64,000 nucleotides of DNA. It comes from Armatimonadota bacterium. Lineage in GTDB: Bacteria > Armatimonadota > HRBIN16. How positions within the stretch are numbered: position 1 is the first letter of the stretch; the number at the start of each line of letters is the position of its first letter. The DNA lies in the NCBI GenBank assembly GCA_040289885.1, contig PSLZ01000004.1:54094-118093 (forward strand), given 5' to 3'. The notes below the pieces were generated by a model. That model was not told the origin of the DNA, searched no databases, and saw nothing but the letters and a program-made list of their open reading frames with translations. A program made the translations under genes and the position numbers. Below, piece by piece: positions 1 to 64,000 of this stretch.

Positions 1-2
1 GG

Positions 3-779
3 CTGGAGGCTACTCTTGGCAAGGTGGTGGACCATGCTAAGCCGGCGGTGTTTCCCGACGCCGTGCGCGAGCGTTGCCCCGATCTGGCGCAGGCCTTCAA
101 GGGACATCTCCTAGTGATCCCGCTGGCAGTGCACCAGTATCTGTGGGGATTGCTGATTCTAGAGCGCGAGGCACATCGCGAGCCGTTTGTGAAGGGCGAT
201 TACCAGCTGATTCGCGTGCTGGTAGAGCATCTGGCAGTTCTGCTCGAGAACCTGCGCCTCTATCGTCAGACCGCAGATATGGCGGTACGAGACGGTCTAA
301 CGGGGCTATTGAACCATCGCCGCCTGTACGAACGCATGAAAGAGGAGCTTTCGCGCTCTCTGCGCTACCATCACCCGATGACCTTGCTGATGATCGATAT
401 GGACTATTTCAAACGGTATAACGATACCTACGGTCACCAGCAAGGCGATGAAGTGCTTCGGCTTCTGGCAGAGATCCTGCGACAGAACGTGCGCCAGAGC
501 GATATTGTGGGTAGGTATGGTGGCGAGGAGTTTGCGGTGATCCTGCCCGAGACCAGCAAGGGCGCGGCGGTGGGGCTGGCACAGAGGCTGTGTGAGGTGG
601 TGGCGAACACGCCGTTCCCCGGTCACCCCGGCGGACCGCCCGTGCGGTGCACCATCAGCATCGGTGTGGCAAGCTATCCGGAAGATGGTCTGACCGTCTC
701 GGATCTGGTGTCAGCGGCGGACACCGCCCTGTACCGGGCGAAGCGATTCGGTAAGAACCGGGTGGTGGTAGCGCCGTGA
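3..779 (+). CDS. GGDEF diguanylate cyclase, 5' end outside window (sensor region upstream)
   Basis: The frame is open back to position 3. It carries RDGLTGLLNHRR, the GGEEF active site, and an RQSD I-site 5 residues upstream of GGEEF. Confidence 0.85.
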   Translation: MEATLGKVVDHAKPAVFPDAVRERCPDLAQAFKGHLLVIPLAVHQYLWGLLILEREAHREPFVKGDYQLIRVLVEHLAVLLENLRLYRQTADMAVRDGLTGLLNHRRLYERMKEELSRSLRYHHPMTLLMIDMDYFKRYNDTYGHQQGDEVLRLLAEILRQNVRQSDIVGRYGGEEFAVILPETSKGAAVGLAQRLCEVVANTPFPGHPGGPPVRCTISIGVASYPEDGLTVSDLVSAADTALYRAKRFGKNRVVVAP

Positions 780-1552
780 ACAAGGCACTGGCGGTGGTGT
801 TAACGGCGGGGGGGCGTATCGTCCGGCAGGATTTCCCCAACGCGGTGCTGGAGGACGGGGACAGCGGTTACAAGTGTTTGCTGAAAGTGAAGGGGCGCAC
901 TTTGCTGGAAACGGTGTTGGAGGCGGTACGCGGATGGGGCGGAGCGGACAGGGTGGTGGTTGTAGGCAACCCGCTGTTGCAGAGGTGGCTCCACGCCCCG
1001 AACGAGGTGCTGGTACCCGAACGAGCGGAGGCGCACGAAAACCTGATCGCAGGGCTGGAGGCAGTAGCCCGATATCCGCGTGTGCTCTATCTCACCACCG
1101 ACCTGCCCTTTGTCACGGCGGAAGCCATCGCGCATTTCGTCGCTTCGTGCCCGCCCGATGCACAGGTCTGTTACGCCGTGGTGCGGCGAGAAGCCTTCGA
1201 GGCACGCTTCCCGGGTTCACCGAGCAGTTATGCCCGCCTGCGGGATGGCGAGTTCGCCGGAGGCTGTGCCGCGATGGTGGAACCCGGCGTTCTGCTGGCA
1301 CGCAAGGAGTGGATCCGTCGGGTGGCAGAGCGGCGCAAGAGCCTGTGGCGGCTCGCTCTGATTGCGGGAGCAAGCATGCTGTGGAAGTACGCCACGCGCC
1401 GGCTGACGGTAGCCGACGTGGAACGGCGTGCGGAATACCTGCTGGGAGCGCGTTGTCGGGCGGTGGAGTGCGATGCCGTACTGGCTTACGATATAGACAC
1501 TCCGCAGGAGTACCTCTACGCCTTGAGGGTAGCTGATGACCGAGCTGGCTAA
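776..1552 (+). CDS. MobA-like nucleotidyltransferase family protein
   Basis: N-terminal AVVLTAGGR glycine loop typical of the NTP_transf_3 fold. The GTG start overlaps the GGDEF stop (GTGA). Confidence 0.55.
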   Translation: MNKALAVVLTAGGRIVRQDFPNAVLEDGDSGYKCLLKVKGRTLLETVLEAVRGWGGADRVVVVGNPLLQRWLHAPNEVLVPERAEAHENLIAGLEAVARYPRVLYLTTDLPFVTAEAIAHFVASCPPDAQVCYAVVRREAFEARFPGSPSSYARLRDGEFAGGCAAMVEPGVLLARKEWIRRVAERRKSLWRLALIAGASMLWKYATRRLTVADVERRAEYLLGARCRAVECDAVLAYDIDTPQEYLYALRVADDRAG

Positions 1553-2417
1553 GCGCGTGATGACCGCGTTGATAGGCATCCCGCTGTTCCTGCTGGCGAT
1601 GGTTGGTCCGCCGCGCTCCGTGATGCCGGAGGGAAGCACGTGGACGGTTCTGGTGATGCTGATGGCACTGCTGGGCGCGGTGGAGATGCTGACGGCAGTG
1701 GAGCAGACCTACCCCGAGGTGCGCGTGAACCGCTTGCTGGCGATGCTGGCGGTGTACCTGCCTTTTGACGCCTGGCTAGGTGTACAGCAGTCGGTGTCCC
1801 TTCTTCCGACGACGCGGTTAACCGCCATCGGGGCGGTGCTGGTGGCGTTAGCGTGGGAGGTGTGGCAGGCGGAAAGGCAGGGGAAGAACAGTGTCTGGCG
1901 CAATGTGGGTTCTGGTGCGTTGATCGCCCTGTACCTTGGGGTGTTGTTCAGCACCTGGGTCAGCTTGCGGTTGGTGGACACCGGTTGTGCGAGGGTAGGG
2001 TGGCTGTCGGATGGCTTGCGTTTGGTATTGCTGGGTTGTGTCTCGGTGTGGATATGCGACACCTCCGCCTATTTGGTGGGCAAGCGTTTGGGGCGCCGGC
2101 GGATGTCTCCTCTACTCAGTCCGCGTAAGAGCTGGGAAGGGGCGATTGCGGGAGTGTTGTTCGGCACAGTGGGGGCGGTGATAGCGTCGGTGTGGCTGGG
2201 TGTACCACTGCTTTCGGCGGTGGTGTTTGGAGGATGTGCCACCGCCATGGGGCAGGTAGGTGACCTGTTCGAGAGCGCACTGAAGCGCGAGATGCAAAGG
2301 AAAGATTTCGGGATTCTACTTCCCGGGCACGGCGGCGTGATGGACAGATTCGACAGCCTGCTGTTCGCTTTACCAGTTCTTTACGTGCTGAGCCACTTTT
2401 TGCCGATTTGCTCGTAG
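1536..2417 (+). CDS. cdsA: phosphatidate cytidylyltransferase
   Basis: Polytopic membrane protein with the CdsA signature SPRKSWEGAIAG...GDLFESALKR...KDFGxLLPGHGGVMDRFDS. It overlaps the upstream gene by 17 nt. Confidence 0.85.
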   Translation: MTELAKRVMTALIGIPLFLLAMVGPPRSVMPEGSTWTVLVMLMALLGAVEMLTAVEQTYPEVRVNRLLAMLAVYLPFDAWLGVQQSVSLLPTTRLTAIGAVLVALAWEVWQAERQGKNSVWRNVGSGALIALYLGVLFSTWVSLRLVDTGCARVGWLSDGLRLVLLGCVSVWICDTSAYLVGKRLGRRRMSPLLSPRKSWEGAIAGVLFGTVGAVIASVWLGVPLLSAVVFGGCATAMGQVGDLFESALKREMQRKDFGILLPGHGGVMDRFDSLLFALPVLYVLSHFLPICS

Positions 2418-2487
2418 ATCTAACAGAGCGACCGTCCTCTGGCGTGTGGAAAGAACCCCATGAACATTGACGGAGAGAGGATAGCGC

Positions 2488-3396
2488 ATGGCTGTTCTTT
2501 TGGCGGAGAGTGCGATTGTTGACCAGCCTCCGGCATGGTGGCAGCGTGCACTGGTAGCGGATGGGCAATCCTGGGTGTGGGTCGGCACGCTCCTCATCAG
2601 CCTCACATTGATTGCGGTGCTTGCTCTGCGCTACATGTACTATCTTTGGTGGCTCCATCGTATCCGCCTGCTCCGCGGACAGGGTTTGCTTTCCTCCTCT
2701 GAACTGCGTGTGGGACAGTGCGCCTATCTACAGGTGCTGGAAGGAAGCGAGGAAGAGCGTCTCCGGCGGTGGCGCACGATGGTGCGAGGCGTGCAATCCG
2801 ATGTGGTGGCGGTGGACCTGCCGATCGCGCCGGACGGGGGAGAGTCGTTTGTGCCCGGTGCCCTTGTGGTGCTGGCGGTGAGCGCCATCGACAGCCTGTA
2901 CGTGATGGAGACCGAGGTGGTGGACATCGGCGGAGGCGAGCCAGGGGTGCTGAACCTGCGCAGACAGCCGTTTCTGCATCGTCTCCAACGACGACAGTTC
3001 GCCCGTGTAGAGTTGTTTGCCCCAGCGACGGTGGATGTGGTGGGCGGAAAAAGCATCGGTCGGTATGCCTGCACGATAGTTGACATCGGCGGGGGCGGAG
3101 CGTGCCTGCAGGTGCCGGTCGCTGTGTCGGTGGGCAGTGTGGTACGTCTGGAATGTCCCGCGCTCGCCGAGGTGCTTCCCGAAACCGCCCGACTGATGGT
3201 GGTTGGCTTCTCGGAAACGGTGGCGGATGGACATCTGGAATATCGCCTGCACTGTGCCTTTACCGACCTGAACGCCGAGCAGATGGAGCGGATAGCCCGT
3301 TTCGTGCACCGGAAACAGCGGGAGGCAGTGGCGGAACGCAGATGGCATGTGCCACAGGACAACGCCCTATCGGACCTAAAATCCGCCTCTTCGTAA
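2488..3396 (+). CDS. PilZ domain protein with N-terminal TM segment
   Basis: RQFAR (RxxxR) followed by DIGGGG (a DxSxxG variant). An N-terminal hydrophobic helix is present. Confidence 0.65.
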   Translation: MAVLLAESAIVDQPPAWWQRALVADGQSWVWVGTLLISLTLIAVLALRYMYYLWWLHRIRLLRGQGLLSSSELRVGQCAYLQVLEGSEEERLRRWRTMVRGVQSDVVAVDLPIAPDGGESFVPGALVVLAVSAIDSLYVMETEVVDIGGGEPGVLNLRRQPFLHRLQRRQFARVELFAPATVDVVGGKSIGRYACTIVDIGGGGACLQVPVAVSVGSVVRLECPALAEVLPETARLMVVGFSETVADGHLEYRLHCAFTDLNAEQMERIARFVHRKQREAVAERRWHVPQDNALSDLKSASS

Positions 3397-3404
3397 GCCG
3401 ATAA

Positions 3405-4070
3405 TTGCAGTTAATACCGTTTCGGAACGGGGCGATGCCGGTGTTTCATGTAGGCGATCCGGTACAGATACACTTCAAGCTGGGGAACACTGCTATTGCT
3501 TTGCAAGGGAAGCTGGCGCAGATGGTGCGCCCGCTGATGGAGGTTCACCTGACCGAGGAGCCGCTACACAACGGTGCAGTGAAGCCCGGCATGTGCGTGC
3601 TGGTGGTGATCAGCGGGGGCACTGGCGTCTATACCGCAGAGGCAAGTATCCAGCAATACCGTCCGCATACGGGGCAAGTGGTTGTCGCCGTCAACGGCTC
3701 GTTCCGCTTTCAGCAAAGGCGCCAGCACGAGCGCTATCGCTGTGATATGCAAGTACGCCTGCGCGTGGTGGGGGACGCTGAATGGATAACCGGTACCTGC
3801 CGTGATATTTCGGCAGGAGGAGCGCGCATCTATTTGCCTCAAGAGTTCGTGCTCCGTTCCAATACACTGGAGATCGTCTTCATTGCACCCACGAACCAGC
3901 AGGCGGTGCGCGCGATAGCAGAGGTGGTGCGTACCAGCAAACTGCTGGAAGAGACGGGATGGGAGGTCGGCGTTCGCTTCACCGAAATGGACCGGATGGA
4001 GAAGATTCGTTTCGCACGCCTGCTTCAGCACTGGGCATCTGCCGAAGGGCACGAGCCGATACATCCGTAG
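3405..4070 (+). CDS. PilZ domain protein
   Basis: RQHER (RxxxR) and DISAGG (DxSxxG). The true start may be the ATG at 3435 (MPVFHVGD). Confidence 0.7.
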   Translation: MQLIPFRNGAMPVFHVGDPVQIHFKLGNTAIALQGKLAQMVRPLMEVHLTEEPLHNGAVKPGMCVLVVISGGTGVYTAEASIQQYRPHTGQVVVAVNGSFRFQQRRQHERYRCDMQVRLRVVGDAEWITGTCRDISAGGARIYLPQEFVLRSNTLEIVFIAPTNQQAVRAIAEVVRTSKLLEETGWEVGVRFTEMDRMEKIRFARLLQHWASAEGHEPIHP

Positions 4071-4826
4071 TCATCCTCGCACCAGCTCCGCCAGTTGCTC
4101 TACCAGGATCGCTCCTTCAAACATCAGCATACCGTCTCCTACGGCGACGCGCTCGATGCGAACGGGCGCCTTAATGCCCGAAAGGTCCAGCAGAGGGCGG
4201 TTGAGGAACATCTCTGACAGCAGTTCCCGTACCTTTTCCGGCACCGAAATCCCCACCACCTTCACTTCGGAGGCTTCGAACCATATCTGCGTGCCCTCCC
4301 GAAGGCGGAGTTGACCGCTCAGCTCCCCAGATAGCTGGACACCGAGACGGGTATGCACGTCGATAGACAGTTTGACCTCGCCGGCACGACTGCGCACGCG
4401 CAGGTTATCCAGGTGCGAAACCACGAGGCTCCACGGCGAACGCACCGGGGGAAGCAGGTCACTCAAATAGGACTGCAGAGCGTCGTCGCCCAGCACCGCG
4501 TGGAAAGAGCCTTTTTGCACCCTGAGCGGCTCGTCTTTGCGATATTCGATGCCCTCCAGCTCGATAACCACCTCCCGTAAAGTTAAGCCGGGCTGAATCT
4601 CCACCCCTTCGCCCACCATGCGGGCGGATTGCACCTTTCCCTGAAGCATTCGTTCATGCCTCCCGAAGAGATACGCGCGATACCGTTTTGCCGGTCCGAT
4701 CAAGCGAGGCAGTTGTGCCTCTACTCGCTTCTCTACTAGTCGGCGCGGGTGCACCCCGCATCCACCCAGCGCCAGCACGACGACCAGGCAGGGTGTCCAC
4801 CGAACGTTTTTACGTGCGCTTTGCAT
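4071..4826 (-). CDS. DUF2993/LmeA-like lipoprotein
   Basis: Signal peptide with lipobox LALGGC. The beta-rich body resembles the LmeA/DUF2993 family, judged by recognition only. Confidence 0.45.
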   Translation of the reverse strand: MQSARKNVRWTPCLVVVLALGGCGVHPRRLVEKRVEAQLPRLIGPAKRYRAYLFGRHERMLQGKVQSARMVGEGVEIQPGLTLREVVIELEGIEYRKDEPLRVQKGSFHAVLGDDALQSYLSDLLPPVRSPWSLVVSHLDNLRVRSRAGEVKLSIDVHTRLGVQLSGELSGQLRLREGTQIWFEASEVKVVGISVPEKVRELLSEMFLNRPLLDLSGIKAPVRIERVAVGDGMLMFEGAILVEQLAELVRG

Positions 4827-4928
4827 GGCAACAGTATACCCTAATATACCCTACGCTCGACGTCCAATAAGTTCCTGCAAGTTTTCCGATGGATTTTACA
4901 AAAAATATCAAGATTTTGAGCAAACATA

Positions 4929-4957
4929 TTGATTTTTTGAAAGTCATGATGTATAAT
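4929..4957 (+). promoter_or_regulatory. sigma70-type promoter, TTGATT-17-TATAAT
   Basis: -35 at 4929-4934 and -10 at 4952-4957, inside an AT-rich island. GGAGGTGAGG SD sits upstream of the ATG at 4982. Confidence 0.45.
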
Positions 4958-4981
4958 CTAAAGCAGTGGAGGTGAGGAACA

Positions 4982-5374
4982 ATGTACTCCGTTCCTGCAA
5001 GGTGTCCGGTGTGCGGTGGCAGTTTGCAGATTCGCGAAGTAGTGTGTGAGAACTGCCACACGCAGATAGGAGGGGAGTTCTCGGCGTCCACGTGTCGGTA
5101 CTGTAGGCTTGATGCGGACCAGCGGCAGTTTCTGGAGGTGTTTCTGCGGTGTCGCGGCGTGTATAACTGCGTGGAGCGCGAGCTGAACATCTCATATCCT
5201 ACGGTGAAGGCGCGGCTGGAGGCGCTACTGCAGGCGCTGGGTCTGTCGGCTGTGGGTGACGAGAAAGCGGAGGAGATGGACGTGCAGGCGCGTCGGACCG
5301 CTATTCTGGATGCGCTGGAGCGCGGCGAGATGACTGCAGAGGAAGCGGCGGAAGCGCTGCGCCGGTTGCAGTAG
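4982..5374 (+). CDS. DUF2089 zinc-ribbon/HTH protein with SHOCT-like tail
   Basis: CPVCGG...CENC zinc ribbon, RQFLEVFLRCRG...YPTVKARL HTH-like segment, and a C-terminal EMTAEEAAEALRRL. Confidence 0.7.
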   Translation: MYSVPARCPVCGGSLQIREVVCENCHTQIGGEFSASTCRYCRLDADQRQFLEVFLRCRGVYNCVERELNISYPTVKARLEALLQALGLSAVGDEKAEEMDVQARRTAILDALERGEMTAEEAAEALRRLQ

Positions 5375-5386
5375 GAGGTGCGGGCA

Positions 5387-6562
5387 ATGAGTGAGGAACT
5401 GAAGCGAATCCTGCGGATGGTGCGTGAGGGCAAGCTGACCCCCGAGCAGGCGGAACTGCTGATCGAAGCGCTGATGGCAAAGCCCGGTGAGAAAGGCAAG
5501 CGCAAGGAGGAAGCCGCCTTCGAGGAGGCAATAGAGCAGTTGCGCAAAGCCTTTCAGGGGGTGGACTGGCGACGAATCCAGCAGGAGTGGCGCCGTATCA
5601 GCGAGGAGATTCGCGAGCAGACCCGCCGCGGCTGGGAAGAGGCGGCGCGCGCCTTTCGCGGCATGGGACGCTGGGATATCGACCTGCGGCTTGGCGCGGT
5701 GCAGGATGTGGAGTTTGACCAGAGCATAGACATTCCTGCGGGCGCACGGCTGATCGTACAGAACGTGCTGGGCGATGTGCACGTGCGCGGCACGGAGGGC
5801 ACCACCCAGATGCGCGTGCATGCCGAGGGCACCATCCGCGCCGAGGCGCCCGAACAAGCCGAGATGACCGCCGGAGCGTGGTCGCCGGTGATCGAACAGT
5901 GTGGCGATGTGGTGTTCGTGCGGGTGGCTCGGGCGGGTAAGTTCGCCTCCGCCGATGTGGACATCACCGTGCCCACGGGCATTTCGGTGGAGATACAATC
6001 CACCGCGGGCGACGTGCTCGTGGAGGGGACGCGCGCCCCGGTCAGCGTGGAGAGTGCAAGCGGCGACATCACCGTGCGCGAGGCAACGGGCAAGGTGCGC
6101 CTGATCTCTGCCAGCGGCGACATCGCTGTCGAGCACTCCGAAACCGAAAGCATCGACACACAAACACAGAGCGGGGACATCCGCTGTGAAAACTGCACCT
6201 GCACGGGCGCAGAGGGTCTGCGGGCGCGTACCGCCAGCGGTGACCTTGTGATGCGACAGGTGAGCGCGAGGCAGGTATCGCTGACCTCCGCCAGCGGCGA
6301 TATTCGGTTAGAGTTTGGTGCGCCCTTCAGCGGCGAGGCGCATCTGCAGACCGCCAGTGGCGACGTGGCAATCGGTTTGCCGCAAGGCTCGTATTGCACC
6401 ATTCGGGTCATCTCCACCGACGGCGAGGTGCAGAATCATCTCGGCATCGCGCTCACACGCAACGAGCGCGGCGAGTGGGAAGGCACCTTCGGCGCGGGCA
6501 CGGAGATGGGCACGGTGGTAGCGCGAACCATCCGGGGGGATGTGATTTTGCGCACGCTCTGA
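5387..6562 (+). CDS. SHOCT-like N-terminus plus DUF4097 beta-repeat (putative adhesin/LiaG-like) protein
   Basis: Six SASGDI/TASGD(V/L) repeat units, with KLTPEQAELLIEAL at the N-terminus. GGAGGTG SD lies 7 nt upstream of the ATG at 5387. Confidence 0.7.
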   Translation: MSEELKRILRMVREGKLTPEQAELLIEALMAKPGEKGKRKEEAAFEEAIEQLRKAFQGVDWRRIQQEWRRISEEIREQTRRGWEEAARAFRGMGRWDIDLRLGAVQDVEFDQSIDIPAGARLIVQNVLGDVHVRGTEGTTQMRVHAEGTIRAEAPEQAEMTAGAWSPVIEQCGDVVFVRVARAGKFASADVDITVPTGISVEIQSTAGDVLVEGTRAPVSVESASGDITVREATGKVRLISASGDIAVEHSETESIDTQTQSGDIRCENCTCTGAEGLRARTASGDLVMRQVSARQVSLTSASGDIRLEFGAPFSGEAHLQTASGDVAIGLPQGSYCTIRVISTDGEVQNHLGIALTRNERGEWEGTFGAGTEMGTVVARTIRGDVILRTL

Positions 6563-6604
6563 GCCTTTATCGCAACACAAACAACCAAATACCCCCTGAC
6601 CTTG

Positions 6605-6635
6605 GACGCTGGCGAAAAAACCAGCGTCTTTTTTT
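6605..6635 (+). terminator. intrinsic terminator
   Basis: Hairpin GACGCTGG-loop-CCAGCGTC followed by T7. Confidence 0.75.
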
Positions 6636-6660
6636 GTCTCGTCCTCGTGGCTCGGGGCGA

Positions 6661-7514
6661 TTACTGCTCGCTCCCAGGGCATGTGGAGAAGTCTTCGGAA
6701 TCGGGATCCTGCTTGCCCCCGAACAGACCGTTGGGACGCACATACCCCAACTCCACCTTGCCCGTGTAGGAACCCCTGTGGGGCGAGCGCCGATGGCGGT
6801 AATAGTCGGCATACACCTGCTTGGCTTTCTCCACCGCTCGGTCTTTGGGGAAACTTACTGTGTGAGACTCCACCTGCACAGTATCCCACGCCCATCTGAA
6901 AAATACCAGTGTTCCATCCTGTGCATCGACCGCCCATACATGTGATTTTCAGGGCACAGGCCTAAGGAAGAGTAGCCAAAGGGCTTCTCATGGAAGGTTA
7001 CTGCAACATAGCCCGCCTTGCTTGCATCGGCATGGGGGGACTCTCCGTCCGCGTAGCACGAGAACTTCTTCAAGACAGCCGAACGAGGAAGCCCAAACTG
7101 CTTTGCTAACCGGGTAACATACTGCAACGCTTCTTCCCTTGACCGATAGAAGGTCTTGCCAGTGCGCCCAACCCCCTTCGCCTGCTCCCAGGCGTGACGC
7201 CCATTGGAGAAGGTTCTCACTTCGCCAGTTACGGCATCTATTTGAACAGTGTAGGCATCACCCCATTTGACCTGCCACCTCTTCCTGCCGAACAGGTTCT
7301 CTACTTCTTCGATGGATACTGGAAGATTGGGTACCGCGATGCCTGCAGACCGCAAGAACGCCTCCGCTTTCCGCTGGGCAGTTTCTGCGTTCAGAGGCTG
7401 GGCAGATTCGGACCTGCTTGTTGTCCAGGTGAAAAACGCCGTCAGTGCTAGCAAGACCAGCCCACCGCACAACAGGGCAATACGCGCTTGCCGACGATTG
7501 TTCATGTCTTCCAC
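6661..7514 (-). pseudogene. PepSY-like membrane-anchored protein, one frameshift near 6935
   Basis: ORF 6855-7514 has a TM anchor and a PepSY-like segment (AEAFLRSAG...VTGEVRTF). The reading continues in another frame from about 6935 (VWAVDAQDGTLVFF...) to 6661. Confidence 0.45.
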
Positions 7515-8624
7515 CTCCTCCTAATAATGCCAGAAGTTTGGTGCAGGTGTATCCGTTCCAGTATAGACCCGTATAGCCGGGCATAGTAGTCGCCCCATAC
7601 ACTGACATACTCACGCGCCTCAGCATCGCTGATCGGATCGGACCGATCTAGATACCTTCGCACCATTTCATTCCTGGCCTGAAGTGCCATTTTGCCCTGC
7701 GCCAGTGCCGTCCAAAACGCTTCATTGCAAACGCGTGTGCGGTTGACCAATGTCCGGATACGCCACCCCACCTGCGCCTGGTTCTCACACCAGTTGTGTG
7801 TGTACGCATTGTCGTATGGCTCTAGAAGCGCATAAGCAAACGCGCTGTTCAAACCGGTCAAACAGGCGTCTACAAATGCTAACCCAATCGGCGGAGTGCC
7901 TGTGTTGAACGGAGGGACGCCGGAACCAACCGCATCCAGACGCACCGCGTCTACCTCAGCAGGGTAGATAAACTCTCCCACGTCTGACTCAATCCATGCT
8001 AGCGCCGTGTGCTCTCCTTCTACACCGTAGCCATGGGTATTCACGTAGAAAACCGTACAAGGATACAGGTCGCCCAAAAGCATCTGTTTTGTCCACCCCG
8101 GTGCAATGCAGGTATGCGAGACGTCGTGGTTCATAAACTCCAGCCACTGCAAGGCTTGCGGCACCCCCGCCTCGGTGCATAAGGATCGTTCTCCCACTCA
8201 CTGCGCCCATATAGGGTCGCTTTGTTATACACCCGGATAGACCGCGAGGTGGAAGCCGTTGCACCCGTGGAATCCCAGGCTTCTGCGTAAAGCTCTATGT
8301 TCGTGTTATCCGCAAAATGGGTGCTAGCGAACCGGGTGACCACGTCTATATAGGGCAGGAAAATCCCCGTGAGCGTGAAGTCCTTCACTGTCTCCCCACC
8401 GATTTTGACCCGCACCCGGGTCATAAAGGCATAAGGGGTATCCGTATAGGCGTGAACCACGAACTCACAGCGCGTTCCGCTAGCGTAGTTGGGGCGCTGT
8501 TCTGCCCGGGAACGGTTCCCACAGGATGCTCACATGCACACCAGCCAAGGCGGTCGCGCTGAGCACATACAACCCCACCACAAACACCAGCTTCCACCAT
8601 GAGTGGATGGAACCCCTTTTTCAT
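7502..8624 (-). pseudogene. secreted protein with clan CD (caspase/CHAT/gingipain-like) His-Cys motifs, multiple frameshifts
   Basis: Fragments 8421-8624, 8131-8460 and 7502-8197 lie in different frames. A good signal peptide (WWKLVFVVGLYVLSATALAG) appears only in a frame shifted after ATGAAAAAGGGG. Motifs YVNTHGYG and FVDACLTG are present. Confidence 0.4.
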
Positions 8625-8751
8625 CGGTTGCTCCCTCCTTGCGTTTGGATATTAGAGCCTCTATGCTCCTCCCATAATACATAATAATATTCGATTCACA
8701 CCCCCCAAAAGGGGACATTTTCGAGGGACTTCCCAAAAATTTTTTCCCCGT

Positions 8752-9290
8752 TCAGCAAGCTATGGCGTATCCCCCCCGCTTGTCCTGCACATGGAAATGT
8801 TTCCTCAAGCGATGGATAGCACGGTGATACATCTCGCGCACCGCAGACGGCGTGCAACCCATCGCCTCGGCAATCTCGCCAAAACCCATCTCCTCCTCAA
8901 AATGCATCTGCAGAACCTGCCGCTGTTTGCCCGTCAGCACCTGCAGGCACTCCTGCAAAAACTCTCCCCCTCCTCCATCCCCGTGGCGGGGGCGGGGTAA
9001 CCGCGCACGTCATCCAGAGACACGAGCCGTTCACGCTCACGGTATCGCCGACGTAGGTGGTCACGGAGTACGGCGAGGCAGGTTCGCTTCGTGTATGCTG
9101 GCGGGGCGTCTTCCGGGGTAAAGCCTGCCTGACACAGGCGCAGACACACCTCTTGCACAAGGTCTCCGGCTTCCTGTGCCGTGCACCCTTGCAGGGTGAA
9201 GAAGTGGCGTATCTGCGCTCGTGGCGACATGGCTGGTGCTTGGGTGTTATCGGGATGTTTTATTATCGCAAGAGGGGATGTTTTTGTCAA
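8752..9290 (-). pseudogene. ECF-type sigma-70 factor split by a frameshift
   Basis: The region-2-like half (8934-9290) and the region-4 HTH half (8752-8958; LTGKQRQVLQMHFEEEMGFGEIAEAMGCTPSAVREMYHRA) are in different frames. They join at A5/C5 homopolymers, 8957-8970. Confidence 0.7.
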
Positions 9291-9499
9291 CAGATTTGGT
9301 AACGGGGGAAGTGAGGTCTCTTTGCTGTTGGAGGGCGAACGTCCTCGTGAGCCGTCCTGCGGGCGTGGGGTGTTCGGCTTGGTGTGAGGCTCGCCCGCTG
9401 TGCAAGTGGTGAATAGGAGAGAGGGTGAGGCACATCCACATCCCCCTTATTGCGCCAAGCGTTACGCAAGAGGCTCAGAGCCGTTCTCTTGGCATAGCC

Positions 9500-9808
9500 C
9501 TAATCGAAATCGAACAGGTCCTCTAGAAACGACTTGCGCTTCCTGCGCTTGTGAAAATGCTCGTGCTCGTCGTCATCATATTCCCGATACCTGGGGTGCC
9601 GCTCGCCACGATCGAGATAGCCCTCGGCGGATGGACGAGCAGTGTACGGCACGCGCGCCGATGCCCGTTCGAGAATCTTGTCCAGTTCACCCCGGTCCAA
9701 CCACACCCCACGGCAGTGCGGACAGTAGTCTATTTCTATACCGTCCCTGTCAACAGGTACCAGTATTTCCTGACAGGATGGGCAGAGCAATCTCCCGGTT
9801 ACTCGCAT
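9500..9808 (-). CDS. zf-TFIIB-type zinc-ribbon protein
   Basis: CPSC...CPHCRGVWLDRGELDKI, with a charged C-terminal tail. AGGAGG SD lies before the ATG at 9808; the track ORF is 5'-extended. Confidence 0.7.
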   Translation of the reverse strand: MRVTGRLLCPSCQEILVPVDRDGIEIDYCPHCRGVWLDRGELDKILERASARVPYTARPSAEGYLDRGERHPRYREYDDDEHEHFHKRRKRKSFLEDLFDFD

Positions 9809-9942
9809 GTGCAGATACCTCCTGATTCGCTTTAGGGATACGTGAAGAGATGGGATACTTGTTCCCCACCTGAGCAGGATTCTTCTCTCTGGGCACGAAT
9901 CCACTCGGCAAGACCAATCTTCGGCAAGGAGGTCACCGAACC

Positions 9943-11421
9943 GTGTCCTCACAGGTGTATATCGCTTTCGATCTCGGTGCGGAAAGCGGACGGGTTGTAG
10001 CGGGCATTTACGACGGTCAGCGTCTGGAACTGCAAACCCTGCATCGTTTCCCCAACACGCCCCTGCGTCTGCCCGATGCGCTGACGTGGAACGTCCTGCG
10101 TCAATACGCCGAAATCCTGCAGGGGATTAGCCTGACCGTGCGCGAGCACGGCGAGCGTGTGCGCTCGGTGGGCGTGGACACCTGGGGGGTGGACTTTGGA
10201 CTGCTGGATGCCCGAGGAACCCTGCTCACCAATCCCGTGCACTATCGGGACCACCGTACCGACGGCATCATGGAGTCGGTTCAGGCGATGGTGGGGGCGG
10301 ATACGATATACGATGCGACCGGCATCCAGTTCATGCCCATCAACACCCTCTATCAGCTGATAGCCGTTCAGCAACAGCACCCGGGCTTGCTGGAGATCAC
10401 CGATAAGATGCTGATGATGCCCGACCTGTTCCACTACTGGTTGAGCGGGACAAAGGTGTGCGAGCGCACCATCGCCAGCACGTCACAGATGATGGACTCG
10501 CGCACCGGCGAGTGGGCTTTAGACCTGTTGAGGCATGTGGGACTTCCGACCCATTTTCTGCCGGAGATCGTGCCGCCGGGAACCCGTTTGGGCAAACTGC
10601 GCAAGGCGGTGCGGGAAGAGACGGGCGCGCAGGACGTGGAGGTGATCGCTCCCGGAAGCCACGACACCGCTTCCGCCGTTGCCGCGGTGCCCGCATCGCT
10701 AGGAAGCGACTTCGCCTATATCAGCAGTGGTACCTGGTCGTTGATGGGAGTGGAACTGCCCGAGCCGCTGATTAATGCGCACACCCGAACACTGAACTTT
10801 ACCAACGAGGGCGGGGTGAATAACACCATCCGCTTTCTGCGCAATATCATGGGACTGTGGCTAGTGCAGGAGTGCCGTCGGGCATATGCGCGCGAGGGAC
10901 AAGAGTATACCTACGAGCAGTTGACTCAGATGGCGTCGGAGGCTCCCGCCTTCCGCTCGCTGATCGACCCCGACTGGCGCGATCTCCTTGCCCCTGCAGA
11001 CATGCGGTCAGCGATTCGCGCGTATTGCGCCAGCACTGAACAGCCCTTGCCCGAAGCGCCCGGGCAGTTCGTGCGCTGTTGCCTAGAAAGCCTTGCGCTG
11101 AAGTACCGCTGGGTGCTAGAGCAGTTGGAGTCGCTGATGGGCAAGCGTCTGCAGGTGATTCACGTGGTAGGTGGTGGCACCCAAAACCGCCTGTTGTGCC
11201 AGTTCACCGCCGACGCCTGCAACCGAACGGTGCTCGCGGGTCCCGTGGAGGCAACAGCCGCGGGCAACGTGCTCCTGCAGATGATCGCGTTGGGTGAGCT
11301 CAAAGGCATCACCGAAGGGCGCGAGCTGGTGCGCCGTTCCACCGAGATTGTGGAGTACACACCCCAGGATCCCGATGCCTGGCAGGAGGCGTATCAGCGG
11401 TTTGAAGGACTGCTGGACTAA
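9943..11421 (+). CDS. rhaB: FGGY-family sugar kinase, rhamnulokinase-like
   Basis: N-terminal IAFDLGAESGR. The length and conserved blocks (GVDTWGVDFGLLD, HVVGGGTQNRLL) match rhamnulokinase. Confidence 0.7.
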   Translation: MSSQVYIAFDLGAESGRVVAGIYDGQRLELQTLHRFPNTPLRLPDALTWNVLRQYAEILQGISLTVREHGERVRSVGVDTWGVDFGLLDARGTLLTNPVHYRDHRTDGIMESVQAMVGADTIYDATGIQFMPINTLYQLIAVQQQHPGLLEITDKMLMMPDLFHYWLSGTKVCERTIASTSQMMDSRTGEWALDLLRHVGLPTHFLPEIVPPGTRLGKLRKAVREETGAQDVEVIAPGSHDTASAVAAVPASLGSDFAYISSGTWSLMGVELPEPLINAHTRTLNFTNEGGVNNTIRFLRNIMGLWLVQECRRAYAREGQEYTYEQLTQMASEAPAFRSLIDPDWRDLLAPADMRSAIRAYCASTEQPLPEAPGQFVRCCLESLALKYRWVLEQLESLMGKRLQVIHVVGGGTQNRLLCQFTADACNRTVLAGPVEATAAGNVLLQMIALGELKGITEGRELVRRSTEIVEYTPQDPDAWQEAYQRFEGLLD

Positions 11422-12121
11422 TCGCTGTGAGATGCGCTTTGTTCCTTCGCTGGCTGGGCAGGCGGTTTCAACAGTGACACCATCACCGACAGACCGAGCA
11501 CCAGCCCGATGATGGCTAGCGACCAGCCAGTGGGCACTTTGTACACCTCGGAGAGGAGCATTTTTATGCCCACGAAGACCAATACGACCGACAGCCCATA
11601 GTGCAGGTAGGCGAACATGTTCATGAAACCAGCCAGCGCAAAGTACAGCGCACGCAGACCCAAGATAGCGAGGACATTGGAGGTATAGACGATGAAGGGA
11701 TCGCGCGAGATAGCCAGAATAGCGGGGATAGAGTCTACCGCAAAGACCAAATCAGTAAGCTCTACAATCAATAGCGTAACAAACAGAGGGGTGGCGTACA
11801 ATATTCCCTGCTTGCGCACAAAAAAGCGCGCTCCCTCATAACTGGGGGTAATACGAAACAGAGCGCGCGCCAGTCTCAGCACCGGGTTGCGTTCGAGATG
11901 GACGGACTTGCCGTGCTGAACCGCCATCTTGATGCCACTGACAATCAGGAGCGCACCAAAGGCGTATATCATCCAGTGAAATCGGTTCAGCAAGCCAATA
12001 CCGCCTGCAATAGCGCCTCTTTAAATCGCACCTCCTGCGCGTGTCGGTGAAACACCCCCAAGTCCAGCGATAGCACCACGATAACCAACACGGCAAAGGC
12101 GATCCAGAAGTACATGCTCAT
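11418..12121 (-). pseudogene. TerC/Alx-family membrane protein with internal deletion plus frame change
   Basis: The first ~35 codons (MSMYFWIAFAVLVIVVLSLDLGVFHRH...FKEA) run straight into the segment AIAGGIGLLNRFHWMIYAFGALL in another frame. Aligned to E. coli Alx, the first TerC half-repeat (roughly 95 aa) is missing. Confidence 0.75.
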
Positions 12122-12143
12122 TCCTCGTGATGATTAATGTGCA

Positions 12144-12270
12144 ACAAAAAAGACCTTCACCGCTCTTTCTGGGTGAAGGTCTCGCCTTTTCGGAGATCGC
12201 CGGCTGCGGGTGGCAGCGTACTGACGACGATCGCCCCTGCTCATGCAGGTGCTACTCCCCTTCCTGCTTA
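12144..12270 (-). promoter_or_regulatory. yybP-ykoY (Mn2+) riboswitch with terminator expression platform
   Basis: The minus strand reads GGAAGGGGAGUAGC...GGCGAGACCUUC, then the hairpin GACCUUCACC-loop-GGUGAAGGUC plus U6. A TGgTATATT extended -10 sits at 12272-12280. Confidence 0.8.
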
Positions 12271-12350
12271 CATGAATATACCACAGGAGCGTCCATATGC
12301 AACAACCTGCAGGGGGTGCGGCGCGTGGTTTGGGAACAAGAGATGAGGTA

Positions 12351-12429
12351 TGGGGCGGCTGATGGGATTCGAACCCACGACCTCCTGAGCCACAGTCAGG
12401 CGCTCTGGACCAGCTGAGCTACAGCCGCC
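12351..12429 (-). tRNA. tRNA-His (GTG)
   Basis: Cloverleaf read by hand: encoded G-1, acceptor GCGGCTG/CAGCCGC, anticodon loop CTGTGGC, TTCGAAT T-loop, CCA encoded. Confidence 0.9.
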
Positions 12430-12446
12430 ACCGGAAGGGGGTTATT

Positions 12447-12523
<77 letters not shown>

Positions 12524-12581
12524 AGGATATGGCTCTTCCTGCAGAGCCATTATACCGCAAAGCGCTCCCCTAAGCAAGACC

Positions 12582-13412
12582 CTATCCGCCGTTGTTGCGG
12601 CGCTCGGCGATCCGGTGCGCGTGCGACACAATCTCCGCGAACGACGCTGCCGACAGGCTCGCCCCGCCCACCAGCGCGCCGTCAATGTGGGGCTGTTCGA
12701 GCAGATCGTGCGCGTTGTCGGGCTTGACCGAGCCGCCGTAAAGCACTCGCAACCCGCGCGCGTTCTCCTCACCGCACACCTCGGTGGCGATGCGCCGTAT
12801 CAGCGCACAGACGCGGTTCGCCTCCGGGGCGCCGCACACCTCGCCCGTGCCGATCGCCCACACTGGCTCGTAAGCGAAGACCAAACAGCCCACCTCGGCG
12901 GGGTCCAGCCCTTCTAGGTCGCGTGTCACCTGGGCGGTAATGATGGTGTCGGTCTGCCCAGCCTGACGCTCGGCAAGGGTCTCGCCCACGCACACGATCG
13001 GCGTCAACCCGTGCAGAAGCGCGGCCTTGATCTTCAGGTTGACGGTCGCATCGTTCTCCCCGAAGTGGCGCAGAATCTCCTCCGTGAAGTCGGGTTCAGG
13101 AACGCCGAACCGCCCTCGTGTCTCGGAGTGACCGATAATCACGTAGCTCACGCCCAGCTCGGTCAGCATCGGCGGCGAAATCTGACTAGTGTAGGCGCCC
13201 TGCTCCTTCCAGAACACATCCTGCGCTCCCAGTTTGATGTCTGTGCCGCGCAGAGCCTGATGGACGGCATACAGCGCGGTGAAGGGAGGGCAGATGCATA
13301 CCTCGGCGTTCAACGCATCCAGATTGCGATGCTTTAACTCCTCTACTAAAGCCAGTGACCACGCCACCGTGCCGTGCATCTTCCAGTTACCGGCTATCAG
13401 CTGGTCAGGCAT
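12582..13412 (-). CDS. tpiA: triosephosphate isomerase
   Basis: IAGNWKMHGT, IIGHSETR and YEPVWAIGTG motifs. GGAGAAGGG SD lies before the ATG at 13412. Confidence 0.9.
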   Translation of the reverse strand: MPDQLIAGNWKMHGTVAWSLALVEELKHRNLDALNAEVCICPPFTALYAVHQALRGTDIKLGAQDVFWKEQGAYTSQISPPMLTELGVSYVIIGHSETRGRFGVPEPDFTEEILRHFGENDATVNLKIKAALLHGLTPIVCVGETLAERQAGQTDTIITAQVTRDLEGLDPAEVGCLVFAYEPVWAIGTGEVCGAPEANRVCALIRRIATEVCGEENARGLRVLYGGSVKPDNAHDLLEQPHIDGALVGGASLSAASFAEIVSHAHRIAERRNNGG

Positions 13413-13458
13413 AACCCTTCTCCTGTTGTGGTGATAGTCTCGGCTACCATATTCCTCT

Positions 13459-16400
13459 TCAGTGGGCAATTATCCTGTCCGGGCGCACCACGTATCGGTG
13501 CTTGAACGTCATCGCTTCGCCCGGCGCAAGCGTCTTGGGGTGCGAGAACAGCTCCAGATTGTAAAAATCGGTGTAGGCGTAGAGGTAACACTGGCGTATC
13601 TGCACCGGGGCGAACGCGTTCAGGATAACGACCTTCTCGGCGGGGACCAGAACGCCCCACTCACCGGCAGGCAACTCGGCTTCTTTGAGGAACGTCTCTG
13701 AGCGCATAGGGAGCTCGCGCCATCCGCCATCAGTCGTGCGCACGACGAGCTTCAGCGCGTCACTACCCGCCGAAAGGCGAAACTGCGGGTGCGTCCGCAG
13801 TACCACGTTCGGGACGGTCTGAGACGAGCGGTTGGTCAGACGGGTCTCGATCTCTACCGCCGGCTCGTCTGGCGAGAGGGTGACGATGCGCGTGATCTGC
13901 AAGCCGTTCGGCAGATTCGCTACCAACGTGGCACTGCGTCTATCTGCGGAGACGGTGCACGTGTACTGCTCGCGCCAGCCCGGCGAGGCGAACGACTCGC
14001 CCACATACTCTTCATAACCCCCGAAATTGAGGTAGTGCTCTGCCTGGTGTCCATTCTGCAAAAGGTGCCACTGCAGGGTGGCGCGCCAGAAGAGGTCCTC
14101 TTTCAGCCCTTTGTGGTACAGTCGCCAGATTCGTCCTCCCAGCGAAGGCACGACGTCCGCGATCAGATGGGGGCTTTCCAGGCGAACGATGTACTGTTGC
14201 ACCGCCTCATCGCTCATGGCACGCTGTTCGTTTTCATACACGCCCCTGGGGTCGTTCATCAGCCGTAACACCTGTGGGCACTCCCACCAGCGGGGGCGCG
14301 TTGGCTCGAAGCCGGTGATGGCGGTGAGCGAGTAACGCAGGCGAGGCTCCACCATCCATTCCCGCCCGATGGCGCGGGTAAGACGAAGCAGTTCCGCGAT
14401 GCGGACATAGTCTTCCACAGAGGGCATCTGCCGGGTGTAACCGCGCTCGCTTCCATCGGGCACGATGTCTCTTCCGCGCTGGACGTTCACGAACAGGTCG
14501 GTGAACAGCACGCCCCACTTCTCGCGCCAGATGCGGCGTTTGATCAGCTCGGAATCCTCCAGCTTCTCGGCTCCGGCAAACAGGGGATAGATCTGCTTGT
14601 CCAGCCATTCCCGCGTGAACAGCTCGCGGAAGAACCGCTGTCCCGGCCCCGCGTGGCAGTCCATCACCCCTTCGCTCTGCGATTCGATCGCGCTCTGGTG
14701 CAGGCGGTGCACATAGTCACGAAGTGGTCGCCATGCCTTGCCGTACCACGCCCTGCAGAACTCGTCGATCATCCGCTTCATGTCGGCATCGGGGTTCCAC
14801 ATCAGCCGGGGCATGACGTAAGAGTAGAGGTGCACCAGATGTCCGTCGGTTAGACCGCAGATATACACACCGCGAATGCCTATCTGCTTGTAGTATTTCA
14901 GGTTCTGCGCGAAGGCGTAGAGCGCGGGAAAGGGATAGCCGATGTAGTAATAGGTCGTGGGGTATTCGAAGGTGATGATGCCCTTTGCGCCCAGCGGATG
15001 CGCAGCCATCCACCCCTCAAGGTCGGAAATGACGTTGCGCTGGAGGTTAATCGGGTGCGACCAGGGGCGTGCCTGGCATTCGCTGATGGCGCAGAAGATG
15101 ATCAGATGGTTAGGCAAGGGACGCTCCTTCACCGGCGGCTTGCGCGTCGTCCAGTATGCCAGCGTGGTGACGAACTTGCCCGGAAACCGCTTCGCCACCT
15201 CCTGCGCGATCTGGTTGTTGAACCAGATCACGGCGTCAGTGAGGCTACCGTGCTCCGCATACCATGCCCGGCACCGCTCGCACTGGCAGAAGTGCCCGGT
15301 GTCGCCGTAGTGCACCGGATAGTAGATGGGCTCGGGATGACTCTCGATCCATTTCAGCACCGCCGCGGTCATCGCCTTTTGCAGGTCGGGATTGGAGAGG
15401 CAGAACTGCTGCAGGTGACGCTCGGTGATCCGGCGTTCGCCATCGATCATCGCCAGCCACTCTTTGGGCACGTCCTCCGCGTGCAGAAGGAACCCCATGG
15501 TATGGTGCCAGAACCCCCCAGGGGGGATCGCCATCATCTTGGGCAGGTCGGTATCGCCCACTTTGGCTTCCCACTCCCCGGGCGATAGTCCGGCGGTCAT
15601 CGGGTATACCCTCCCCCACATTGCACGCCATTCGAAGGCGGGTTTGTCTATCATCTCCAGCGGCGCGCGGATGTTAAGGGTCGCCTTGTGCGGCACCACT
15701 TCCATCTCGGTGGAGTAGAAGCGACAGCCCAACCGCTCCAGCAGTCGGTAAACCGCATACACCGTGCCGCGATAGCCGCCCCCCGCTAACAGCAGGTTGC
15801 CCGCCTTCAGGCGCAGGATAAAACCGTCGGATTCCAGCGGCTCGTACTCCGCATCGGTATACAGGTTGCGCGCGCGGGCGGGCTCGCTTCTGCCAATGTA
15901 GAGGACACCCTGCGCCGGTAGCCCGCCACCGTCGCCCTCCACGACAGGTATCTCCCTGCCCGTTATTTCACGCAGGTAGCGCTGGAGTTCGCGCGCTGAC
16001 GCCTTCTCTACCGTGTGCGCCTGTGCATGCACGAAAATCTGCTGAACTTCCATCCGTCTGCCCCCCTCCACCAGCAACACCTTGCCCGATGCTTGTGTCC
16101 GTGACTTCGGCGGGGTGACAGGTCGCGCGCTCAACCGTAGCCCGCAGGTTACCTCGCCCTCTGTGGCTGTCCATTGATAGAGTAGCCAGTATATCCTCTC
16201 GGGCTGGGGAAAGTCGCGTGAGCGCATATCGTGCAGCGCCGGGCTCAAATCGCCGAGGTTTTCCACTGTCATCTCCACGCGACGCCCCGTCAACGTGATG
16301 ATCCCTCGCACGCCAGCGGAGATCAGCTGGGTGCCGGACGCGGAGGTCTGAGGCTTCTCCAGCGAAAGAACCTGCGGACGCAACTGCCCGAACAGGCTTT

Positions 16401-16839
16401 GTAGGCGATAGGTTCCTCCCGCGAACTCCTCCGGTGGGAACATCACCAACGCGCACTCCACCGGGCTGGGTTCTATGGGTTTCTGCACCCTCAAGGTACA
16501 CCATATCGTTATGCCATCTGCCTGCACGGTGGTCTGATGCTCGATCACCGCCTGAATGTCGGCAATGGTCTGCGTCACCGAGATGCGGTTACCCTTTACC
16601 TCCACCTGTGCCGAAGGGGAAGCCAGGTTAGCGGCGCTGAAATATGCTCCCGCATAACCCGGTTTGAAAACGGCCACACGGCTCGCGGTAACAAGCGGAA
16701 CGTTGCGAAAAGTGACCTGCAGACCCTGCTCTGTCCAGCGAGCGGTGTAGTCCCCTTGATGCACGGAAACGTCTCCTGCCGAGGCGATGCCGCAGGCGAC
16801 AAGTAGAAGAGCCACCGTAGCAATGACCCTATCGACCAT
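13459..16839 (-). CDS. large secreted DUF4838-like glycan-active protein
   Basis: Signal peptide MVDRVIATVALLLVACGIASA after a GAGGAGGAAAGG SD. The FCQCERCRAW cysteine motif is shared with the paralog at 27712-30036. Confidence 0.6.
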   Translation of the reverse strand: MVDRVIATVALLLVACGIASAGDVSVHQGDYTARWTEQGLQVTFRNVPLVTASRVAVFKPGYAGAYFSAANLASPSAQVEVKGNRISVTQTIADIQAVIEHQTTVQADGITIWCTLRVQKPIEPSPVECALVMFPPEEFAGGTYRLQSLFGQLRPQVLSLEKPQTSASGTQLISAGVRGIITLTGRRVEMTVENLGDLSPALHDMRSRDFPQPERIYWLLYQWTATEGEVTCGLRLSARPVTPPKSRTQASGKVLLVEGGRRMEVQQIFVHAQAHTVEKASARELQRYLREITGREIPVVEGDGGGLPAQGVLYIGRSEPARARNLYTDAEYEPLESDGFILRLKAGNLLLAGGGYRGTVYAVYRLLERLGCRFYSTEMEVVPHKATLNIRAPLEMIDKPAFEWRAMWGRVYPMTAGLSPGEWEAKVGDTDLPKMMAIPPGGFWHHTMGFLLHAEDVPKEWLAMIDGERRITERHLQQFCLSNPDLQKAMTAAVLKWIESHPEPIYYPVHYGDTGHFCQCERCRAWYAEHGSLTDAVIWFNNQIAQEVAKRFPGKFVTTLAYWTTRKPPVKERPLPNHLIIFCAISECQARPWSHPINLQRNVISDLEGWMAAHPLGAKGIITFEYPTTYYYIGYPFPALYAFAQNLKYYKQIGIRGVYICGLTDGHLVHLYSYVMPRLMWNPDADMKRMIDEFCRAWYGKAWRPLRDYVHRLHQSAIESQSEGVMDCHAGPGQRFFRELFTREWLDKQIYPLFAGAEKLEDSELIKRRIWREKWGVLFTDLFVNVQRGRDIVPDGSERGYTRQMPSVEDYVRIAELLRLTRAIGREWMVEPRLRYSLTAITGFEPTRPRWWECPQVLRLMNDPRGVYENEQRAMSDEAVQQYIVRLESPHLIADVVPSLGGRIWRLYHKGLKEDLFWRATLQWHLLQNGHQAEHYLNFGGYEEYVGESFASPGWREQYTCTVSADRRSATLVANLPNGLQITRIVTLSPDEPAVEIETRLTNRSSQTVPNVVLRTHPQFRLSAGSDALKLVVRTTDGGWRELPMRSETFLKEAELPAGEWGVLVPAEKVVILNAFAPVQIRQCYLYAYTDFYNLELFSHPKTLAPGEAMTFKHRYVVRPDRIIAH

Positions 16840-16940
16840 CAGCCTTTCCTCCTCACTAGCGCATACGCGTCTCCTTCTGAGCCATTGGAAACTTTTTTCG
16901 ATTTTTTCTCGAAAATTACCTGCTTCACCCCTCAAAAACC

Positions 16941-16969
16941 TTGACATTGTAATATATCAGTGTTATAAT
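16941..16969 (+). promoter_or_regulatory. consensus sigma70 promoter TTGACA-17-TATAAT driving a leaderless mRNA
   Basis: -35 at 16941-16946 and -10 at 16964-16969. The ATG at 16976 lies exactly 7 nt after the -10, and there is no SD. Confidence 0.6.
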
Positions 16970-16975
16970 AGAGCC

Positions 16976-17584
16976 ATGAGCACCGAAACGGCGCAGTGGA
17001 CAATTGAGGAGCTGGTCGAACGAGCCAACCGTGCCCTGCGGTACAACTCGTTGCCTGCCCACAGCCGACGTGTGCGCGACCACCTGAGCCTGCGGCAGGC
17101 GCGCCTGTATACCACGCTGGGTTTGCTCAGCCGCCCCGAACTGCGCGGCAGGAAGGGCTACTACAGCGTGAAGCACCTGATGCAACTGGTGGCTATCAAA
17201 CGGCTACAGTCCCTCGGTTGGTCGCTGGTAGAGATTCAGAACCGCTTGCTGGGTTTGAGCGACGAGGAGCTGGCTCAGATTGCCCGAATCCCGCCCGAAG
17301 ATCTGTCCAAGCCGGTCGTAGTGAGGCAATCCCGGGCATCCGTGCAACGCCGGGAGACCGCTTTCTGGCGCCAAACCGGCCACGCACTCTCCACCGTCGA
17401 GCGGGAAGCGGTCGTAGAGCACTGGCTGGCGATACCTCTGGGTGACGGCATCAAACTGATGGTCCGCGCCGAGATAGAGATGGACCAGGAGACCCTGCAG
17501 GCATTGCGTCGCCTGGTGTCTCAATGGCAGAAGAGCATGCCGCGAGGCAATCACAAACCAGAAGGAGGGAACACCGATGACTGA
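16976..17584 (+). CDS. MerR-family HTH protein
   Basis: WTIEELVERANRAL...LRQARLYTTLGLL...YYSVKHLMQLVAIKRLQSLGWSLVEIQ matches a MerR HTH plus dimerization helix. Confidence 0.7.
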   Translation: MSTETAQWTIEELVERANRALRYNSLPAHSRRVRDHLSLRQARLYTTLGLLSRPELRGRKGYYSVKHLMQLVAIKRLQSLGWSLVEIQNRLLGLSDEELAQIARIPPEDLSKPVVVRQSRASVQRRETAFWRQTGHALSTVEREAVVEHWLAIPLGDGIKLMVRAEIEMDQETLQALRRLVSQWQKSMPRGNHKPEGGNTDD

Positions 17585-19895
17585 ACCCACGTCAGTGGCT
17601 CCTCTGAACGAGGAGGTATTGCCTCTGGAAGAGGCTGGGCTGGGTACACTCAGTACCCCCAATGGCAATCTGCCGCCCAAGCAGGTTCGCGTCTTCGCAC
17701 AGATTGCAGGTCTCTACGCGCACACGACCCTGGAGCAGACCTTCAAGAACACCCTCCAGCATGCGCTTGAGGCGACCTACATCTTCCCGCTACCCCCACG
17801 TGCGGCGGTGACAGGGTTCGTGATGCAGGTGGGCGAGCGGCGCATCGAAGGGGTGCTGGAAGAACGACAGAAGGCGAGGCAGGAGTGCGAGGAAGCCATC
17901 CGCCAGGGACATCGGGCGGCGATCACCGAGCAAGAGCGCCAGAACGTGTGCACCCTGCGCGTGGGCAATCTCATGCCCGGCGAAGAGGCACACATCACCT
18001 TTCGCATGATAAGCCCGCTGGATGTCGACACTGGGGAGGTAACCTACCGGTTTCCACTGGTGGTGGCGTCGCGCTATATCCCGGGTACGCCGCTGGAAGA
18101 TGAATCGGTCGGCGATGGCGTTGCTAGCGACACCGACCAGGTGCCTGATGCGTCGCGAATCACCCCACCTGTGCTCCTGCCTGGCTTCCCCAACCCGGTG
18201 TACCTCTCCATTCAGGCGGAGATCGAGAACACCGGTGGAATAAGCGTCCGAGACCTGCGAAGCAGTCTCCATGCGATATCGACGGAGGAGCACGATGGCG
18301 TGATACGGGTAGAGGTGCGCCCCGGCGACAGGCTAAATCGCGACTTCATCCTGCGCTATCGGCTCTTGCAAGAGGACTTCGCCGCCGGTGCCGTCGCGTC
18401 GCCGGACGCGGAAGATTCACACACGGGCACCTTTCACTGCCTGATTACCGCACCACCCGAGGAGCCGGGCACGCGCCCCCCGCGAGATATCGCCTTTGTG
18501 CTCGACCGCTCAGGCAGTATGGCAGGCTGGAAGATGGAGGCGGCGCGACGGGTAACCGGTCGCCTGCTGGACAGCCTAATCGCCCATGACCGCTTTGCGC
18601 TCATCGCCTTCGACACCGCGGTGGAAACGTTCGCTGGGAAGAAGACCTCTTCCCTCTACGAAGCCAACAACCAGAACCGTTACCAGGCGATGGAGTGGCT
18701 GGCACATATCGGCGCGCGTGGGGGCACGGAGGTATTTGCCCGCGTTGGAGCACGCGACCACCCTGCTGGAGAGGGCAAAGCGTCCCGAAGCGTTCCGCGC
18801 CATCGTGCTGGTAACCGACGGGCAGGTGGGCAACGAGGACGCCGTTGTGCGCCGAATGAGCAAGGCAGGAATAGCCATGTTCGTGGTCGGTGTGGATGTC
18901 GCGGTCAACGACGCCCTGACGCGGCGACTAGCGCAGGCGACCGGGGGAACCTGCGAGCTGATAGAGAGCGAACAACGCTTGGACAAAGTGCTTGACCGTC
19001 TGACCCAGCAGATTGGTGCCCCGGTGCTGAGGAACATTCGCGTTACCGCAGAGGGAACTGGGTTGTCGCTGATTCAGACGATTGCGTGCCCAGCGATGGC
19101 TTCAACCTGTATGCTGGTGGCGTTGCGTTGATGATGGGACGCTATACCGCGGGCTCGCAGGACTGGCATCTGCGGGTTTGGGGCGTTCTGCCAGACGGCA
19201 GGCGATGGCAACAAGAGGTGAAGCCGAAGTTTACTGACCATCCCGCGATACGCCCGGCGTGGGCGCGCGCCTTAATCAACCAGCTGGAGGACGATTACGT
19301 CCTACAGGCTACCCCCGAGCTGGAGGAACGGAGATTGCGCCTCTCGCTGGAGAACCGCGTGCTGTGCCGTTTCACCGCCTACGTGGCCATCGACCGGTCA
19401 GAAGTGGTCAACGCGGGTGGCGAAGTGCGACGCATTGTTCAGCCTATGGACGCCCCTGCGGGTTGGGACATGTTCTCGGATATAGCCGTTGCGTATGCCG
19501 ATGCATATGAGGTTGATATCAGGTCTGCCTTCAGGGCTTACTGCGTAGCGCCCCTCTTCGACTACTACGTGGAGGAGCACTACGTGGAGGAGGAAGAGGA
19601 AAATTGGTCCGTGTCAGACTATCTGCGCATCCTGCCGCAGGTGCCTCCGACAGAGGTCACCTCCTTGCTTCATCAATTGGAGCATGACCTGCAGGTCTGG
19701 ATGAACGCTCTGCGTAGAAAGCCCCGGGCGGCGAAGATGGTACAGCGGTTGCAGGGACTGCTCGACGCGATCCAGCAGCCTGAGTGGCATACCGACCAGC
19801 AGGCTCTTGAGCAACTGCTACAACTGTGTCGTGAGACGCTAGAGGCGTTAGACCGGAGCGGGCTTCTCTCGCGACGGAGAGGCCGATGGTGGTAG
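17577..19895 (+). pseudogene. VIT plus von Willebrand A domain protein, two frameshifts
   Basis: VIT-like N-terminus and vWA MIDAS motif VLDRSGSM. The reading frame changes near 18733 (GGTEV/LPALEHA) and near 19085 (LIQTIA/VPSDGFNLYAGG). It overlaps merR by 8 nt. Confidence 0.7.
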
Positions 19896-19900
19896 CATCT

Positions 19901-20045
19901 CAGGCTCTGCAGGCGATGGGTTCCTCCCGCGAACTCCTCCGACGGGCTGGGTTGTAGGCACCTGCAGAGTTCGCTCTGTCCAGCGGGAGGTGTCATCCCC
20001 TCGGCGTACGGAAACACCTCCCGCCAATGCAAGTCTGCTGGTAAG
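19901..20045 (-). pseudogene. decayed relic of the 5' end of a DUF4838 paralog
   Basis: Nucleotide similarity to 16391-16433, 16458-16476 and 16714-16806, with two internal gaps. Translated pieces read EEFAGGTHRLQSL and GVSVRRGDDTSRWTERTLQV. Confidence 0.6.
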
Positions 20046-20109
20046 CCGTGCCAGTGTCAAACACACTGGGCAGTGTGCTTCATCGCCGTTCTACCCGCCT
20101 AGATGCATC

Positions 20110-20755
20110 TTATTTGGTTGCGATGGCTTGCCTCATAGCATCCGGCGGCTGGTGACACTGGTGCACTTCCACAGTAACATGTGCCAGCTCCGGCAAGTGC
20201 TGAAGCCGTTGTTTATAAGCTTGCGCGGTCTCAGGGCTGTGCGCGACCACGCTGAGGATGCAGGCATATCTGCCTTGCCCCACACGCCATACGTGCAGGT
20301 CACTGATACGGGTATCACCATCGGACTCGATAGCCTGCACAATCTCGTGGGGCAGGGAGCTACCGTCCCGGTCTAACAGCACCGCCGCACTTTCCTTCAG
20401 CAATCCATAGGTCCAGCGCAGGATCATCAGCGCGCCCAGTACGCCTGCCACGGGATCCAACCAGTTCCATCCGAAGTGTTTGGCACCCAGCAGTGCCACG
20501 AGCGCGATGCCCGAGGTCAACGCATCTGCCAGCACATGTAGATACGCAGCGCGCAGGTTCAAGTCACGATGGTGCTCGTGTTCGAGGTTGTGCTCATCTC
20601 CGTGGTGCAGGATACGCGCACTCAGCAGGTTCACCCCTAGACCAATCACCGCCACCAGCAGAGCCTGATTGTGGGCGATAGGCAAAGGGTACAACATCCG
20701 CTGACGGGTTAAAATGATGGTGATGTTGCCAGTGCGACAGATGCGAGTGATGCAT
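20110..20755 (-). pseudogene. cation diffusion facilitator (CDF) transporter with internal deletion
   Basis: A His-rich N-terminus (MHHSHLSHWQHHHHFN, with GGAGGA SD) joins out of frame to RQRMLYPLPIAHNQALLVAVIGLGVNLLSA. TM1-TM2 are missing; the C-terminal cytoplasmic domain is intact. Confidence 0.7.
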
Positions 20756-20770
20756 TTCTTTTGATCCTCC

Positions 20771-21754
20771 TCACACTACCCTGTCCTCTGGCAGTTCACC
20801 CCGCGCCACACATTCTACATCGCGCACCACCTTCTCGCCCATCAGGCGCAGGGTCTCGCGCGTGTAGGCAGCGATGTGCGGCACGATCAGCACGTTCGGA
20901 TACCTCAGCAGACGGTGCGTGCCGTCGATAGGCTCTCTCTCCACCACGTCCATGCCGATCGCCGATACTTTGCCCGACTCCAGCGCCGCAACCAGCGCGT
21001 CCTCATCGATCAGCTCGCCTCGCGCGGTGTTGACAACAAACACGCCCGGCTTCATCAACCCAAATTCGCGGTGCGATAGCATATGGTAATTGCCTTCGTT
21101 CAACGAGGCGTTGAGCGAGATGATGTCCGAGCGCCGCAGTAGGTCATCCAGCTCGACCGGTTCGGCACAACGCGCGCGGATCGTGTCGGGCGACAGGTAG
21201 GGGTCGTAGGCGATGGTGTGCGCCCCGAAGCCATGACGCAGTATCTCTGCCACCCGGCTGCCGATGTTGCCGATGCCGATGATGCCCACCGTTTTATCCT
21301 TGATTTCCAAACCCACGAAGCGCGCACGCTCTGCCCATCGGCTCTTGTAGACCGCTCGTCGTGCCTCGTGGGTCAGGCGCAGGATGTCCAGCAAGAGGGC
21401 AACTGCCAGCTCCGCGACCGCCTCGCGCTCTACCCATGGGGTAACTTTAGTGACGATCACGCCTTTCGCCGCCGCGCTGGGCAGATGGATATTGTCCACC
21501 CCGATGCCGTGTCGGGCGATAAGCAGGGTCTGGTCTTTGTGCTCGAAGAACTCGCGCGTGTAGTAGGGCTTCACGCTGGCGATGATGACGTTGTAGCCCT
21601 GCAGGGCGTGCGCCAGTGTTTTGCCGTCGATGTGCGCAGGCAACTCCAGCCGCTCTACCTGCCCCAGCGCGCTCAGGCGTTGCAGATGCTCTGGGAAGTA
21701 CTTCCCGAAACTGCTGGAGTTGACAATGGCGATACGCAGAGCTATCCCACCCAT
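20771..21754 (-). CDS. D-isomer-specific 2-hydroxyacid dehydrogenase
   Basis: GIIGIGNIGSRVA NAD-binding loop, the ARG...ID catalytic region and HIAAYT. The track ORF is 5'-extended across the neighbouring gene. Confidence 0.8.
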   Translation of the reverse strand: MGGIALRIAIVNSSSFGKYFPEHLQRLSALGQVERLELPAHIDGKTLAHALQGYNVIIASVKPYYTREFFEHKDQTLLIARHGIGVDNIHLPSAAAKGVIVTKVTPWVEREAVAELAVALLLDILRLTHEARRAVYKSRWAERARFVGLEIKDKTVGIIGIGNIGSRVAEILRHGFGAHTIAYDPYLSPDTIRARCAEPVELDDLLRRSDIISLNASLNEGNYHMLSHREFGLMKPGVFVVNTARGELIDEDALVAALESGKVSAIGMDVVEREPIDGTHRLLRYPNVLIVPHIAAYTRETLRLMGEKVVRDVECVARGELPEDRVV

Positions 21755-22380
21755 TCTCCCACCGTCTGTAGCCAGTGCCGAGCGATGAGCGCATGTCCCG
21801 CAGGGGATGGGTGCACCCCATCGCCTGCCCAGAACGCCGGCTCGCGCATTGCACACACCTTGGCGAAGATACCATCCAGCGGAATATACAGCGCGTTGAA
21901 CTCGCGAGCAAGTCGCCGAACCACCTGAATCTTCGGGTCGAGGTCCTCGCGCCAGCCCTCCATCTCCCGCCGGACGTGTATCAGAAACGGCTCTATGAGC
22001 ATCAGGCGGGCACGTGTGCGTTCGCGGGTGATGCGAAGCAGTTCCCGGTATTCGCGCTCGAATCGGTCGGCAGGAGTAGGGTCGTTGCTGTCGTAGCGCC
22101 GCCACATGTCGTTGATGCCGATTAAAATGGACACCCAATCTGGCTTGAGGGCGACACAGTCCTGTTCCCAACGCGCCAGCAGATCGCGCACGCGGTTGCC
22201 GCTGATACCGCGGTTGAGGAATCGCACTGGTCGGTTGGGATGCATGGCTTGGAACAGGCTCGCTGTCATCAGCGCGTAGCCCCAACCGAGGCTGTTGGGG
22301 TCGTTGCGGTCGCGTCCGGCATCGGTAATGCTATCTCCTTGAAACAGCACCAGCGAATCATTGCCTAAAAGCCCTGACAT
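21742..22380 (-). CDS. SGNH/GDSL hydrolase
   Basis: Block I FQGDSITD, block III GINDMW, block V DGVHPSPAGH. The start ATG at 22380 lies 1 nt after the upstream stop. Confidence 0.75.
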   Translation of the reverse strand: MSGLLGNDSLVLFQGDSITDAGRDRNDPNSLGWGYALMTASLFQAMHPNRPVRFLNRGISGNRVRDLLARWEQDCVALKPDWVSILIGINDMWRRYDSNDPTPADRFEREYRELLRITRERTRARLMLIEPFLIHVRREMEGWREDLDPKIQVVRRLAREFNALYIPLDGIFAKVCAMREPAFWAGDGVHPSPAGHALIARHWLQTVGEWVG

Positions 22381-22381
22381 T

Positions 22382-23824
22382 CTACGCTCCTCCCGCTTCG
22401 GTGAGTGCCTGCAGATGTTTTTCGATATGTTCGGTGACAAGGCGATAATGCTCCTGCTCATGCGCATCCAGCAGGTCGCGGATGGTACTGCCCGCTTCCT
22501 CCAGAAGCACACCGTAAGAGATATGGAACAGCTGGCGCACTTTGGGCTGAGCCAGGAACGCGCTGAGGTCATTGGGGGGCAGTGGCGGAAACTGCTCCGC
22601 GCTGATGGAGACCGAATACCCCCGCGTGCTCTCCTCGATGGAGAACAGGCATAGGCGATACAGGTCGGTGAAAAGGACAGGGTGCACCCGGGCAATCAGC
22701 TCTACCGCCTCCAGCCAGCTGGTACCGGAGGTCTTCACGTGGAATCTGCCCCCCGTTGCCTCGCGGAAGAGGTGGTAGATACTGAACTTATCGCTTCCCG
22801 AATGCAGGCTGAGGCGATAGCCTTGCAGTTCCTTACATAGCGCGGCATGCAGACGGAGGGCTCTGCCCAGCTCGGCGAGGTCGCCGGCGTAATCTACGCC
22901 TTTCTGAAACTCGCCTGGCAAACGCAGAGCCAGGCTGGTCAAGTTGGCATCACTGCGCCGCAGGTACTCCACCACGAAAACGTGGTCTTCCGGAGTGGAG
23001 ATTCGGGGGCTTTCGTCGATAGAGAGCTCGAAGTCAAACGCGCTGAGGTTGGTGCGCAGGATTTCGTACAGGCGGCAGGCTTCCTGAAGGGCGTCCTCGA
23101 AGGCGATGGCAGAGAGCGCTAACTGCTGGGCGTCCAGTGTGTAGTACTCCCCTTGCTCGGTGCGGATGCGCAGGTTAAGATGGTCGCGCACGATGCTCTG
23201 ACTGAGCGCGGAGAGCGTGCGTGCTTTGTCCACGATTTCAGGCTGGGTGAGGCGCGTTACGTCCCGCAGATGGTCGCTCACGTCAACGGTGTACATGCTG
23301 TAGCCCGCTTCCATCGCCTGCAGAATCTGCTGTTCATGCTTGATGTGGTCGGCGTCTGCACCCCATGTGCCTGCGTAGCCTGTCTCTAGCACACCTGTCA
23401 CTGCCGACAACATCACATCCCGGAAGTCACGCCCCGTTCTGACCAGTTCGCGTGGCGACTGCTGGGCGATGACCGGGAACACCCGATAGCGTGCCAGAGC
23501 CTGCAGATGCGCTCCGCTGACCATGCCCAGCCTGTCGCCCGCGCCGAAAGAGATGGGCTGATCGCAGGTAGAGGGTGCAAGCGAGAGCATCGTGCGCAAA
23601 GCCAAATAGTTGGGCCATGTGAGAGGGATGCCGGCCAGGTTGGTTTCGGCGTCCAGCAATAGCGCTTCGTCTAGCTCACCCAGCACCTCGGGCTGAGTGG
23701 TTGCCAGAAAGGCGGAACCATTGCGCCGCGCGAAGCAGATGGTGGTTCCGCGCACTTGCCGGCAGGAGTTTTCGTAGACGCGGAAGCCCGTCTGGCGCAG
23801 TAACTGCTGGATGTGCGTGTCCAT
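22382..23824 (-). CDS. UxaE-like tagaturonate/fructuronate epimerase family protein
   Basis: About 480 aa with FGAGDRLG and WGADADHIK blocks recalled from the UxaE family. This is recognition only. Confidence 0.45.
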   Translation of the reverse strand: MDTHIQQLLRQTGFRVYENSCRQVRGTTICFARRNGSAFLATTQPEVLGELDEALLLDAETNLAGIPLTWPNYLALRTMLSLAPSTCDQPISFGAGDRLGMVSGAHLQALARYRVFPVIAQQSPRELVRTGRDFRDVMLSAVTGVLETGYAGTWGADADHIKHEQQILQAMEAGYSMYTVDVSDHLRDVTRLTQPEIVDKARTLSALSQSIVRDHLNLRIRTEQGEYYTLDAQQLALSAIAFEDALQEACRLYEILRTNLSAFDFELSIDESPRISTPEDHVFVVEYLRRSDANLTSLALRLPGEFQKGVDYAGDLAELGRALRLHAALCKELQGYRLSLHSGSDKFSIYHLFREATGGRFHVKTSGTSWLEAVELIARVHPVLFTDLYRLCLFSIEESTRGYSVSISAEQFPPLPPNDLSAFLAQPKVRQLFHISYGVLLEEAGSTIRDLLDAHEQEHYRLVTEHIEKHLQALTEAGGA

Positions 23825-23839
23825 GTCGCCTCCTGTTGC

Positions 23840-26074
23840 TCACAATGCTTCGGCGCGAAGCATGCGCGGGATGGCGTTTTCGTAGGCGTCCACCATGTCG
23901 TCCAGCGCCCCCTGCGCCCGCACTTCACCGTTGACGCGGATGCGCAGTGTCTTCTCGTCGCGCACTTCGCCCAGAACCACCATCGCGATCCGGTGTGACC
24001 GGGCGAGCTCCTGCAGTTTGGGCAGATTCGGCGCGGGCAGAGAGACCACGATACGCGAGGCGGTCTCCCCAAACAGCTCCGCGTCGATGCGCTGTGCGGT
24101 CTCGATGGCGATGTCTGCGCCCATGTGGCCCAAGATGCAGGACTCCGCCAGAGCCACCGCCAGCCCACCATCTGAGCAGTCGTGTGCACTGTGCAGGAGC
24201 CTGTTTGCGATGGCGGAGCGCACGCACGCCTGTAGGCGTTTCTCGGCTTCAAGGTCAATAGCAGGGGGAGCACCCGCCTCGATGTGGTGCACGACCGCGA
24301 GATATTCGCTTCCCCCCAGTCCGCCAAGCGGGTCCCGCCAGCCTTCGGGCAGAAGCAGAACCACCCGGTCGCCCGCCTGGCGAAAGCCCGCCTTGCAATG
24401 CAGGGTCACATCCTCTAGCAACCCCACCATGCCGATGGTCGGGGTAGGAAACACCGCCGCATCGGGGGTTTCATTGTAGAAGGAGACGTTTCCCGAGATG
24501 ACGGGCGTCTCCAGCACCTCGCAAGCGGTGGCGATGCCGTCCACGGCGCGCTCGAATTGCCAGAAGATTTCGGGTCGCTCTGGGTTGGCGAAGTTAAGAC
24601 AGTCGGTAACCGCCAGCGGCTTCGCGCCCGTGCAGGAGATGTTGCGTGCGCATTCCGCCACAGCGTGCATCCCACCCACGAAGGGGTCTAGGTAGCAATA
24701 GCGTCCGTTGCCGTCGATCTTCAGCGCGATGCCTTTACCCCCCGTGCCGCGTAAGCGCAGGACCGCCGCATCGCCACCCGGCAGGTAGACGGTCTGCGTC
24801 TGCACCATATGGTCATACTGCTCGTAGACCCACCGTTTGCTGGCGATAGAAGGGGAGGCTAGCAATCCCAGCAAAACGCGCGTGTAATCTTCGGGTTCCG
24901 GCAGTTCGCTGGGGTCAAAGGCGCGCACAGTGGCGATGTAGGCAGGCTCTTGCGTTCTGAGCGTGTAGGTGGGGCAAGCGTCAGTGAGGAACGCGGCGGG
25001 GAACTCGGCGGCGACCTGCTCGCCCTCTTTCACGCGCAGGATTCCGTCATCGGTCACGTGCCCAATGACCACCGCGTTCAGTCCCCATTTACGAAAGATG
25101 CTGGCAACCGCCTCCTCGCGCCCCTTCTCCACGATGCACAACATGCGCTCCTGCGATTCGGAGAGCATCACCTCGTAGGAGGTCATCCCCTCCTCGCGGC
25201 GTGGTACCTTCAGCACGTCGATCTCCATGCCCGTGCCGCCCTTGAAAGCGGTCTCGCTGGTGGAGCAGGTCAACCCTGCCGCGCCCATGTCTTGAATGCC
25301 CACGATGTCACCGGTCGCTAGCGCTTCCAGGGTGGCTTCGATGAGCAGTTTCTCGGCGAAGGGGTCGCCCATCTGCACGTTGGGGCGTCGCGCCTCCGAG
25401 TGCTCGCTCAGCTCTTCACTGGCGAAGGTGGCGCCATGGATGCCGTCGCGCCCCGTGCTGGAACCAACATACAGTACCGGGTTGCCCACCCCCTCCGCGC
25501 GCGCCCGGGCGATTCGGTCAAGGCGTACGATACCCACCGCCATCGCATTGACCAGCGGATTGCCCGAATAGCACCGGTTGAAATAGACCTCGCCTGCCAC
25601 AGTGGGCACGCCCACGCAGTTGCCATACCACGCGATTCCCCCCACCACGTGGGTAAACAGATAGCGGTTGCGCGCCTCGTCCAGCGGTCCGAAGCGCAGG
25701 CTGTCTAGAATGGCGATGGGACGCGCGCCCATGGTGAAGATGTCACGCAGGATGCCTCCGACACCTGTCGCTGCGCCCTGAAACGGCTCTACCGCCGAGG
25801 GGTGGTTGTGGCTCTCCACCTTCATCACGATGCCCCAGCCGTCGCCGATGTCTACAACCCCCGCGTTCTCCAGCCCGCCCGCTTCCATCGCCTCACGGTA
25901 TTTGCGGAACCGGCGCAGGATCGGGCGCGAGTACTTGTATCCGCAATGTTCCGACCACATCACGGCGAACATGCCCAGTTCCGTGTAGGTCGGTTCGCGC
26001 CCCAGCAGTTGCAGGATACGCTGGTACTCCTCGTCGTTCAAGCCCATTTCGCGATATACTTTGGGGTCAATCAT
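23840..26074 (-). CDS. purL: phosphoribosylformylglycinamidine synthase subunit PurL
   Basis: [39 protein letters not shown] and the duplicated AIR-synthase-like halves. Trimmed to the ATG at 26074. Confidence 0.9.
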
Positions 26075-26286
26075 GATGCACGCTCCGCATGGTGGTTCCG
26101 TATCCAGATTGTACCGCAGGAGGCAGGATTCCTGTTGGTAGTGAGCAAAGCGGGAACAGGGCCTCACCTTGTCCAGCAAAAGTCGCAAAAAACTAAAAAA
26201 TTTTTGGGCTTTTACCCGCTTTACCCCCAGTTTTGGTACGAATCTTGCAGTATCATAGAGATGGGTAAAGCAACACGGCGCACCTG

Positions 26287-26970
26287 ATGCACGCCGATGG
26301 TTTGGTGATAGCGCATTGTGCTTACGATGCGTGGGGTCCGTTGATGGCGGGCGCGAACGCGACACCCTATGGCTACAAAGGGCAGTGGGGGTATGATACC
26401 GATAGCGAGACAGGACTGCTGTTGCTGACCTATCGGTATCTAGACCCCACCACAGGCAGGTTTTTGACAAGAGACCCGATAGGGTGTGAAGGCGGGATTA
26501 ATCTGTATGCGTATGTGGGGAATGGCGCGCTATCGGTGTTTGACCCATCGGGTTGGACGCCGCGAACGTGTATGATGCCCCTTTATCTAGTGCCGGTGCC
26601 GCCCAAGCCAAGACCTGAAGGTAAGGTAACATGCAGTACTGCAGGCTATCCAATGCACGTCTCACGCAACGACCCGCGATATCCTTGTGCTCTGCGAGTG
26701 TGCCGTCGGTATGCGCAACTTTGGGACGAGATGGAGCGTATCGCGGAGGATCTCTGCGGCGGCAAATCACCCTGGTCCGTCATCATCTGTGCTGAAACGA
26801 ACAGCTTGTATCCTCCTGTGGATCGAGGACATCCATGTTGGCGCGAAGGAGGAGGGGGACTGTTCTGCTGTGTGGAATGCCAAATACGAGTCTGTGCTTG
26901 GGTGTCTCAGCCTTACGAGCAAAGGCTCAATGAGTGGCGTGACAGAGAACTGGAGAGGTGTGGATTTTGA
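26287..26970 (+). CDS. orphan Rhs C-terminal tip (core end plus Cys-rich toxin-like domain), 5'-truncated
   Basis: YDAWG...[42 protein letters not shown], followed by about 130 aa containing 11 Cys. The frame opens only at 26269. Confidence 0.7.
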
Positions 26971-27521
26971 TGAGCACCGACCAACCAACAGATGCGGCTT
27001 TTGGATGGCGGCTTGCTTTCATCATCTCCGCAGGCGTTTGGTTACTGACACTTGTACTGGTGTTCTGTTTTTGGCCAGTCCACATTATTCGCTGTCCCCA
27101 ACGACCTGCGGTTGTAGAATACAAGGGTGATTATTGCACGTTCTTCATGGCAAGCTTCATCGTGACTGTACCAACAGCATGGCAAGGATGGGTCCACAGA
27201 AACGAGTTGGGAGAAACTGTTCTGGCAGAGCAGAGGGTGTCTTTCTCGCCAAGTTGGGGGTGGGTTGTGTTTCGTTCATATTATGACAAGCGTCCTGACG
27301 CGTTGGAGCGCTGGGCAAACGCTTTTCCTCATTCGTCTCAGCAGAGAACGCGGATAGCCGGCCAGCCCGCCATCAAGCAGGTTGATGGGATGACCGAGGC
27401 GTGGTTTGTGCACTGGGACACACGGATACTCATTGTCTCCGTGCAATATGCCCAGAAGACAGCCGAGGCGGAGAAGGAGGTCCGTGATGCCTTGATTACG
27501 CTGGAGCTTCGCACAGAATAA
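26970..27521 (+). CDS. candidate cognate immunity protein (two N-terminal TM helices)
   Basis: Its ATG shares the A of the toxin TGA (TGATG). GGAGAGG SD is present, and there are no recognisable motifs. Confidence 0.5.
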   Translation: MSTDQPTDAAFGWRLAFIISAGVWLLTLVLVFCFWPVHIIRCPQRPAVVEYKGDYCTFFMASFIVTVPTAWQGWVHRNELGETVLAEQRVSFSPSWGWVVFRSYYDKRPDALERWANAFPHSSQQRTRIAGQPAIKQVDGMTEAWFVHWDTRILIVSVQYAQKTAEAEKEVRDALITLELRTE

Positions 27522-27711
27522 CCTGCAGAAGGACGGTTATGAAGTTATAGGGGCGCCATACTGAGCGGAATAAAGCATCATGAGATTCTTCGCTTCGCTC
27601 AGAATGACAAGAGAGCAGCTCAGAAGGACGACTTTGACCCACAAGGCAACACCGCACACCTGATGAAAGGCGGTGGGGAGTAGCACCGCTACCCCCCGTG
27701 GACCGCCCGCA

Positions 27712-30036
27712 CTACGGCGGCGTGGTTCGGCTGGGAACCTGCAGGGGACGCCCAGCCAGGTCGGTGAAGCGCACCGCCAGTTTCCATTGGTAGCCGTGAT
27801 TGATGACCTTAACCACCAGCAGATGCCACTGATCCCCGACGCCAGCAACGGATACCCGGTCCTGGTCGAACAGGAAGCCTCTGGGCACGTCGGACGACAG
27901 GATGGGTTTGCTGTCCAGCCATACCGCCGCGCCGTCATTGCTTCCCACGCGCAGGCTGATGGGCGCCGGTCCGGGCAGTTGTACCCAGCAGGCGGCGTAT
28001 GCGCTCACCCAGGGCTCCTTGGTGAACAGCTCGCGCAGGTCCAGCACGCCGAAAGGCTGTGTAGTGCTCACCTTCTGCCACCCTCTTAAGCCTGCAAGGG
28101 TGTTCACCTTCTGCGTCAGGTCGATGTTCTGCACCGGAACGGCCGGCTTGTCCAGCTCGCCCTGATAGCATCGGAAGGGGCCGATAACCAGCCATTCGGT
28201 CAGGAATCCCAGCTCTTGGGCGAAGGTGTTGCCTTCCGCTTCCGCGCGACGCAGTGCCTCTTGCCGTGCCTCTGGCGTGGTATAGCCGGCGTTGCTCAGC
28301 AGTTCCACGTATGCTTGCGCTCTACTGGCGCGCTCTTTGCTCTCGATTCCCGCCAGCCAAAGGTCGATGACGTCCTTATCCCTGCTGTGCTTTATCTGCT
28401 GAACCAGCTGGGCGAACTGCAGGTCGATGTCATATGCCTGCATGGTCTTGCCGGCGCGTCGGGTGACCGCAGACTGCCACTGCAGGGTGTAGACCCGATA
28501 ACCGAGCAGGAGCTTGCGCACGCGCTCCTTCACCTGCGCGGAACGCGCCTGTCGGGACGCCTCCTCCAGCAGACGCTGTCCCTCCTCCATCGCCTGCGCG
28601 GAAGGATAGACCCACCAGTCTTCGTGGAACGCATAGGCGTCCAGAGGGATGCTCGCCATCATCTGCTCGTACATGGTGAAGTAGCGCTGTACTGGTTCGG
28701 CGGACTTGGCGAACAGGTGCTGGCAAAAGTCGCGAATCAGAGCATCGGTGTTCGGATGGGGGTTCCAGGCCAGCTTCACCGCCGCGGTGATGTTCAGGGG
28801 TTGCGTCCACCAGTCATCGTGCGTTTCGCTGTGTAGGAGCTCGATACCCACCTTAGCGTAGAACGGGATGTCTACCTTGAGCGTGTGCACCAGCGGCCAC
28901 TGCCCGAACCACTGCCAATGTCCATAGTAGTCGTAGATGCCCACATGGGGACACAGCTCGCGCCAGCGCAGAACAATCTGGCGAAACCGTCGGCACGGAG
29001 CGCAGTCGGCGGTGATGGGGTGTGCATGACAGAACTCCCAGGGGGTGTGGCAGATCACAGGCATCAGGTTCGGAAGAGGCTTGATCTTCTGGGGTGGCTC
29101 CGTGTGCGTGAGGTAAGCGTAGAAACAGAGCAGTTTGTCGGGATAGCGTTTTGCCACCTCCTCCGCGACCTGGTTGAAGAAATAGACGAGCCGGTCGGTG
29201 AACTGCCCGCCGGGCGCGAAGGGGTCTACGCCGATCTGCCGGTCCAGAGCGCGACACCGTTCGCACTGGCAGAACTTGCCGGAGTCGTTGGGGGAGAGGG
29301 AGAAGGTTTTCGCCTGCGGGTTCTTCTCAAAGTACTCCAGTACCCGCTGGATAGTGATGCGGATGACTTCGGGATGGGTTGTGCAAAGCTGCCCCCCGCG
29401 TGCGCCGTCTCTCAGCGCGAACCACTCGGGATGGCGGGGGAGTTCGCTGGAGGGGATGATCCCCTCCCAGTTATGGCTGTGGAAGTAGGGCTGAAAGCCG
29501 TTGAGTCGGTTACGCCGTTTCCACTCCGCCCCTTTCGGCGGGTCTGCCTGGTAGCCACCGAAGCCGGTGACGCTGGGGATGGCTGGCTCGCGCGTTTCGT
29601 TGAGCGACTGCACGACGATGTCCTTGCGCCGAGGCACGTACTCGCCCAGTTCGCCCGGGATGTACCAGTGCACGCCCAGATGGTTTTCCAGCAGACCGTA
29701 GATGCCGTTTACCACGCCCGCTTCGTTTGCCCCTTCGATGAGCAGAGGCTTGCCTTCCGTGCGGAGACGATATCCCACATGGGACAGCCCGGATGCTCCC
29801 GTTCGCAGTACCACCGCCATCTGGTCTGCGCTGGCGTTCGGCACCACTTGCAAGCGCGCTCCGCTCATTTTCTCGATATACAGGCGGAGGTCGGCGATCG
29901 CGAGGGCAAGGTCGCCTTGTGGATTCGCCGGCGCGACGAGGAGCGCGTGGGGCTTGCCGCCTCGCACCAGTACTACTTGAGCGAACGCACCGACTGAAAA
30001 GCCGGTGGCCAAAAGCATTATCAGCACGAGCCGCAT
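27712..30036 (-). CDS. secreted DUF4838-like protein
   Basis: Signal peptide MRLVLIMLLATGFSVGAFA. The FCQCERCRAL motif and flanking blocks are paralogous to 13459-16839. Confidence 0.6.
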   Translation of the reverse strand: MRLVLIMLLATGFSVGAFAQVVLVRGGKPHALLVAPANPQGDLALAIADLRLYIEKMSGARLQVVPNASADQMAVVLRTGASGLSHVGYRLRTEGKPLLIEGANEAGVVNGIYGLLENHLGVHWYIPGELGEYVPRRKDIVVQSLNETREPAIPSVTGFGGYQADPPKGAEWKRRNRLNGFQPYFHSHNWEGIIPSSELPRHPEWFALRDGARGGQLCTTHPEVIRITIQRVLEYFEKNPQAKTFSLSPNDSGKFCQCERCRALDRQIGVDPFAPGGQFTDRLVYFFNQVAEEVAKRYPDKLLCFYAYLTHTEPPQKIKPLPNLMPVICHTPWEFCHAHPITADCAPCRRFRQIVLRWRELCPHVGIYDYYGHWQWFGQWPLVHTLKVDIPFYAKVGIELLHSETHDDWWTQPLNITAAVKLAWNPHPNTDALIRDFCQHLFAKSAEPVQRYFTMYEQMMASIPLDAYAFHEDWWVYPSAQAMEEGQRLLEEASRQARSAQVKERVRKLLLGYRVYTLQWQSAVTRRAGKTMQAYDIDLQFAQLVQQIKHSRDKDVIDLWLAGIESKERASRAQAYVELLSNAGYTTPEARQEALRRAEAEGNTFAQELGFLTEWLVIGPFRCYQGELDKPAVPVQNIDLTQKVNTLAGLRGWQKVSTTQPFGVLDLRELFTKEPWVSAYAACWVQLPGPAPISLRVGSNDGAAVWLDSKPILSSDVPRGFLFDQDRVSVAGVGDQWHLLVVKVINHGYQWKLAVRFTDLAGRPLQVPSRTTPP

Positions 30037-30117
30037 GGTGTGAAACCCCTTTATACATACTGCAAAGGGGATTCCATAGGAGCGATAGTTCCTCCTTTGA
30101 GCCTCGGACCTTCCGCC

Positions 30118-30654
30118 CTATCGGCTCAGGCGTATGTTATCGAGGTAAACCACACCGGTGGGTCGCTCGGCATACCACATCAACTCGGTGACAGCCGACA
30201 GGTCTATATGCCTCTGCAGGGAGGGGATGTCCACCGCCAGCGTGTTGGCGCCCGGGGCAAGGGGGATGCCCCATATCCAGTGGCGCCTGCCGTGCGCGTC
30301 CGAAATACGCAGGTTCAACCGCAGGGGTGCGCCGTCACGGTACATATCCGCTTTCAACGTGTGCCATCCCCGCCAGTCCATCGGGAAGCCCCCGCTGTCC
30401 AGGATGACGGTCTCGTGTTTGGCACAGAATCGGACGCGCAGGGAGCGGCGACCGTGTGTGGCGTGTTCGGCAACCAGGGTACGGGAGGCGGTGCCGCCGT
30501 AGATTGGTAACATGGTTGGGCGTTCGAAGGAGAAGAGTAGTCGTTCGGGAGGAGAGGGGCGTACTGCTTGCGGTGCTTTGTCGCACCCCGCCAGCGCGCA
30601 CATGGCGAGAACCAAGCCGACGATGCCCACACGGTGAACCGCACTGCTACTCAT
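30118..30654 (-). CDS. lipoprotein, jelly-roll/CBM-like
   Basis: Lipobox LAGC. The beta-rich body ends in YLDNIRL, as in carbohydrate-binding modules. Confidence 0.45.
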   Translation of the reverse strand: MSSSAVHRVGIVGLVLAMCALAGCDKAPQAVRPSPPERLLFSFERPTMLPIYGGTASRTLVAEHATHGRRSLRVRFCAKHETVILDSGGFPMDWRGWHTLKADMYRDGAPLRLNLRISDAHGRRHWIWGIPLAPGANTLAVDIPSLQRHIDLSAVTELMWYAERPTGVVYLDNIRLSR

Positions 30655-30672
30655 GCCTGCTTAAGGGCGCCC

Positions 30673-31284
30673 TCAGTGTGCCCTCGGCGCGTTCAGTGCC
30701 TGCTGAAGCAGGCGTGCGCTTTCCACGTGCCAGATGGGCTGTATCTCAAACTCGGTCACGTTCAGCGGGGTCTCGATCTGCACGCGCGCCACGTAGCGAT
30801 CACCAACGGCGATCACCAGCGTGTGCCCCACGTTCTTCGCCGAGAACTTCCACAGCCGCCTGCGCCCTTCGTCGGTGAGGCGTACTTTGACGATACCGTA
30901 ATCGCCCGTCATAGGCTGGGGTGCGGGCGCGGTTCGCAGTTCCGCGTTCGGTTCGAACTGCGCTTCGGTCAGCACGATGGGAGCCTCCTTCAGCAGTCGT
31001 TCCACCACGATAGCTCGTGCTCCGGGGCGGATGGCGGGTTCCTCGCCGGCGGAGAACGACCTCGCCTGCACGTCCTGTCTGCGATAGACGTAGACGGTCT
31101 TGTTCGCCACAATCGCCGTCAGGTCGTCGGGCAGAGCGATGAACATCACCTGCGACGGCTTCAGCGGCGCCTCCTCAATCCGGCGCAACTGCCACTGCGT
31201 GAACAGGTAACTGCCCAGGAACCAGAGGGCAATCAGCAGGACAACCGGTATCACAAAACGCAGAGATGGTAAAGCACGAAACAT
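30673..31284 (-). CDS. membrane-anchored hypothetical protein
   Basis: Single N-terminal TM helix and good coding periodicity. The gap to the upstream gene is 26 nt. Confidence 0.45.
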   Translation of the reverse strand: MFRALPSLRFVIPVVLLIALWFLGSYLFTQWQLRRIEEAPLKPSQVMFIALPDDLTAIVANKTVYVYRRQDVQARSFSAGEEPAIRPGARAIVVERLLKEAPIVLTEAQFEPNAELRTAPAPQPMTGDYGIVKVRLTDEGRRRLWKFSAKNVGHTLVIAVGDRYVARVQIETPLNVTEFEIQPIWHVESARLLQQALNAPRAH

Positions 31285-31310
31285 CTTGCCAATTCCCTTT
31301 CTCTTTTTGT

Positions 31311-32582
31311 TCAGTACACAAACTCCCGAATATCATACGTTGCACGCTGTACCCCGGGTGGCAGGTGCACGCAATCCTCAATCTGTTTTCTCTGTTGTCG
31401 CATCTGTTCGGAGGTGAGGGGGCGGATACCTGCTTCCTGTGCCAGTCGGGTATACTCGCCCGCGTACGGTTCTATCAGCTCGGAGAAGTAGAGAATGTCC
31501 CCTGTGCTCCACGGGAGCCGATTCAGCAGGGCAACCGTTTCACGCACATGCGCCTCTGCGTAACGGTCGCCTCCCGCTCCTAACAGCACAATGATGCCCA
31601 CGCGGATACCCGCCTCTTTCAACGCTTCCACCATCTGCAGAACCTCGGCGTTGGTTTGCGGTTTGTGCAGGAAGCGCAGGAGTTGCTCACAACCCGTCTC
31701 CACGCCGATGTACACCCGCCGCACGCCCATCTGCTGTAGTTCGCGCAGTTCCTGCACACTCTTGCGGTAACCGGTGAAGGCATCGATGAAGGAGTACATG
31801 CCCTGGAAACGCACGGGATGCCGTTCGCGCCAGCTCTGCAAGGCGTCGGCGGGCAGTTCGGCGGGCTCGATGGGGAAAGCGTCGCGCACGATCTGCAGGA
31901 GCGGTATCAGCATCCGTTGTGGCGCCACCAGCGCGTTGGCATCGGCGAGAAAGATGCGGTTGCGTAGGCGCAAGGTGTCTCCGAAGTACTCCTGCACCTG
32001 GGCGATGTGCTCCCGCAGGCGCTCCGGTGTCTTGATGGCAAAACGCCTGTCGCGGTAAAAGTCGCAAAAGGTGCACCGGTTCCAGTGGCACCCTTCGGTG
32101 ACCTGTAGCACCAGCGCGAGGTACTGGTCGGGGGGAAGGATGCTAACGGGTTTGTATACCTGCAGAAACCGCCGGGCGTCGCGGTGGTGTGCTTCTACGT
32201 CCCACTGGCAAGCCTTTTGCAGAGCTTGCTTGCAGATGGGGTCCGCCTGTTCGGGGAAGGAGGTGTGTGCCTGCACAGCCATCTGGTGTGCCCAGCGCAG
32301 GATGCTATCCGCCTCTTGTTCGGTGAGCCGGCGCAGATGGCGGTTTCCATCGGGCGTTACCCACTTGCACACCATGCGCCCATCCAGCCCACGCTTATAG
32401 TTCACCCCGTCGATAAACGCCATCCACAGCCTGCCGGTGGGGTCGAAGGTATAGACCTCACGCTCGTCCAGCATCAGCGAGATGGCGTGCCGTTTCACTC
32501 CTACCCATACGCGCTCTGCCAGAGGGGGAGCGGGATACTCCGCGCGGTGTAGTAGTCCGGGCGAAAGGGTTGGTGTCTCCAT
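31311..32582 (-). CDS. radical SAM protein with non-canonical Cx4Cx2C spacing
   Basis: VTEGCHWNRCTFCDFY, read directly from nucleotides 32071-32130. A GVETG block is present. The start lies 2 nt after the hisF stop. Confidence 0.7.
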   Translation of the reverse strand: METPTLSPGLLHRAEYPAPPLAERVWVGVKRHAISLMLDEREVYTFDPTGRLWMAFIDGVNYKRGLDGRMVCKWVTPDGNRHLRRLTEQEADSILRWAHQMAVQAHTSFPEQADPICKQALQKACQWDVEAHHRDARRFLQVYKPVSILPPDQYLALVLQVTEGCHWNRCTFCDFYRDRRFAIKTPERLREHIAQVQEYFGDTLRLRNRIFLADANALVAPQRMLIPLLQIVRDAFPIEPAELPADALQSWRERHPVRFQGMYSFIDAFTGYRKSVQELRELQQMGVRRVYIGVETGCEQLLRFLHKPQTNAEVLQMVEALKEAGIRVGIIVLLGAGGDRYAEAHVRETVALLNRLPWSTGDILYFSELIEPYAGEYTRLAQEAGIRPLTSEQMRQQRKQIEDCVHLPPGVQRATYDIREFVY

Positions 32583-32584
32583 CG

Positions 32585-33361
32585 CTACGTCAAACGCACC
32601 GGTACGCCGCGCTCGTGGAGGTACTGTTTGAGCTCGGCGATGGTATAGTGTCCGTCGTGTACGATGCTTGCGACGAGGGCGGCGTCCGCCATACCTTCGG
32701 TCAGAGCGTCGTAAAGGTGTTCGGGTCTGCCCGCCCCACCCGAAGCGATGACCGGGATGCGGACCGCCTGGGCGACCGCCCGCGTCAGATCGATATCGTA
32801 TCCGCGTTGCGTGCCGTCGCGGTCCATGCTGGTTAACAGGATTTCACCTGCGCCCAGTTCCTCTATGCGCCGTGCCCACTCGATGGCGTCCAGTCCGGTT
32901 GGCTTGCGCCCGCCGTGTGTGTACACCTCCCAGCGCGGTGTGCCATCGGGCTTTGTGCCAACGCGGCGGGGGTCAATCGCCACGACCACACACTGACTGC
33001 CGAACCGCTCGGATGCCTCGCGGATGAGGTCGGGGTTTTGCACGGCGGCGGTATTGATGCTGATTTTATCTGCCCCCGCCTTCAGGATACGTCGGAAGTC
33101 CTCTACACTGCGGATGCCCCCGCCGACGGTGAAGGGAATGAACACCTGTTCCGCCACGCGCTCTGCCATTTCTGCGACGATGTCGCGCTGTTCATGGCTG
33201 GCGGTGATGTCCAGAAACACCAGTTCGTCTGCACCCTGCGCGTCGTACAGTGCGCCTAGTTCCACAGGGTCTCCCGCGTCGCGCAGGTTGACGAAGTTCA
33301 CACCTTTGACCACCCTGCCGTCTTTGACGTCCAAGCAGGGGATAATCCGTTTGACCAGCAT
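32585..33361 (-). CDS. hisF: imidazole glycerol phosphate synthase cyclase subunit
   Basis: [20 protein letters not shown]...[11 protein letters not shown]...SIDA...[15 protein letters not shown]. Confidence 0.92.
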
Positions 33362-33424
33362 CGGTTTCTCCTACGGGCAATCGCACCTTTATTGTACCGC
33401 TTTTCGCGGAGGATGTCGCGGTGT

Positions 33425-33477
33425 CCGAGCCCAATGCCTCCTCCCCGCCCGCGGGGAGGAGGGAGGTGGGGGTAACC
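33425..33477 (+). repeat. REP-like GC hairpin element, copy 1
   Basis: CCGAGCCCAATGCCTCCTCCCCGCCCGCGGGGAGGAGGGAGGTGGGGGTAACC, with a 10-bp stem CCTCCTCCCC/GGGGAGGAGG. Confidence 0.75.
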
Positions 33478-33483
33478 AGATGG

Positions 33484-34026
33484 TCAATCCTGTGGAGGGG
33501 TGACGTCGCTGAAAAACGGCAGGTAGTGGCGCCATACCTCGTTCTTAGTGCCCTCGATGTATTTGCTGAGGCTGATGTAGGGCACGTAGCGGGGGCGACG
33601 CGGCTGGCGCAGAAGGGTCATCCCCGTCTGATGCAGGGGCTTGTCGCCCTTCTTCAGGTTGCACTTGCGGCAACAGGTCACCAGGTTCTCCCAGTCATCG
33701 CTACCGCCCAAGCGGCGCGGGATCACATGGTCTACCGTCAGCTCCTTGCCGCGGTAACCGCAGTACTGGCAGGTATAGTCATCCCGCGCGAAAATGGTGC
33801 GCCGGGTGAGCTTGAGCTCGGGCAGGGGACGCTTGACGTGATAGCGCAGTTTCACCACCGACGGCACCTGAATCACCTTGTCTGCGGTGTGCAAAGCGAT
33901 ACCGTCGGCGTGCAGCACCTCTGCCTTGCCCAGCAGTACAAGCACCACCGCACGCCGAACGTTGCATACGTTCAACGGCTCGTAGTCGTTGTTCAATACC
34001 AGTACTTGTCTGTCCGTCTCCAACAT
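33484..34026 (-). CDS. HNH endonuclease
   Basis: CQYCG...[29 protein letters not shown]. Confidence 0.8.
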
Positions 34027-34053
34027 CGATCCCTTCCTGACTTACCTGTAACG

Positions 34054-34083
34054 AAAAAGCCCACTGCGGACACGGCAGCGGGC
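34054..34083 (-). terminator. intrinsic terminator
   Basis: The minus strand reads GCCCGCUGC-loop-GCAGUGGGC followed by U5. It ends 27 nt before the HNH ATG. Confidence 0.7.
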
Positions 34084-34257
34084 TTGACCGATTACCTATC
34101 TCGGAAACGCATGACGTGTCCGAAGCGATGATGACGCCAGTGCCTATCCTGCTGTACGTGCATACCTCCGCACAGCCACCAACTGACCGTACGCTGGTTA
34201 TTCTCGGCAAATTGTCGGCTCAAAGATCGCACGTTTCACCTCACAGCAATATAGTGT

Positions 34258-34287
34258 ATTATAGCCACAACAGGGGCAGGTTGTCAA
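34258..34287 (-). promoter_or_regulatory. sigma70-type promoter TTGACA-18-TATAAT
   Basis: The minus strand reads CTTGACAACCTGCCCCTGTTGTGGCTATAAT. It begins 10 nt after the miaB stop. Confidence 0.5.
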
Positions 34288-34296
34288 GAGAGGTTC

Positions 34297-35652
<1,356 letters not shown>

Positions 35653-35774
35653 CGCGTGATTCCCCCGCTGTTCTTTCTCTGGCAAAAATATTATAGCACA
35701 GGGAAACAGGAAGAAGCCTTTAGCATGTATAATAGAGTAAGCACTCTCTGCACGAACCGACAAGGAGGCAAAGC

Positions 35775-36182
35775 ATGCACAAGCGTTTTTGGGCGATAGC
35801 GGGCGTTCTCCTGCTGGGGATCGCAACCGTGTTGTGGGTATCGGCGAACCCGCAGAACAAGGCATCGGTGAAGCCCGCCATCGTGAAATCGGGCTCTTGC
35901 TGTGCGCATGAGGGCGTAAGCAAAGCCACTGCTGCACAGGCAAAGGGCAAGGTCAACCCCGCCGCGCTCAAGGAAGGCAAAGCGGAGTGTCCCTACATGG
36001 CGAAAATGGCGGTAGACAACGGCAAGAAGGACTGTGCCAAATGCCCCGAGATGAAAACATCCGCCAAGACGATCGCCGCCTCGAAAGGGGCTAAGGCATG
36101 TGGAGAGTGTCCGGCGATGAAGACCAATGCAACCGCCACGCAGGCAAAGACGCCGGCGAAGGAGCAGAAGTCCAAGCTGTAA
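35775..36182 (+). CDS. small exported Lys/Ala-rich protein with three C-P-x-M-(K/A) repeats
   Basis: Signal/TM segment MHKRFWAIAGVLLLGIATVLWVSA. Repeats are AECPYMAKM, CAKCPEMKT and CGECPAMKT. AAGGAGG SD is present. Confidence 0.6.
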   Translation: MHKRFWAIAGVLLLGIATVLWVSANPQNKASVKPAIVKSGSCCAHEGVSKATAAQAKGKVNPAALKEGKAECPYMAKMAVDNGKKDCAKCPEMKTSAKTIAASKGAKACGECPAMKTNATATQAKTPAKEQKSKL

Positions 36183-36289
36183 GAGCCATAAACGGCTCTT
36201 GGGGACGAGGTGTCCTGCGGACGCCTCGTCTTTTTGTTGCCCTGTAGCGTAAGGTATCGAATACGACCCTTTGGGGGGCGAGGCAGACG

Positions 36290-36341
36290 CCGAGCCGAAT
36301 GCCTCCTCCCCGCCCGCGGGGAGGGTTGGGGTGGGGGTAAC
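36290..36341 (+). repeat. REP-like GC hairpin element, copy 2
   Basis: CCGAGCCGAATGCCTCCTCCCCGCCCGCGGGGAGGGTTGGGGTGGGGGTAAC, between convergent genes. Confidence 0.75.
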
Positions 36342-36416
36342 GGCTCACCGGGATGTTCGCCCTCCAGTAGAGGCGGGGGTGACGGCTCACCAGGAGGTTC
36401 GCCCTCCAGTGGGGTG
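36333..36416 (+). repeat. 42-nt tandem duplication (2 units)
   Basis: GGGGGTAACGGCTCACCGGGATGTTCGCCCTCCAGTAGAGGC followed by GGGGGTGACGGCTCACCAGGAGGTTCGCCCTCCAGTGGGGTG. Confidence 0.8.
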
Positions 36417-36440
36417 ATGCGCCCCGCATCCCCGAAACCC

Positions 36441-37748
36441 TTACAATTTCCAGACATGCGGGGCGGGAAATGCCTTCAGCGCGTTGCGCGTGTCCACAAT
36501 CAGCTTCGCGTTGTCGGCGATCATGCTCCAATCGTAACTGCGGTGGTCCGCCACGATCACCACGCAGTCCGCCTGCTGGAGCCGTTCTGGTGTCAAGGTC
36601 TCGCTGTGCAGGTGCAGGTCTACATGGTCGTGCACGTGCAGAGTTGGGATATAGGGGTCGTGATAGCTCACCTTCGCGCCGCGCTGGTGCAGGATTTCGA
36701 TAATCTTCAGGGCAGGCGACTCGCGCAGATCGGCAACGTCGCGTTTGTAAGTGACGCCCAGTATCAGCACGTCCGAGCCGTTGACGCTCTTGAAGTGCGA
36801 GTTCAGCGCGTCGTTCACGCGGGAGCAGACGTAATAGGGCATACTGTCGTTGATGGTCGCCGACAGCTCTACGAACTTCACGTGAAAATCATAGTGCCGT
36901 GCCTTCCACGCTAGGTAGTAGGGGTCCACCGGGATACAGTGTCCGCCCAGCCCGGGACCGGGATAGAAGGTCATGAAGCCGTAGGGCTTGGTGGACGCAG
37001 CGTCGATGACCTCCCACACGCTGAGCCCCATGCGGTTGCACAACAGCGCCAACTCGTTGACCAGGGCGATGTTCACACTGCGGAAGACGTTCTCGTAGAT
37101 TTTGGTCATCTCGGCAGCAGTTGGTGAGGAGACGGGAACCAGCTGGTCGATGAACGCACTGTAGAACTCGATGGCTAACTGTGTGCACTGCTCGGTCAAC
37201 CCCCCGACCACTTTGGGCACTTGGCGCAGTTTGAACCGCTTGTTGCCGGGATCGATCCGCTCGGGAGAGAAGACGAGGGCGAAATCGATACCCGCTCGCA
37301 ATCCGGTAGCTTCTAGGCGCGGCTGGACCAGTTCCACGGTAGTGCCGGGATAGGTGGTGCTCTCCACGATGATCAGCTGTTCCGCCCGCAGGGCGCGCGC
37401 GATAGAATCGGTTGCCGCTTCAACGGCGCTCATGTCGGGCTCTTTGGCGCGGTTGATGGGCGTTGGCACGCATACCAGCACCACGTCGCACTCGCGCAGG
37501 CGCACGAAGTCGCTTGTAGCGGTGAGCTTCCCGTTTTCGATAACGAACTTCCATTCATCAGGGTCTATATCTTCGATATAGCGTTCGCCTGCGGCGATGG
37601 CTTCGATCTTACTCCGGTCGATATCGAACCCAATCACGGGATAGCCAGCGGTTGCCGTGCCGACCGTCATAGGCAAGCCGACGTAGCCTAGCCCGATGAC
37701 GCCCACTTTGGCGGTGCGGGATTGTATCCGTTGTCGAAGTTGTTGCAT
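36441..37748 (-). CDS. nucleotide-sugar dehydrogenase (UDP-glucose/GDP-mannose dehydrogenase family)
   Basis: VGVIGLGYVGLP Rossmann loop and the catalytic GLGGHCIPVDP. Confidence 0.85.
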   Translation of the reverse strand: MQQLRQRIQSRTAKVGVIGLGYVGLPMTVGTATAGYPVIGFDIDRSKIEAIAAGERYIEDIDPDEWKFVIENGKLTATSDFVRLRECDVVLVCVPTPINRAKEPDMSAVEAATDSIARALRAEQLIIVESTTYPGTTVELVQPRLEATGLRAGIDFALVFSPERIDPGNKRFKLRQVPKVVGGLTEQCTQLAIEFYSAFIDQLVPVSSPTAAEMTKIYENVFRSVNIALVNELALLCNRMGLSVWEVIDAASTKPYGFMTFYPGPGLGGHCIPVDPYYLAWKARHYDFHVKFVELSATINDSMPYYVCSRVNDALNSHFKSVNGSDVLILGVTYKRDVADLRESPALKIIEILHQRGAKVSYHDPYIPTLHVHDHVDLHLHSETLTPERLQQADCVVIVADHRSYDWSMIADNAKLIVDTRNALKAFPAPHVWKL

Positions 37749-37751
37749 GGC

Positions 37752-38792
37752 TCAGTTCTCCTCCGTTTCCCCCTGCTTGGGAGCGGTTTGCCCACGTTGC
37801 TGGTACCATTGACTGGCGAACTGTTGATACTCCTTTTGGCTCTTGATTTCCTTCCACCACTGGCTATGAGTGCGATACCATTGCACGGTATGCTCCAAGC
37901 CCGCCTCGAAGCTCCAGCGGGGTGACCATCCCATCTGGCGCAGGTGGGAGGTGTCCACCGCGTAGCGGCGGTCGTGCCCGGGGCGGTCTGCCACACTCTG
38001 AATCAACGAAGCGGGTTTGCCCAGTATTTCCAATATTTTTTCGGCAACGGTACGGTTTTTCAACAGGTTGCCCGCGCCAATATTGTATACTCCACCCGGC
38101 TCGCCGTGATGGAGCACCGTATCGATGGCGGTACAATGGTCCTCCACGTATATCCAGTCGCGCACCTGCGAACCGTCGCCATACAGCGGCAGGGGGCGCC
38201 CCTCCAGCGCGTTGGTGATAAAGAGCGGGATCATCTTTTCGGGATACTGGTTGGGTCCATAGGTGTTCGAGCCGCGGGTGATGCGCACATCCAGCCCGTA
38301 GGTGATGCGATATGCCTGTACTAACAGCTCAGCGGCGGCTTTGCTGGCAGAGTAGGGGCTTCGTGGACGCAGGGGAGCCTCTTCAGGGGCAAACCCCTCC
38401 AGCACCTCGCCGTACACCTCGTCGGTGGACACCTGCAGGAACCGTTTCCCCCCGAACTCCCTACACGCCTCCAGCAGAACATACGCGCCGTACACGTCCG
38501 TCTGCAAAAAACTGCCTGGGTGGAGGATGGAGCGGTCAACGTGCGTCTCCGCCGCGAAGTTGACCACCCAGTCGTGGTTGCGCACGAGGTTGCGTACCAC
38601 TACAGGGTCGCGCACGTCGCCGTGATAGAAGGCGAAGTTGGGGTTGTCCATCAGGTCGGCGAGGTTGGACAGATTGCCCGCATAGGTGAGAGCGTCCAGC
38701 ACCGTCACCCGATATTGCGGATATTGGCAGAGCAGGTGCCGGGCGAAGTGGCTTCCGATGAACCCCGCACCGCCAGTGACCAGAACACGCAT
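37752..38792 (-). CDS. rfbB: dTDP-glucose 4,6-dehydratase
   Basis: MRVLVTGGAGFIGSHF...YSASKAA...; trimmed to the ATG at 38792. Confidence 0.88.
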   Translation of the reverse strand: MRVLVTGGAGFIGSHFARHLLCQYPQYRVTVLDALTYAGNLSNLADLMDNPNFAFYHGDVRDPVVVRNLVRNHDWVVNFAAETHVDRSILHPGSFLQTDVYGAYVLLEACREFGGKRFLQVSTDEVYGEVLEGFAPEEAPLRPRSPYSASKAAAELLVQAYRITYGLDVRITRGSNTYGPNQYPEKMIPLFITNALEGRPLPLYGDGSQVRDWIYVEDHCTAIDTVLHHGEPGGVYNIGAGNLLKNRTVAEKILEILGKPASLIQSVADRPGHDRRYAVDTSHLRQMGWSPRWSFEAGLEHTVQWYRTHSQWWKEIKSQKEYQQFASQWYQQRGQTAPKQGETEEN

Positions 38793-38946
38793 CCAGAGAC
38801 CTTCCTTGCCAGAGTGGTAATGCTTTGCAGAGGTCATTATACACGTGTCTGGGGGCTGTTCACAAGTGCCCGGTTGAAATAGTTACAGGAAGCCTTTGAT
38901 GGCAGAGAATCCCGTCCTGAATCGGTCATCCGACGGAGGTGCAATC

Positions 38947-40293
38947 ATGGCTGTGTGGACATGGCTTCTTCCCGCGCTGGCGATGTGTCTGGGCTGGGGC
39001 ATCCGGGGTCAGTTTGGCGGCGAAACGGGTGCGATGGTGCCTGGTGCGCTGGTCGGGCTTGCACTGGCGATGCTGTCGAGGGGGAGGGGCAGCGAGGCTA
39101 TTCGGCTGGGTGCAGTGGGGGCGTTCGCCTGCTCGCTGGGCGGAATGATGACCTACGCGCAGACCGTCGGGTTGGTGCAGGACCAGTATCCTTCGCCGAC
39201 CTACTGGTGGGGATTGCTGGGGCTTGCGATCAAAGGCGGAGTGTGGATAGGTATCACCGGGGCATTTCTGGCGATTGCTACCAGCGACCGCTACCGCCCC
39301 AAAGAGTTGCTGGCGCTGATGATGGTGCTGTTCCTACTGGGAGCTTTGGGAGTGCAGTTGCTGAACCGCCCGCACAACCCCCCGCACGAACTGCCTCTTA
39401 TCTACTTCTCCAAACGCCTGGACCCCAAGCTGCGCGTGGAGTGGTGGGGTGGGCTGTGGTTTGCGCTGATCGGGCTGATGGTCTATACAAGAAGCACAGC
39501 CAGGCGGTAGCGATGGCGTTATGGGGGATTGTGGCAGGGGCTGTTGGCTTTAGCTTCGGCGAGGTCCTGCAGGCGTGGGGACACCACCAGAAGCCGCTTG
39601 GCACGGCGATCCAGCCATGGATGGACTGGTGGAAGGTCATGGAAATGAGTTTCGGCTTCATCGCTGGAGCGGGGCTGGGGATTGGCTGGCGGATAACAGG
39701 TCGAGGTAACACTCCCCCCACCGTTTGCCCCTTGGCATCGCCGGTGGGATAATGGCACCATTCTGGTGTGGTTGATACCGGTGCTGGCGGTAGAGCTGGG
39801 CGCGGACTGGGCAGAAGGCTGGGCGAACCTGCCTGCGGTGTGGATGCTGATTGGACTGCTGGGCAGTCTGGCGGGCAGTGGATGGGCGCCGTTCGGCACG
39901 GGAGTGGCAGTGACGCTGGTCTCCGCAACCAACACTCTGTCCTATCTGGTAGACGAACGCAAACTGCTTGCCTTCGGCTGGGGTTTTGCGGGGCTGGTAG
40001 TTCTGCTTTTCGTGACCGCCTATCTGACCGCGCTCTGGTACCGGCAGGACGCACCTGCCCGCAACTGGTGGTTGTGGACCGTGTGGGTTCAGACGGGGCT
40101 GACATGGGTGAAGTTCCTGCCGGAGGTCCTGCTCAAGCCGGACGAGCGTTTTTGGCTGGTGCGCTGCGGTGCTGGTGGGGTGGTGGAGATCAGCTTCGTC
40201 ATCTTGAGCGTGATACTGACCGCTTGGTGCCTGACGCACCCGGCTCAGTGGTCGGCACAGGGTAGCGGTGCAACCAGCCGCGCTAATGCCTGA
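38947..40293 (+). pseudogene. polytopic membrane protein in three pieces (two compensating frameshifts)
   Basis: Pieces 38947-39510 and 39697-40293 share one frame. The middle piece (about 39480-39752) reads in another frame. The second switch coincides with a C6 run at 39714-39719. Confidence 0.5.
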
Positions 40294-41144
40294 GCGTGCG
40301 CCCTGGGGGCGGGCATGGGCTGTCCATACTGAAGCCAGAGCGGGATAAAGCGCAGGTTGCTTACGCCATCGTGATGTACCTCTGCCCACAGGATGCCGGC
40401 GCGCCGGGTGGCGACGGAGCGTGGCGTGTGGACCAAGTTGCCTACGCTGTAGAGCACGTGCGTCTGCCCAATGCGCTCGTAGCCCTGTACCACGTGCGAG
40501 TGGTGTCCAACAATGAGGTCCACGCCCGCCTCATGGAGCAGACGTGCCATCCGCTTCTGCTTGGGGGAAGGGGCGTGCTCGTTTTCCACCCCCCAGTGCG
40601 GCACCGCGATGAGCACATCCGCCTGACGACGCACCTCTGGCAGGCGCGGAAGGATGTGCTCGAAAGTGGCAACTCCGGGTGCACTGCGCCTTGCCGCAAA
40701 GCCCCCCGGCACAATGGCGGTGAAACAGACGATGGCAACACGAACGCCCTTCGCCTCCACCCATATCGGCTGTGTCGCGTGTTGCACGTCTGTGCCCGCG
40801 CCTGCCCAGCACACCCCCGCTCGCTCCAGGTGAACGAAGGTATCCTGCAGGGCGACCGCGCCATAGTCCATGGCATGGTTGTTCCCCAGTGTGACCGTGC
40901 TGATGCCTGCCCGACGCAGGGCGGGTGCCAGCTCCGGCGGGGCGCGAAAGGTGTACGCTTTGTTGTCCATGGGTGTACCGCGCGTGCTGATACACCCCTC
41001 TAGGTTGGCGAGCACGCAATCCGCCCGCCTCACCAGAGGGGCGATCTTCAGGAACAGGTGGTCGATACCGCGCCGTGTCGCTACGGCGTGCACGTGCCTG
41101 CTCCAGATAATGTCACCACAAAACGCAAAGGTCAACCGAGGCAT
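40245..41144 (-). CDS. CapA/PGA_cap-family metallophosphatase-like protein
   Basis: FCGDI...LANLEG...TLGNNHAMDYG...PHWGVE blocks. Trimmed to the ATG at 41144. Confidence 0.7.
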   Translation of the reverse strand: MPRLTFAFCGDIIWSRHVHAVATRRGIDHLFLKIAPLVRRADCVLANLEGCISTRGTPMDNKAYTFRAPPELAPALRRAGISTVTLGNNHAMDYGAVALQDTFVHLERAGVCWAGAGTDVQHATQPIWVEAKGVRVAIVCFTAIVPGGFAARRSAPGVATFEHILPRLPEVRRQADVLIAVPHWGVENEHAPSPKQKRMARLLHEAGVDLIVGHHSHVVQGYERIGQTHVLYSVGNLVHTPRSVATRRAGILWAEVHHDGVSNLRFIPLWLQYGQPMPAPRAHAQALARLVAPLPCADH

Positions 41145-41227
41145 GGCGCCTTCCTGCCGACGGTGTGATTCATCCCCCATGATAACGCGACGGGGACGGT
41201 TCTTGCAAGTTCGGTCAGGCGGAACGG

Positions 41228-42598
41228 CTACGAACCCCTCCCGTTCATGCGCGCCGCTTCGTAGAGCATCTCCGTTATGCTCGGATGGGCGGGGAAGAGC
41301 GAGGCCAGCGTCTCTACGGTTGCATCCAACGCCATCGCCGTGGCCAGCCCTGCCAGCACATCCGCCGCATGTGCCCCGATTGCCGCGCCGCCTAGCAGTT
41401 TGCCTGTACGCTCCTCCACCACCAGCTTGACGAACCCTTCCGTCTCGCCCAACAGTTGCGCTTTCAGGATGCGGGCATGGTCCGCGCGGAGCACTTGTAC
41501 TGCCACCCCTTGCTGGCGTGCCAGTGATTCCGTCACGCCGACCTGCGCCACCTGTGGCTGAGTGTACACCGCCTCCACCACCAGATCGGCACGGAAGGGT
41601 GGGGTTGGTACATGGAGCGCATGGCGCACCGCTACCCGTGCCTGTGCCCAGCCACGATTCAGCGTGAAGGGCGGTCCCGCGGAGTCGCCAGCTGCGTAGA
41701 TGTGAGGCACAGAGCACTGCATATACTCGTTGACCAGAACGCCTTGTGGGGTTACCTGCAGGCCGGCGGTTTCGGCGTTCAGCCGCGCCAGGTCAGCTCG
41801 CCTGCCGATGGCGATGAAGGCGTGAGAACCTTCCCTCAGCCCACCGTTTGCCAGCCTGACCTGCACGCCCTGGTCGGTGGCGGTCACGCTCTCCACCGGT
41901 GCGGAGAGCAGGAGGTCGATACCCATCTGGCGGAAGGCGTGTTCCAGCGTTTGCGAAACCTCCTCGTCGGCGCGGGGCAGGAGCCGGGGCACATCGGTGA
42001 TGAGCGTCACCGCCGAGCCCAATACGCGGAACAGGTAGGCGAACTCACTGCCTGTGACTCCCCCTCCCACCACGACCATGTGCTCCGGGAGCGACTGTAG
42101 ACTGCTCGCGAAGCGTGGCGCAAGGATGCGCTTGCCATCGGGCTTCATGCTGGGTGGGAAAATAGGCACCGAACCGGTGGCGATCAACGCGAGGTCAAAG
42201 GTTATCTCTTGGACGGCTCCTTTCTCCGGCTGCACCTTCACGGTATGCGCGTCGAGGAAGGAGGCGACGCCGTGCACTACCCGCACTCCCGCCTGTTGTA
42301 ATGCCTGCTTCTGTTGCGTGCCCCATTGGTGCGTGCGCTGGCGGATGCGCTCCATCAGGTCCGCCACATCCGCGCCCACTGCCTGCATCTTCACTCCCCG
42401 ATGAGGGGCGTGACGGGCATCCCACAGGGTATCGGCTGACGTCAACAGCACCTTGCTGGGCACGAGGCTGTCCCAAGTGGTACGCCCGCCGATTTCGCCT
42501 TCGGCGACCAGCGTCACCTCCGCGCCCAGTTTCGCAGACTCTAGCGCGGCGTACACCCCCACCGCGCCCCCGCCGATGATGACAAAGCGTTTGGACAT
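41228..42598 (-). CDS. pyridine nucleotide-disulfide oxidoreductase family flavoprotein lacking the redox CxxxxC (LpdA/Rv3303c-like)
   Basis: FVIIGGGAVG FAD loop. GGRTTWDSLVPSK stands where E3 enzymes have GGTCLNVGCIPSK. AHPSITE is present near the C-terminus. Confidence 0.7.
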   Translation of the reverse strand: MSKRFVIIGGGAVGVYAALESAKLGAEVTLVAEGEIGGRTTWDSLVPSKVLLTSADTLWDARHAPHRGVKMQAVGADVADLMERIRQRTHQWGTQQKQALQQAGVRVVHGVASFLDAHTVKVQPEKGAVQEITFDLALIATGSVPIFPPSMKPDGKRILAPRFASSLQSLPEHMVVVGGGVTGSEFAYLFRVLGSAVTLITDVPRLLPRADEEVSQTLEHAFRQMGIDLLLSAPVESVTATDQGVQVRLANGGLREGSHAFIAIGRRADLARLNAETAGLQVTPQGVLVNEYMQCSVPHIYAAGDSAGPPFTLNRGWAQARVAVRHALHVPTPPFRADLVVEAVYTQPQVAQVGVTESLARQQGVAVQVLRADHARILKAQLLGETEGFVKLVVEERTGKLLGGAAIGAHAADVLAGLATAMALDATVETLASLFPAHPSITEMLYEAARMNGRGS

Positions 42599-42698
42599 GT
42601 GCTTCACCTCCAGCCTTCTCATGGAATTGGACTCGGCGAAGGGAAACAGAGATTCCTGCTTGGCTCTTCAGTATAGGATGTGATACAGTATACATTGA

Positions 42699-42712
42699 TG
42701 AATCGGTTAATG
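42699..42712. promoter_or_regulatory. LacI-type operator candidate, site A (TGAATCGGTTAATG)
   Basis: Lies 76-89 nt upstream of the ATG at 42788, just downstream of a TATACA -10-like hexamer. Confidence 0.5.
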
Positions 42713-42787
42713 CAGGTTTTTTCTGCGGTTTGTTTGGCGCAACGCCCGTTCATCAGGGCTCGGAAAAAATAGAAAGGAGGAAGGGCA

Positions 42788-43936
42788 ATGAAAGGGCTCG
42801 TGTTCGTGCTCACGCTGGTGCTGGCGCTGTCTGTCTGGGCGCAGGCACAGGTCAACGACGTGGTGATCCTGGACAGGGTGTTTAACGACGATTCGGACTC
42901 CATCAGCGCACACGTCAAGAACCTGCCAACGGTCATTCTGTCAGACACCAAGCTGGACGGCGACGGTAGTCCGCCCGAATTCGCCAACCGCCATGCGTGG
43001 TTCGTGTCCGCCGATGGTGTGGACCCGCTACAGCTCCCCCTGGATGTGGAGTGGACGCTGGAGTATGACCTCACGTTGACCGGCAACCCGGTTACGCCCC
43101 GGAAGGAAGCAGGAGGCTTCGTGCGCATCGGGATGCCATGGGGCTATTCCGAACTGCAGTTTATGGTCAACACCGATGCGCACGAAGTGGTGGCTTTTGG
43201 CTACCCGTTCCCGTTCTATCGGTTTAGCCTGTCCTACAATTCCGGCGATACCATCCATTTGGGAATCCATTTCTTCAAGGACGCCGATGGCAAATACAAG
43301 GTCATCTATATGGTAAACGAGCTAAGCAGTCCCGCGATGGCGTTGGCTGACCAGAGCATCATCGTGCAGAAGAACTGGATCACCCCGGGCGGCTACCTGC
43401 AGGTGAACATCCAGGCGGGTAACCCGAACAACGGCGGTACGGCGGTGTTCGATAACATCCGGTGGAATGGCATTCTTGTGCGCAAGGCCTACGCTATCCG
43501 GGGCAATATCGAACTGCAGGATTACGGCGGTGATGTGACGCAGGTGCCCATCAGCGTAGAGCTTCGCCAGAACGGCACACCAGTTCGCACTGAAACCCTC
43601 TACACCGACGCCCAGGGGAACTACGCCATACCCGACGTGGCGCCCGGCACCTACGATGTGGCGTTCAAAGCCAGTCATTGGCTGAGGGTGGTGGTGCCAG
43701 ATGTGACGGTGGTGAACTCCGACGTGACGGGTGTAGACGCCTCGCTGACCAACGGCGACATCGACGGCGACAACGAGGTGACCCTGTTTGACTTTGGGCA
43801 GTTGGTTTCCGCGTTCGGCAGTATGCCCGGCGATAGCAACTGGAACCCCGATGCCGACCTGGACGGCGATCAGGAAGTTACCCTGTTTGACTTCGGCGTG
43901 CTGGTGCGCAACTTCGGTGCCATCGGGGGTGAATAA
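42788..43936 (+). CDS. secreted protein: unknown ~210-aa N-domain, CarboxypepD_reg-like beta domain, two dockerin-type repeats
   Basis: Signal peptide MKGLVFVLTLVLALSVWAQA. Dockerin-type repeats DIDGDNEVTLFDFGQLVSAFG and DLDGDQEVTLFDFGVLVRNFG. The N-domain is paralogous to 43998-44759. Confidence 0.65.
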   Translation: MKGLVFVLTLVLALSVWAQAQVNDVVILDRVFNDDSDSISAHVKNLPTVILSDTKLDGDGSPPEFANRHAWFVSADGVDPLQLPLDVEWTLEYDLTLTGNPVTPRKEAGGFVRIGMPWGYSELQFMVNTDAHEVVAFGYPFPFYRFSLSYNSGDTIHLGIHFFKDADGKYKVIYMVNELSSPAMALADQSIIVQKNWITPGGYLQVNIQAGNPNNGGTAVFDNIRWNGILVRKAYAIRGNIELQDYGGDVTQVPISVELRQNGTPVRTETLYTDAQGNYAIPDVAPGTYDVAFKASHWLRVVVPDVTVVNSDVTGVDASLTNGDIDGDNEVTLFDFGQLVSAFGSMPGDSNWNPDADLDGDQEVTLFDFGVLVRNFGAIGGE

Positions 43937-43951
43937 CCTAGAGGGAGCATG

Positions 43952-43991
43952 AAAAAAGCGGGCAGGCGGAACGCCTGCCCGCTTTCCGTTT
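43952..43991. terminator. bidirectional intrinsic terminator
   Basis: A6, then an 11-bp perfect stem GCGGGCAGGCG-GAA-CGCCTGCCCGC, then TTTCCGTTT, between convergent genes. Confidence 0.7.
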
Positions 43992-43997
43992 GGGGGG

Positions 43998-44759
43998 TTA
44001 CCCTTTGCGCCGGCGCAGTGCCAGTGCCACCACGCCCAGCCCCAGCACCGCAGCGCTGGCTGGTTCAGGTACCGCCATGATGTGGCCAAACAACGCAGCG
44101 CCTGCGTTGTTCGGATTGCCAGCGTCTATCACCACCTGCAGGTAGCCGCCCGGCGTAATCCAGCCGGTGAACAGGCTTTGGGAATCCAGCGCCAGAGCGG
44201 GACTGGAAAAGCCGTTGGCATGGTAGATGACCTTGTACAGCCCGTCGCTGGAGTCCTGGAAGAAGGTCATCCCTAGCTTAATGGTGTCGCCCGAGTTGTA
44301 GGACAACCCGTGATTGGCGTTGAAGCTGTAGAAGGGGAAGGGCCAGCCAAACGCCACTACCTCATGGGCATCGGTGTTGACGATGAACTGTCCCTCCGAA
44401 TAGCCCCAGGGCATCCCGATGCGCACCAGGAAACCCGCCTCTTTACGGGGGCTGGTCGGCGTACCGATCAGCGTGAGGTCGAACGACACGATCCACGGCT
44501 GAGAGAGGGGAATCTGCGCTGGGTTGACCCCATCCGCGGACAGGAACCAGGCATGCCTGTTGGCGAAATCGGGCGCGGCACCATCCCCATCCACCTTGTT
44601 GTCGGTGAGCAGGATGTTGGGCCACGCCTTGATGTGGCTGGAGATGGAGTCGGGGTCGTCGTTAAACACCCGGTCCAGGATGACGGCGTCGTTAAGTTGT
44701 GCCCCTGCCCAGGTTGTCAGCCCCAGACTCAGCACTGCGACCAGCAAGAGCTTTTTGAT
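43998..44759 (-). CDS. PEP-CTERM-anchored protein with the same unknown N-domain
   Basis: C-terminal VPEPASAAVLGLGVVALALRRRKG. The best start context is AAGGAGAAGGTAAC-ATC (signal IKKLLLVAVLSLGLTTWAGA). The only canonical in-frame start is the GTG at 44846. Confidence 0.65.
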   Translation of the reverse strand: MKKLLLVAVLSLGLTTWAGAQLNDAVILDRVFNDDPDSISSHIKAWPNILLTDNKVDGDGAAPDFANRHAWFLSADGVNPAQIPLSQPWIVSFDLTLIGTPTSPRKEAGFLVRIGMPWGYSEGQFIVNTDAHEVVAFGWPFPFYSFNANHGLSYNSGDTIKLGMTFFQDSSDGLYKVIYHANGFSSPALALDSQSLFTGWITPGGYLQVVIDAGNPNNAGAALFGHIMAVPEPASAAVLGLGVVALALRRRKG

Positions 44760-44818
44760 GTTACCTTCTCCTTTCTTGAGAATTGGAATGGTTGGAGCGA
44801 GCCGCTCTTCAAGCACTA

Positions 44819-44832
44819 CATTAACCGATAAA
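44819..44832. promoter_or_regulatory. LacI-type operator candidate, site B (CATTAACCGATAAA)
   Basis: Differs by one mismatch from the 12-mer core. It lies downstream of the minus-strand promoter TTGACT-17-TAAAGT (44881-44909). Confidence 0.45.
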
Positions 44833-44958
44833 ACAGATTTCCCCACCTATTTCACCACCTCAGCCGCTCCTCTGCGCTCTACTTTAGCACAATTGGGTGC
44901 AGGAGTCAAGTAGAATCGCGGTTTTTTTCGAAAATTTTGATGAAAATCAGGAAACCCC

Positions 44959-44987
44959 TTGACAAGTTGTGCAGGGTGGGTTATACT
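44959..44987 (+). promoter_or_regulatory. promoter TTGACA-17-TATACT of the LacI gene
   Basis: -35 at 44959-44964 and -10 at 44982-44987. Confidence 0.5.
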
Positions 44988-44994
44988 AAGAGTG

Positions 44995-45008
44995 CATTAA
45001 CCGATTAG
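44995..45008. promoter_or_regulatory. LacI-type operator candidate, site C (CATTAACCGATTAG)
   Basis: Lies between the -10 and the ATG at 45020, the geometry expected for autoregulation. Confidence 0.5.
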
Positions 45009-45019
45009 TGGATAAGACG

Positions 45020-46045
45020 ATGCGAAGAGAGCGAGTCACGATAGCCGATGTAGCGCGCCGTGCGGGCGTGTCTAAGGTCACCGTCTCGTATGTGATCAAC
45101 GGGCGAGAGGGCAGAGTGCGTATCAGCGATGAAACCCGCCAGCGCATCTGGGAAGCCATTCGCGAGCTGGGTTACCGTCCCAACGCCATTGCCCGCGCTC
45201 TGACGCGACAACGCACCTCTACCATCGGCGTCGTGATGCAGTACGCGGCGATCTTCGGCGGGTGGTCGGGCTTTATCCTGGAGTTACTGCACGGTGCATC
45301 GCACGAGGCGATCGCACAACAGTACGACCTGATGATGTACACGGGAGCACATGGCGACGATGCGGAACACGAAGCGAACGCCGTGATGGATGGACGCATC
45401 GACGGTGCACTGCTCCTGCGCGACATCGACGACCCCCTGTCCGACATCCTGGCAGACAGCGGTTTCCCGCATGTGTTGATCTTTACCCGCTCCCGCCGCC
45501 CCGACGTCCACTATGTGGACTGCGATAACGTGAAGGGCGGCTACCTAGCGACCAAGCACCTGCTGGAGCTGGGGCATCGGGCGATTGTGCACCTGCGGGG
45601 AAGCTCGCGTTCCGCGCCTGCGCTGGACCGGTGGCATGGCTACGTGCAGGCGATGCGTGAGGCGGGTATCGAGCCCGACGAAAGTTGGGTGATCGAAATG
45701 CACGGTCCGCTGTCGGATGTGACGCCGTTGGTGGAGCTGATGCGCTCACCCAATAGGCCGACTGCCATCTTCGCGTGGAGCGACGACGTGGCGATTCGGG
45801 CGATGCGGGTGGTGCGTGAGATGAACCTGCGCATCCCCGAGCACGTGGCGGTGGTGGGATACGACTCCACAGAGGTCTGCAATCATACGGACCCACCGCT
45901 GACCAGCGTGCGCCAGCCCATCTACGAGATGGCACGGGAAGGGGTCAGGACGTTGGTGCGGCTCATCAACGGCGAACGCCCCCGTCGCATTGCGCGCGTG
46001 TTCGAGCCCACGCTGGATATCCGCCGTTCCTGCGGGGCTTCCTAA
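45020..46045 (+). CDS. LacI-family transcriptional regulator
   Basis: VTIADVARRAGVSKVTVSYVING HTH followed by a periplasmic-binding-fold body. Confidence 0.88.
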   Translation: MRRERVTIADVARRAGVSKVTVSYVINGREGRVRISDETRQRIWEAIRELGYRPNAIARALTRQRTSTIGVVMQYAAIFGGWSGFILELLHGASHEAIAQQYDLMMYTGAHGDDAEHEANAVMDGRIDGALLLRDIDDPLSDILADSGFPHVLIFTRSRRPDVHYVDCDNVKGGYLATKHLLELGHRAIVHLRGSSRSAPALDRWHGYVQAMREAGIEPDESWVIEMHGPLSDVTPLVELMRSPNRPTAIFAWSDDVAIRAMRVVREMNLRIPEHVAVVGYDSTEVCNHTDPPLTSVRQPIYEMAREGVRTLVRLINGERPRRIARVFEPTLDIRRSCGAS

Positions 46046-46094
46046 AAGCGGCACAGCAGAGACGAAGGGGGAAACTGTTTCGCTACTTTCGCAG

Positions 46095-46108
46095 TGAATC
46101 GGTTAATG
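46095..46108. promoter_or_regulatory. LacI-type operator candidate, site D (TGAATCGGTTAATG)
   Basis: Lies 23-36 nt upstream of the ATG at 46131. Confidence 0.5.
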
Positions 46109-46130
46109 TCACCAAGCGAGGTGTGGAGAG

Positions 46131-46355
46131 ATGAACCTGAAAAAAGAGGTCAGTCCGCCCGTGGCGATCACCATCATCGTCATTGTGGTTCTCGCGCTTG
46201 TCGTGGGCTACATGGCGATGTCGGGGGGATTCAGCCGCGGCACGCGGACCGCGAAGGAGGCGGGCGCAGGTCCGCCCATGTACCCGGGCGTCATCCCGGG
46301 TAAAACCAATGCTCCCGTTGGTGCCCCCATCATGCCGGGGGCGCAGGGACGCTAA
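46131..46355 (+). CDS. small single-TM protein
   Basis: TM segment VAITIIVIVVLALVVGYMAM with a Pro/Gly-rich tail. GGAGAG SD is present. Confidence 0.4.
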   Translation: MNLKKEVSPPVAITIIVIVVLALVVGYMAMSGGFSRGTRTAKEAGAGPPMYPGVIPGKTNAPVGAPIMPGAQGR

Positions 46356-46394
46356 AGCACATCAACAAAACATCAAGAAGGAGGTCAAACACCA

Positions 46395-47234
46395 ATGTTA
46401 CGCAACCGAGCGTTTACGCTCATCGAACTGCTCGTCGTTATCGCGATCATCGCGATATTGGCGGCGATCCTGTTCCCCGTGTTCTCACAGGCACGAGAAT
46501 CGGCACGAGTTACCTCCTGCTTGTCGAACATGAAGCAGATCGGGCTCGCTATCCGCATGTACTCGCAGGACTACGATGAGGTCCTGCCCATGCGCCGAAC
46601 CTGCCCGGGTCAATGGTGTGCACAGGGGTGTACGGCAAACTGGAAGCACATGCTGTTCCCCTACATCAAGAACTGGGACCTGTTCAAGTGCCCCAGCAAC
46701 CCGCTCAACCGCACCCTGGACGACACCAGCGGTGACCTGGACGGCAACGGCACGGTAGACTGCGAAGTGTATCCTCCGACCGTGCAGAAAACTGTCCGCA
46801 GCTACTTCTTGTACCACGCCTTCTTCAAGTCGGGCAACCCCGTAGGCTCCGGCGAGTGGTGGGCCGGGTTCAACTACGCCGAAAACAACTTCCCGTACCC
46901 GGCGAACACCCTTATCGTCGGCGAGCACAAGGACGTCTGGCCCGACTACGGTCCGTGGATGGCGTTTGATCCCAACTGGGGTCCTGCGGGCGCGAACTTC
47001 GGTGCACGCCACCGCGGTAGCGACCGCGCGGTGAACCTCACCTACCTGGATGGGCACGCCAAGTGGACCACCTGGGACGCCGTCTGCACGCACGACAACC
47101 CCGACGGCACCAACAAGTGGGGCTACGCCAAAGACGCCGACGGCAAAGTGATTATCGGCGGAATGGACCTGACCTGGCTGGACACCATGTGCAGCACGTT
47201 CCGCGATGCCGTACGTAACGGTCAGGTGCGCTAA
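46395..47234 (+). CDS. prepilin-type N-terminal cleavage/methylation protein, DUF1559-like pseudopilin
   Basis: [26 protein letters not shown]. The C-terminal [11 protein letters not shown] resembles the H-X9-DG/DUF1559 family end. Confidence 0.85.
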
Positions 47235-47315
47235 GCACCCTCCTTCAGCGGGTGGGGGGCACTTCCCCCACCTGTCTTTCGCTACACCCAAACAGACGGA
47301 GGCACAGAAACAGCA

Positions 47316-48554
47316 GTGAATACCCAGCAGTTACTGGACAAGACCCAGAAACGCACCTGGCGCTTCTTCTGGCAAGAATCGCACCCCGACACCGGCTTAA
47401 CCAAGGACCGAGCGAACAACTTCACCTCCGACAACTATACCGCTTCCAGCATCGCCAGCACCGGCTACGCACTGGCAGCAAACGTGGTGGCGGTACAGCG
47501 GCGCTGGCTGGAACACCGGCAAGCCGAACAGCGAACCCTCAAGACCCTGCGCTTTGTGCTGGAAGAGATGGAGCATTTCCACGGGTGGCTGTATCACTTT
47601 GTGGACTGGCGCACCGGCAAGCGGATATGGAACTGCGAGGTCTCCACCATCGACACCGCGCTGTTTCTGGCGGGGGCACTGCTGGCGGCAGAGTTCTTCA
47701 AAGGTGAGGTTGCCCGACTGGTAGACCGGTTCTATCGCCGACTGGATTTTGAGGTCATGCGCACCGACGGCGAGACAAAGCCCGACGAAATGCTGTTGTC
47801 ACATGGGTGGAAGCCTGAGAACGGCTTCCTAAACACCCGCTGGCATTCCTACTGCGAGCACATGATTCTTTACCTGCTCGCGCTGGGAGCGCCGCACCAG
47901 CGCATACCCGAAAGAATGTGGGACGCTTGGCAACGCCCGGTGGTCGCCTACAACGGCAAATACGAGCATCTGGCGGGTGGTCCGCTGTTCATGCACCAAA
48001 TGTCGCATCACTATATCGACCTACGCAACCGTCGCGACCGCTTAGGCTGGGACTACTGGGTGAGCTCGGTCAACGCCACTCTCGCTAGTCGGCAGTTCTG
48101 CATCGACAATAAGGAACGGTTCAAAACCTTTGACGACGACGTTTGGGGGCTGACCGCCTCGGACGGACCCGATGGCTATCGCGGTTACGCCGCCATTGTG
48201 ATGTGGGACAAGCCCGATGGCACCGTTGCGCCCACCGCACCCATTGGCTCGGTGATCTTTACCCCCCAGGAATCCCTGCGCGCGATGCAGACCATGTACG
48301 ACCGCTACCGTGACCGGATCTGGGGGCGCTATGGCTTCAGCAACGCTTTCAATGTAGACCGAGACTGGTGGGACCAGGATGTCATCGGCATCGACCTGGG
48401 CATGGCACTGCTGGCGATAGAGGACTATCGCACTGGCAGTATCTGGAAGCTGTTCATGCGCCGCCCGGAGGTACAACGGGGGCTACAGCGGGCGGGATTT
48501 CGCGTGACGAAGGAGCCTGCGCCGCGTCCGCTCCGAAGGCATGTTGGCGTCTAG
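47316..48554 (+). CDS. putative glucoamylase-family / GH144-like (beta-1,2-glucanase family) protein
   Basis: The N-terminal block TWRFFWQESHPDTGLTKDR and an alpha/alpha-toroid-like body are recalled from PF10091-type proteins. This is recognition only. Confidence 0.5.
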   Translation: MNTQQLLDKTQKRTWRFFWQESHPDTGLTKDRANNFTSDNYTASSIASTGYALAANVVAVQRRWLEHRQAEQRTLKTLRFVLEEMEHFHGWLYHFVDWRTGKRIWNCEVSTIDTALFLAGALLAAEFFKGEVARLVDRFYRRLDFEVMRTDGETKPDEMLLSHGWKPENGFLNTRWHSYCEHMILYLLALGAPHQRIPERMWDAWQRPVVAYNGKYEHLAGGPLFMHQMSHHYIDLRNRRDRLGWDYWVSSVNATLASRQFCIDNKERFKTFDDDVWGLTASDGPDGYRGYAAIVMWDKPDGTVAPTAPIGSVIFTPQESLRAMQTMYDRYRDRIWGRYGFSNAFNVDRDWWDQDVIGIDLGMALLAIEDYRTGSIWKLFMRRPEVQRGLQRAGFRVTKEPAPRPLRRHVGV

Positions 48555-49492
48555 CGCTCCGAACCAGCGATCAGCGTGCGGGGCGGGATGAAAGTGATGT
48601 TCTCGCGGGCGGTCTCCAGGCTCTGCACGGGAACATGCTCCTGCCCGCGTAGAAGCTCTCCGATGATCGCCTGCACAGAGCTTTCAGGGGTAGATGCCCC
48701 GCTGGTGACGCCCACTACGGGATAATCGCTACGCCATTCGGGAAGCACTTCTGATGGCTCCAGCAGAAGATAGGCGGGTGTACCTGCCTCTCGTGTCACC
48801 TCGCACAACCGATTGGAGTTACTGCTAGAGCGGCTACCGATCACCAGCACCAGGTCGCACATCTGCGCCAATTGCTTGACCGCGTTCTGGCGATTGGTGG
48901 TAGCGTAGCAGATGTCCTCTTTGGGGGGAGTGTGCAGATGCGGAAAGCGGCGCCGCAGGACTGCCAGAATGCGCTCCACCTCGTCCACGCTCAGGGTAGT
49001 TTGTGTGGCTACCGATAGCGGAGCATCGGGCACCTGCACGCTCTCTGCCTCTTCCACGCTGGTAATCAGCGTCACCTGTTCCGGTGGCGCATGTCCCATC
49101 GTGCCCTGCGCTTCCACGTGCCGGTGATGCCCAATGTACAGGATGTGGAACCCCTGCGCGGAATACCGCTCGACCTCGCGGTGCACCTTCGATACCAGCG
49201 GGCAGGTGGCGTCTACCACCCGCAGTCCACGCTCCTGTGCCTCGCGCCGAACCTGGGGCGAAACGCCGTGCGCGCTGAACACCACCACCGACCCTGGCGG
49301 CACTTCGGACAGCTCTTCGACAAATATCACTCCCCGCTGTTCGAACGAGCGCACCACGTGCTCGTTATGCACAATAGCATGGCGGGTATACACCGGCGCG
49401 CCATAGCGCTCCAGCGCGAGGTTCAGCACCTCGATGGCGTAGGATACCCCCGCGCAGAACCCACGCGGCGAAGCTAAGAGGATTCGTTCCAT
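48551..49492 (-). CDS. ispH: 4-hydroxy-3-methylbut-2-enyl diphosphate reductase
   Basis: SPRGFCAGV, VHNEHVV, ATCPLV and GSRSSSNSNRL. Confidence 0.92.
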   Translation of the reverse strand: MERILLASPRGFCAGVSYAIEVLNLALERYGAPVYTRHAIVHNEHVVRSFEQRGVIFVEELSEVPPGSVVVFSAHGVSPQVRREAQERGLRVVDATCPLVSKVHREVERYSAQGFHILYIGHHRHVEAQGTMGHAPPEQVTLITSVEEAESVQVPDAPLSVATQTTLSVDEVERILAVLRRRFPHLHTPPKEDICYATTNRQNAVKQLAQMCDLVLVIGSRSSSNSNRLCEVTREAGTPAYLLLEPSEVLPEWRSDYPVVGVTSGASTPESSVQAIIGELLRGQEHVPVQSLETARENITFIPPRTLIAGSER

Positions 49493-49671
49493 TTGGCACC
49501 TGATTCTCTCATGCTACTTCAGTTATTTTATCATAACTTCTCTTGCCTCTTCATCCCCCATAGGATTTAGGGCATCACGTCGGCTTTCTGTTCGTGAATA
49601 TTTGCGCTGTCTTAACAGTTGAGGTATACTGGAATCGCTTTGACTTCACAATGTTACGGGTGAGGAAAAAG

Positions 49672-50322
49672 ATGGCGATAGCAACGGCACACCGAAAGTC
49701 TCTCGTTGTAGCGGACAATCACATCCTTCACAGACTGCATTCGCTTTCGGGTATCGTCCCCGTAGGTGTTTTTCTAGTTCAGCATCTGACACTCAATTCG
49801 TTCGCGCTTGCCAGCCCCGGGCACTTCAATGCGGTGATAGACTTCTTCAATGAGAAGATGCCCAGGCACATCCTGTTCGTGCTGGAGTGGGGGCTGATCT
49901 TCATCCCCATCCTGTTCCATGGGCTGTACGGGCTGATCATCACGGCGCATGGGCAGGTGAACGTGGGGCAATACGGCTACTGGCGCAACTGGATGTACCT
50001 GTGGCAGCGGATTACTGGCGTGATTCTGGTGGTCTACATCGCCCTGCACGTGTGGGGCACGACGATTAGCCACCGCCTCTACGGCACCAATATCCACTAC
50101 GATGGCATGGTCGCCTACTTCCAGAACCCGTGGACGGTCGCGTTCTACCTACTGGGCATCACATCCGCCACCTTCCACCTGTCCAACGGCATCTGGAACT
50201 TCTGCATCCGCTGGGGCATCACCGTCAGCGAACGTGCCCAGCGCGGCTGTGCCTGGGTGTGCGGAGTGGTTTTCGTGCTGTTGACCGCGCTGGGCTGGTC
50301 GGCGCTGTTCGCATTCCGATAG
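49672..50322 (+). CDS. sdhC: succinate dehydrogenase cytochrome b558 subunit
   Basis: Five predicted TM helices immediately upstream of sdhA. GGTGAGGAAAAAG SD is present. A candidate promoter TTGCGC-17-TATACT lies at 49602-49630. Confidence 0.75.
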   Translation: MAIATAHRKSLVVADNHILHRLHSLSGIVPVGVFLVQHLTLNSFALASPGHFNAVIDFFNEKMPRHILFVLEWGLIFIPILFHGLYGLIITAHGQVNVGQYGYWRNWMYLWQRITGVILVVYIALHVWGTTISHRLYGTNIHYDGMVAYFQNPWTVAFYLLGITSATFHLSNGIWNFCIRWGITVSERAQRGCAWVCGVVFVLLTALGWSALFAFR

Positions 50323-50342
50323 GCAGAACGAGGTGAGATACC

Positions 50343-52232
50343 ATGGCAAAAGCACGCACAATTGTGGTTGGCGGTGGGCTGGCTGGGCTGATGACGGTCA
50401 TCAAAATCGCCGAGCAGGGTCTGCCGGTGGATCTGTTCTCGCTGGTGCCTGTGAAGCGTAGTCACTCGGTCTGCGCACAGGGCGGGATCAACGGTGCAGT
50501 GAACACCAAAGGCGAAGGCGATAGCCCCGAGGAACACTTCGACGATACCGTCTATGGTGGGGACTTTCTGGCGCACCAGCCGCCCGTCAAGAGCATGTGC
50601 TACCGTGCCCCCGGCATTATCTATCTGCTCGACCGCATGGGGGTGCCCTTTAACCGCACTCCGGAAGGTTTTCTGGACTTCCGCCGCTTTGGGGGTACTA
50701 AACACCACCGCACCGCCTTCGCTGGCTCCACTACTGGACAGCAACTGCTGTACGCGCTGGATGAGCAGGTGCGCCGCTTCGAAGTGCAGGGGCTGGTCAA
50801 CAAATACGAAGGTTGGGAGTTCCTGGGCATCGTGAAGGATGAGCAAGGCAGGTGTCGTGGTATCGTGGCGCAGAACCTGCACACGATGGAGATTCGCGCC
50901 TTCCGTGCCGACGCGGTGGTGATGGCAACGGGCGGTCCGGGCTATCTGTTCGGCAAGTCGACGAACTCCATCATCAACACCGGCTCCGCCGCCAGCATCT
51001 GCTATCAGCAGGGCGCGTACTACGCCAACGGCGAGTTCATTCAGGTGCATCCCACCGCCATTCCCGGCGAGGACAAACTACGCCTGATGTCCGAAGCCAT
51101 TCGCGGCGAGGGCGGGCGCATCTGGGTGCCCAAAGACCCCTACGACAAGCGACGCCCGCAGGATATTCCCGAAAGCGACCGCTGGTACTTCCTCGAGGAG
51201 AAGTACCCGGCATATGGCAACCTAGTGCCTCGCGACATCGCCACCCGCGAGATTTTTGAGGTGTGCGTCACCCAAAAACGCGGCATCATGGGGCGCAATG
51301 AGGTGTACCTGGACATCACGCACCTGCCGCGCGAGGAGATCGAGCGCAAACTGCTGGGCATTCTGGAAATCTACACCAAGTTCGTGGGCGATGACCCGCG
51401 CGAAGTGCCCATGCGCGTCTTCCCCGCCGTACACTACTCGATGGGCGGGCTATGGGTGGACTACGAGCGCACCGCCGACGGCTTCCTGCACCCCGAAAGC
51501 ACACGCAACCAGATGACTAACATCCCGGGACTCTACGCCGCGGGCGAGTGTGAATACCAGTATCACGGCGCCAACCGCCTCGGAGCCAATGCCCTGCTCG
51601 CCTGCATCTTCGGTGGGGAGGTGGCAGGCAATGCGGTGGTGCGTTATGTGAATGGGCTAAGCCGTTCGGCGGATGACCTGCCCGCCTCGCTCTATGAAGC
51701 CGAACGCCTCCGGCACGAGCAGGACTTCCAGCAGTTGCTGAAGATGACGGGCGACGAGAACCCCTACAAACTGCACCAGGAGCTAGGCGAGTGGATGACC
51801 GATAACGTCACCGTGGTGCGCTACAATGACCGGCTCCGGAAGACCGAGGAGAAGATTCTGGAGCTGATGGAACGCTGGAAGCGCATCAATATCAACGACT
51901 CCTCGCTGTGGACGAACCAGATTGTGCCCTTCACCCGGGCTCTGCGCAACATGCTGATTCTGGCGCAGGTGATCACCCGCGGGGCACTGTTGCGCAACGA
52001 GAGCCGCGGCGCGCATTACAAGCCCGAGTACCCCGAACGCAACGACGCCGAGTGGCTGAAGACCACCATGGCAAGCTACACGCCGGAGGCACCGGAAATC
52101 TTCTACGAGCCGGTGGATGTGTCGTTAATCCCGCCTCGTGCCCGTAAGTACGATGTGGACAAGAAGGCGACGCTGGCAGAGCCGGTATCTGCTCCCCAGC
52201 CAGTGGGAACCAAGGATGATAGAGGAGAGTGA
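50343..52232 (+). CDS. sdhA: succinate dehydrogenase/fumarate reductase flavoprotein subunit
   Basis: VVGGGLAGL, SHSVCAQGGIN, HPTAIPG and RGAHY blocks. Confidence 0.92.
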   Translation: MAKARTIVVGGGLAGLMTVIKIAEQGLPVDLFSLVPVKRSHSVCAQGGINGAVNTKGEGDSPEEHFDDTVYGGDFLAHQPPVKSMCYRAPGIIYLLDRMGVPFNRTPEGFLDFRRFGGTKHHRTAFAGSTTGQQLLYALDEQVRRFEVQGLVNKYEGWEFLGIVKDEQGRCRGIVAQNLHTMEIRAFRADAVVMATGGPGYLFGKSTNSIINTGSAASICYQQGAYYANGEFIQVHPTAIPGEDKLRLMSEAIRGEGGRIWVPKDPYDKRRPQDIPESDRWYFLEEKYPAYGNLVPRDIATREIFEVCVTQKRGIMGRNEVYLDITHLPREEIERKLLGILEIYTKFVGDDPREVPMRVFPAVHYSMGGLWVDYERTADGFLHPESTRNQMTNIPGLYAAGECEYQYHGANRLGANALLACIFGGEVAGNAVVRYVNGLSRSADDLPASLYEAERLRHEQDFQQLLKMTGDENPYKLHQELGEWMTDNVTVVRYNDRLRKTEEKILELMERWKRININDSSLWTNQIVPFTRALRNMLILAQVITRGALLRNESRGAHYKPEYPERNDAEWLKTTMASYTPEAPEIFYEPVDVSLIPPRARKYDVDKKATLAEPVSAPQPVGTKDDRGE

Positions 52233-52235
52233 GAG

Positions 52236-53006
52236 ATGGACGGCATCAAAAGCGTGGTGCTGAAGATCAAGCGGCAGGCTGACCCGCAAAGCAAACCCTA
52301 CTGGGAAGAGTTCGAAGTGCCCTACCAGCCGCGGGCGAACGTCATCTACTGCCTGATGCAACTCCAACGCAACCCTGTTAACCGGCAGGGGCACCCCACC
52401 ACCGCGCCCGCCTGGGAAGCCGCCTGCCTCGAGGAGGTGTGCGGCACCTGCACGATGGTGATCCACGGCAGGGTACGGCAGGCTTGCTCGGCTCTGGTGG
52501 ACGAGGTGGGCAAACGGGCTGGAGAGCACCTGCAGATCACCCTTGAGCCGATGACCAAGTTCCCGGTGGTACGCGACCTGATCGTAGACCGCAGTGAGAT
52601 GTTCGAGACCCTCAAGCGCATCAAGGCGTGGGTGCCCATCGACGGCACGCACGACCTCGGTCCCGGTCCCCGCATCCCTGATAGCGTCCGCGAACTGCGC
52701 TACGAGTTCGCGCGGTGCATGACCTGCGGATGCTGTCTGGAGGCATGCCCGAACGTCAACGCCCACTCGAACTTCATCGGTCCCGCCGCGCTAGGGCAAG
52801 TCAAGCTGTTCAATCTGCACCCTATTGGCGCCGCGCTGGAAGACGAGCGCTTCGACGTGCTGGCAGGACCCGACGGCATCACCGGCTGTGGTAACGCTCA
52901 GAACTGCGTGCAGGTGTGCCCGAAAGACATCCCGCTGACCCGTGCGATCGCCGAGCTGAACCGAGACATCACCCTCAATCGGTTGCGCAAATGGCTGACG
53001 AAGTAG
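52236..53006 (+). CDS. sdhB: succinate dehydrogenase iron-sulfur subunit
   Basis: CxxGxCGxC-type (EEVCGTCTM), CMTCGCCLEACP and CVQVCP cluster motifs. Confidence 0.9.
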   Translation: MDGIKSVVLKIKRQADPQSKPYWEEFEVPYQPRANVIYCLMQLQRNPVNRQGHPTTAPAWEAACLEEVCGTCTMVIHGRVRQACSALVDEVGKRAGEHLQITLEPMTKFPVVRDLIVDRSEMFETLKRIKAWVPIDGTHDLGPGPRIPDSVRELRYEFARCMTCGCCLEACPNVNAHSNFIGPAALGQVKLFNLHPIGAALEDERFDVLAGPDGITGCGNAQNCVQVCPKDIPLTRAIAELNRDITLNRLRKWLTK

Positions 53007-53332
53007 ACCAGCGGGCGGGGACGCTCTCCGGCGTTCCTCCCCCCATCGTACACGAAGAGTTCTATACGGCTGAGGACGGCAGTCAGTGGCTGATGCAGAT
53101 TGAGGTGCGGTGGACGCCCCGCTATGAAAGCAGGGTGCGCCTGCTGAAAATGCCCGAACGTGTCCCCGTGAACCTCCCCGCGAACCTGCCTTATCTAGAG
53201 GTTGTGCCCCCGAATATCCGCGAAGCTGCGCTGGACGGACGCTTTGACCTTCAGGCTATCACTCATTACTGCCTTCAGCGATGCCTGATAATGTTGCGGG
53301 AGTATGTCGAGCGCTTTGGTGATGACCTGTAA
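52991..53332 (+). CDS. hypothetical protein
   Basis: Overlaps the sdhB end by 16 nt. Codon periodicity looks good, with no recognisable motif. Confidence 0.35.
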   Translation: MADEVDQRAGTLSGVPPPIVHEEFYTAEDGSQWLMQIEVRWTPRYESRVRLLKMPERVPVNLPANLPYLEVVPPNIREAALDGRFDLQAITHYCLQRCLIMLREYVERFGDDL

Positions 53333-53411
53333 GAGAAGTGTTTGTCTTCCGATAATGTAAGGTGTTGTGCAGATTATCTCGTTCCTTTGGTGGTGCCTCG
53401 AGGTGTACGCG

Positions 53412-54500
53412 ATGCAAAACGCTACGGTAACCGATGTTCGCGTGCTGGTGGTGGATGACGAGTCTCTGGTGGGCGAGGCGATCGAGCGCGTTCTCCGTTC
53501 CTGCGGCTATGTCGTCAGCGTGGCTCACAGTGCCGAGCAAGCCCTGCAGATACTGGCGCAACAGCCCGTTCATCTGTGCCTGTCCGACCTGCACATGCCC
53601 GGCATAGGCGGAGAGGAGCTAGTCAAACAGGTGCGTCAGCATTACCCGGAGATTCCCGTGGTGATCATGACGGGAGATTCCTCCATTGAGGTGCTCCGAG
53701 AAGCGCTGGACAACGGAGCCAGCGACTTTATCACCAAACCCTGGCGTTCCCATGAACTGCCAGTAGTGGTGGAACGCAACGTCCGTCGGCATAACCTGTG
53801 GATGGAAGAGCAAAAGAAACATCTCCGCCGGCTGAACGAAGCCTATTCCGACCTGCTGGAAGCACTGCTCAGCGCGCTGGAGACACGGGAAAAGGAGATT
53901 GAAGGGCATTGCGAACGGGTGACCGCGTATACCATGATACTCGCCGAGGCGATGGGCGTGCCTCATCAGCAATATCCCGATCTCGAGCGAGGCGCGCTTC
54001 TGCACGATATTGGCAAGATCGGCATCCCCGACAGCATTCTGTTCAAACCGGGTCCGCTCACCCCCGCCGAATGGGAGGTAATGCGCCAGCACCCCATGAT
54101 TGGCTATCAGATGTGTATGAAGGTGCGCTCTCTACATGCCGCCGCGCGCGAGGTGGTGCTGTGTCACCACGAGCAGTGGGACGGGAACGGCTACCCGCAG
54201 GGGCTACGCGGCGAAGACATCCCGCTTGGGGCACGCATCTTCGCGGTGGCGGATACCATCGACGCCATGACTTCCAACCGACCCTACCGCTCCGCGCGCT
54301 CTATAGACGAGGTGTCGGCGGAGTTGGAGCGATGTTCTGGTACCCAGTTCGACCCCCAAGTAGTACGGGCGTTCTTCAGCATTCCCGCCTCGACATGGCA
54401 GTCGCTCATCGAGAACCTGAAAGGCATTGCGAATCAACGCGCTCCAGGCCAGTTGGCGAACTTCCCGCTGTTCCCCGACACCCTGGGCAAAGCGGCGTAA
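53412..54500 (+). CDS. response regulator with HD-GYP c-di-GMP phosphodiesterase domain
   Basis: REC domain (VLVVDDE...DLHMPG...KP). HDIGK and HHEQWDGNGYP motifs. Confidence 0.85.
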   Translation: MQNATVTDVRVLVVDDESLVGEAIERVLRSCGYVVSVAHSAEQALQILAQQPVHLCLSDLHMPGIGGEELVKQVRQHYPEIPVVIMTGDSSIEVLREALDNGASDFITKPWRSHELPVVVERNVRRHNLWMEEQKKHLRRLNEAYSDLLEALLSALETREKEIEGHCERVTAYTMILAEAMGVPHQQYPDLERGALLHDIGKIGIPDSILFKPGPLTPAEWEVMRQHPMIGYQMCMKVRSLHAAAREVVLCHHEQWDGNGYPQGLRGEDIPLGARIFAVADTIDAMTSNRPYRSARSIDEVSAELERCSGTQFDPQVVRAFFSIPASTWQSLIENLKGIANQRAPGQLANFPLFPDTLGKAA

Positions 54501-55979
54501 CTATCTGCTAACAAGGCTCAACTGCACTTGCAGTTGACGCTGTTGTGCGCTCCACAGGATCTGAGGCTGGATGCAGTGCGCTGGTAGGATGAGGGCAATC
54601 TGCCAGTCGCGCCAGCTCCGCTTCTCTATATCCCACTTCCCCAGCACGTCCAGCCCCCAGTGCCCAGTCAAACGCAGGCGAAAACGGGCTTCCCGGCGCG
54701 TCTCCAGCTGGTCGAACACGAAAGGACTGCTTCCTTGGGTGATAGCCGTCGCTATCCCCGCGCCCAGGGTCAGACGGCTGTTGGCGTTCCAGTAGATGCC
54801 CCATTGCGCTCGTGCCCAACGGTATGCCTTGCCCGGGTACACCCCGACTCTGGCGTCCAGGATCAGGTCGGTTGCTACCCGCTCCCCGACTGCCAGCGCA
54901 GGGGACTGCCAGCGTATCAACGCCACCGCACGGTTCGCGGTGACCAGGGTGGGGCTTTCACGCAGTCGTGCCAGCCTCCATTCCGTTTCCAGCGTTCCGC
55001 CGCCCAAGGGGTGTAGCGCCTGGTAACCCAACTCCCCCCCCCGCAGGTACAGGTCGGTACGCCGAAGGTTCTCTACGGGCGAGTTCGCCCGCGCCGAGAG
55101 GAAGAACCCCTGCTTGCTGTGCGTTTGCGGGGTCGTGCGCCAGCCGCTGGTGCTGATGGTTTCCAGGAATGAGGTGCCGGGGCGTTCGGTAGGCTCTAGG
55201 TGGCGCAGAGGTTCCTGGTCGCCGGTGTCGTCCAGCCGGCGCAGGAGGTCGATCCGCACTTCGGGGTCGTGTCGGGTGAACACGCGCAGGCTGTAGCCTA
55301 CCAGTACCCCGCGCTGGGGGAGCAGGTCGCCACAATACACCATCAGTCCTCTGCGGCGCGAGTAGCCTACCTGCGGGATCAGCGGTTCGCCGGGCTCGCG
55401 CCTGCCGATTCGTCGGCTCAGGTAGGGGATGCTCACCACCTTGCTTCCCCATGCCGATAACGACACCTGCCGGGCGCGTATCCGTAACGCTGAACTCAGG
55501 CTGAGGCTCCGGGCAGAGAGCAAAAAGTCAGGGGGTGTTTTGTCGCAGGTGGTCAGGGTCACATTTTGCATCTCCAGATTTCTGCCGTCAGAGCGTAGAG
55601 CGTCGGCGGTGATGCGAATGCCCTCTATCGCGCCGTGCACGCCCAGCAGGTCGCCTTCGCGGGTCTTTAGGTTGAAGCGCATCTGTGAAGCATAGAGCTT
55701 TCCCCCCTCGTCCTCAAAGAGCACATCACCGGTGGCGGTGATCCAGCCTGACTCTGTGTCTCCCTCGATACGTTGTGCCCGTACGCGCCGACCGCCCCAC
55801 TGTACCTCGGCGTCCCCCTCGGCGATGAAGCGATGCAGTGCTATCGCCTCCATACGCTTTGCTACCAGCCGCCACGCCTCTGGCTCTGCGCGAGGTGGCG
55901 CAGACCACACCACGCCCCAGCCCAGCACGAACATGAGCGTGAAGGCTATTTTGAACGCTCCACCAGGCGAACAATCCAC
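54501..55979 (-). CDS. LptD/OstA-like outer-membrane protein
   Basis: OstA-like N-domain (AEGDAEVQWGGRRVRAQRIE...ATGDVLF) and a beta-rich C-terminus. An alternative start is the ATG at 55934. Confidence 0.45.
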   Translation of the reverse strand: MDCSPGGAFKIAFTLMFVLGWGVVWSAPPRAEPEAWRLVAKRMEAIALHRFIAEGDAEVQWGGRRVRAQRIEGDTESGWITATGDVLFEDEGGKLYASQMRFNLKTREGDLLGVHGAIEGIRITADALRSDGRNLEMQNVTLTTCDKTPPDFLLSARSLSLSSALRIRARQVSLSAWGSKVVSIPYLSRRIGRREPGEPLIPQVGYSRRRGLMVYCGDLLPQRGVLVGYSLRVFTRHDPEVRIDLLRRLDDTGDQEPLRHLEPTERPGTSFLETISTSGWRTTPQTHSKQGFFLSARANSPVENLRRTDLYLRGGELGYQALHPLGGGTLETEWRLARLRESPTLVTANRAVALIRWQSPALAVGERVATDLILDARVGVYPGKAYRWARAQWGIYWNANSRLTLGAGIATAITQGSSPFVFDQLETRREARFRLRLTGHWGLDVLGKWDIEKRSWRDWQIALILPAHCIQPQILWSAQQRQLQVQLSLVSR

Positions 55980-56545
55980 TCTACGGCTCCCAGCAGGTCA
56001 GGCACTATGTGGTCGGGAGGATGATTTTGCATTTCGGGTCCATCCAGCATATCAGGCTTCACGTGCCCGCTCAGTACCAGCACGGTTTTGACGCCCGCGG
56101 CTTGCCCTGCCACGACGTCCCGCCAAGAATCGCCCACAAACACCGATCGCTCCAATGCGATGCCGTGCTCGCGTGCCGCCCGAATCAGAAGCCCCGGCTT
56201 GGGCTTGCGACAATCACACCCGTCGTCATCATCGTGTGGACAGTAGTAGAAGGCGTCGACGTGTGCGTTGTACGCGCTCAGCAGTTCCTGCAGACGCTCG
56301 CTGATTCGCCGAAGGTCTTCCAACGTGTACAGCCCCTTTGCCACCCCCGACTGGTTCGAGCAGACGATGACCGGCACCCCCAGCGCGTTGAATCGGGCGA
56401 TCGCCTGTGCTGATGCGGGCAGAAGATGCACATCTTCCGGGCGGGTGACGAACTCCACCGGGTCGACGTTAATCACGCCATCCCGGTCCAAAAACACCGC
56501 AGGGCGGGCAGATTTCGTGCTCAAACATGCACCTCCTTCTGGCAT
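55946..56545 (-). CDS. gmhB: D,D-heptose 1,7-bisphosphate phosphatase (HAD-IIIA)
   Basis: AVFLDRDGVIN, CSNQSGVAKG, CPHDDDDGCDCRKPKPG and VGDSWRD. Confidence 0.75.
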   Translation of the reverse strand: MPEGGACLSTKSARPAVFLDRDGVINVDPVEFVTRPEDVHLLPASAQAIARFNALGVPVIVCSNQSGVAKGLYTLEDLRRISERLQELLSAYNAHVDAFYYCPHDDDDGCDCRKPKPGLLIRAAREHGIALERSVFVGDSWRDVVAGQAAGVKTVLVLSGHVKPDMLDGPEMQNHPPDHIVPDLLGAVEWIVRLVERSK

Positions 56546-56615
56546 TCTCCAGAAGGACTATATCGGAGTTCATAGCGAATCGTCAAGGGGAGACGGGCTA
56601 TAGGGGGTGCGGAGC

Positions 56616-57347
56616 ATGGCTCGGCGCGTGCTAGTCGGCACATCAGGCTGGAGCTATGATCACTGGCGGGGAAGATTCTATCCCCCGGAACTGCCGCGCG
56701 AGGAGTGGCTTGCTTTTTATGCGCAGACGTTTCCTACTGTGGAGGTCAACTCCAGTTTCTACCGCCTGCCTTTTGCCAACATGGTGCTCGGCTGGCATAG
56801 GCGAAGCCCCGAAGGGTTCCTGTTCGCCGCCAAGTTCGCCCGACGAGCCACGCACGTGCACCGCTTGCACGACTGTCAGCAGATCGTTCAGCGCTGGCTG
56901 GAGCGCATGCAGTTGGTAGGGGCGAAGTTGGGGGTGATCCTGGTGCAGTTGCCGCCGGGTTTGCATCGAGAGGTGCCCTTGCTAGAAGCTTTTCTTCGTC
57001 TGTTCCCGCCTGGAACGCGCGTGGCGGTAGAGTTTCGGCATCCGTCGTGGGAGTGCGAGCAGGTGTACGACCTGCTGAGGTCACTGGGCATGGCGCACTG
57101 TACCATCAGCTATCCCCGCTATCCGATGGACTGGACGGTCACCGCCCCCTTCGTCTACGTGCGCTTGCATGGGGTCACTCAGGCGTATGACTATTGCTAC
57201 AGCACGGCGGAGCTCGAGCAGATCGCCTCGCGCATCCGTGACCTGCCCGCCGAGGTGCAAGAGGTGTTCGTCTACTTCAACAACGACACCAACGCCTATG
57301 CTCCTGAGAACGCGCGCCAACTGCAGGCGATGCTCGCATCAGAATAG
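56616..57347 (+). CDS. DUF72 family protein
   Basis: VGTSGWSYDHWRGRFYP...TVEVNSSFYR. Confidence 0.8.
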   Translation: MARRVLVGTSGWSYDHWRGRFYPPELPREEWLAFYAQTFPTVEVNSSFYRLPFANMVLGWHRRSPEGFLFAAKFARRATHVHRLHDCQQIVQRWLERMQLVGAKLGVILVQLPPGLHREVPLLEAFLRLFPPGTRVAVEFRHPSWECEQVYDLLRSLGMAHCTISYPRYPMDWTVTAPFVYVRLHGVTQAYDYCYSTAELEQIASRIRDLPAEVQEVFVYFNNDTNAYAPENARQLQAMLASE

Positions 57348-57410
57348 GGCTTTGCAGGAACCCGGCTCCGCAGGGCGAATAGCCATATCAACCACAGGCA
57401 AGGAGGAAGG

Positions 57411-60400
57411 GTGAAGTTGAGAACGGACTGGTTGTTTGTGCTGGTACTGTTGTGTCTGTTTGCATTGCCGGGCGAGTCTAGGCGTCGCCTCGGCGTTTCG
57501 CACCTTCTTACCGAACGGCTGGAGAACCCGCTGGGGATCGACACCCCGCATCCGCATTTCTCGTGGCAAATCCAGCACCAGCACCGCGGCGCCAGCCAGA
57601 GCGCGTACCAGATTCAGGTCGCCAGCAAGCCAGAGCTCCTGCGTGACGGCAAGACCGATATGTGGGACAGCGGTAAAGTGCTCTCCTCGCAAAGCCTGCA
57701 TATCCCTTACGCGGGCAAGCCTTTGCAAAGCCGAACCACCTATTACTGGCGTGTGAGGGTATGGGACCACGACGGCATCACTAGCGCATACAGCCAGCCA
57801 GCGACCTTTGAAACCGCCTTGCTGGACCCCAACGAGTGGAAAGCTCGCTGGATCGCCGTGCCTCGCACGGGAGGTAACGGTTGGCACTCGCAGTTTGCTG
57901 ATAGCGTGGATGTGAACAAATGGGTGCAGTTGGACCTGGGGCGGTCGGTGGCGTTTCGGCGGATTGTGCTGTATCCTGCGCGCCCCTATAACTGGAAGCG
58001 CGATGAGCCCGGCTTCGGCTTCCCGGTGCGTTTTCGCCTCGAAGCCAGCGATGACCCCGATTTTACCCAGCCGCGCGTACTTGCCGATTACACCCACGCC
58101 GACGTGCCCAATCCGCGCACGAAGCCCATGAGCATCGACGTGGGCGAGCAAAAAGCGCGCTACGTGCGCCTGGTCATTACCAAACTGCACCACCCCGCCG
58201 ATACGCGCCCGCTAGCCGCCCTGGCGGAGATGGAGGTGCTGAACGCCGAGGGGGGCAACCTCGCTCTGCACGCCCCAGTGAGCACCGATGGCTGGAATAT
58301 GGACAGCATCGAAGAGAACGATTGGGGACGGGCGATGCTGACTGACGGTTTACGGGAATCGCGCCCATCAGATACCTGCGCGCCCATGCTCAGGCGTGAG
58401 TTTACCATAAACGGCAGGGTCAAGCGCGCCCGCGCCTACGTGACCGGACTGGGCTACTATGAGCTCTATCTGAACGGCAAGAAGGTGGGCGACCGGTTGC
58501 TAGACCCGCCTTATACCAACTTCCACAAGCGCATCTACTACAGCACTTACGACGTCACCACCCTGCTGAAGCGCGGCGAAAACTGCGTGGGAGCACTGCT
58601 GGGCAACGGCTGGTGGAAAGGCGCTCCCCACTTTCTCCTGCAGATGCATATCGAGTACACCGACGGCGCCCAGCAACTCGTTACCAGCGATGCCGGGTGG
58701 CGCTGGGCAAAAAGCCCCCTCTTGAGCAACAGCCTGTACCATGGGGAGACCTATGATGCCCGCCTCGAACAGCCGCAGTGGGCAACCGCCGGGTTCGTGG
58801 AGCCACGCGAGGGAGAAAACGCTTGGCAGAAGGTGCAGGTGAGCGATCTGTCCAAGGTCACCCTCTCGGCGCAGATGATGCCCCCCATCAAGGTCACCCA
58901 GATTCTCAAGCCGAGATGGATCAGCCAACCCCAGCCGGGCGTGTTCGTGGTGGACTTCGGGCAGAACTTCTCAGGCTGGTGTCGGCTGAAGGTGAAAGGC
59001 AGTGCGGGGACGACGGTCACCCTCAAACATGCGGAGGTGCTCTTCGAAAACGGTCTGGTCAACCAGCAGAACCTGCGCAGTGCCAAAGCCACCGATACCT
59101 ACATCCTGAAAGGGGAAGGGGTAGAGGTTTATGAACCCCGCTTCACTTACCATGGCTTCCGGTATGTGCAGGTGGAGGGCTATCCGGGTACCCTGACGGC
59201 AAACGATATCGAGGGGTGCGTGGTGCATACCGCCTTCGTCCAGCGCGGACAGTTTGAATGCTCTAACGACCTGCTCAACCAGATACAGCGCAATGCGCAA
59301 TGGGGCTACCGCACCAACTGGCACAGCATCCCCACCGACTGCCCCCAGCGCGATGAGCGACAGGGCTGGATGGGTGATGCGCATATGACCGCCAACATGG
59401 GACTGTTCAACTTCACCTCCGAATCGGCTTACGTCAAGTTCCTACGGGACATCGCGGACGCCCAAGGCGAAGATGGGCGTATCCCCGATACCGTGCCGCA
59501 TGTGTGGGGAACCAATCCGGGCGACCCGCAGTGGGCGGGGGCGTATCTGTTCATCGCGTGGGATATGTATCGTCACACCGGCGCGCGGTATCTGTTGGAA
59601 CAACACTACGAGGGCATGAAGCGCTACGTGCAACTGCTTCGTCGGGAGGCGGGAGATTCCTGCATCCTCACCCGCAATAACTACGGCGACTGGGTGGCTG
59701 TGGTGGAGACGCCTAAGGACCTGATTTCCACCGGAACCTACTATCTCAGCGTGAAGCGATTGGCGGACATCGCGCACGTGCTGGGTAAACGCGAAGATGA
59801 AAACGCGTATCGCGCCCTGTGCGAGCGCATCGCGCAAGCGTTCAACGCCCGCTTCTGGAACGTAGAGGCAGGCTACTACGGCAACGGTAGCCAGTTCTCC
59901 AATATCTTCCCGCTGTATCTGGGCATCGTGCCTGAGGAGCGACGGCAGAAGGTACTGGAGCACGTGGTGCACGACATCACGGTGAACCACCAGGGGCATT
60001 TGAGCACAGGGTTTATCGGCACACGCTACCTGCTGGATACGCTGACCCTGCTTGGGCGAGCGGACATCGCCTACCTGGTGGCGTCGCAGGATACTTATCC
60101 GAGCTGGGGATACATGGTGCGCCGGGGAGCAACGACCATCTGGGAGCTGTGGAAGTACGAGGTGGGGCCGGGCATGAACTCGCACAACCATCCCGCCCTC
60201 GGGTTGATCAGTGGGTGGTTCTACGAGGTGCTAGCGGGCATTCAGCCCGATCCCTCGCGCGGCGACTGGGAGCACTTCACGGTGCGCCCCCATCCGGTCG
60301 GCGACCTGTGGTGGGCGAAGGCAACCGTCAACACAGTTCGTGGGGAAGTGGAGGTGCGCTGGGAGAAGCGTTCCGATGCCTTCTTACTCAGCGTGGTCGT

Positions 60401-60605
60401 GCCCGTCAACAGCACGGCAACCGTGCATATCCCACTGCTGGGCATCTCCAACCCCGCCCTCACCGAGGCAGAGGGCAAGGTGTGGCACAACGGCAGGTTC
60501 CTGCCGAAGGTGTCGGGAGTGAAAAGTGCTCGTGTAGAGGGCGAATGGATGGTGCTGGAGGTCGGCTCGGGCGCGTACCACTTCAAGTTACATGCAGACA
60601 GATGA
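57411..60605 (+). CDS. alpha-L-rhamnosidase (GH78) with inserted F5/8 type C domain
   Basis: HPHFSWQ...TTYYWRVRVWD N-domain, a discoidin-like insert (NKWVQLDLG...RYVRLVI), and the six-hairpin catalytic region (DCPQRDERQGWMGD). Confidence 0.85.
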   Translation: MKLRTDWLFVLVLLCLFALPGESRRRLGVSHLLTERLENPLGIDTPHPHFSWQIQHQHRGASQSAYQIQVASKPELLRDGKTDMWDSGKVLSSQSLHIPYAGKPLQSRTTYYWRVRVWDHDGITSAYSQPATFETALLDPNEWKARWIAVPRTGGNGWHSQFADSVDVNKWVQLDLGRSVAFRRIVLYPARPYNWKRDEPGFGFPVRFRLEASDDPDFTQPRVLADYTHADVPNPRTKPMSIDVGEQKARYVRLVITKLHHPADTRPLAALAEMEVLNAEGGNLALHAPVSTDGWNMDSIEENDWGRAMLTDGLRESRPSDTCAPMLRREFTINGRVKRARAYVTGLGYYELYLNGKKVGDRLLDPPYTNFHKRIYYSTYDVTTLLKRGENCVGALLGNGWWKGAPHFLLQMHIEYTDGAQQLVTSDAGWRWAKSPLLSNSLYHGETYDARLEQPQWATAGFVEPREGENAWQKVQVSDLSKVTLSAQMMPPIKVTQILKPRWISQPQPGVFVVDFGQNFSGWCRLKVKGSAGTTVTLKHAEVLFENGLVNQQNLRSAKATDTYILKGEGVEVYEPRFTYHGFRYVQVEGYPGTLTANDIEGCVVHTAFVQRGQFECSNDLLNQIQRNAQWGYRTNWHSIPTDCPQRDERQGWMGDAHMTANMGLFNFTSESAYVKFLRDIADAQGEDGRIPDTVPHVWGTNPGDPQWAGAYLFIAWDMYRHTGARYLLEQHYEGMKRYVQLLRREAGDSCILTRNNYGDWVAVVETPKDLISTGTYYLSVKRLADIAHVLGKREDENAYRALCERIAQAFNARFWNVEAGYYGNGSQFSNIFPLYLGIVPEERRQKVLEHVVHDITVNHQGHLSTGFIGTRYLLDTLTLLGRADIAYLVASQDTYPSWGYMVRRGATTIWELWKYEVGPGMNSHNHPALGLISGWFYEVLAGIQPDPSRGDWEHFTVRPHPVGDLWWAKATVNTVRGEVEVRWEKRSDAFLLSVVVPVNSTATVHIPLLGISNPALTEAEGKVWHNGRFLPKVSGVKSARVEGEWMVLEVGSGAYHFKLHADR

Positions 60606-60609
60606 ACAG

Positions 60610-60638
60610 TTGCCGTGCTCCTGAGGGTGTGATATAAT
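60610..60638 (+). promoter_or_regulatory. promoter TTGCCG-17-TGaTATAAT (extended -10)
   Basis: -35 at 60610-60615, TG at 60630-60631 and -10 at 60633-60638. Confidence 0.45.
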
Positions 60639-60660
60639 CGGTAAAACTGCGGGAGGTGCT

Positions 60661-60990
60661 GTGATGGAGGAACAGCAATCGCAGGATGAACAGATGACCC
60701 AAGAGCACGTCCGGCAGGAGCCGCTCAACGTGACCGACCTTGCCCTGTGGATGGTCGAGGAGATGCAGGCTCAGGCGTGGATTAAGATGGGTCTATGGAA
60801 GGACCCGCTATCGGGGGAGTTGCAAACGGACCTGCGACAGGCGAAAATCGCGATTGATTGTGTGGGGGCGCTGATAGGGGTGCTTAAACCGCACCTTTCG
60901 GAGGCACAGCGGCGCGATTTGGAGCGGTTATTGACCGATCTGCGGTTCAATTTCGTGGAGCGCAGTGCCGAGGCGCCATCAGGACAGTAA
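60661..60990 (+). CDS. DUF1844-like small acidic protein
   Basis: MVEEMQAQAWIKMGL...LRQAKIAIDCVGALIGVLKPHL...LLTDLRFNFVE. The ATG at 60664 is the more likely start. Confidence 0.55.
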   Translation: MMEEQQSQDEQMTQEHVRQEPLNVTDLALWMVEEMQAQAWIKMGLWKDPLSGELQTDLRQAKIAIDCVGALIGVLKPHLSEAQRRDLERLLTDLRFNFVERSAEAPSGQ

Positions 60991-61005
60991 AGAGAGGAGG
61001 CGACC

Positions 61006-61572
61006 ATGCAAAGTTCCCGAGAGAGCACCGAAGTCCGCTGGCTACGCGCGCAGTGGGCACGCTATTATCTCCTGCGAAGATGCTATCTGTGGGCGGCACG
61101 GGGCATCCGCACGTTCGTGATCTGGATACGGGAAGGGGCTTCTGTGGTAGCACATTGGGTTCTGGAACGCTCCGATCCCCTGGCGCAGTACCGGCGTCAG
61201 CGCGAGCAGTTCCTGGCATTCTACGAGCGTTATGAGCAGTTGATAGATGTGCTCTGCTGGGCGGCGCGCGACACGGTGCACGACGGTTGCGATGAGCAGT
61301 ACCAGCAGGTGCGCACCTGGCTCCTACAGCACTATGCGCCGGTGCGTCGGGCACTGGCTCCCTTTATCCAGCAGGTACTCTCGGAACAGCAAGGCAACAT
61401 GCAGGAGGACCCCTTTGCCAAGCTGTTCGCGCCCGCGCACGTGATGCAGGTCATCGAGCAGGATGAGGGCGACCTGTTGGGCAGAATCATCCTGACGCGC
61501 GATATCGTAGCGCGTTACGACACCCACCTGCGCACGCAACTCGAAAAACACAGCCAGCGAGGGACACACTGA
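61006..61572 (+). CDS. hypothetical protein
   Basis: GGAGG SD, consistent codon usage and no recognisable motif. Confidence 0.4.
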   Translation: MQSSRESTEVRWLRAQWARYYLLRRCYLWAARGIRTFVIWIREGASVVAHWVLERSDPLAQYRRQREQFLAFYERYEQLIDVLCWAARDTVHDGCDEQYQQVRTWLLQHYAPVRRALAPFIQQVLSEQQGNMQEDPFAKLFAPAHVMQVIEQDEGDLLGRIILTRDIVARYDTHLRTQLEKHSQRGTH

Positions 61573-61574
61573 CT

Positions 61575-62552
61575 GTGAAAATCCGTCACTTTCACGCGGA
61601 CGACCAGCCAGCCGTTCTGTCGCTGTGGAACCGCTGTATGGGCGATTCTTTTCCGCTGGATGCCCTCCTCTTTGAGCAGAACGTGCTGAAAGATGTGCAC
61701 TTTGACCCCTCTGCGGTGTGGGTGGTAGAAGATGAGCGGGGCGAACTGCTGGCATACGTGCACGCGAAAGTGTGCAAGGAACCACTTGGCTCAGCGGGCA
61801 CGCTCCCCGAACAGGGTTGGGTCGGAGCGTTGGCTTTTGAACCGAACGAGCAGGGCGAGCAGTCTGCACGCGCGGTGCTCCAAACCGCTCTACAATGGCT
61901 GAAGGCGCAGGGCAGAAAACGGGTGAGCTACGGCTCGGACCCCGCGCACTTTTTCCCCGGCGTGCCCGCCGAGCAAGCGCTTCACCAGCAGATCCTGCGG
62001 GAAGCGGGGTTCACTATCAGCGACCATGTAGCAGTAGACCTGATACGTGATCTGGCGGACTACCGCGTACCCGAGGAGGTGGAATCCAATCTCCGCCACC
62101 TACGTGAGCAGTACACCATCCACTCGTGTACGCCTCAGGACGTGCCCGCTCTGCTTCGCTTCCTCCAGCAAGAGTTTCCGGGCCGGTGGTATTACGAGAC
62201 CGTCAAACGGCTGGAGGTCGAGGAGACGCCGCGTGACATCCTCATCTTGACACACGGCGAGGAGGTGGTCGGCTTCTGCCACACCTTTCATCGCGGCTCC
62301 AGGCGCATTGGTCCCTCCATCTACTGGCGCAAACTGCTGGGCGAAGCGTACGGTGGCTTGGGTCCAATCGGTCTTGCCGCCAGCACCCGCGGCAAAGGGC
62401 TTGGACTGGCGTTGCTGTGCAAAGGCGTGGAGTACGTCAAAGCGCAGGGCGCCACGCGCATGGCTATCGACTGGACGAACCTGGTGGACTTTTACGGCAA
62501 GATTGGCTTCCGCGTGTGGAAGCGGTATCACCCTGCGTCCGTCACGTTATAG
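61575..62552 (+). CDS. GNAT-family N-acetyltransferase (two acetyltransferase-like halves)
   Basis: The second half carries RGKGLGLALLCKGVEYVKAQG (acetyl-CoA pyrophosphate loop). The GTG start lies 3 nt after the upstream stop. Confidence 0.65.
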   Translation: MKIRHFHADDQPAVLSLWNRCMGDSFPLDALLFEQNVLKDVHFDPSAVWVVEDERGELLAYVHAKVCKEPLGSAGTLPEQGWVGALAFEPNEQGEQSARAVLQTALQWLKAQGRKRVSYGSDPAHFFPGVPAEQALHQQILREAGFTISDHVAVDLIRDLADYRVPEEVESNLRHLREQYTIHSCTPQDVPALLRFLQQEFPGRWYYETVKRLEVEETPRDILILTHGEEVVGFCHTFHRGSRRIGPSIYWRKLLGEAYGGLGPIGLAASTRGKGLGLALLCKGVEYVKAQGATRMAIDWTNLVDFYGKIGFRVWKRYHPASVTL

Positions 62553-62560
62553 ACTGAGCT

Positions 62561-62611
62561 GTTCCCTCACCTCCCTCCTCCCCGCGGGCGGGGAGGAGGG
62601 GTTCGGCTCGG
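62561..62611 (-). repeat. REP-like GC hairpin element, copy 3 (inverted)
   Basis: The reverse complement reads CCGAGCCGAACCCCTCCTCCCCGCCCGCGGGGAGGAGGGAGGTGAGGGAAC. Confidence 0.75.
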
Positions 62612-62635
62612 AGTCTGCCTTGACATCCGGCGTCG

Positions 62636-63454
62636 CTAGCTCATGATGCGCATATCGATAACCGCCGTCAGCCCCACGCCGTTGACCCGGCGAAGCTTCA
62701 GCGGGTTGAGGTCATCGGTAGGGATCAGGATCTTTACGCGGAACATGCCGTTCGAGAACAGGTCCTCGTACTGCCAGACGCCAGCTACCTTGTCCACATC
62801 CGTCGAGGCGCCCGAAACCTGCGCGCCGCCGATGTAGGCGTTCTCGCCCAGCGTTGCCATTGGGATGACCTTTGTGAACTCCTCCGCGCCCTTGCGCAGG
62901 CTCAGCTTGTTGATCAACTCGTTCAATTGGTTTCCGGCGTTCTTGACCGCAACCGCAACGGCGGTCGCCGCCAGCACCTCCTTGCCCCCCAGCCCTTTCG
63001 GGTGAGTGACCTTAAAGCCGCCTTCCAACGCCACGTCAATCAGCGCGGAGATGCCGACCTTCTCTACCCGGCGCAGACCGGTCAGGCTGTCACTTGGCAC
63101 CAGCACCTTGATGCGGAACCGGTCCAGCGACTCCTCTATCTGAAACACCGCCTGTACCTTGTTGACCGCCTTTTTGGGACCCATCACCTGCGCCGCGCCC
63201 ACATAGCCCTTATCGCCGAGGCTGAGGATGGGCACGACCTTAGTCGCCTGATTGAGGGGCACATTGTGGCGGATGGTGAGCTCGTTGATGAACTTGTCCA
63301 GCGCCTTGGCGTTCTGTTTGACCAGATACCCGATGCCCACCAGTTTCACGCCTCCGCGCAGGATCTTGCCCCAGTCCTGCGCCCAGCTCCACCCACAGAG
63401 GCAGACAGTCCACAAAAACACCATCCCTGTCGCAAGCCATATCGCACGTTTCAT
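62636..63454 (-). CDS. secreted protein built from an internal tandem duplication (~100 aa x2)
   Basis: Signal peptide MKRAIWLATGMVFLWTVCLCGWSWA. Repeat units are LGDKGYVGAAQVMG...FRIKVLVPSD...VGISALIDV and LGENAYIGGAQVSG...FRVKILIPTD...VGLTAVIDM. Confidence 0.5.
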   Translation of the reverse strand: MKRAIWLATGMVFLWTVCLCGWSWAQDWGKILRGGVKLVGIGYLVKQNAKALDKFINELTIRHNVPLNQATKVVPILSLGDKGYVGAAQVMGPKKAVNKVQAVFQIEESLDRFRIKVLVPSDSLTGLRRVEKVGISALIDVALEGGFKVTHPKGLGGKEVLAATAVAVAVKNAGNQLNELINKLSLRKGAEEFTKVIPMATLGENAYIGGAQVSGASTDVDKVAGVWQYEDLFSNGMFRVKILIPTDDLNPLKLRRVNGVGLTAVIDMRIMS

Positions 63455-63474
63455 CGGGGTACCTCCTGTCAGAT

Positions 63475-64000
63475 TCAGATTTGGCTCCCCAGTGCATGTT
63501 TCACGAGAGTGGGTATCTCGTAGAGCGCGTCCGCCACAGGTACACCCGCAGAACGCAGGGCATCTACTTTCGCCTGTGGAGTGCCAGTGCGCCCCGAGAT
63601 AATCGCTCCCGCATGCCCCATCCGCTTGCCGGGCGGTGCCGTGCGCCCCGAGATGAAGCCAATCACCGGCTTGTGCATGGTGCGAATGTACTCCGCCGCA
63701 ATCTCCTCATCCGAGCCGCCGATTTCACCCACCAGCACCACCGCTTGCGTGTCGGGGTCCTCCTCGAACAGCGGGAGCAGGTCCACAAACGTGCTTCCCA
63801 GCACCGGGTCGCCGCCTATTCCAATACAAGTAGACTGTCCCAGCCCCGCTTTCGTTAGCAGGTCGACGATCTCGTAGGTCAACGTGCCACTGCGCGACAC
63901 CAGTCCGACCGGTCCGGGCGTGAAGATGCCCCCCGGCAGGATACCGATTTTGCACTGCCCGGCGGTGATGATGCCCGGGCAGTTGGCACCAATCAGGCGC
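63475..64000 (-). CDS. sucD: succinate--CoA ligase subunit alpha, N-terminus outside window
   Basis: [15 protein letters not shown] and GHAGAIISG. The frame stays open to the window edge. Confidence 0.9.

Follow-up and report, generated by a model that had tools for sequence, protein, structure and literature searches.

The window (the whole 64-kb stretch of DNA analysed here, from an uncultured Armatimonadota bacterium) contains a gene for a LacI-family regulator with four copies of a short motif around it, and the question is whether these copies are operators of that regulator and, if so, which genes they serve and for which sugar. The features of the locus are, in order:

42660-42689, forward: promoter of the ConA-like/dockerin gene; TTGGCT, 18-nt spacer, (TGa)TACAGT
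42697-42712, forward: putative operator O_A, GATGAATCGGTTAATG; 27.0 bits
42788-43936, forward: secreted 382-aa protein; signal peptide, ConA-like domain (approximately residues 22-230), CarboxypepD_reg domain, dockerin-like repeat
43955-43985, no strand assigned: hairpin of a perfect 14-bp stem and a 3-nt loop, located between the convergent paralogous genes; it probably terminates transcription from both sides
43998-44759, reverse: paralogue of the 382-aa protein, about 253 aa, also secreted; signal peptide, ConA-like domain, PEP-CTERM anchor
44819-44834, reverse: putative operator O_B, GTTTTATCGGTTAATG, in the 5' leader; 25.7 bits
44881-44909, reverse: promoter of the PEP-CTERM paralogue; TTGACT, 17-nt spacer, TAAAGT, blocks conserved in relatives
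44959-44987, forward: lacI promoter; TTGACA, 17-nt spacer, TATACT, 11 of 12 consensus matches
44995-45010, no strand assigned: putative operator O_C, CATTAACCGATTAGTG (reverse strand CACTAATCGGTTAATG); 22.5 bits
45020-46045, forward: LacI-family regulator, 341 aa; PF00356 1.4e-18, PF13377 8.9e-35
46093-46108, forward: putative operator O_D, AGTGAATCGGTTAATG; 24.3 bits
46131-46355, forward: 74-aa single-pass membrane protein (TM74) with a Pro/Gly-rich tail
46395-47234, forward: pseudopilin, 279 aa; prepilin-type signal, long alpha-1 helix, DUF1559 head domain
47316-48554, forward: GH144-type (PF10091) enzyme, 412 aa; PF10091 2.5e-65

Form, statistics and placement of the motif

The 12-mer AATCGGTTAATG occurs exactly at 42701-42712 (forward), 44995-45006 (reverse) and 46097-46108 (forward), and with one mismatch at 44819-44830 (reverse), in each case where the initial annotation had placed it; gene calls also bear out its view that all four copies lie in 5' regions, and show this DNA to be non-coding. 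The 11-mer ATCGGTTAATG is found four times in 64 kb, exclusively at these sites, and the 7-mer GTTAATG is likewise confined to them within the window. All of 100 dinucleotide-preserving shuffles are devoid of an exact copy of the 12-mer. A 16-bp weight matrix, built from the four window sites and their orthologous copies, scores the four sites at 22.5-27.0 bits and the next independent site in the 64-kb window at 9.8 bits; the best score per shuffle (30 shuffles) is 14 bits on average and 19.9 bits at most.

With CG at its centre and AAnCGnTT as its core, the motif forms an even palindrome of 16 bp, consisting of the left half nnT(G/T)AA(T/C)C (i.e., nnTKAAYC) and the right half GGTTAATG, which agrees with its first description as an imperfect, LacI-like palindrome around a central CG. 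Even palindromes with a central CG are recognized by most of the approximately 1300 LacI-family regulators surveyed, 72% being autoregulated, and our motif agrees with the definition drawn from that survey (even, 16-22 bp, central CG; PMC4052901). Individual window sites are symmetric at just 4-6 of 8 positions, because the left half-site is variable; O_C is the most palindromic, and relatives have it as CATTAATCGGTTAATG, with symmetry at 7 of 8 positions.

O_A begins 8 nt past the last base of the -10 box TACAGT, i.e., just after a -10-like hexamer upstream of the dockerin-bearing protein, as had been noted, and therefore covers roughly positions +1 to +16; its 12-mer lies 75 nt ahead of the ATG at 42788. 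The -35 and extended -10 elements of this promoter are kept in relatives as TTGACA...TGnTACACT. O_C, correctly described as lying between the -10 box and the lacI ATG (45020), also starts 8 nt after its -10 box. O_B is indeed downstream of TTGACT-17-TAAAGT, at a distance of 46 nt from the -10 box and about 60 nt before the PEP-CTERM gene start, which makes it a leader site rather than a promoter site. O_D, 47 nt past the lacI stop codon and 22 nt ahead of the ATG at 46131, is upstream of the membrane protein, pseudopilin and GH144 genes as claimed; no promoter of its own is conserved upstream of it across the window and eight relatives. O_D is more likely an internal operator of the lacI-TM-pilin-GH144 transcript.

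Comparative footprinting, suggested at the outset as a check, was performed on eight related Armatimonadota genomes (L001-L008; LacI 88-96% identical). In the eight orthologous loci, all four sites hold their positions and the flanking DNA has diverged. Within each intergenic region, the window and these relatives agree without exception only in the two promoter hexamers (-35 and -10), the operator and the ribosome-binding site. O_A is conserved in L001, L002, L003, L007 and L008, and O_B in L001-L005, L007 and L008; the lacI promoter is invariant across all eight. The motif is short, and three of its four copies share just 14-16 bases, as a chance repeat or a mobile or REP-like remnant with no regulatory role might. 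Similarity among the copies, however, stops at 16 bp, the position of each copy is fixed with respect to a promoter or ribosome-binding site, and an Rfam search of the region gave no match; the shuffles, the matrix scores and the conserved positions effectively refute this reading, to which we assign a negligible probability.

The regulator and its distant orthologues

The LacI protein combines HTH_LacI at its N-terminus with a sensor domain of the periplasmic-binding-protein type I kind (it also matches PF00532 at 2.8e-18), and its recognition helix is GVSKVTVSYV; a KVT helix is also paired with CTGAAyCGGTTCAG in L028, L029 and L031. Where the LacI orthologue is only about 50% identical, the lacI-driving promoter has a palindrome of the TTAACCGGTTAA or TGAACCGGTTCA type at its -10 box or adjoining it. 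Related palindromes are found at this promoter in L009-L014, L016, L018, L026, L028, L029 and L031 (for example, GCTTAACCGGTTAAGC, GGTGAACCGGTTCACC and ACTGAACCGGTTCAGC), mostly just after the -10 box; in L029 the palindrome is upstream of the -10 box, and in L026 it is ahead of a ConA-like gene that precedes lacI. Every orthologous locus with upstream DNA available has such a palindrome with its lacI-driving promoter.

A different transcription factor, encoded elsewhere, could own these sites while the adjacent LacI binds something else, and it fits this possibility that a simple one-residue code, from recognition helix to outer operator bases, failed on loci outside its derivation set, as shown by the KVT helices of L028, L029 and L031. 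Yet the motif carries the LacI-family signature in length, centre and core, a palindrome follows the lacI-driving promoter in orthologues over approximately 50% protein divergence, and no second regulator gene is found within the cluster; a foreign factor thus seems improbable. It is very likely, judging by form, placement and conservation, that the four palindromes are the binding sites of the LacI-type repressor, and the LacI-regulon reading of the initial annotation is supported by its own-promoter site, by sites in the 5' regions of neighbouring genes and by the distant palindromes.

Products of the neighbouring genes

Domain searches confirm the gene calls of the cluster: LacI, N_methyl with DUF1559, PF10091, PEP-CTERM, and CarboxypepD_reg with a sub-threshold dockerin. 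The GH144-type protein has the same PF10091 (alpha/alpha)6 domain as XcSGL (8XUL, 4e-64) and CpSGL (5GZH, 2e-52) and aligns with both end to end, over residues 6-400. The clan-defining residues of CpSGL, E211, F268 and Y330 (PMC12102758), are kept in the alignment as E in 'sycEhmily', F in 'ggplFm' and Y288. XcSGL acts on beta-1,2-glucan and has no activity on other glucans, and CpSGL is described as a beta-1,2-glucanase (PMC12102758). Both of these are secreted, whereas the window enzyme has no signal peptide and opens with the catalytic domain itself, in which it resembles the cytoplasmic GH192 enzymes PgSGL1 and PgSGL2; it is predicted to be a cytoplasmic endo-beta-1,2-glucanase. GH144 orthologues of other lineages have signal peptides.

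There is no GH94 gene in the 64-kb window; L001, L002 and L007 have one, with an operator copy about 10-15 nt ahead of its start codon (GCTGAAACGGTTAATA in L001 and L002, GCTGAACCGGTTAGTA in L007). The best match of this 791-aa protein is the GH94 domain of cyclic beta-1,2-glucan synthase (562 bits), compared with 453 bits for cellobiose phosphorylase, and no chain named 1,2-beta-oligoglucan phosphorylase is matched at E <= 1e-10; cellobiose phosphorylase may still be its identity.

Over 229 residues, the surface proteins share 65% identity. They had been called proteins of unknown fold, which is not the case: AlphaFold2 gives a confident ConA-like beta-sandwich for both (pLDDT 92), and the head without a PDB neighbour is that of DUF1559. 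Foldseek relates the ConA-like domain to known structures with a probability of 1.0 and TM-scores of 0.45-0.57, at 7-14% sequence identity. The family has no Pfam or NCBIfam match, amounts to 456 representative clusters among 1.84 billion proteins, and is marked by invariant residues of its own (R68, E107, Y203, Q205). In the 382-aa protein, whose gene contains an internal 58-nt direct repeat, the dockerin match is 18.8 bits, below the Pfam cut-off of 22.9; there is, however, a duplicated DxDxDxxVTLFDFG segment (a dockerin-like double Ca-loop repeat), and the homologues P0007, P0013 and P0052 carry PF00404 (dockerin) above the cut-off. The paralogue has a PEP-CTERM match (PF07589, 1.6e-5, 25.2 bits with a cut-off of 20.7) in VPEPASAAVLGLGVVALALRRRKG, which includes the PEP motif, a transmembrane helix and a basic tail; the window has ATC at the codon that serves relatives as an ATG start, and the open frame continues to a GTG at 44846.

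The fold of this family is shared with Emp46p/Emp47p, legume lectins and PL7/PL36 lyases (alginate lyases A1-II' and Aly36B). Unlike these, the family is linked to GH144 and not to uronic-acid polymers: it adjoins PF10091 genes in L026/L027, L033 and L034, and in protein P0238 the ConA-like domain is fused to a PF10091 domain. Being apparently co-regulated with GH144, adjacent to it and once fused to it, the family is a candidate beta-1,2-glucan-binding module. We know of no carbohydrate-binding module described for beta-1,2-glucan.

The operators could be genuine LacI sites and the regulon could nonetheless serve another beta-glucan (cellobiose, cellodextrin) or the turnover of glucan made by the cell itself. 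The strength of the relatives' GH94 against cellobiose phosphorylases, the missing signal peptide of GH144 and the missing importer of the cluster speak for this; the specificity of XcSGL, the conserved clan-defining residues and the proximity of GH94 to the beta-1,2-specific Cgs domain speak against it, and two secreted, surface-anchored lectin-fold proteins in the regulon favour an outside substrate. We regard these other substrates as unlikely, and beta-1,2-glucan from outside the cell as the preferred one.

The 74-aa membrane protein has no Pfam or NCBIfam match; small proteins resembling it are present in the cassettes of other lineages. The pseudopilin has a prepilin signal (PF07963 3e-8, TIGR02532 8.7e-8) with the cleavage site between RA and FTLIELLVV, Glu at +5 and Ala, not Gly, at -1, and its model shows a helix at residues 9-59. 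The class III signal, the FTLIE sequence and the long hydrophobic alpha-1 helix are the same in GspG and PilA (type II secretion pseudopilins and type IV pilins). The DUF1559 match (PF07596, 3.5e-11, 44.1 bits with a cut-off of 23.3) covers profile positions 2-60 of 268, and for the head domain, about 220 residues long, Foldseek finds no match in PDB at E <= 1e-3. In contrast to GspG and PilA, the DUF1559 gene is outside any secretion or pilus operon and sits in a putative sugar-regulated catabolic cassette; neither a prepilin peptidase nor an assembly machine is encoded near the cluster. Among the paralogue families of unknown function in Planctomycetes, DUF1559 pseudopilins form the largest, and they are abundant in Armatimonadota as well. 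Planctopirus limnophila has 68 copies, its biggest paralogue family, two of them essential (PMC10632474), and the papers on DUF1559 consulted here, from the four that a full-text search for the name yielded, give no function for it.

The cassette of LacI, pilin and PF10091 enzyme is conserved in more than 20 loci of Chthonomonadales, Capsulimonadaceae and Fimbriimonadales, and the four-gene version, LacI, small membrane protein, DUF1559 pseudopilin and GH144-type beta-1,2-glucanase, is found in at least three Armatimonadota lineages.

The proposed regulon and known systems

We hold it to be quite probable that the four 16-bp copies are operators of the neighbouring LacI (45020-46045) and control a regulon for beta-1,2-glucan capture and breakdown; through them, LacI probably switches on a small set of beta-1,2-glucan-degrading genes. 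We infer that a LacI dimer binds the palindrome and, without inducer, represses rather than activates three transcription units in the 64 kb scanned; it may have further targets elsewhere in the genome. The ConA-like/dockerin gene would be repressed via O_A at the transcription start, and the ConA-like/PEP-CTERM gene via O_B in the leader. The third unit would be the lacI-TM74-DUF1559 pseudopilin-GH144 operon, where O_C would act at the transcription start and O_D would be a roadblock inside the unit, a layout that may allow some LacI to be made with the downstream genes kept off. Several close relatives would have the GH94 phosphorylase as a fourth target. A beta-1,2-gluco-oligosaccharide (sophoro-oligosaccharide) is likely to serve as inducer. 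The surface-anchored ConA-like proteins would bind, or possibly cut, beta-1,2-glucan; the pseudopilin and the small membrane protein would work in the envelope, probably in capture or uptake; and the signal-peptide-less GH144, joined by GH94 in relatives, would cut the imported chains.

LacI sugar regulons of the RbsR, GalR and PurR type (PMC4052901) have the same combination of HTH_LacI and periplasmic-binding-protein-like sensor, the same 16-bp even palindrome with central CG, one site where the regulator gene itself is transcribed from, and additional sites upstream of neighbouring carbohydrate genes, 17-85 bp from their start codons. The extra operator between lacI and the downstream genes of one operon sets our locus apart. 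Armatimonadota are absent from that survey, and the operator CATTAAyCGGTTAATG with its targets (pseudopilin, ConA-like surface proteins, GH144) was not found among described regulons. In Listeria innocua, the sophoro-oligosaccharide cluster lin1838-lin1843 consists of a LacI regulator, a GH94 SOGP, a GH3 enzyme and an ABC transporter (PMC3960220), and thus also places a lacI gene beside beta-1,2-glucan catabolic genes, including the GH94 partner seen in L001, L002 and L007. The window, however, has neither the ABC transporter nor GH3 and has an endo-acting GH144 without a signal peptide instead; where a solute-binding protein and permease are expected, it has the DUF1559 pseudopilin, the small membrane protein and the lectin-fold proteins. 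No transporter is encoded in the cluster, and domain searches of its genes found no SusC-like TonB-dependent transporter or SusD-like lipoprotein. Tentatively, and with more doubt than belief, DUF1559 pseudopilins might be substrate-specific components of glycan capture or uptake that replace solute-binding proteins or SusD, and this cassette would be the beta-1,2-glucan example, complete with a new lectin-like (CBM-like) surface family.

The proposed regulatory logic is ordinary, textbook LacI; the new part is DUF1559, the lectin-like family and the link to beta-1,2-glucan. The analysis predicts both the operator and the regulon of a LacI regulator of Armatimonadota, and offers a functional handle on DUF1559, one orthologous group of which is locked in an operon with GH144 across several orders. 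Two uncharacterised families, the DUF1559 pilin-like proteins and the lectin-fold surface proteins, would thereby be tied to a defined sugar.

Gene cluster and its four probable operators

Genes were called by Pfam and NCBIfam searches and from translations, and the following features make up or border the cluster.

41228-42622, minus strand: pyridine-nucleotide disulphide oxidoreductase, outside the unit
42788-43936, plus strand: 382-aa secreted protein consisting of an N-domain without family match, CarboxypepD_reg and a dockerin-like repeat
43955-43985: perfect 14-bp hairpin between convergent paralogues
43998-44759, minus strand: paralogue with the same N-domain and a PEP-CTERM anchor
45020-46045, plus strand: LacI-family regulator, 341 aa
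46131-46355, plus strand: 74-aa single-pass membrane protein with a Pro/Gly-rich tail
46395-47234, plus strand: pseudopilin (RA/FTLIE) with DUF1559
47316-48554, plus strand: PF10091 (GH144-like) protein, 412 aa
48551-49492, minus strand: ispH (lytB), convergent

The two secreted paralogues share 65% identity over 229 residues; the dockerin-like repeat of the 382-aa protein scores 18.8 bits, below threshold. The pseudopilin and GH144 ORFs share a reading frame, and are separated by the pilin stop and 81 stop-free nt (47232-47316) that include a weak hairpin, GGGGGCACTTCCCCC (47255-47269). On the other side of the cluster, the maximal ORF of a PGA_cap (capsule synthesis) gene, 40245-41717 on the minus strand, shares about 490 nt with the oxidoreductase ORF; as its Pfam domain begins only at residue 196, translation probably starts well 3' of the listed GTG.

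The 12-mer AATCGGTTAATG, reported in the initial annotation, was found again in three exact copies, at 42701 (plus), 44995 (minus) and 46097 (plus), and in one copy with a single mismatch at 44819 (minus); none of 100 dinucleotide-preserving shuffles contains an exact copy. Within the 64 kb, which are 60.5% G+C, the 11-mer ATCGGTTAATG and the heptamer GTTAATG are confined to these four sites. A 16-bp weight matrix, built from the four sites and their orthologous copies, gives them 22.5-27.0 bits, the next independent match in the window scoring 9.8 bits; the best score per shuffle (n = 30) has a mean of 14 and a maximum of 19.9. The four-copy motif is far beyond chance. A mobile or REP-like repeat was discarded, as the similarity between the copies ends at 14-16 bp, and it is extremely unlikely that the motif is either a chance occurrence or such a repeat. 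The imperfect palindrome described earlier resolves into an even palindrome of 16 bp with central CG and an AAnCGnTT core at every site; the right half-site is invariant, and the left is looser.

Site A (O_A): left half GATGAATC, right half GGTTAATG
Site B (O_B): left half GTTTTATC, right half GGTTAATG
Site C (O_C): left half CACTAATC, right half GGTTAATG
Site D (O_D): left half AGTGAATC, right half GGTTAATG

The lacI gene has a near-consensus promoter, TTGACA-17-TATACT (44959-44987), and O_C lies 8 nt 3' of its -10 box. O_A stands at the same distance from TGaTACAGT (42681-42689), which has its -35 partner, TTGGCT, 18 nt upstream. O_B follows the minus-strand promoter TTGACT-17-TAAAGT by 46 nt, and so sits in the leader. 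The placement of these three sites behind their promoters, as first proposed, is thereby made precise. For site D the proposal of an operator ahead of an operon needs correcting: 47 nt separate O_D from the stop codon of lacI and 22 nt from the next ATG, and alignment with relatives reveals no conserved -35 or -10 box between that stop codon and the site. A separate promoter for site D was therefore dropped, and the best reading of O_D, from the alignment, is that of an operator inside a lacI-TM-pilin-GH144 transcript.

About 11 bp are inserted in the window between O_B and its promoter's -10 box (44835-44880), so that O_B and O_C are 176 bp apart; in seven relatives the spacing is 166-168 bp. 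A DNA loop joining the two sites was considered and dropped, since window and relatives are about 0.9 helical turn apart, which is too imprecise for phasing. An RNA element was also rejected: Rfam has no meaningful match in 42000-49000 at E <= 1. The only Rfam/ARAGORN matches in the window are tandem tRNA-His(GTG) and tRNA-Arg(TCT) genes at 12351-12523 on the minus strand.

Conservation of the probable operators and of the cassette

The source is an uncultured Armatimonadota bacterium, whose lineage inhabits hot-spring mats; among public genomes, Chthonomonadia MAGs and "bacterium HR16" stand nearest to it. All four sites are position-conserved in the eight close loci, L001-L008, where LacI is 88-96% identical (O_A in L001-L003, L007 and L008; O_B in L001-L005, L007 and L008). 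Comparative footprinting, which the initial annotation had recommended, leaves only -35, -10, operator and ribosome-binding site as invariant blocks in three intergenic alignments, the remainder having diverged. In these relatives O_C reads CATTAATCGGTTAATG or CGTTAATCGGTTAATG, with nearly perfect symmetry.

Orthologues with LacI about 50% identical, found within L009-L018 and L026-L031 (Chthonomonadales, Capsulimonadaceae and Fimbriimonadales), have related palindromes at the promoter driving lacI: GCTTAACCGGTTAAGC, GGTGAACCGGTTCACC, ACTGAACCGGTTCAGC and CGCTAATCGGTTAACG. Most lie just 3' of the -10 box; in L029 the palindrome is 5' of it, and in L026 it precedes a ConA-like gene in front of lacI. 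The Fimbriimonadales genome AP024673 (2.99 Mb) has a TAATCGGTTAAC-type site. LacI-family operators are described as even palindromes of 16-22 bp with central CG, 72% of the regulators being autoregulated (PMC4052901), and the palindromes of the window and of its orthologues match this form. That a different regulator binds the sites is quite improbable beside this recurrence at lacI promoters, and we infer that the cluster's own LacI protein is the ligand. A one-residue helix code (KVT/KAT/KTA paired with TTAATG/GCTTAA/GGTGAA) fitted the first 14 loci and failed on later ones, where KVT pairs with CTGAAyCGGTTCAG (L028, L029, L031), so it is not counted as evidence.

A metagenome scan with one variant, GCTGAATCGGTTAATG, matched at least 120 stretches. 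Among the matches listed, 12 come from this lineage, and each of these is a site of type A or D in this cluster; the others listed are chance matches in unrelated metagenomes, and no additional operator target is seen among them.

In every locus with downstream DNA at hand, lacI is followed by the DUF1559 pseudopilin and the PF10091 gene. Across lineages the cassette often has a small membrane protein or lipoprotein whose tail is rich in Pro and Gly. These proteins have no family match, are 62-112 aa long, membrane-anchored or lipoproteins, and vary in their place in the cassette; examples of their tails are EAGAGPPMYPG, EQAGAGKPVRPG and DAGLGMPAKPGG. A second recurring partner of DUF1559 is a pair of TPR and FG-GAP/ASPIC (UnbV) beta-propeller genes, found between pilin and GH144 gene in the Chthonomonadaceae loci L010 and L017; in L032 the two genes stand behind a DUF1559 gene without LacI neighbour.

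Recurrent genes in the window and related loci
Small cassette protein: window 46131-46355; L026 5773-5991; L028 4600-4788; L029 4615-4953; L031 3618-3923
TPR and FG-GAP/ASPIC pair: L010 8419-11153; L017 2182-5072; L032 6154-9101
GH94 gene: L001 1023-3398; L002 1087-3459; L007 about 347-2713; L003 3-1172

In the gene context of P0160 a pseudopilin 36% identical to that of the window comes directly after a LacI gene, and two FAD-dependent (Trp_halogenase/FAD_binding_3-like) proteins take the place of GH144. On this evidence a cassette of LacI, pseudopilin and enzyme may be a general design.

Enzymes and surface proteins

The GH144-like protein aligns end to end with XcSGL (8XUL, 4e-64) and CpSGL (5GZH, 2e-52), and residues E211, F268 and Y330 of CpSGL have conserved counterparts in it. 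According to PMC12102758, XcSGL is specific for beta-1,2-glucan and the three residues are those that define the clan. The window protein lacks a signal peptide: its ORF has no possible start before 47316, and the alignment runs from residue 4. Orthologues in some other lineages have signal peptides. Cytoplasmic beta-1,2-glucanases are known in GH192, which the window protein resembles in having no signal peptide.

A 791-aa GH94 phosphorylase is encoded upstream of the ConA-like gene in L001, L002, L003 and L007. In three of these loci its start codon is preceded, at about 10-15 nt, by a separate operator, which reads GCTGAAACGGTTAATA in L001 and L002 and GCTGAACCGGTTAGTA in L007. Among solved structures the enzyme matches the GH94 domain of cyclic beta-1,2-glucan synthase best (562 bits, versus 453 bits for cellobiose phosphorylases). 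The window has no GH94 gene, and the oxidoreductase gene directly abuts the cluster. With both enzymes pointing to beta-1,2-glucan, it is unlikely that the substrate is another glucan or that the cell turns over glucan of its own.

The initial annotation took the two secreted paralogues to be of unknown fold. This does not hold for their shared N-domain, which covers about residues 22-230 of the 382-aa protein and which AlphaFold2 models as an all-beta sandwich (pLDDT 92); in Foldseek its neighbours (probability 1.0, TM-score 0.45-0.57) are ConA-like lectins, such as Emp46p/Emp47p and legume lectins, and lyases of PL7/PL36, all 7-14% identical to it. It represents an uncharacterised family, with no Pfam or NCBIfam model, of 72 word-sharing homologues, or 456 representative clusters among 1.84 billion proteins. 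The members end in PEP-CTERM, dockerin, T9SS sorting or Ig-like domains, and are therefore secreted or surface proteins.

The ConA-like family is tied to GH144-like genes beyond the shared operator. Fimbriimonadales locus L026 has a 30%-identical ConA-like homologue just 5' of lacI, preceded by a CGCTAATCGGTTAACG site; the gene order in L033 is pilin, GH144, ConA-like/dockerin; and in L034 ConA-like and GH144-like genes are adjacent. The two families are joined in P0238, a single 753-aa chain from the representative library made of a ConA-like domain (37% identical to that of the window), a PF10091 domain (26% identical over full length) and a dockerin.

The PEP-CTERM paralogue of relatives starts with ATG, 7 nt after a AAGGAGAAGG ribosome-binding site; the window has ATC at this codon (44757-44759, minus strand). 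With the sole canonical in-frame upstream start, GTG at 44846, the ORF would include O_B, and the signal peptide would be preceded by 29 extra residues. The resulting 282-aa form occurs on three contigs (P0020), so that the change to ATC is probably genuine, the gene being either weakened or read from a non-canonical start.

The soluble DUF1559 head domain of the pseudopilin, spanning about residues 30-279, is modelled confidently (pLDDT 90.6). In a Foldseek comparison with the PDB at E <= 1e-3 the pilin helix at the N-terminus aligns and nothing of the head, and a sequence search gave no solved relative. Papers retrieved by a full-text search for its name present DUF1559 only as a large paralogous family to which no function is assigned.

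Proposed regulation and its meaning

The regulation would be that of a standard local LacI regulon. The best-supported reading of the sequence is that a LacI dimer would bind the four operators and repress three transcription units until released by a beta-1,2-gluco-oligosaccharide as inducer. O_A and O_C would block initiation, and O_B and O_D would act as roadblocks, with O_D making basal synthesis of LacI independent of the genes that follow. At the surface, the ConA-like proteins would bind and hold beta-1,2-glucan for capture, PEP-CTERM being the anchor of one and a dockerin-like module that of the other; the pseudopilin and the small membrane protein would handle it in the envelope, probably in capture or uptake; and GH144, together with GH94 in relatives, would cleave it in the cytoplasm. 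The main gap of this mechanism is the transporter, none being present in the cluster.

The nearest functional precedent is the sophoro-oligosaccharide cluster lin1838-lin1843 of Listeria, which comprises a LacI regulator, GH94, GH3 and an ABC transporter (PMC3960220). Unlike it, the window cluster has no ABC or SusCD system, and its constant elements are the DUF1559 pseudopilin, the small membrane protein and the new lectin-fold family. DUF1559 and the ConA-like family thus gain a defined, testable sugar context.
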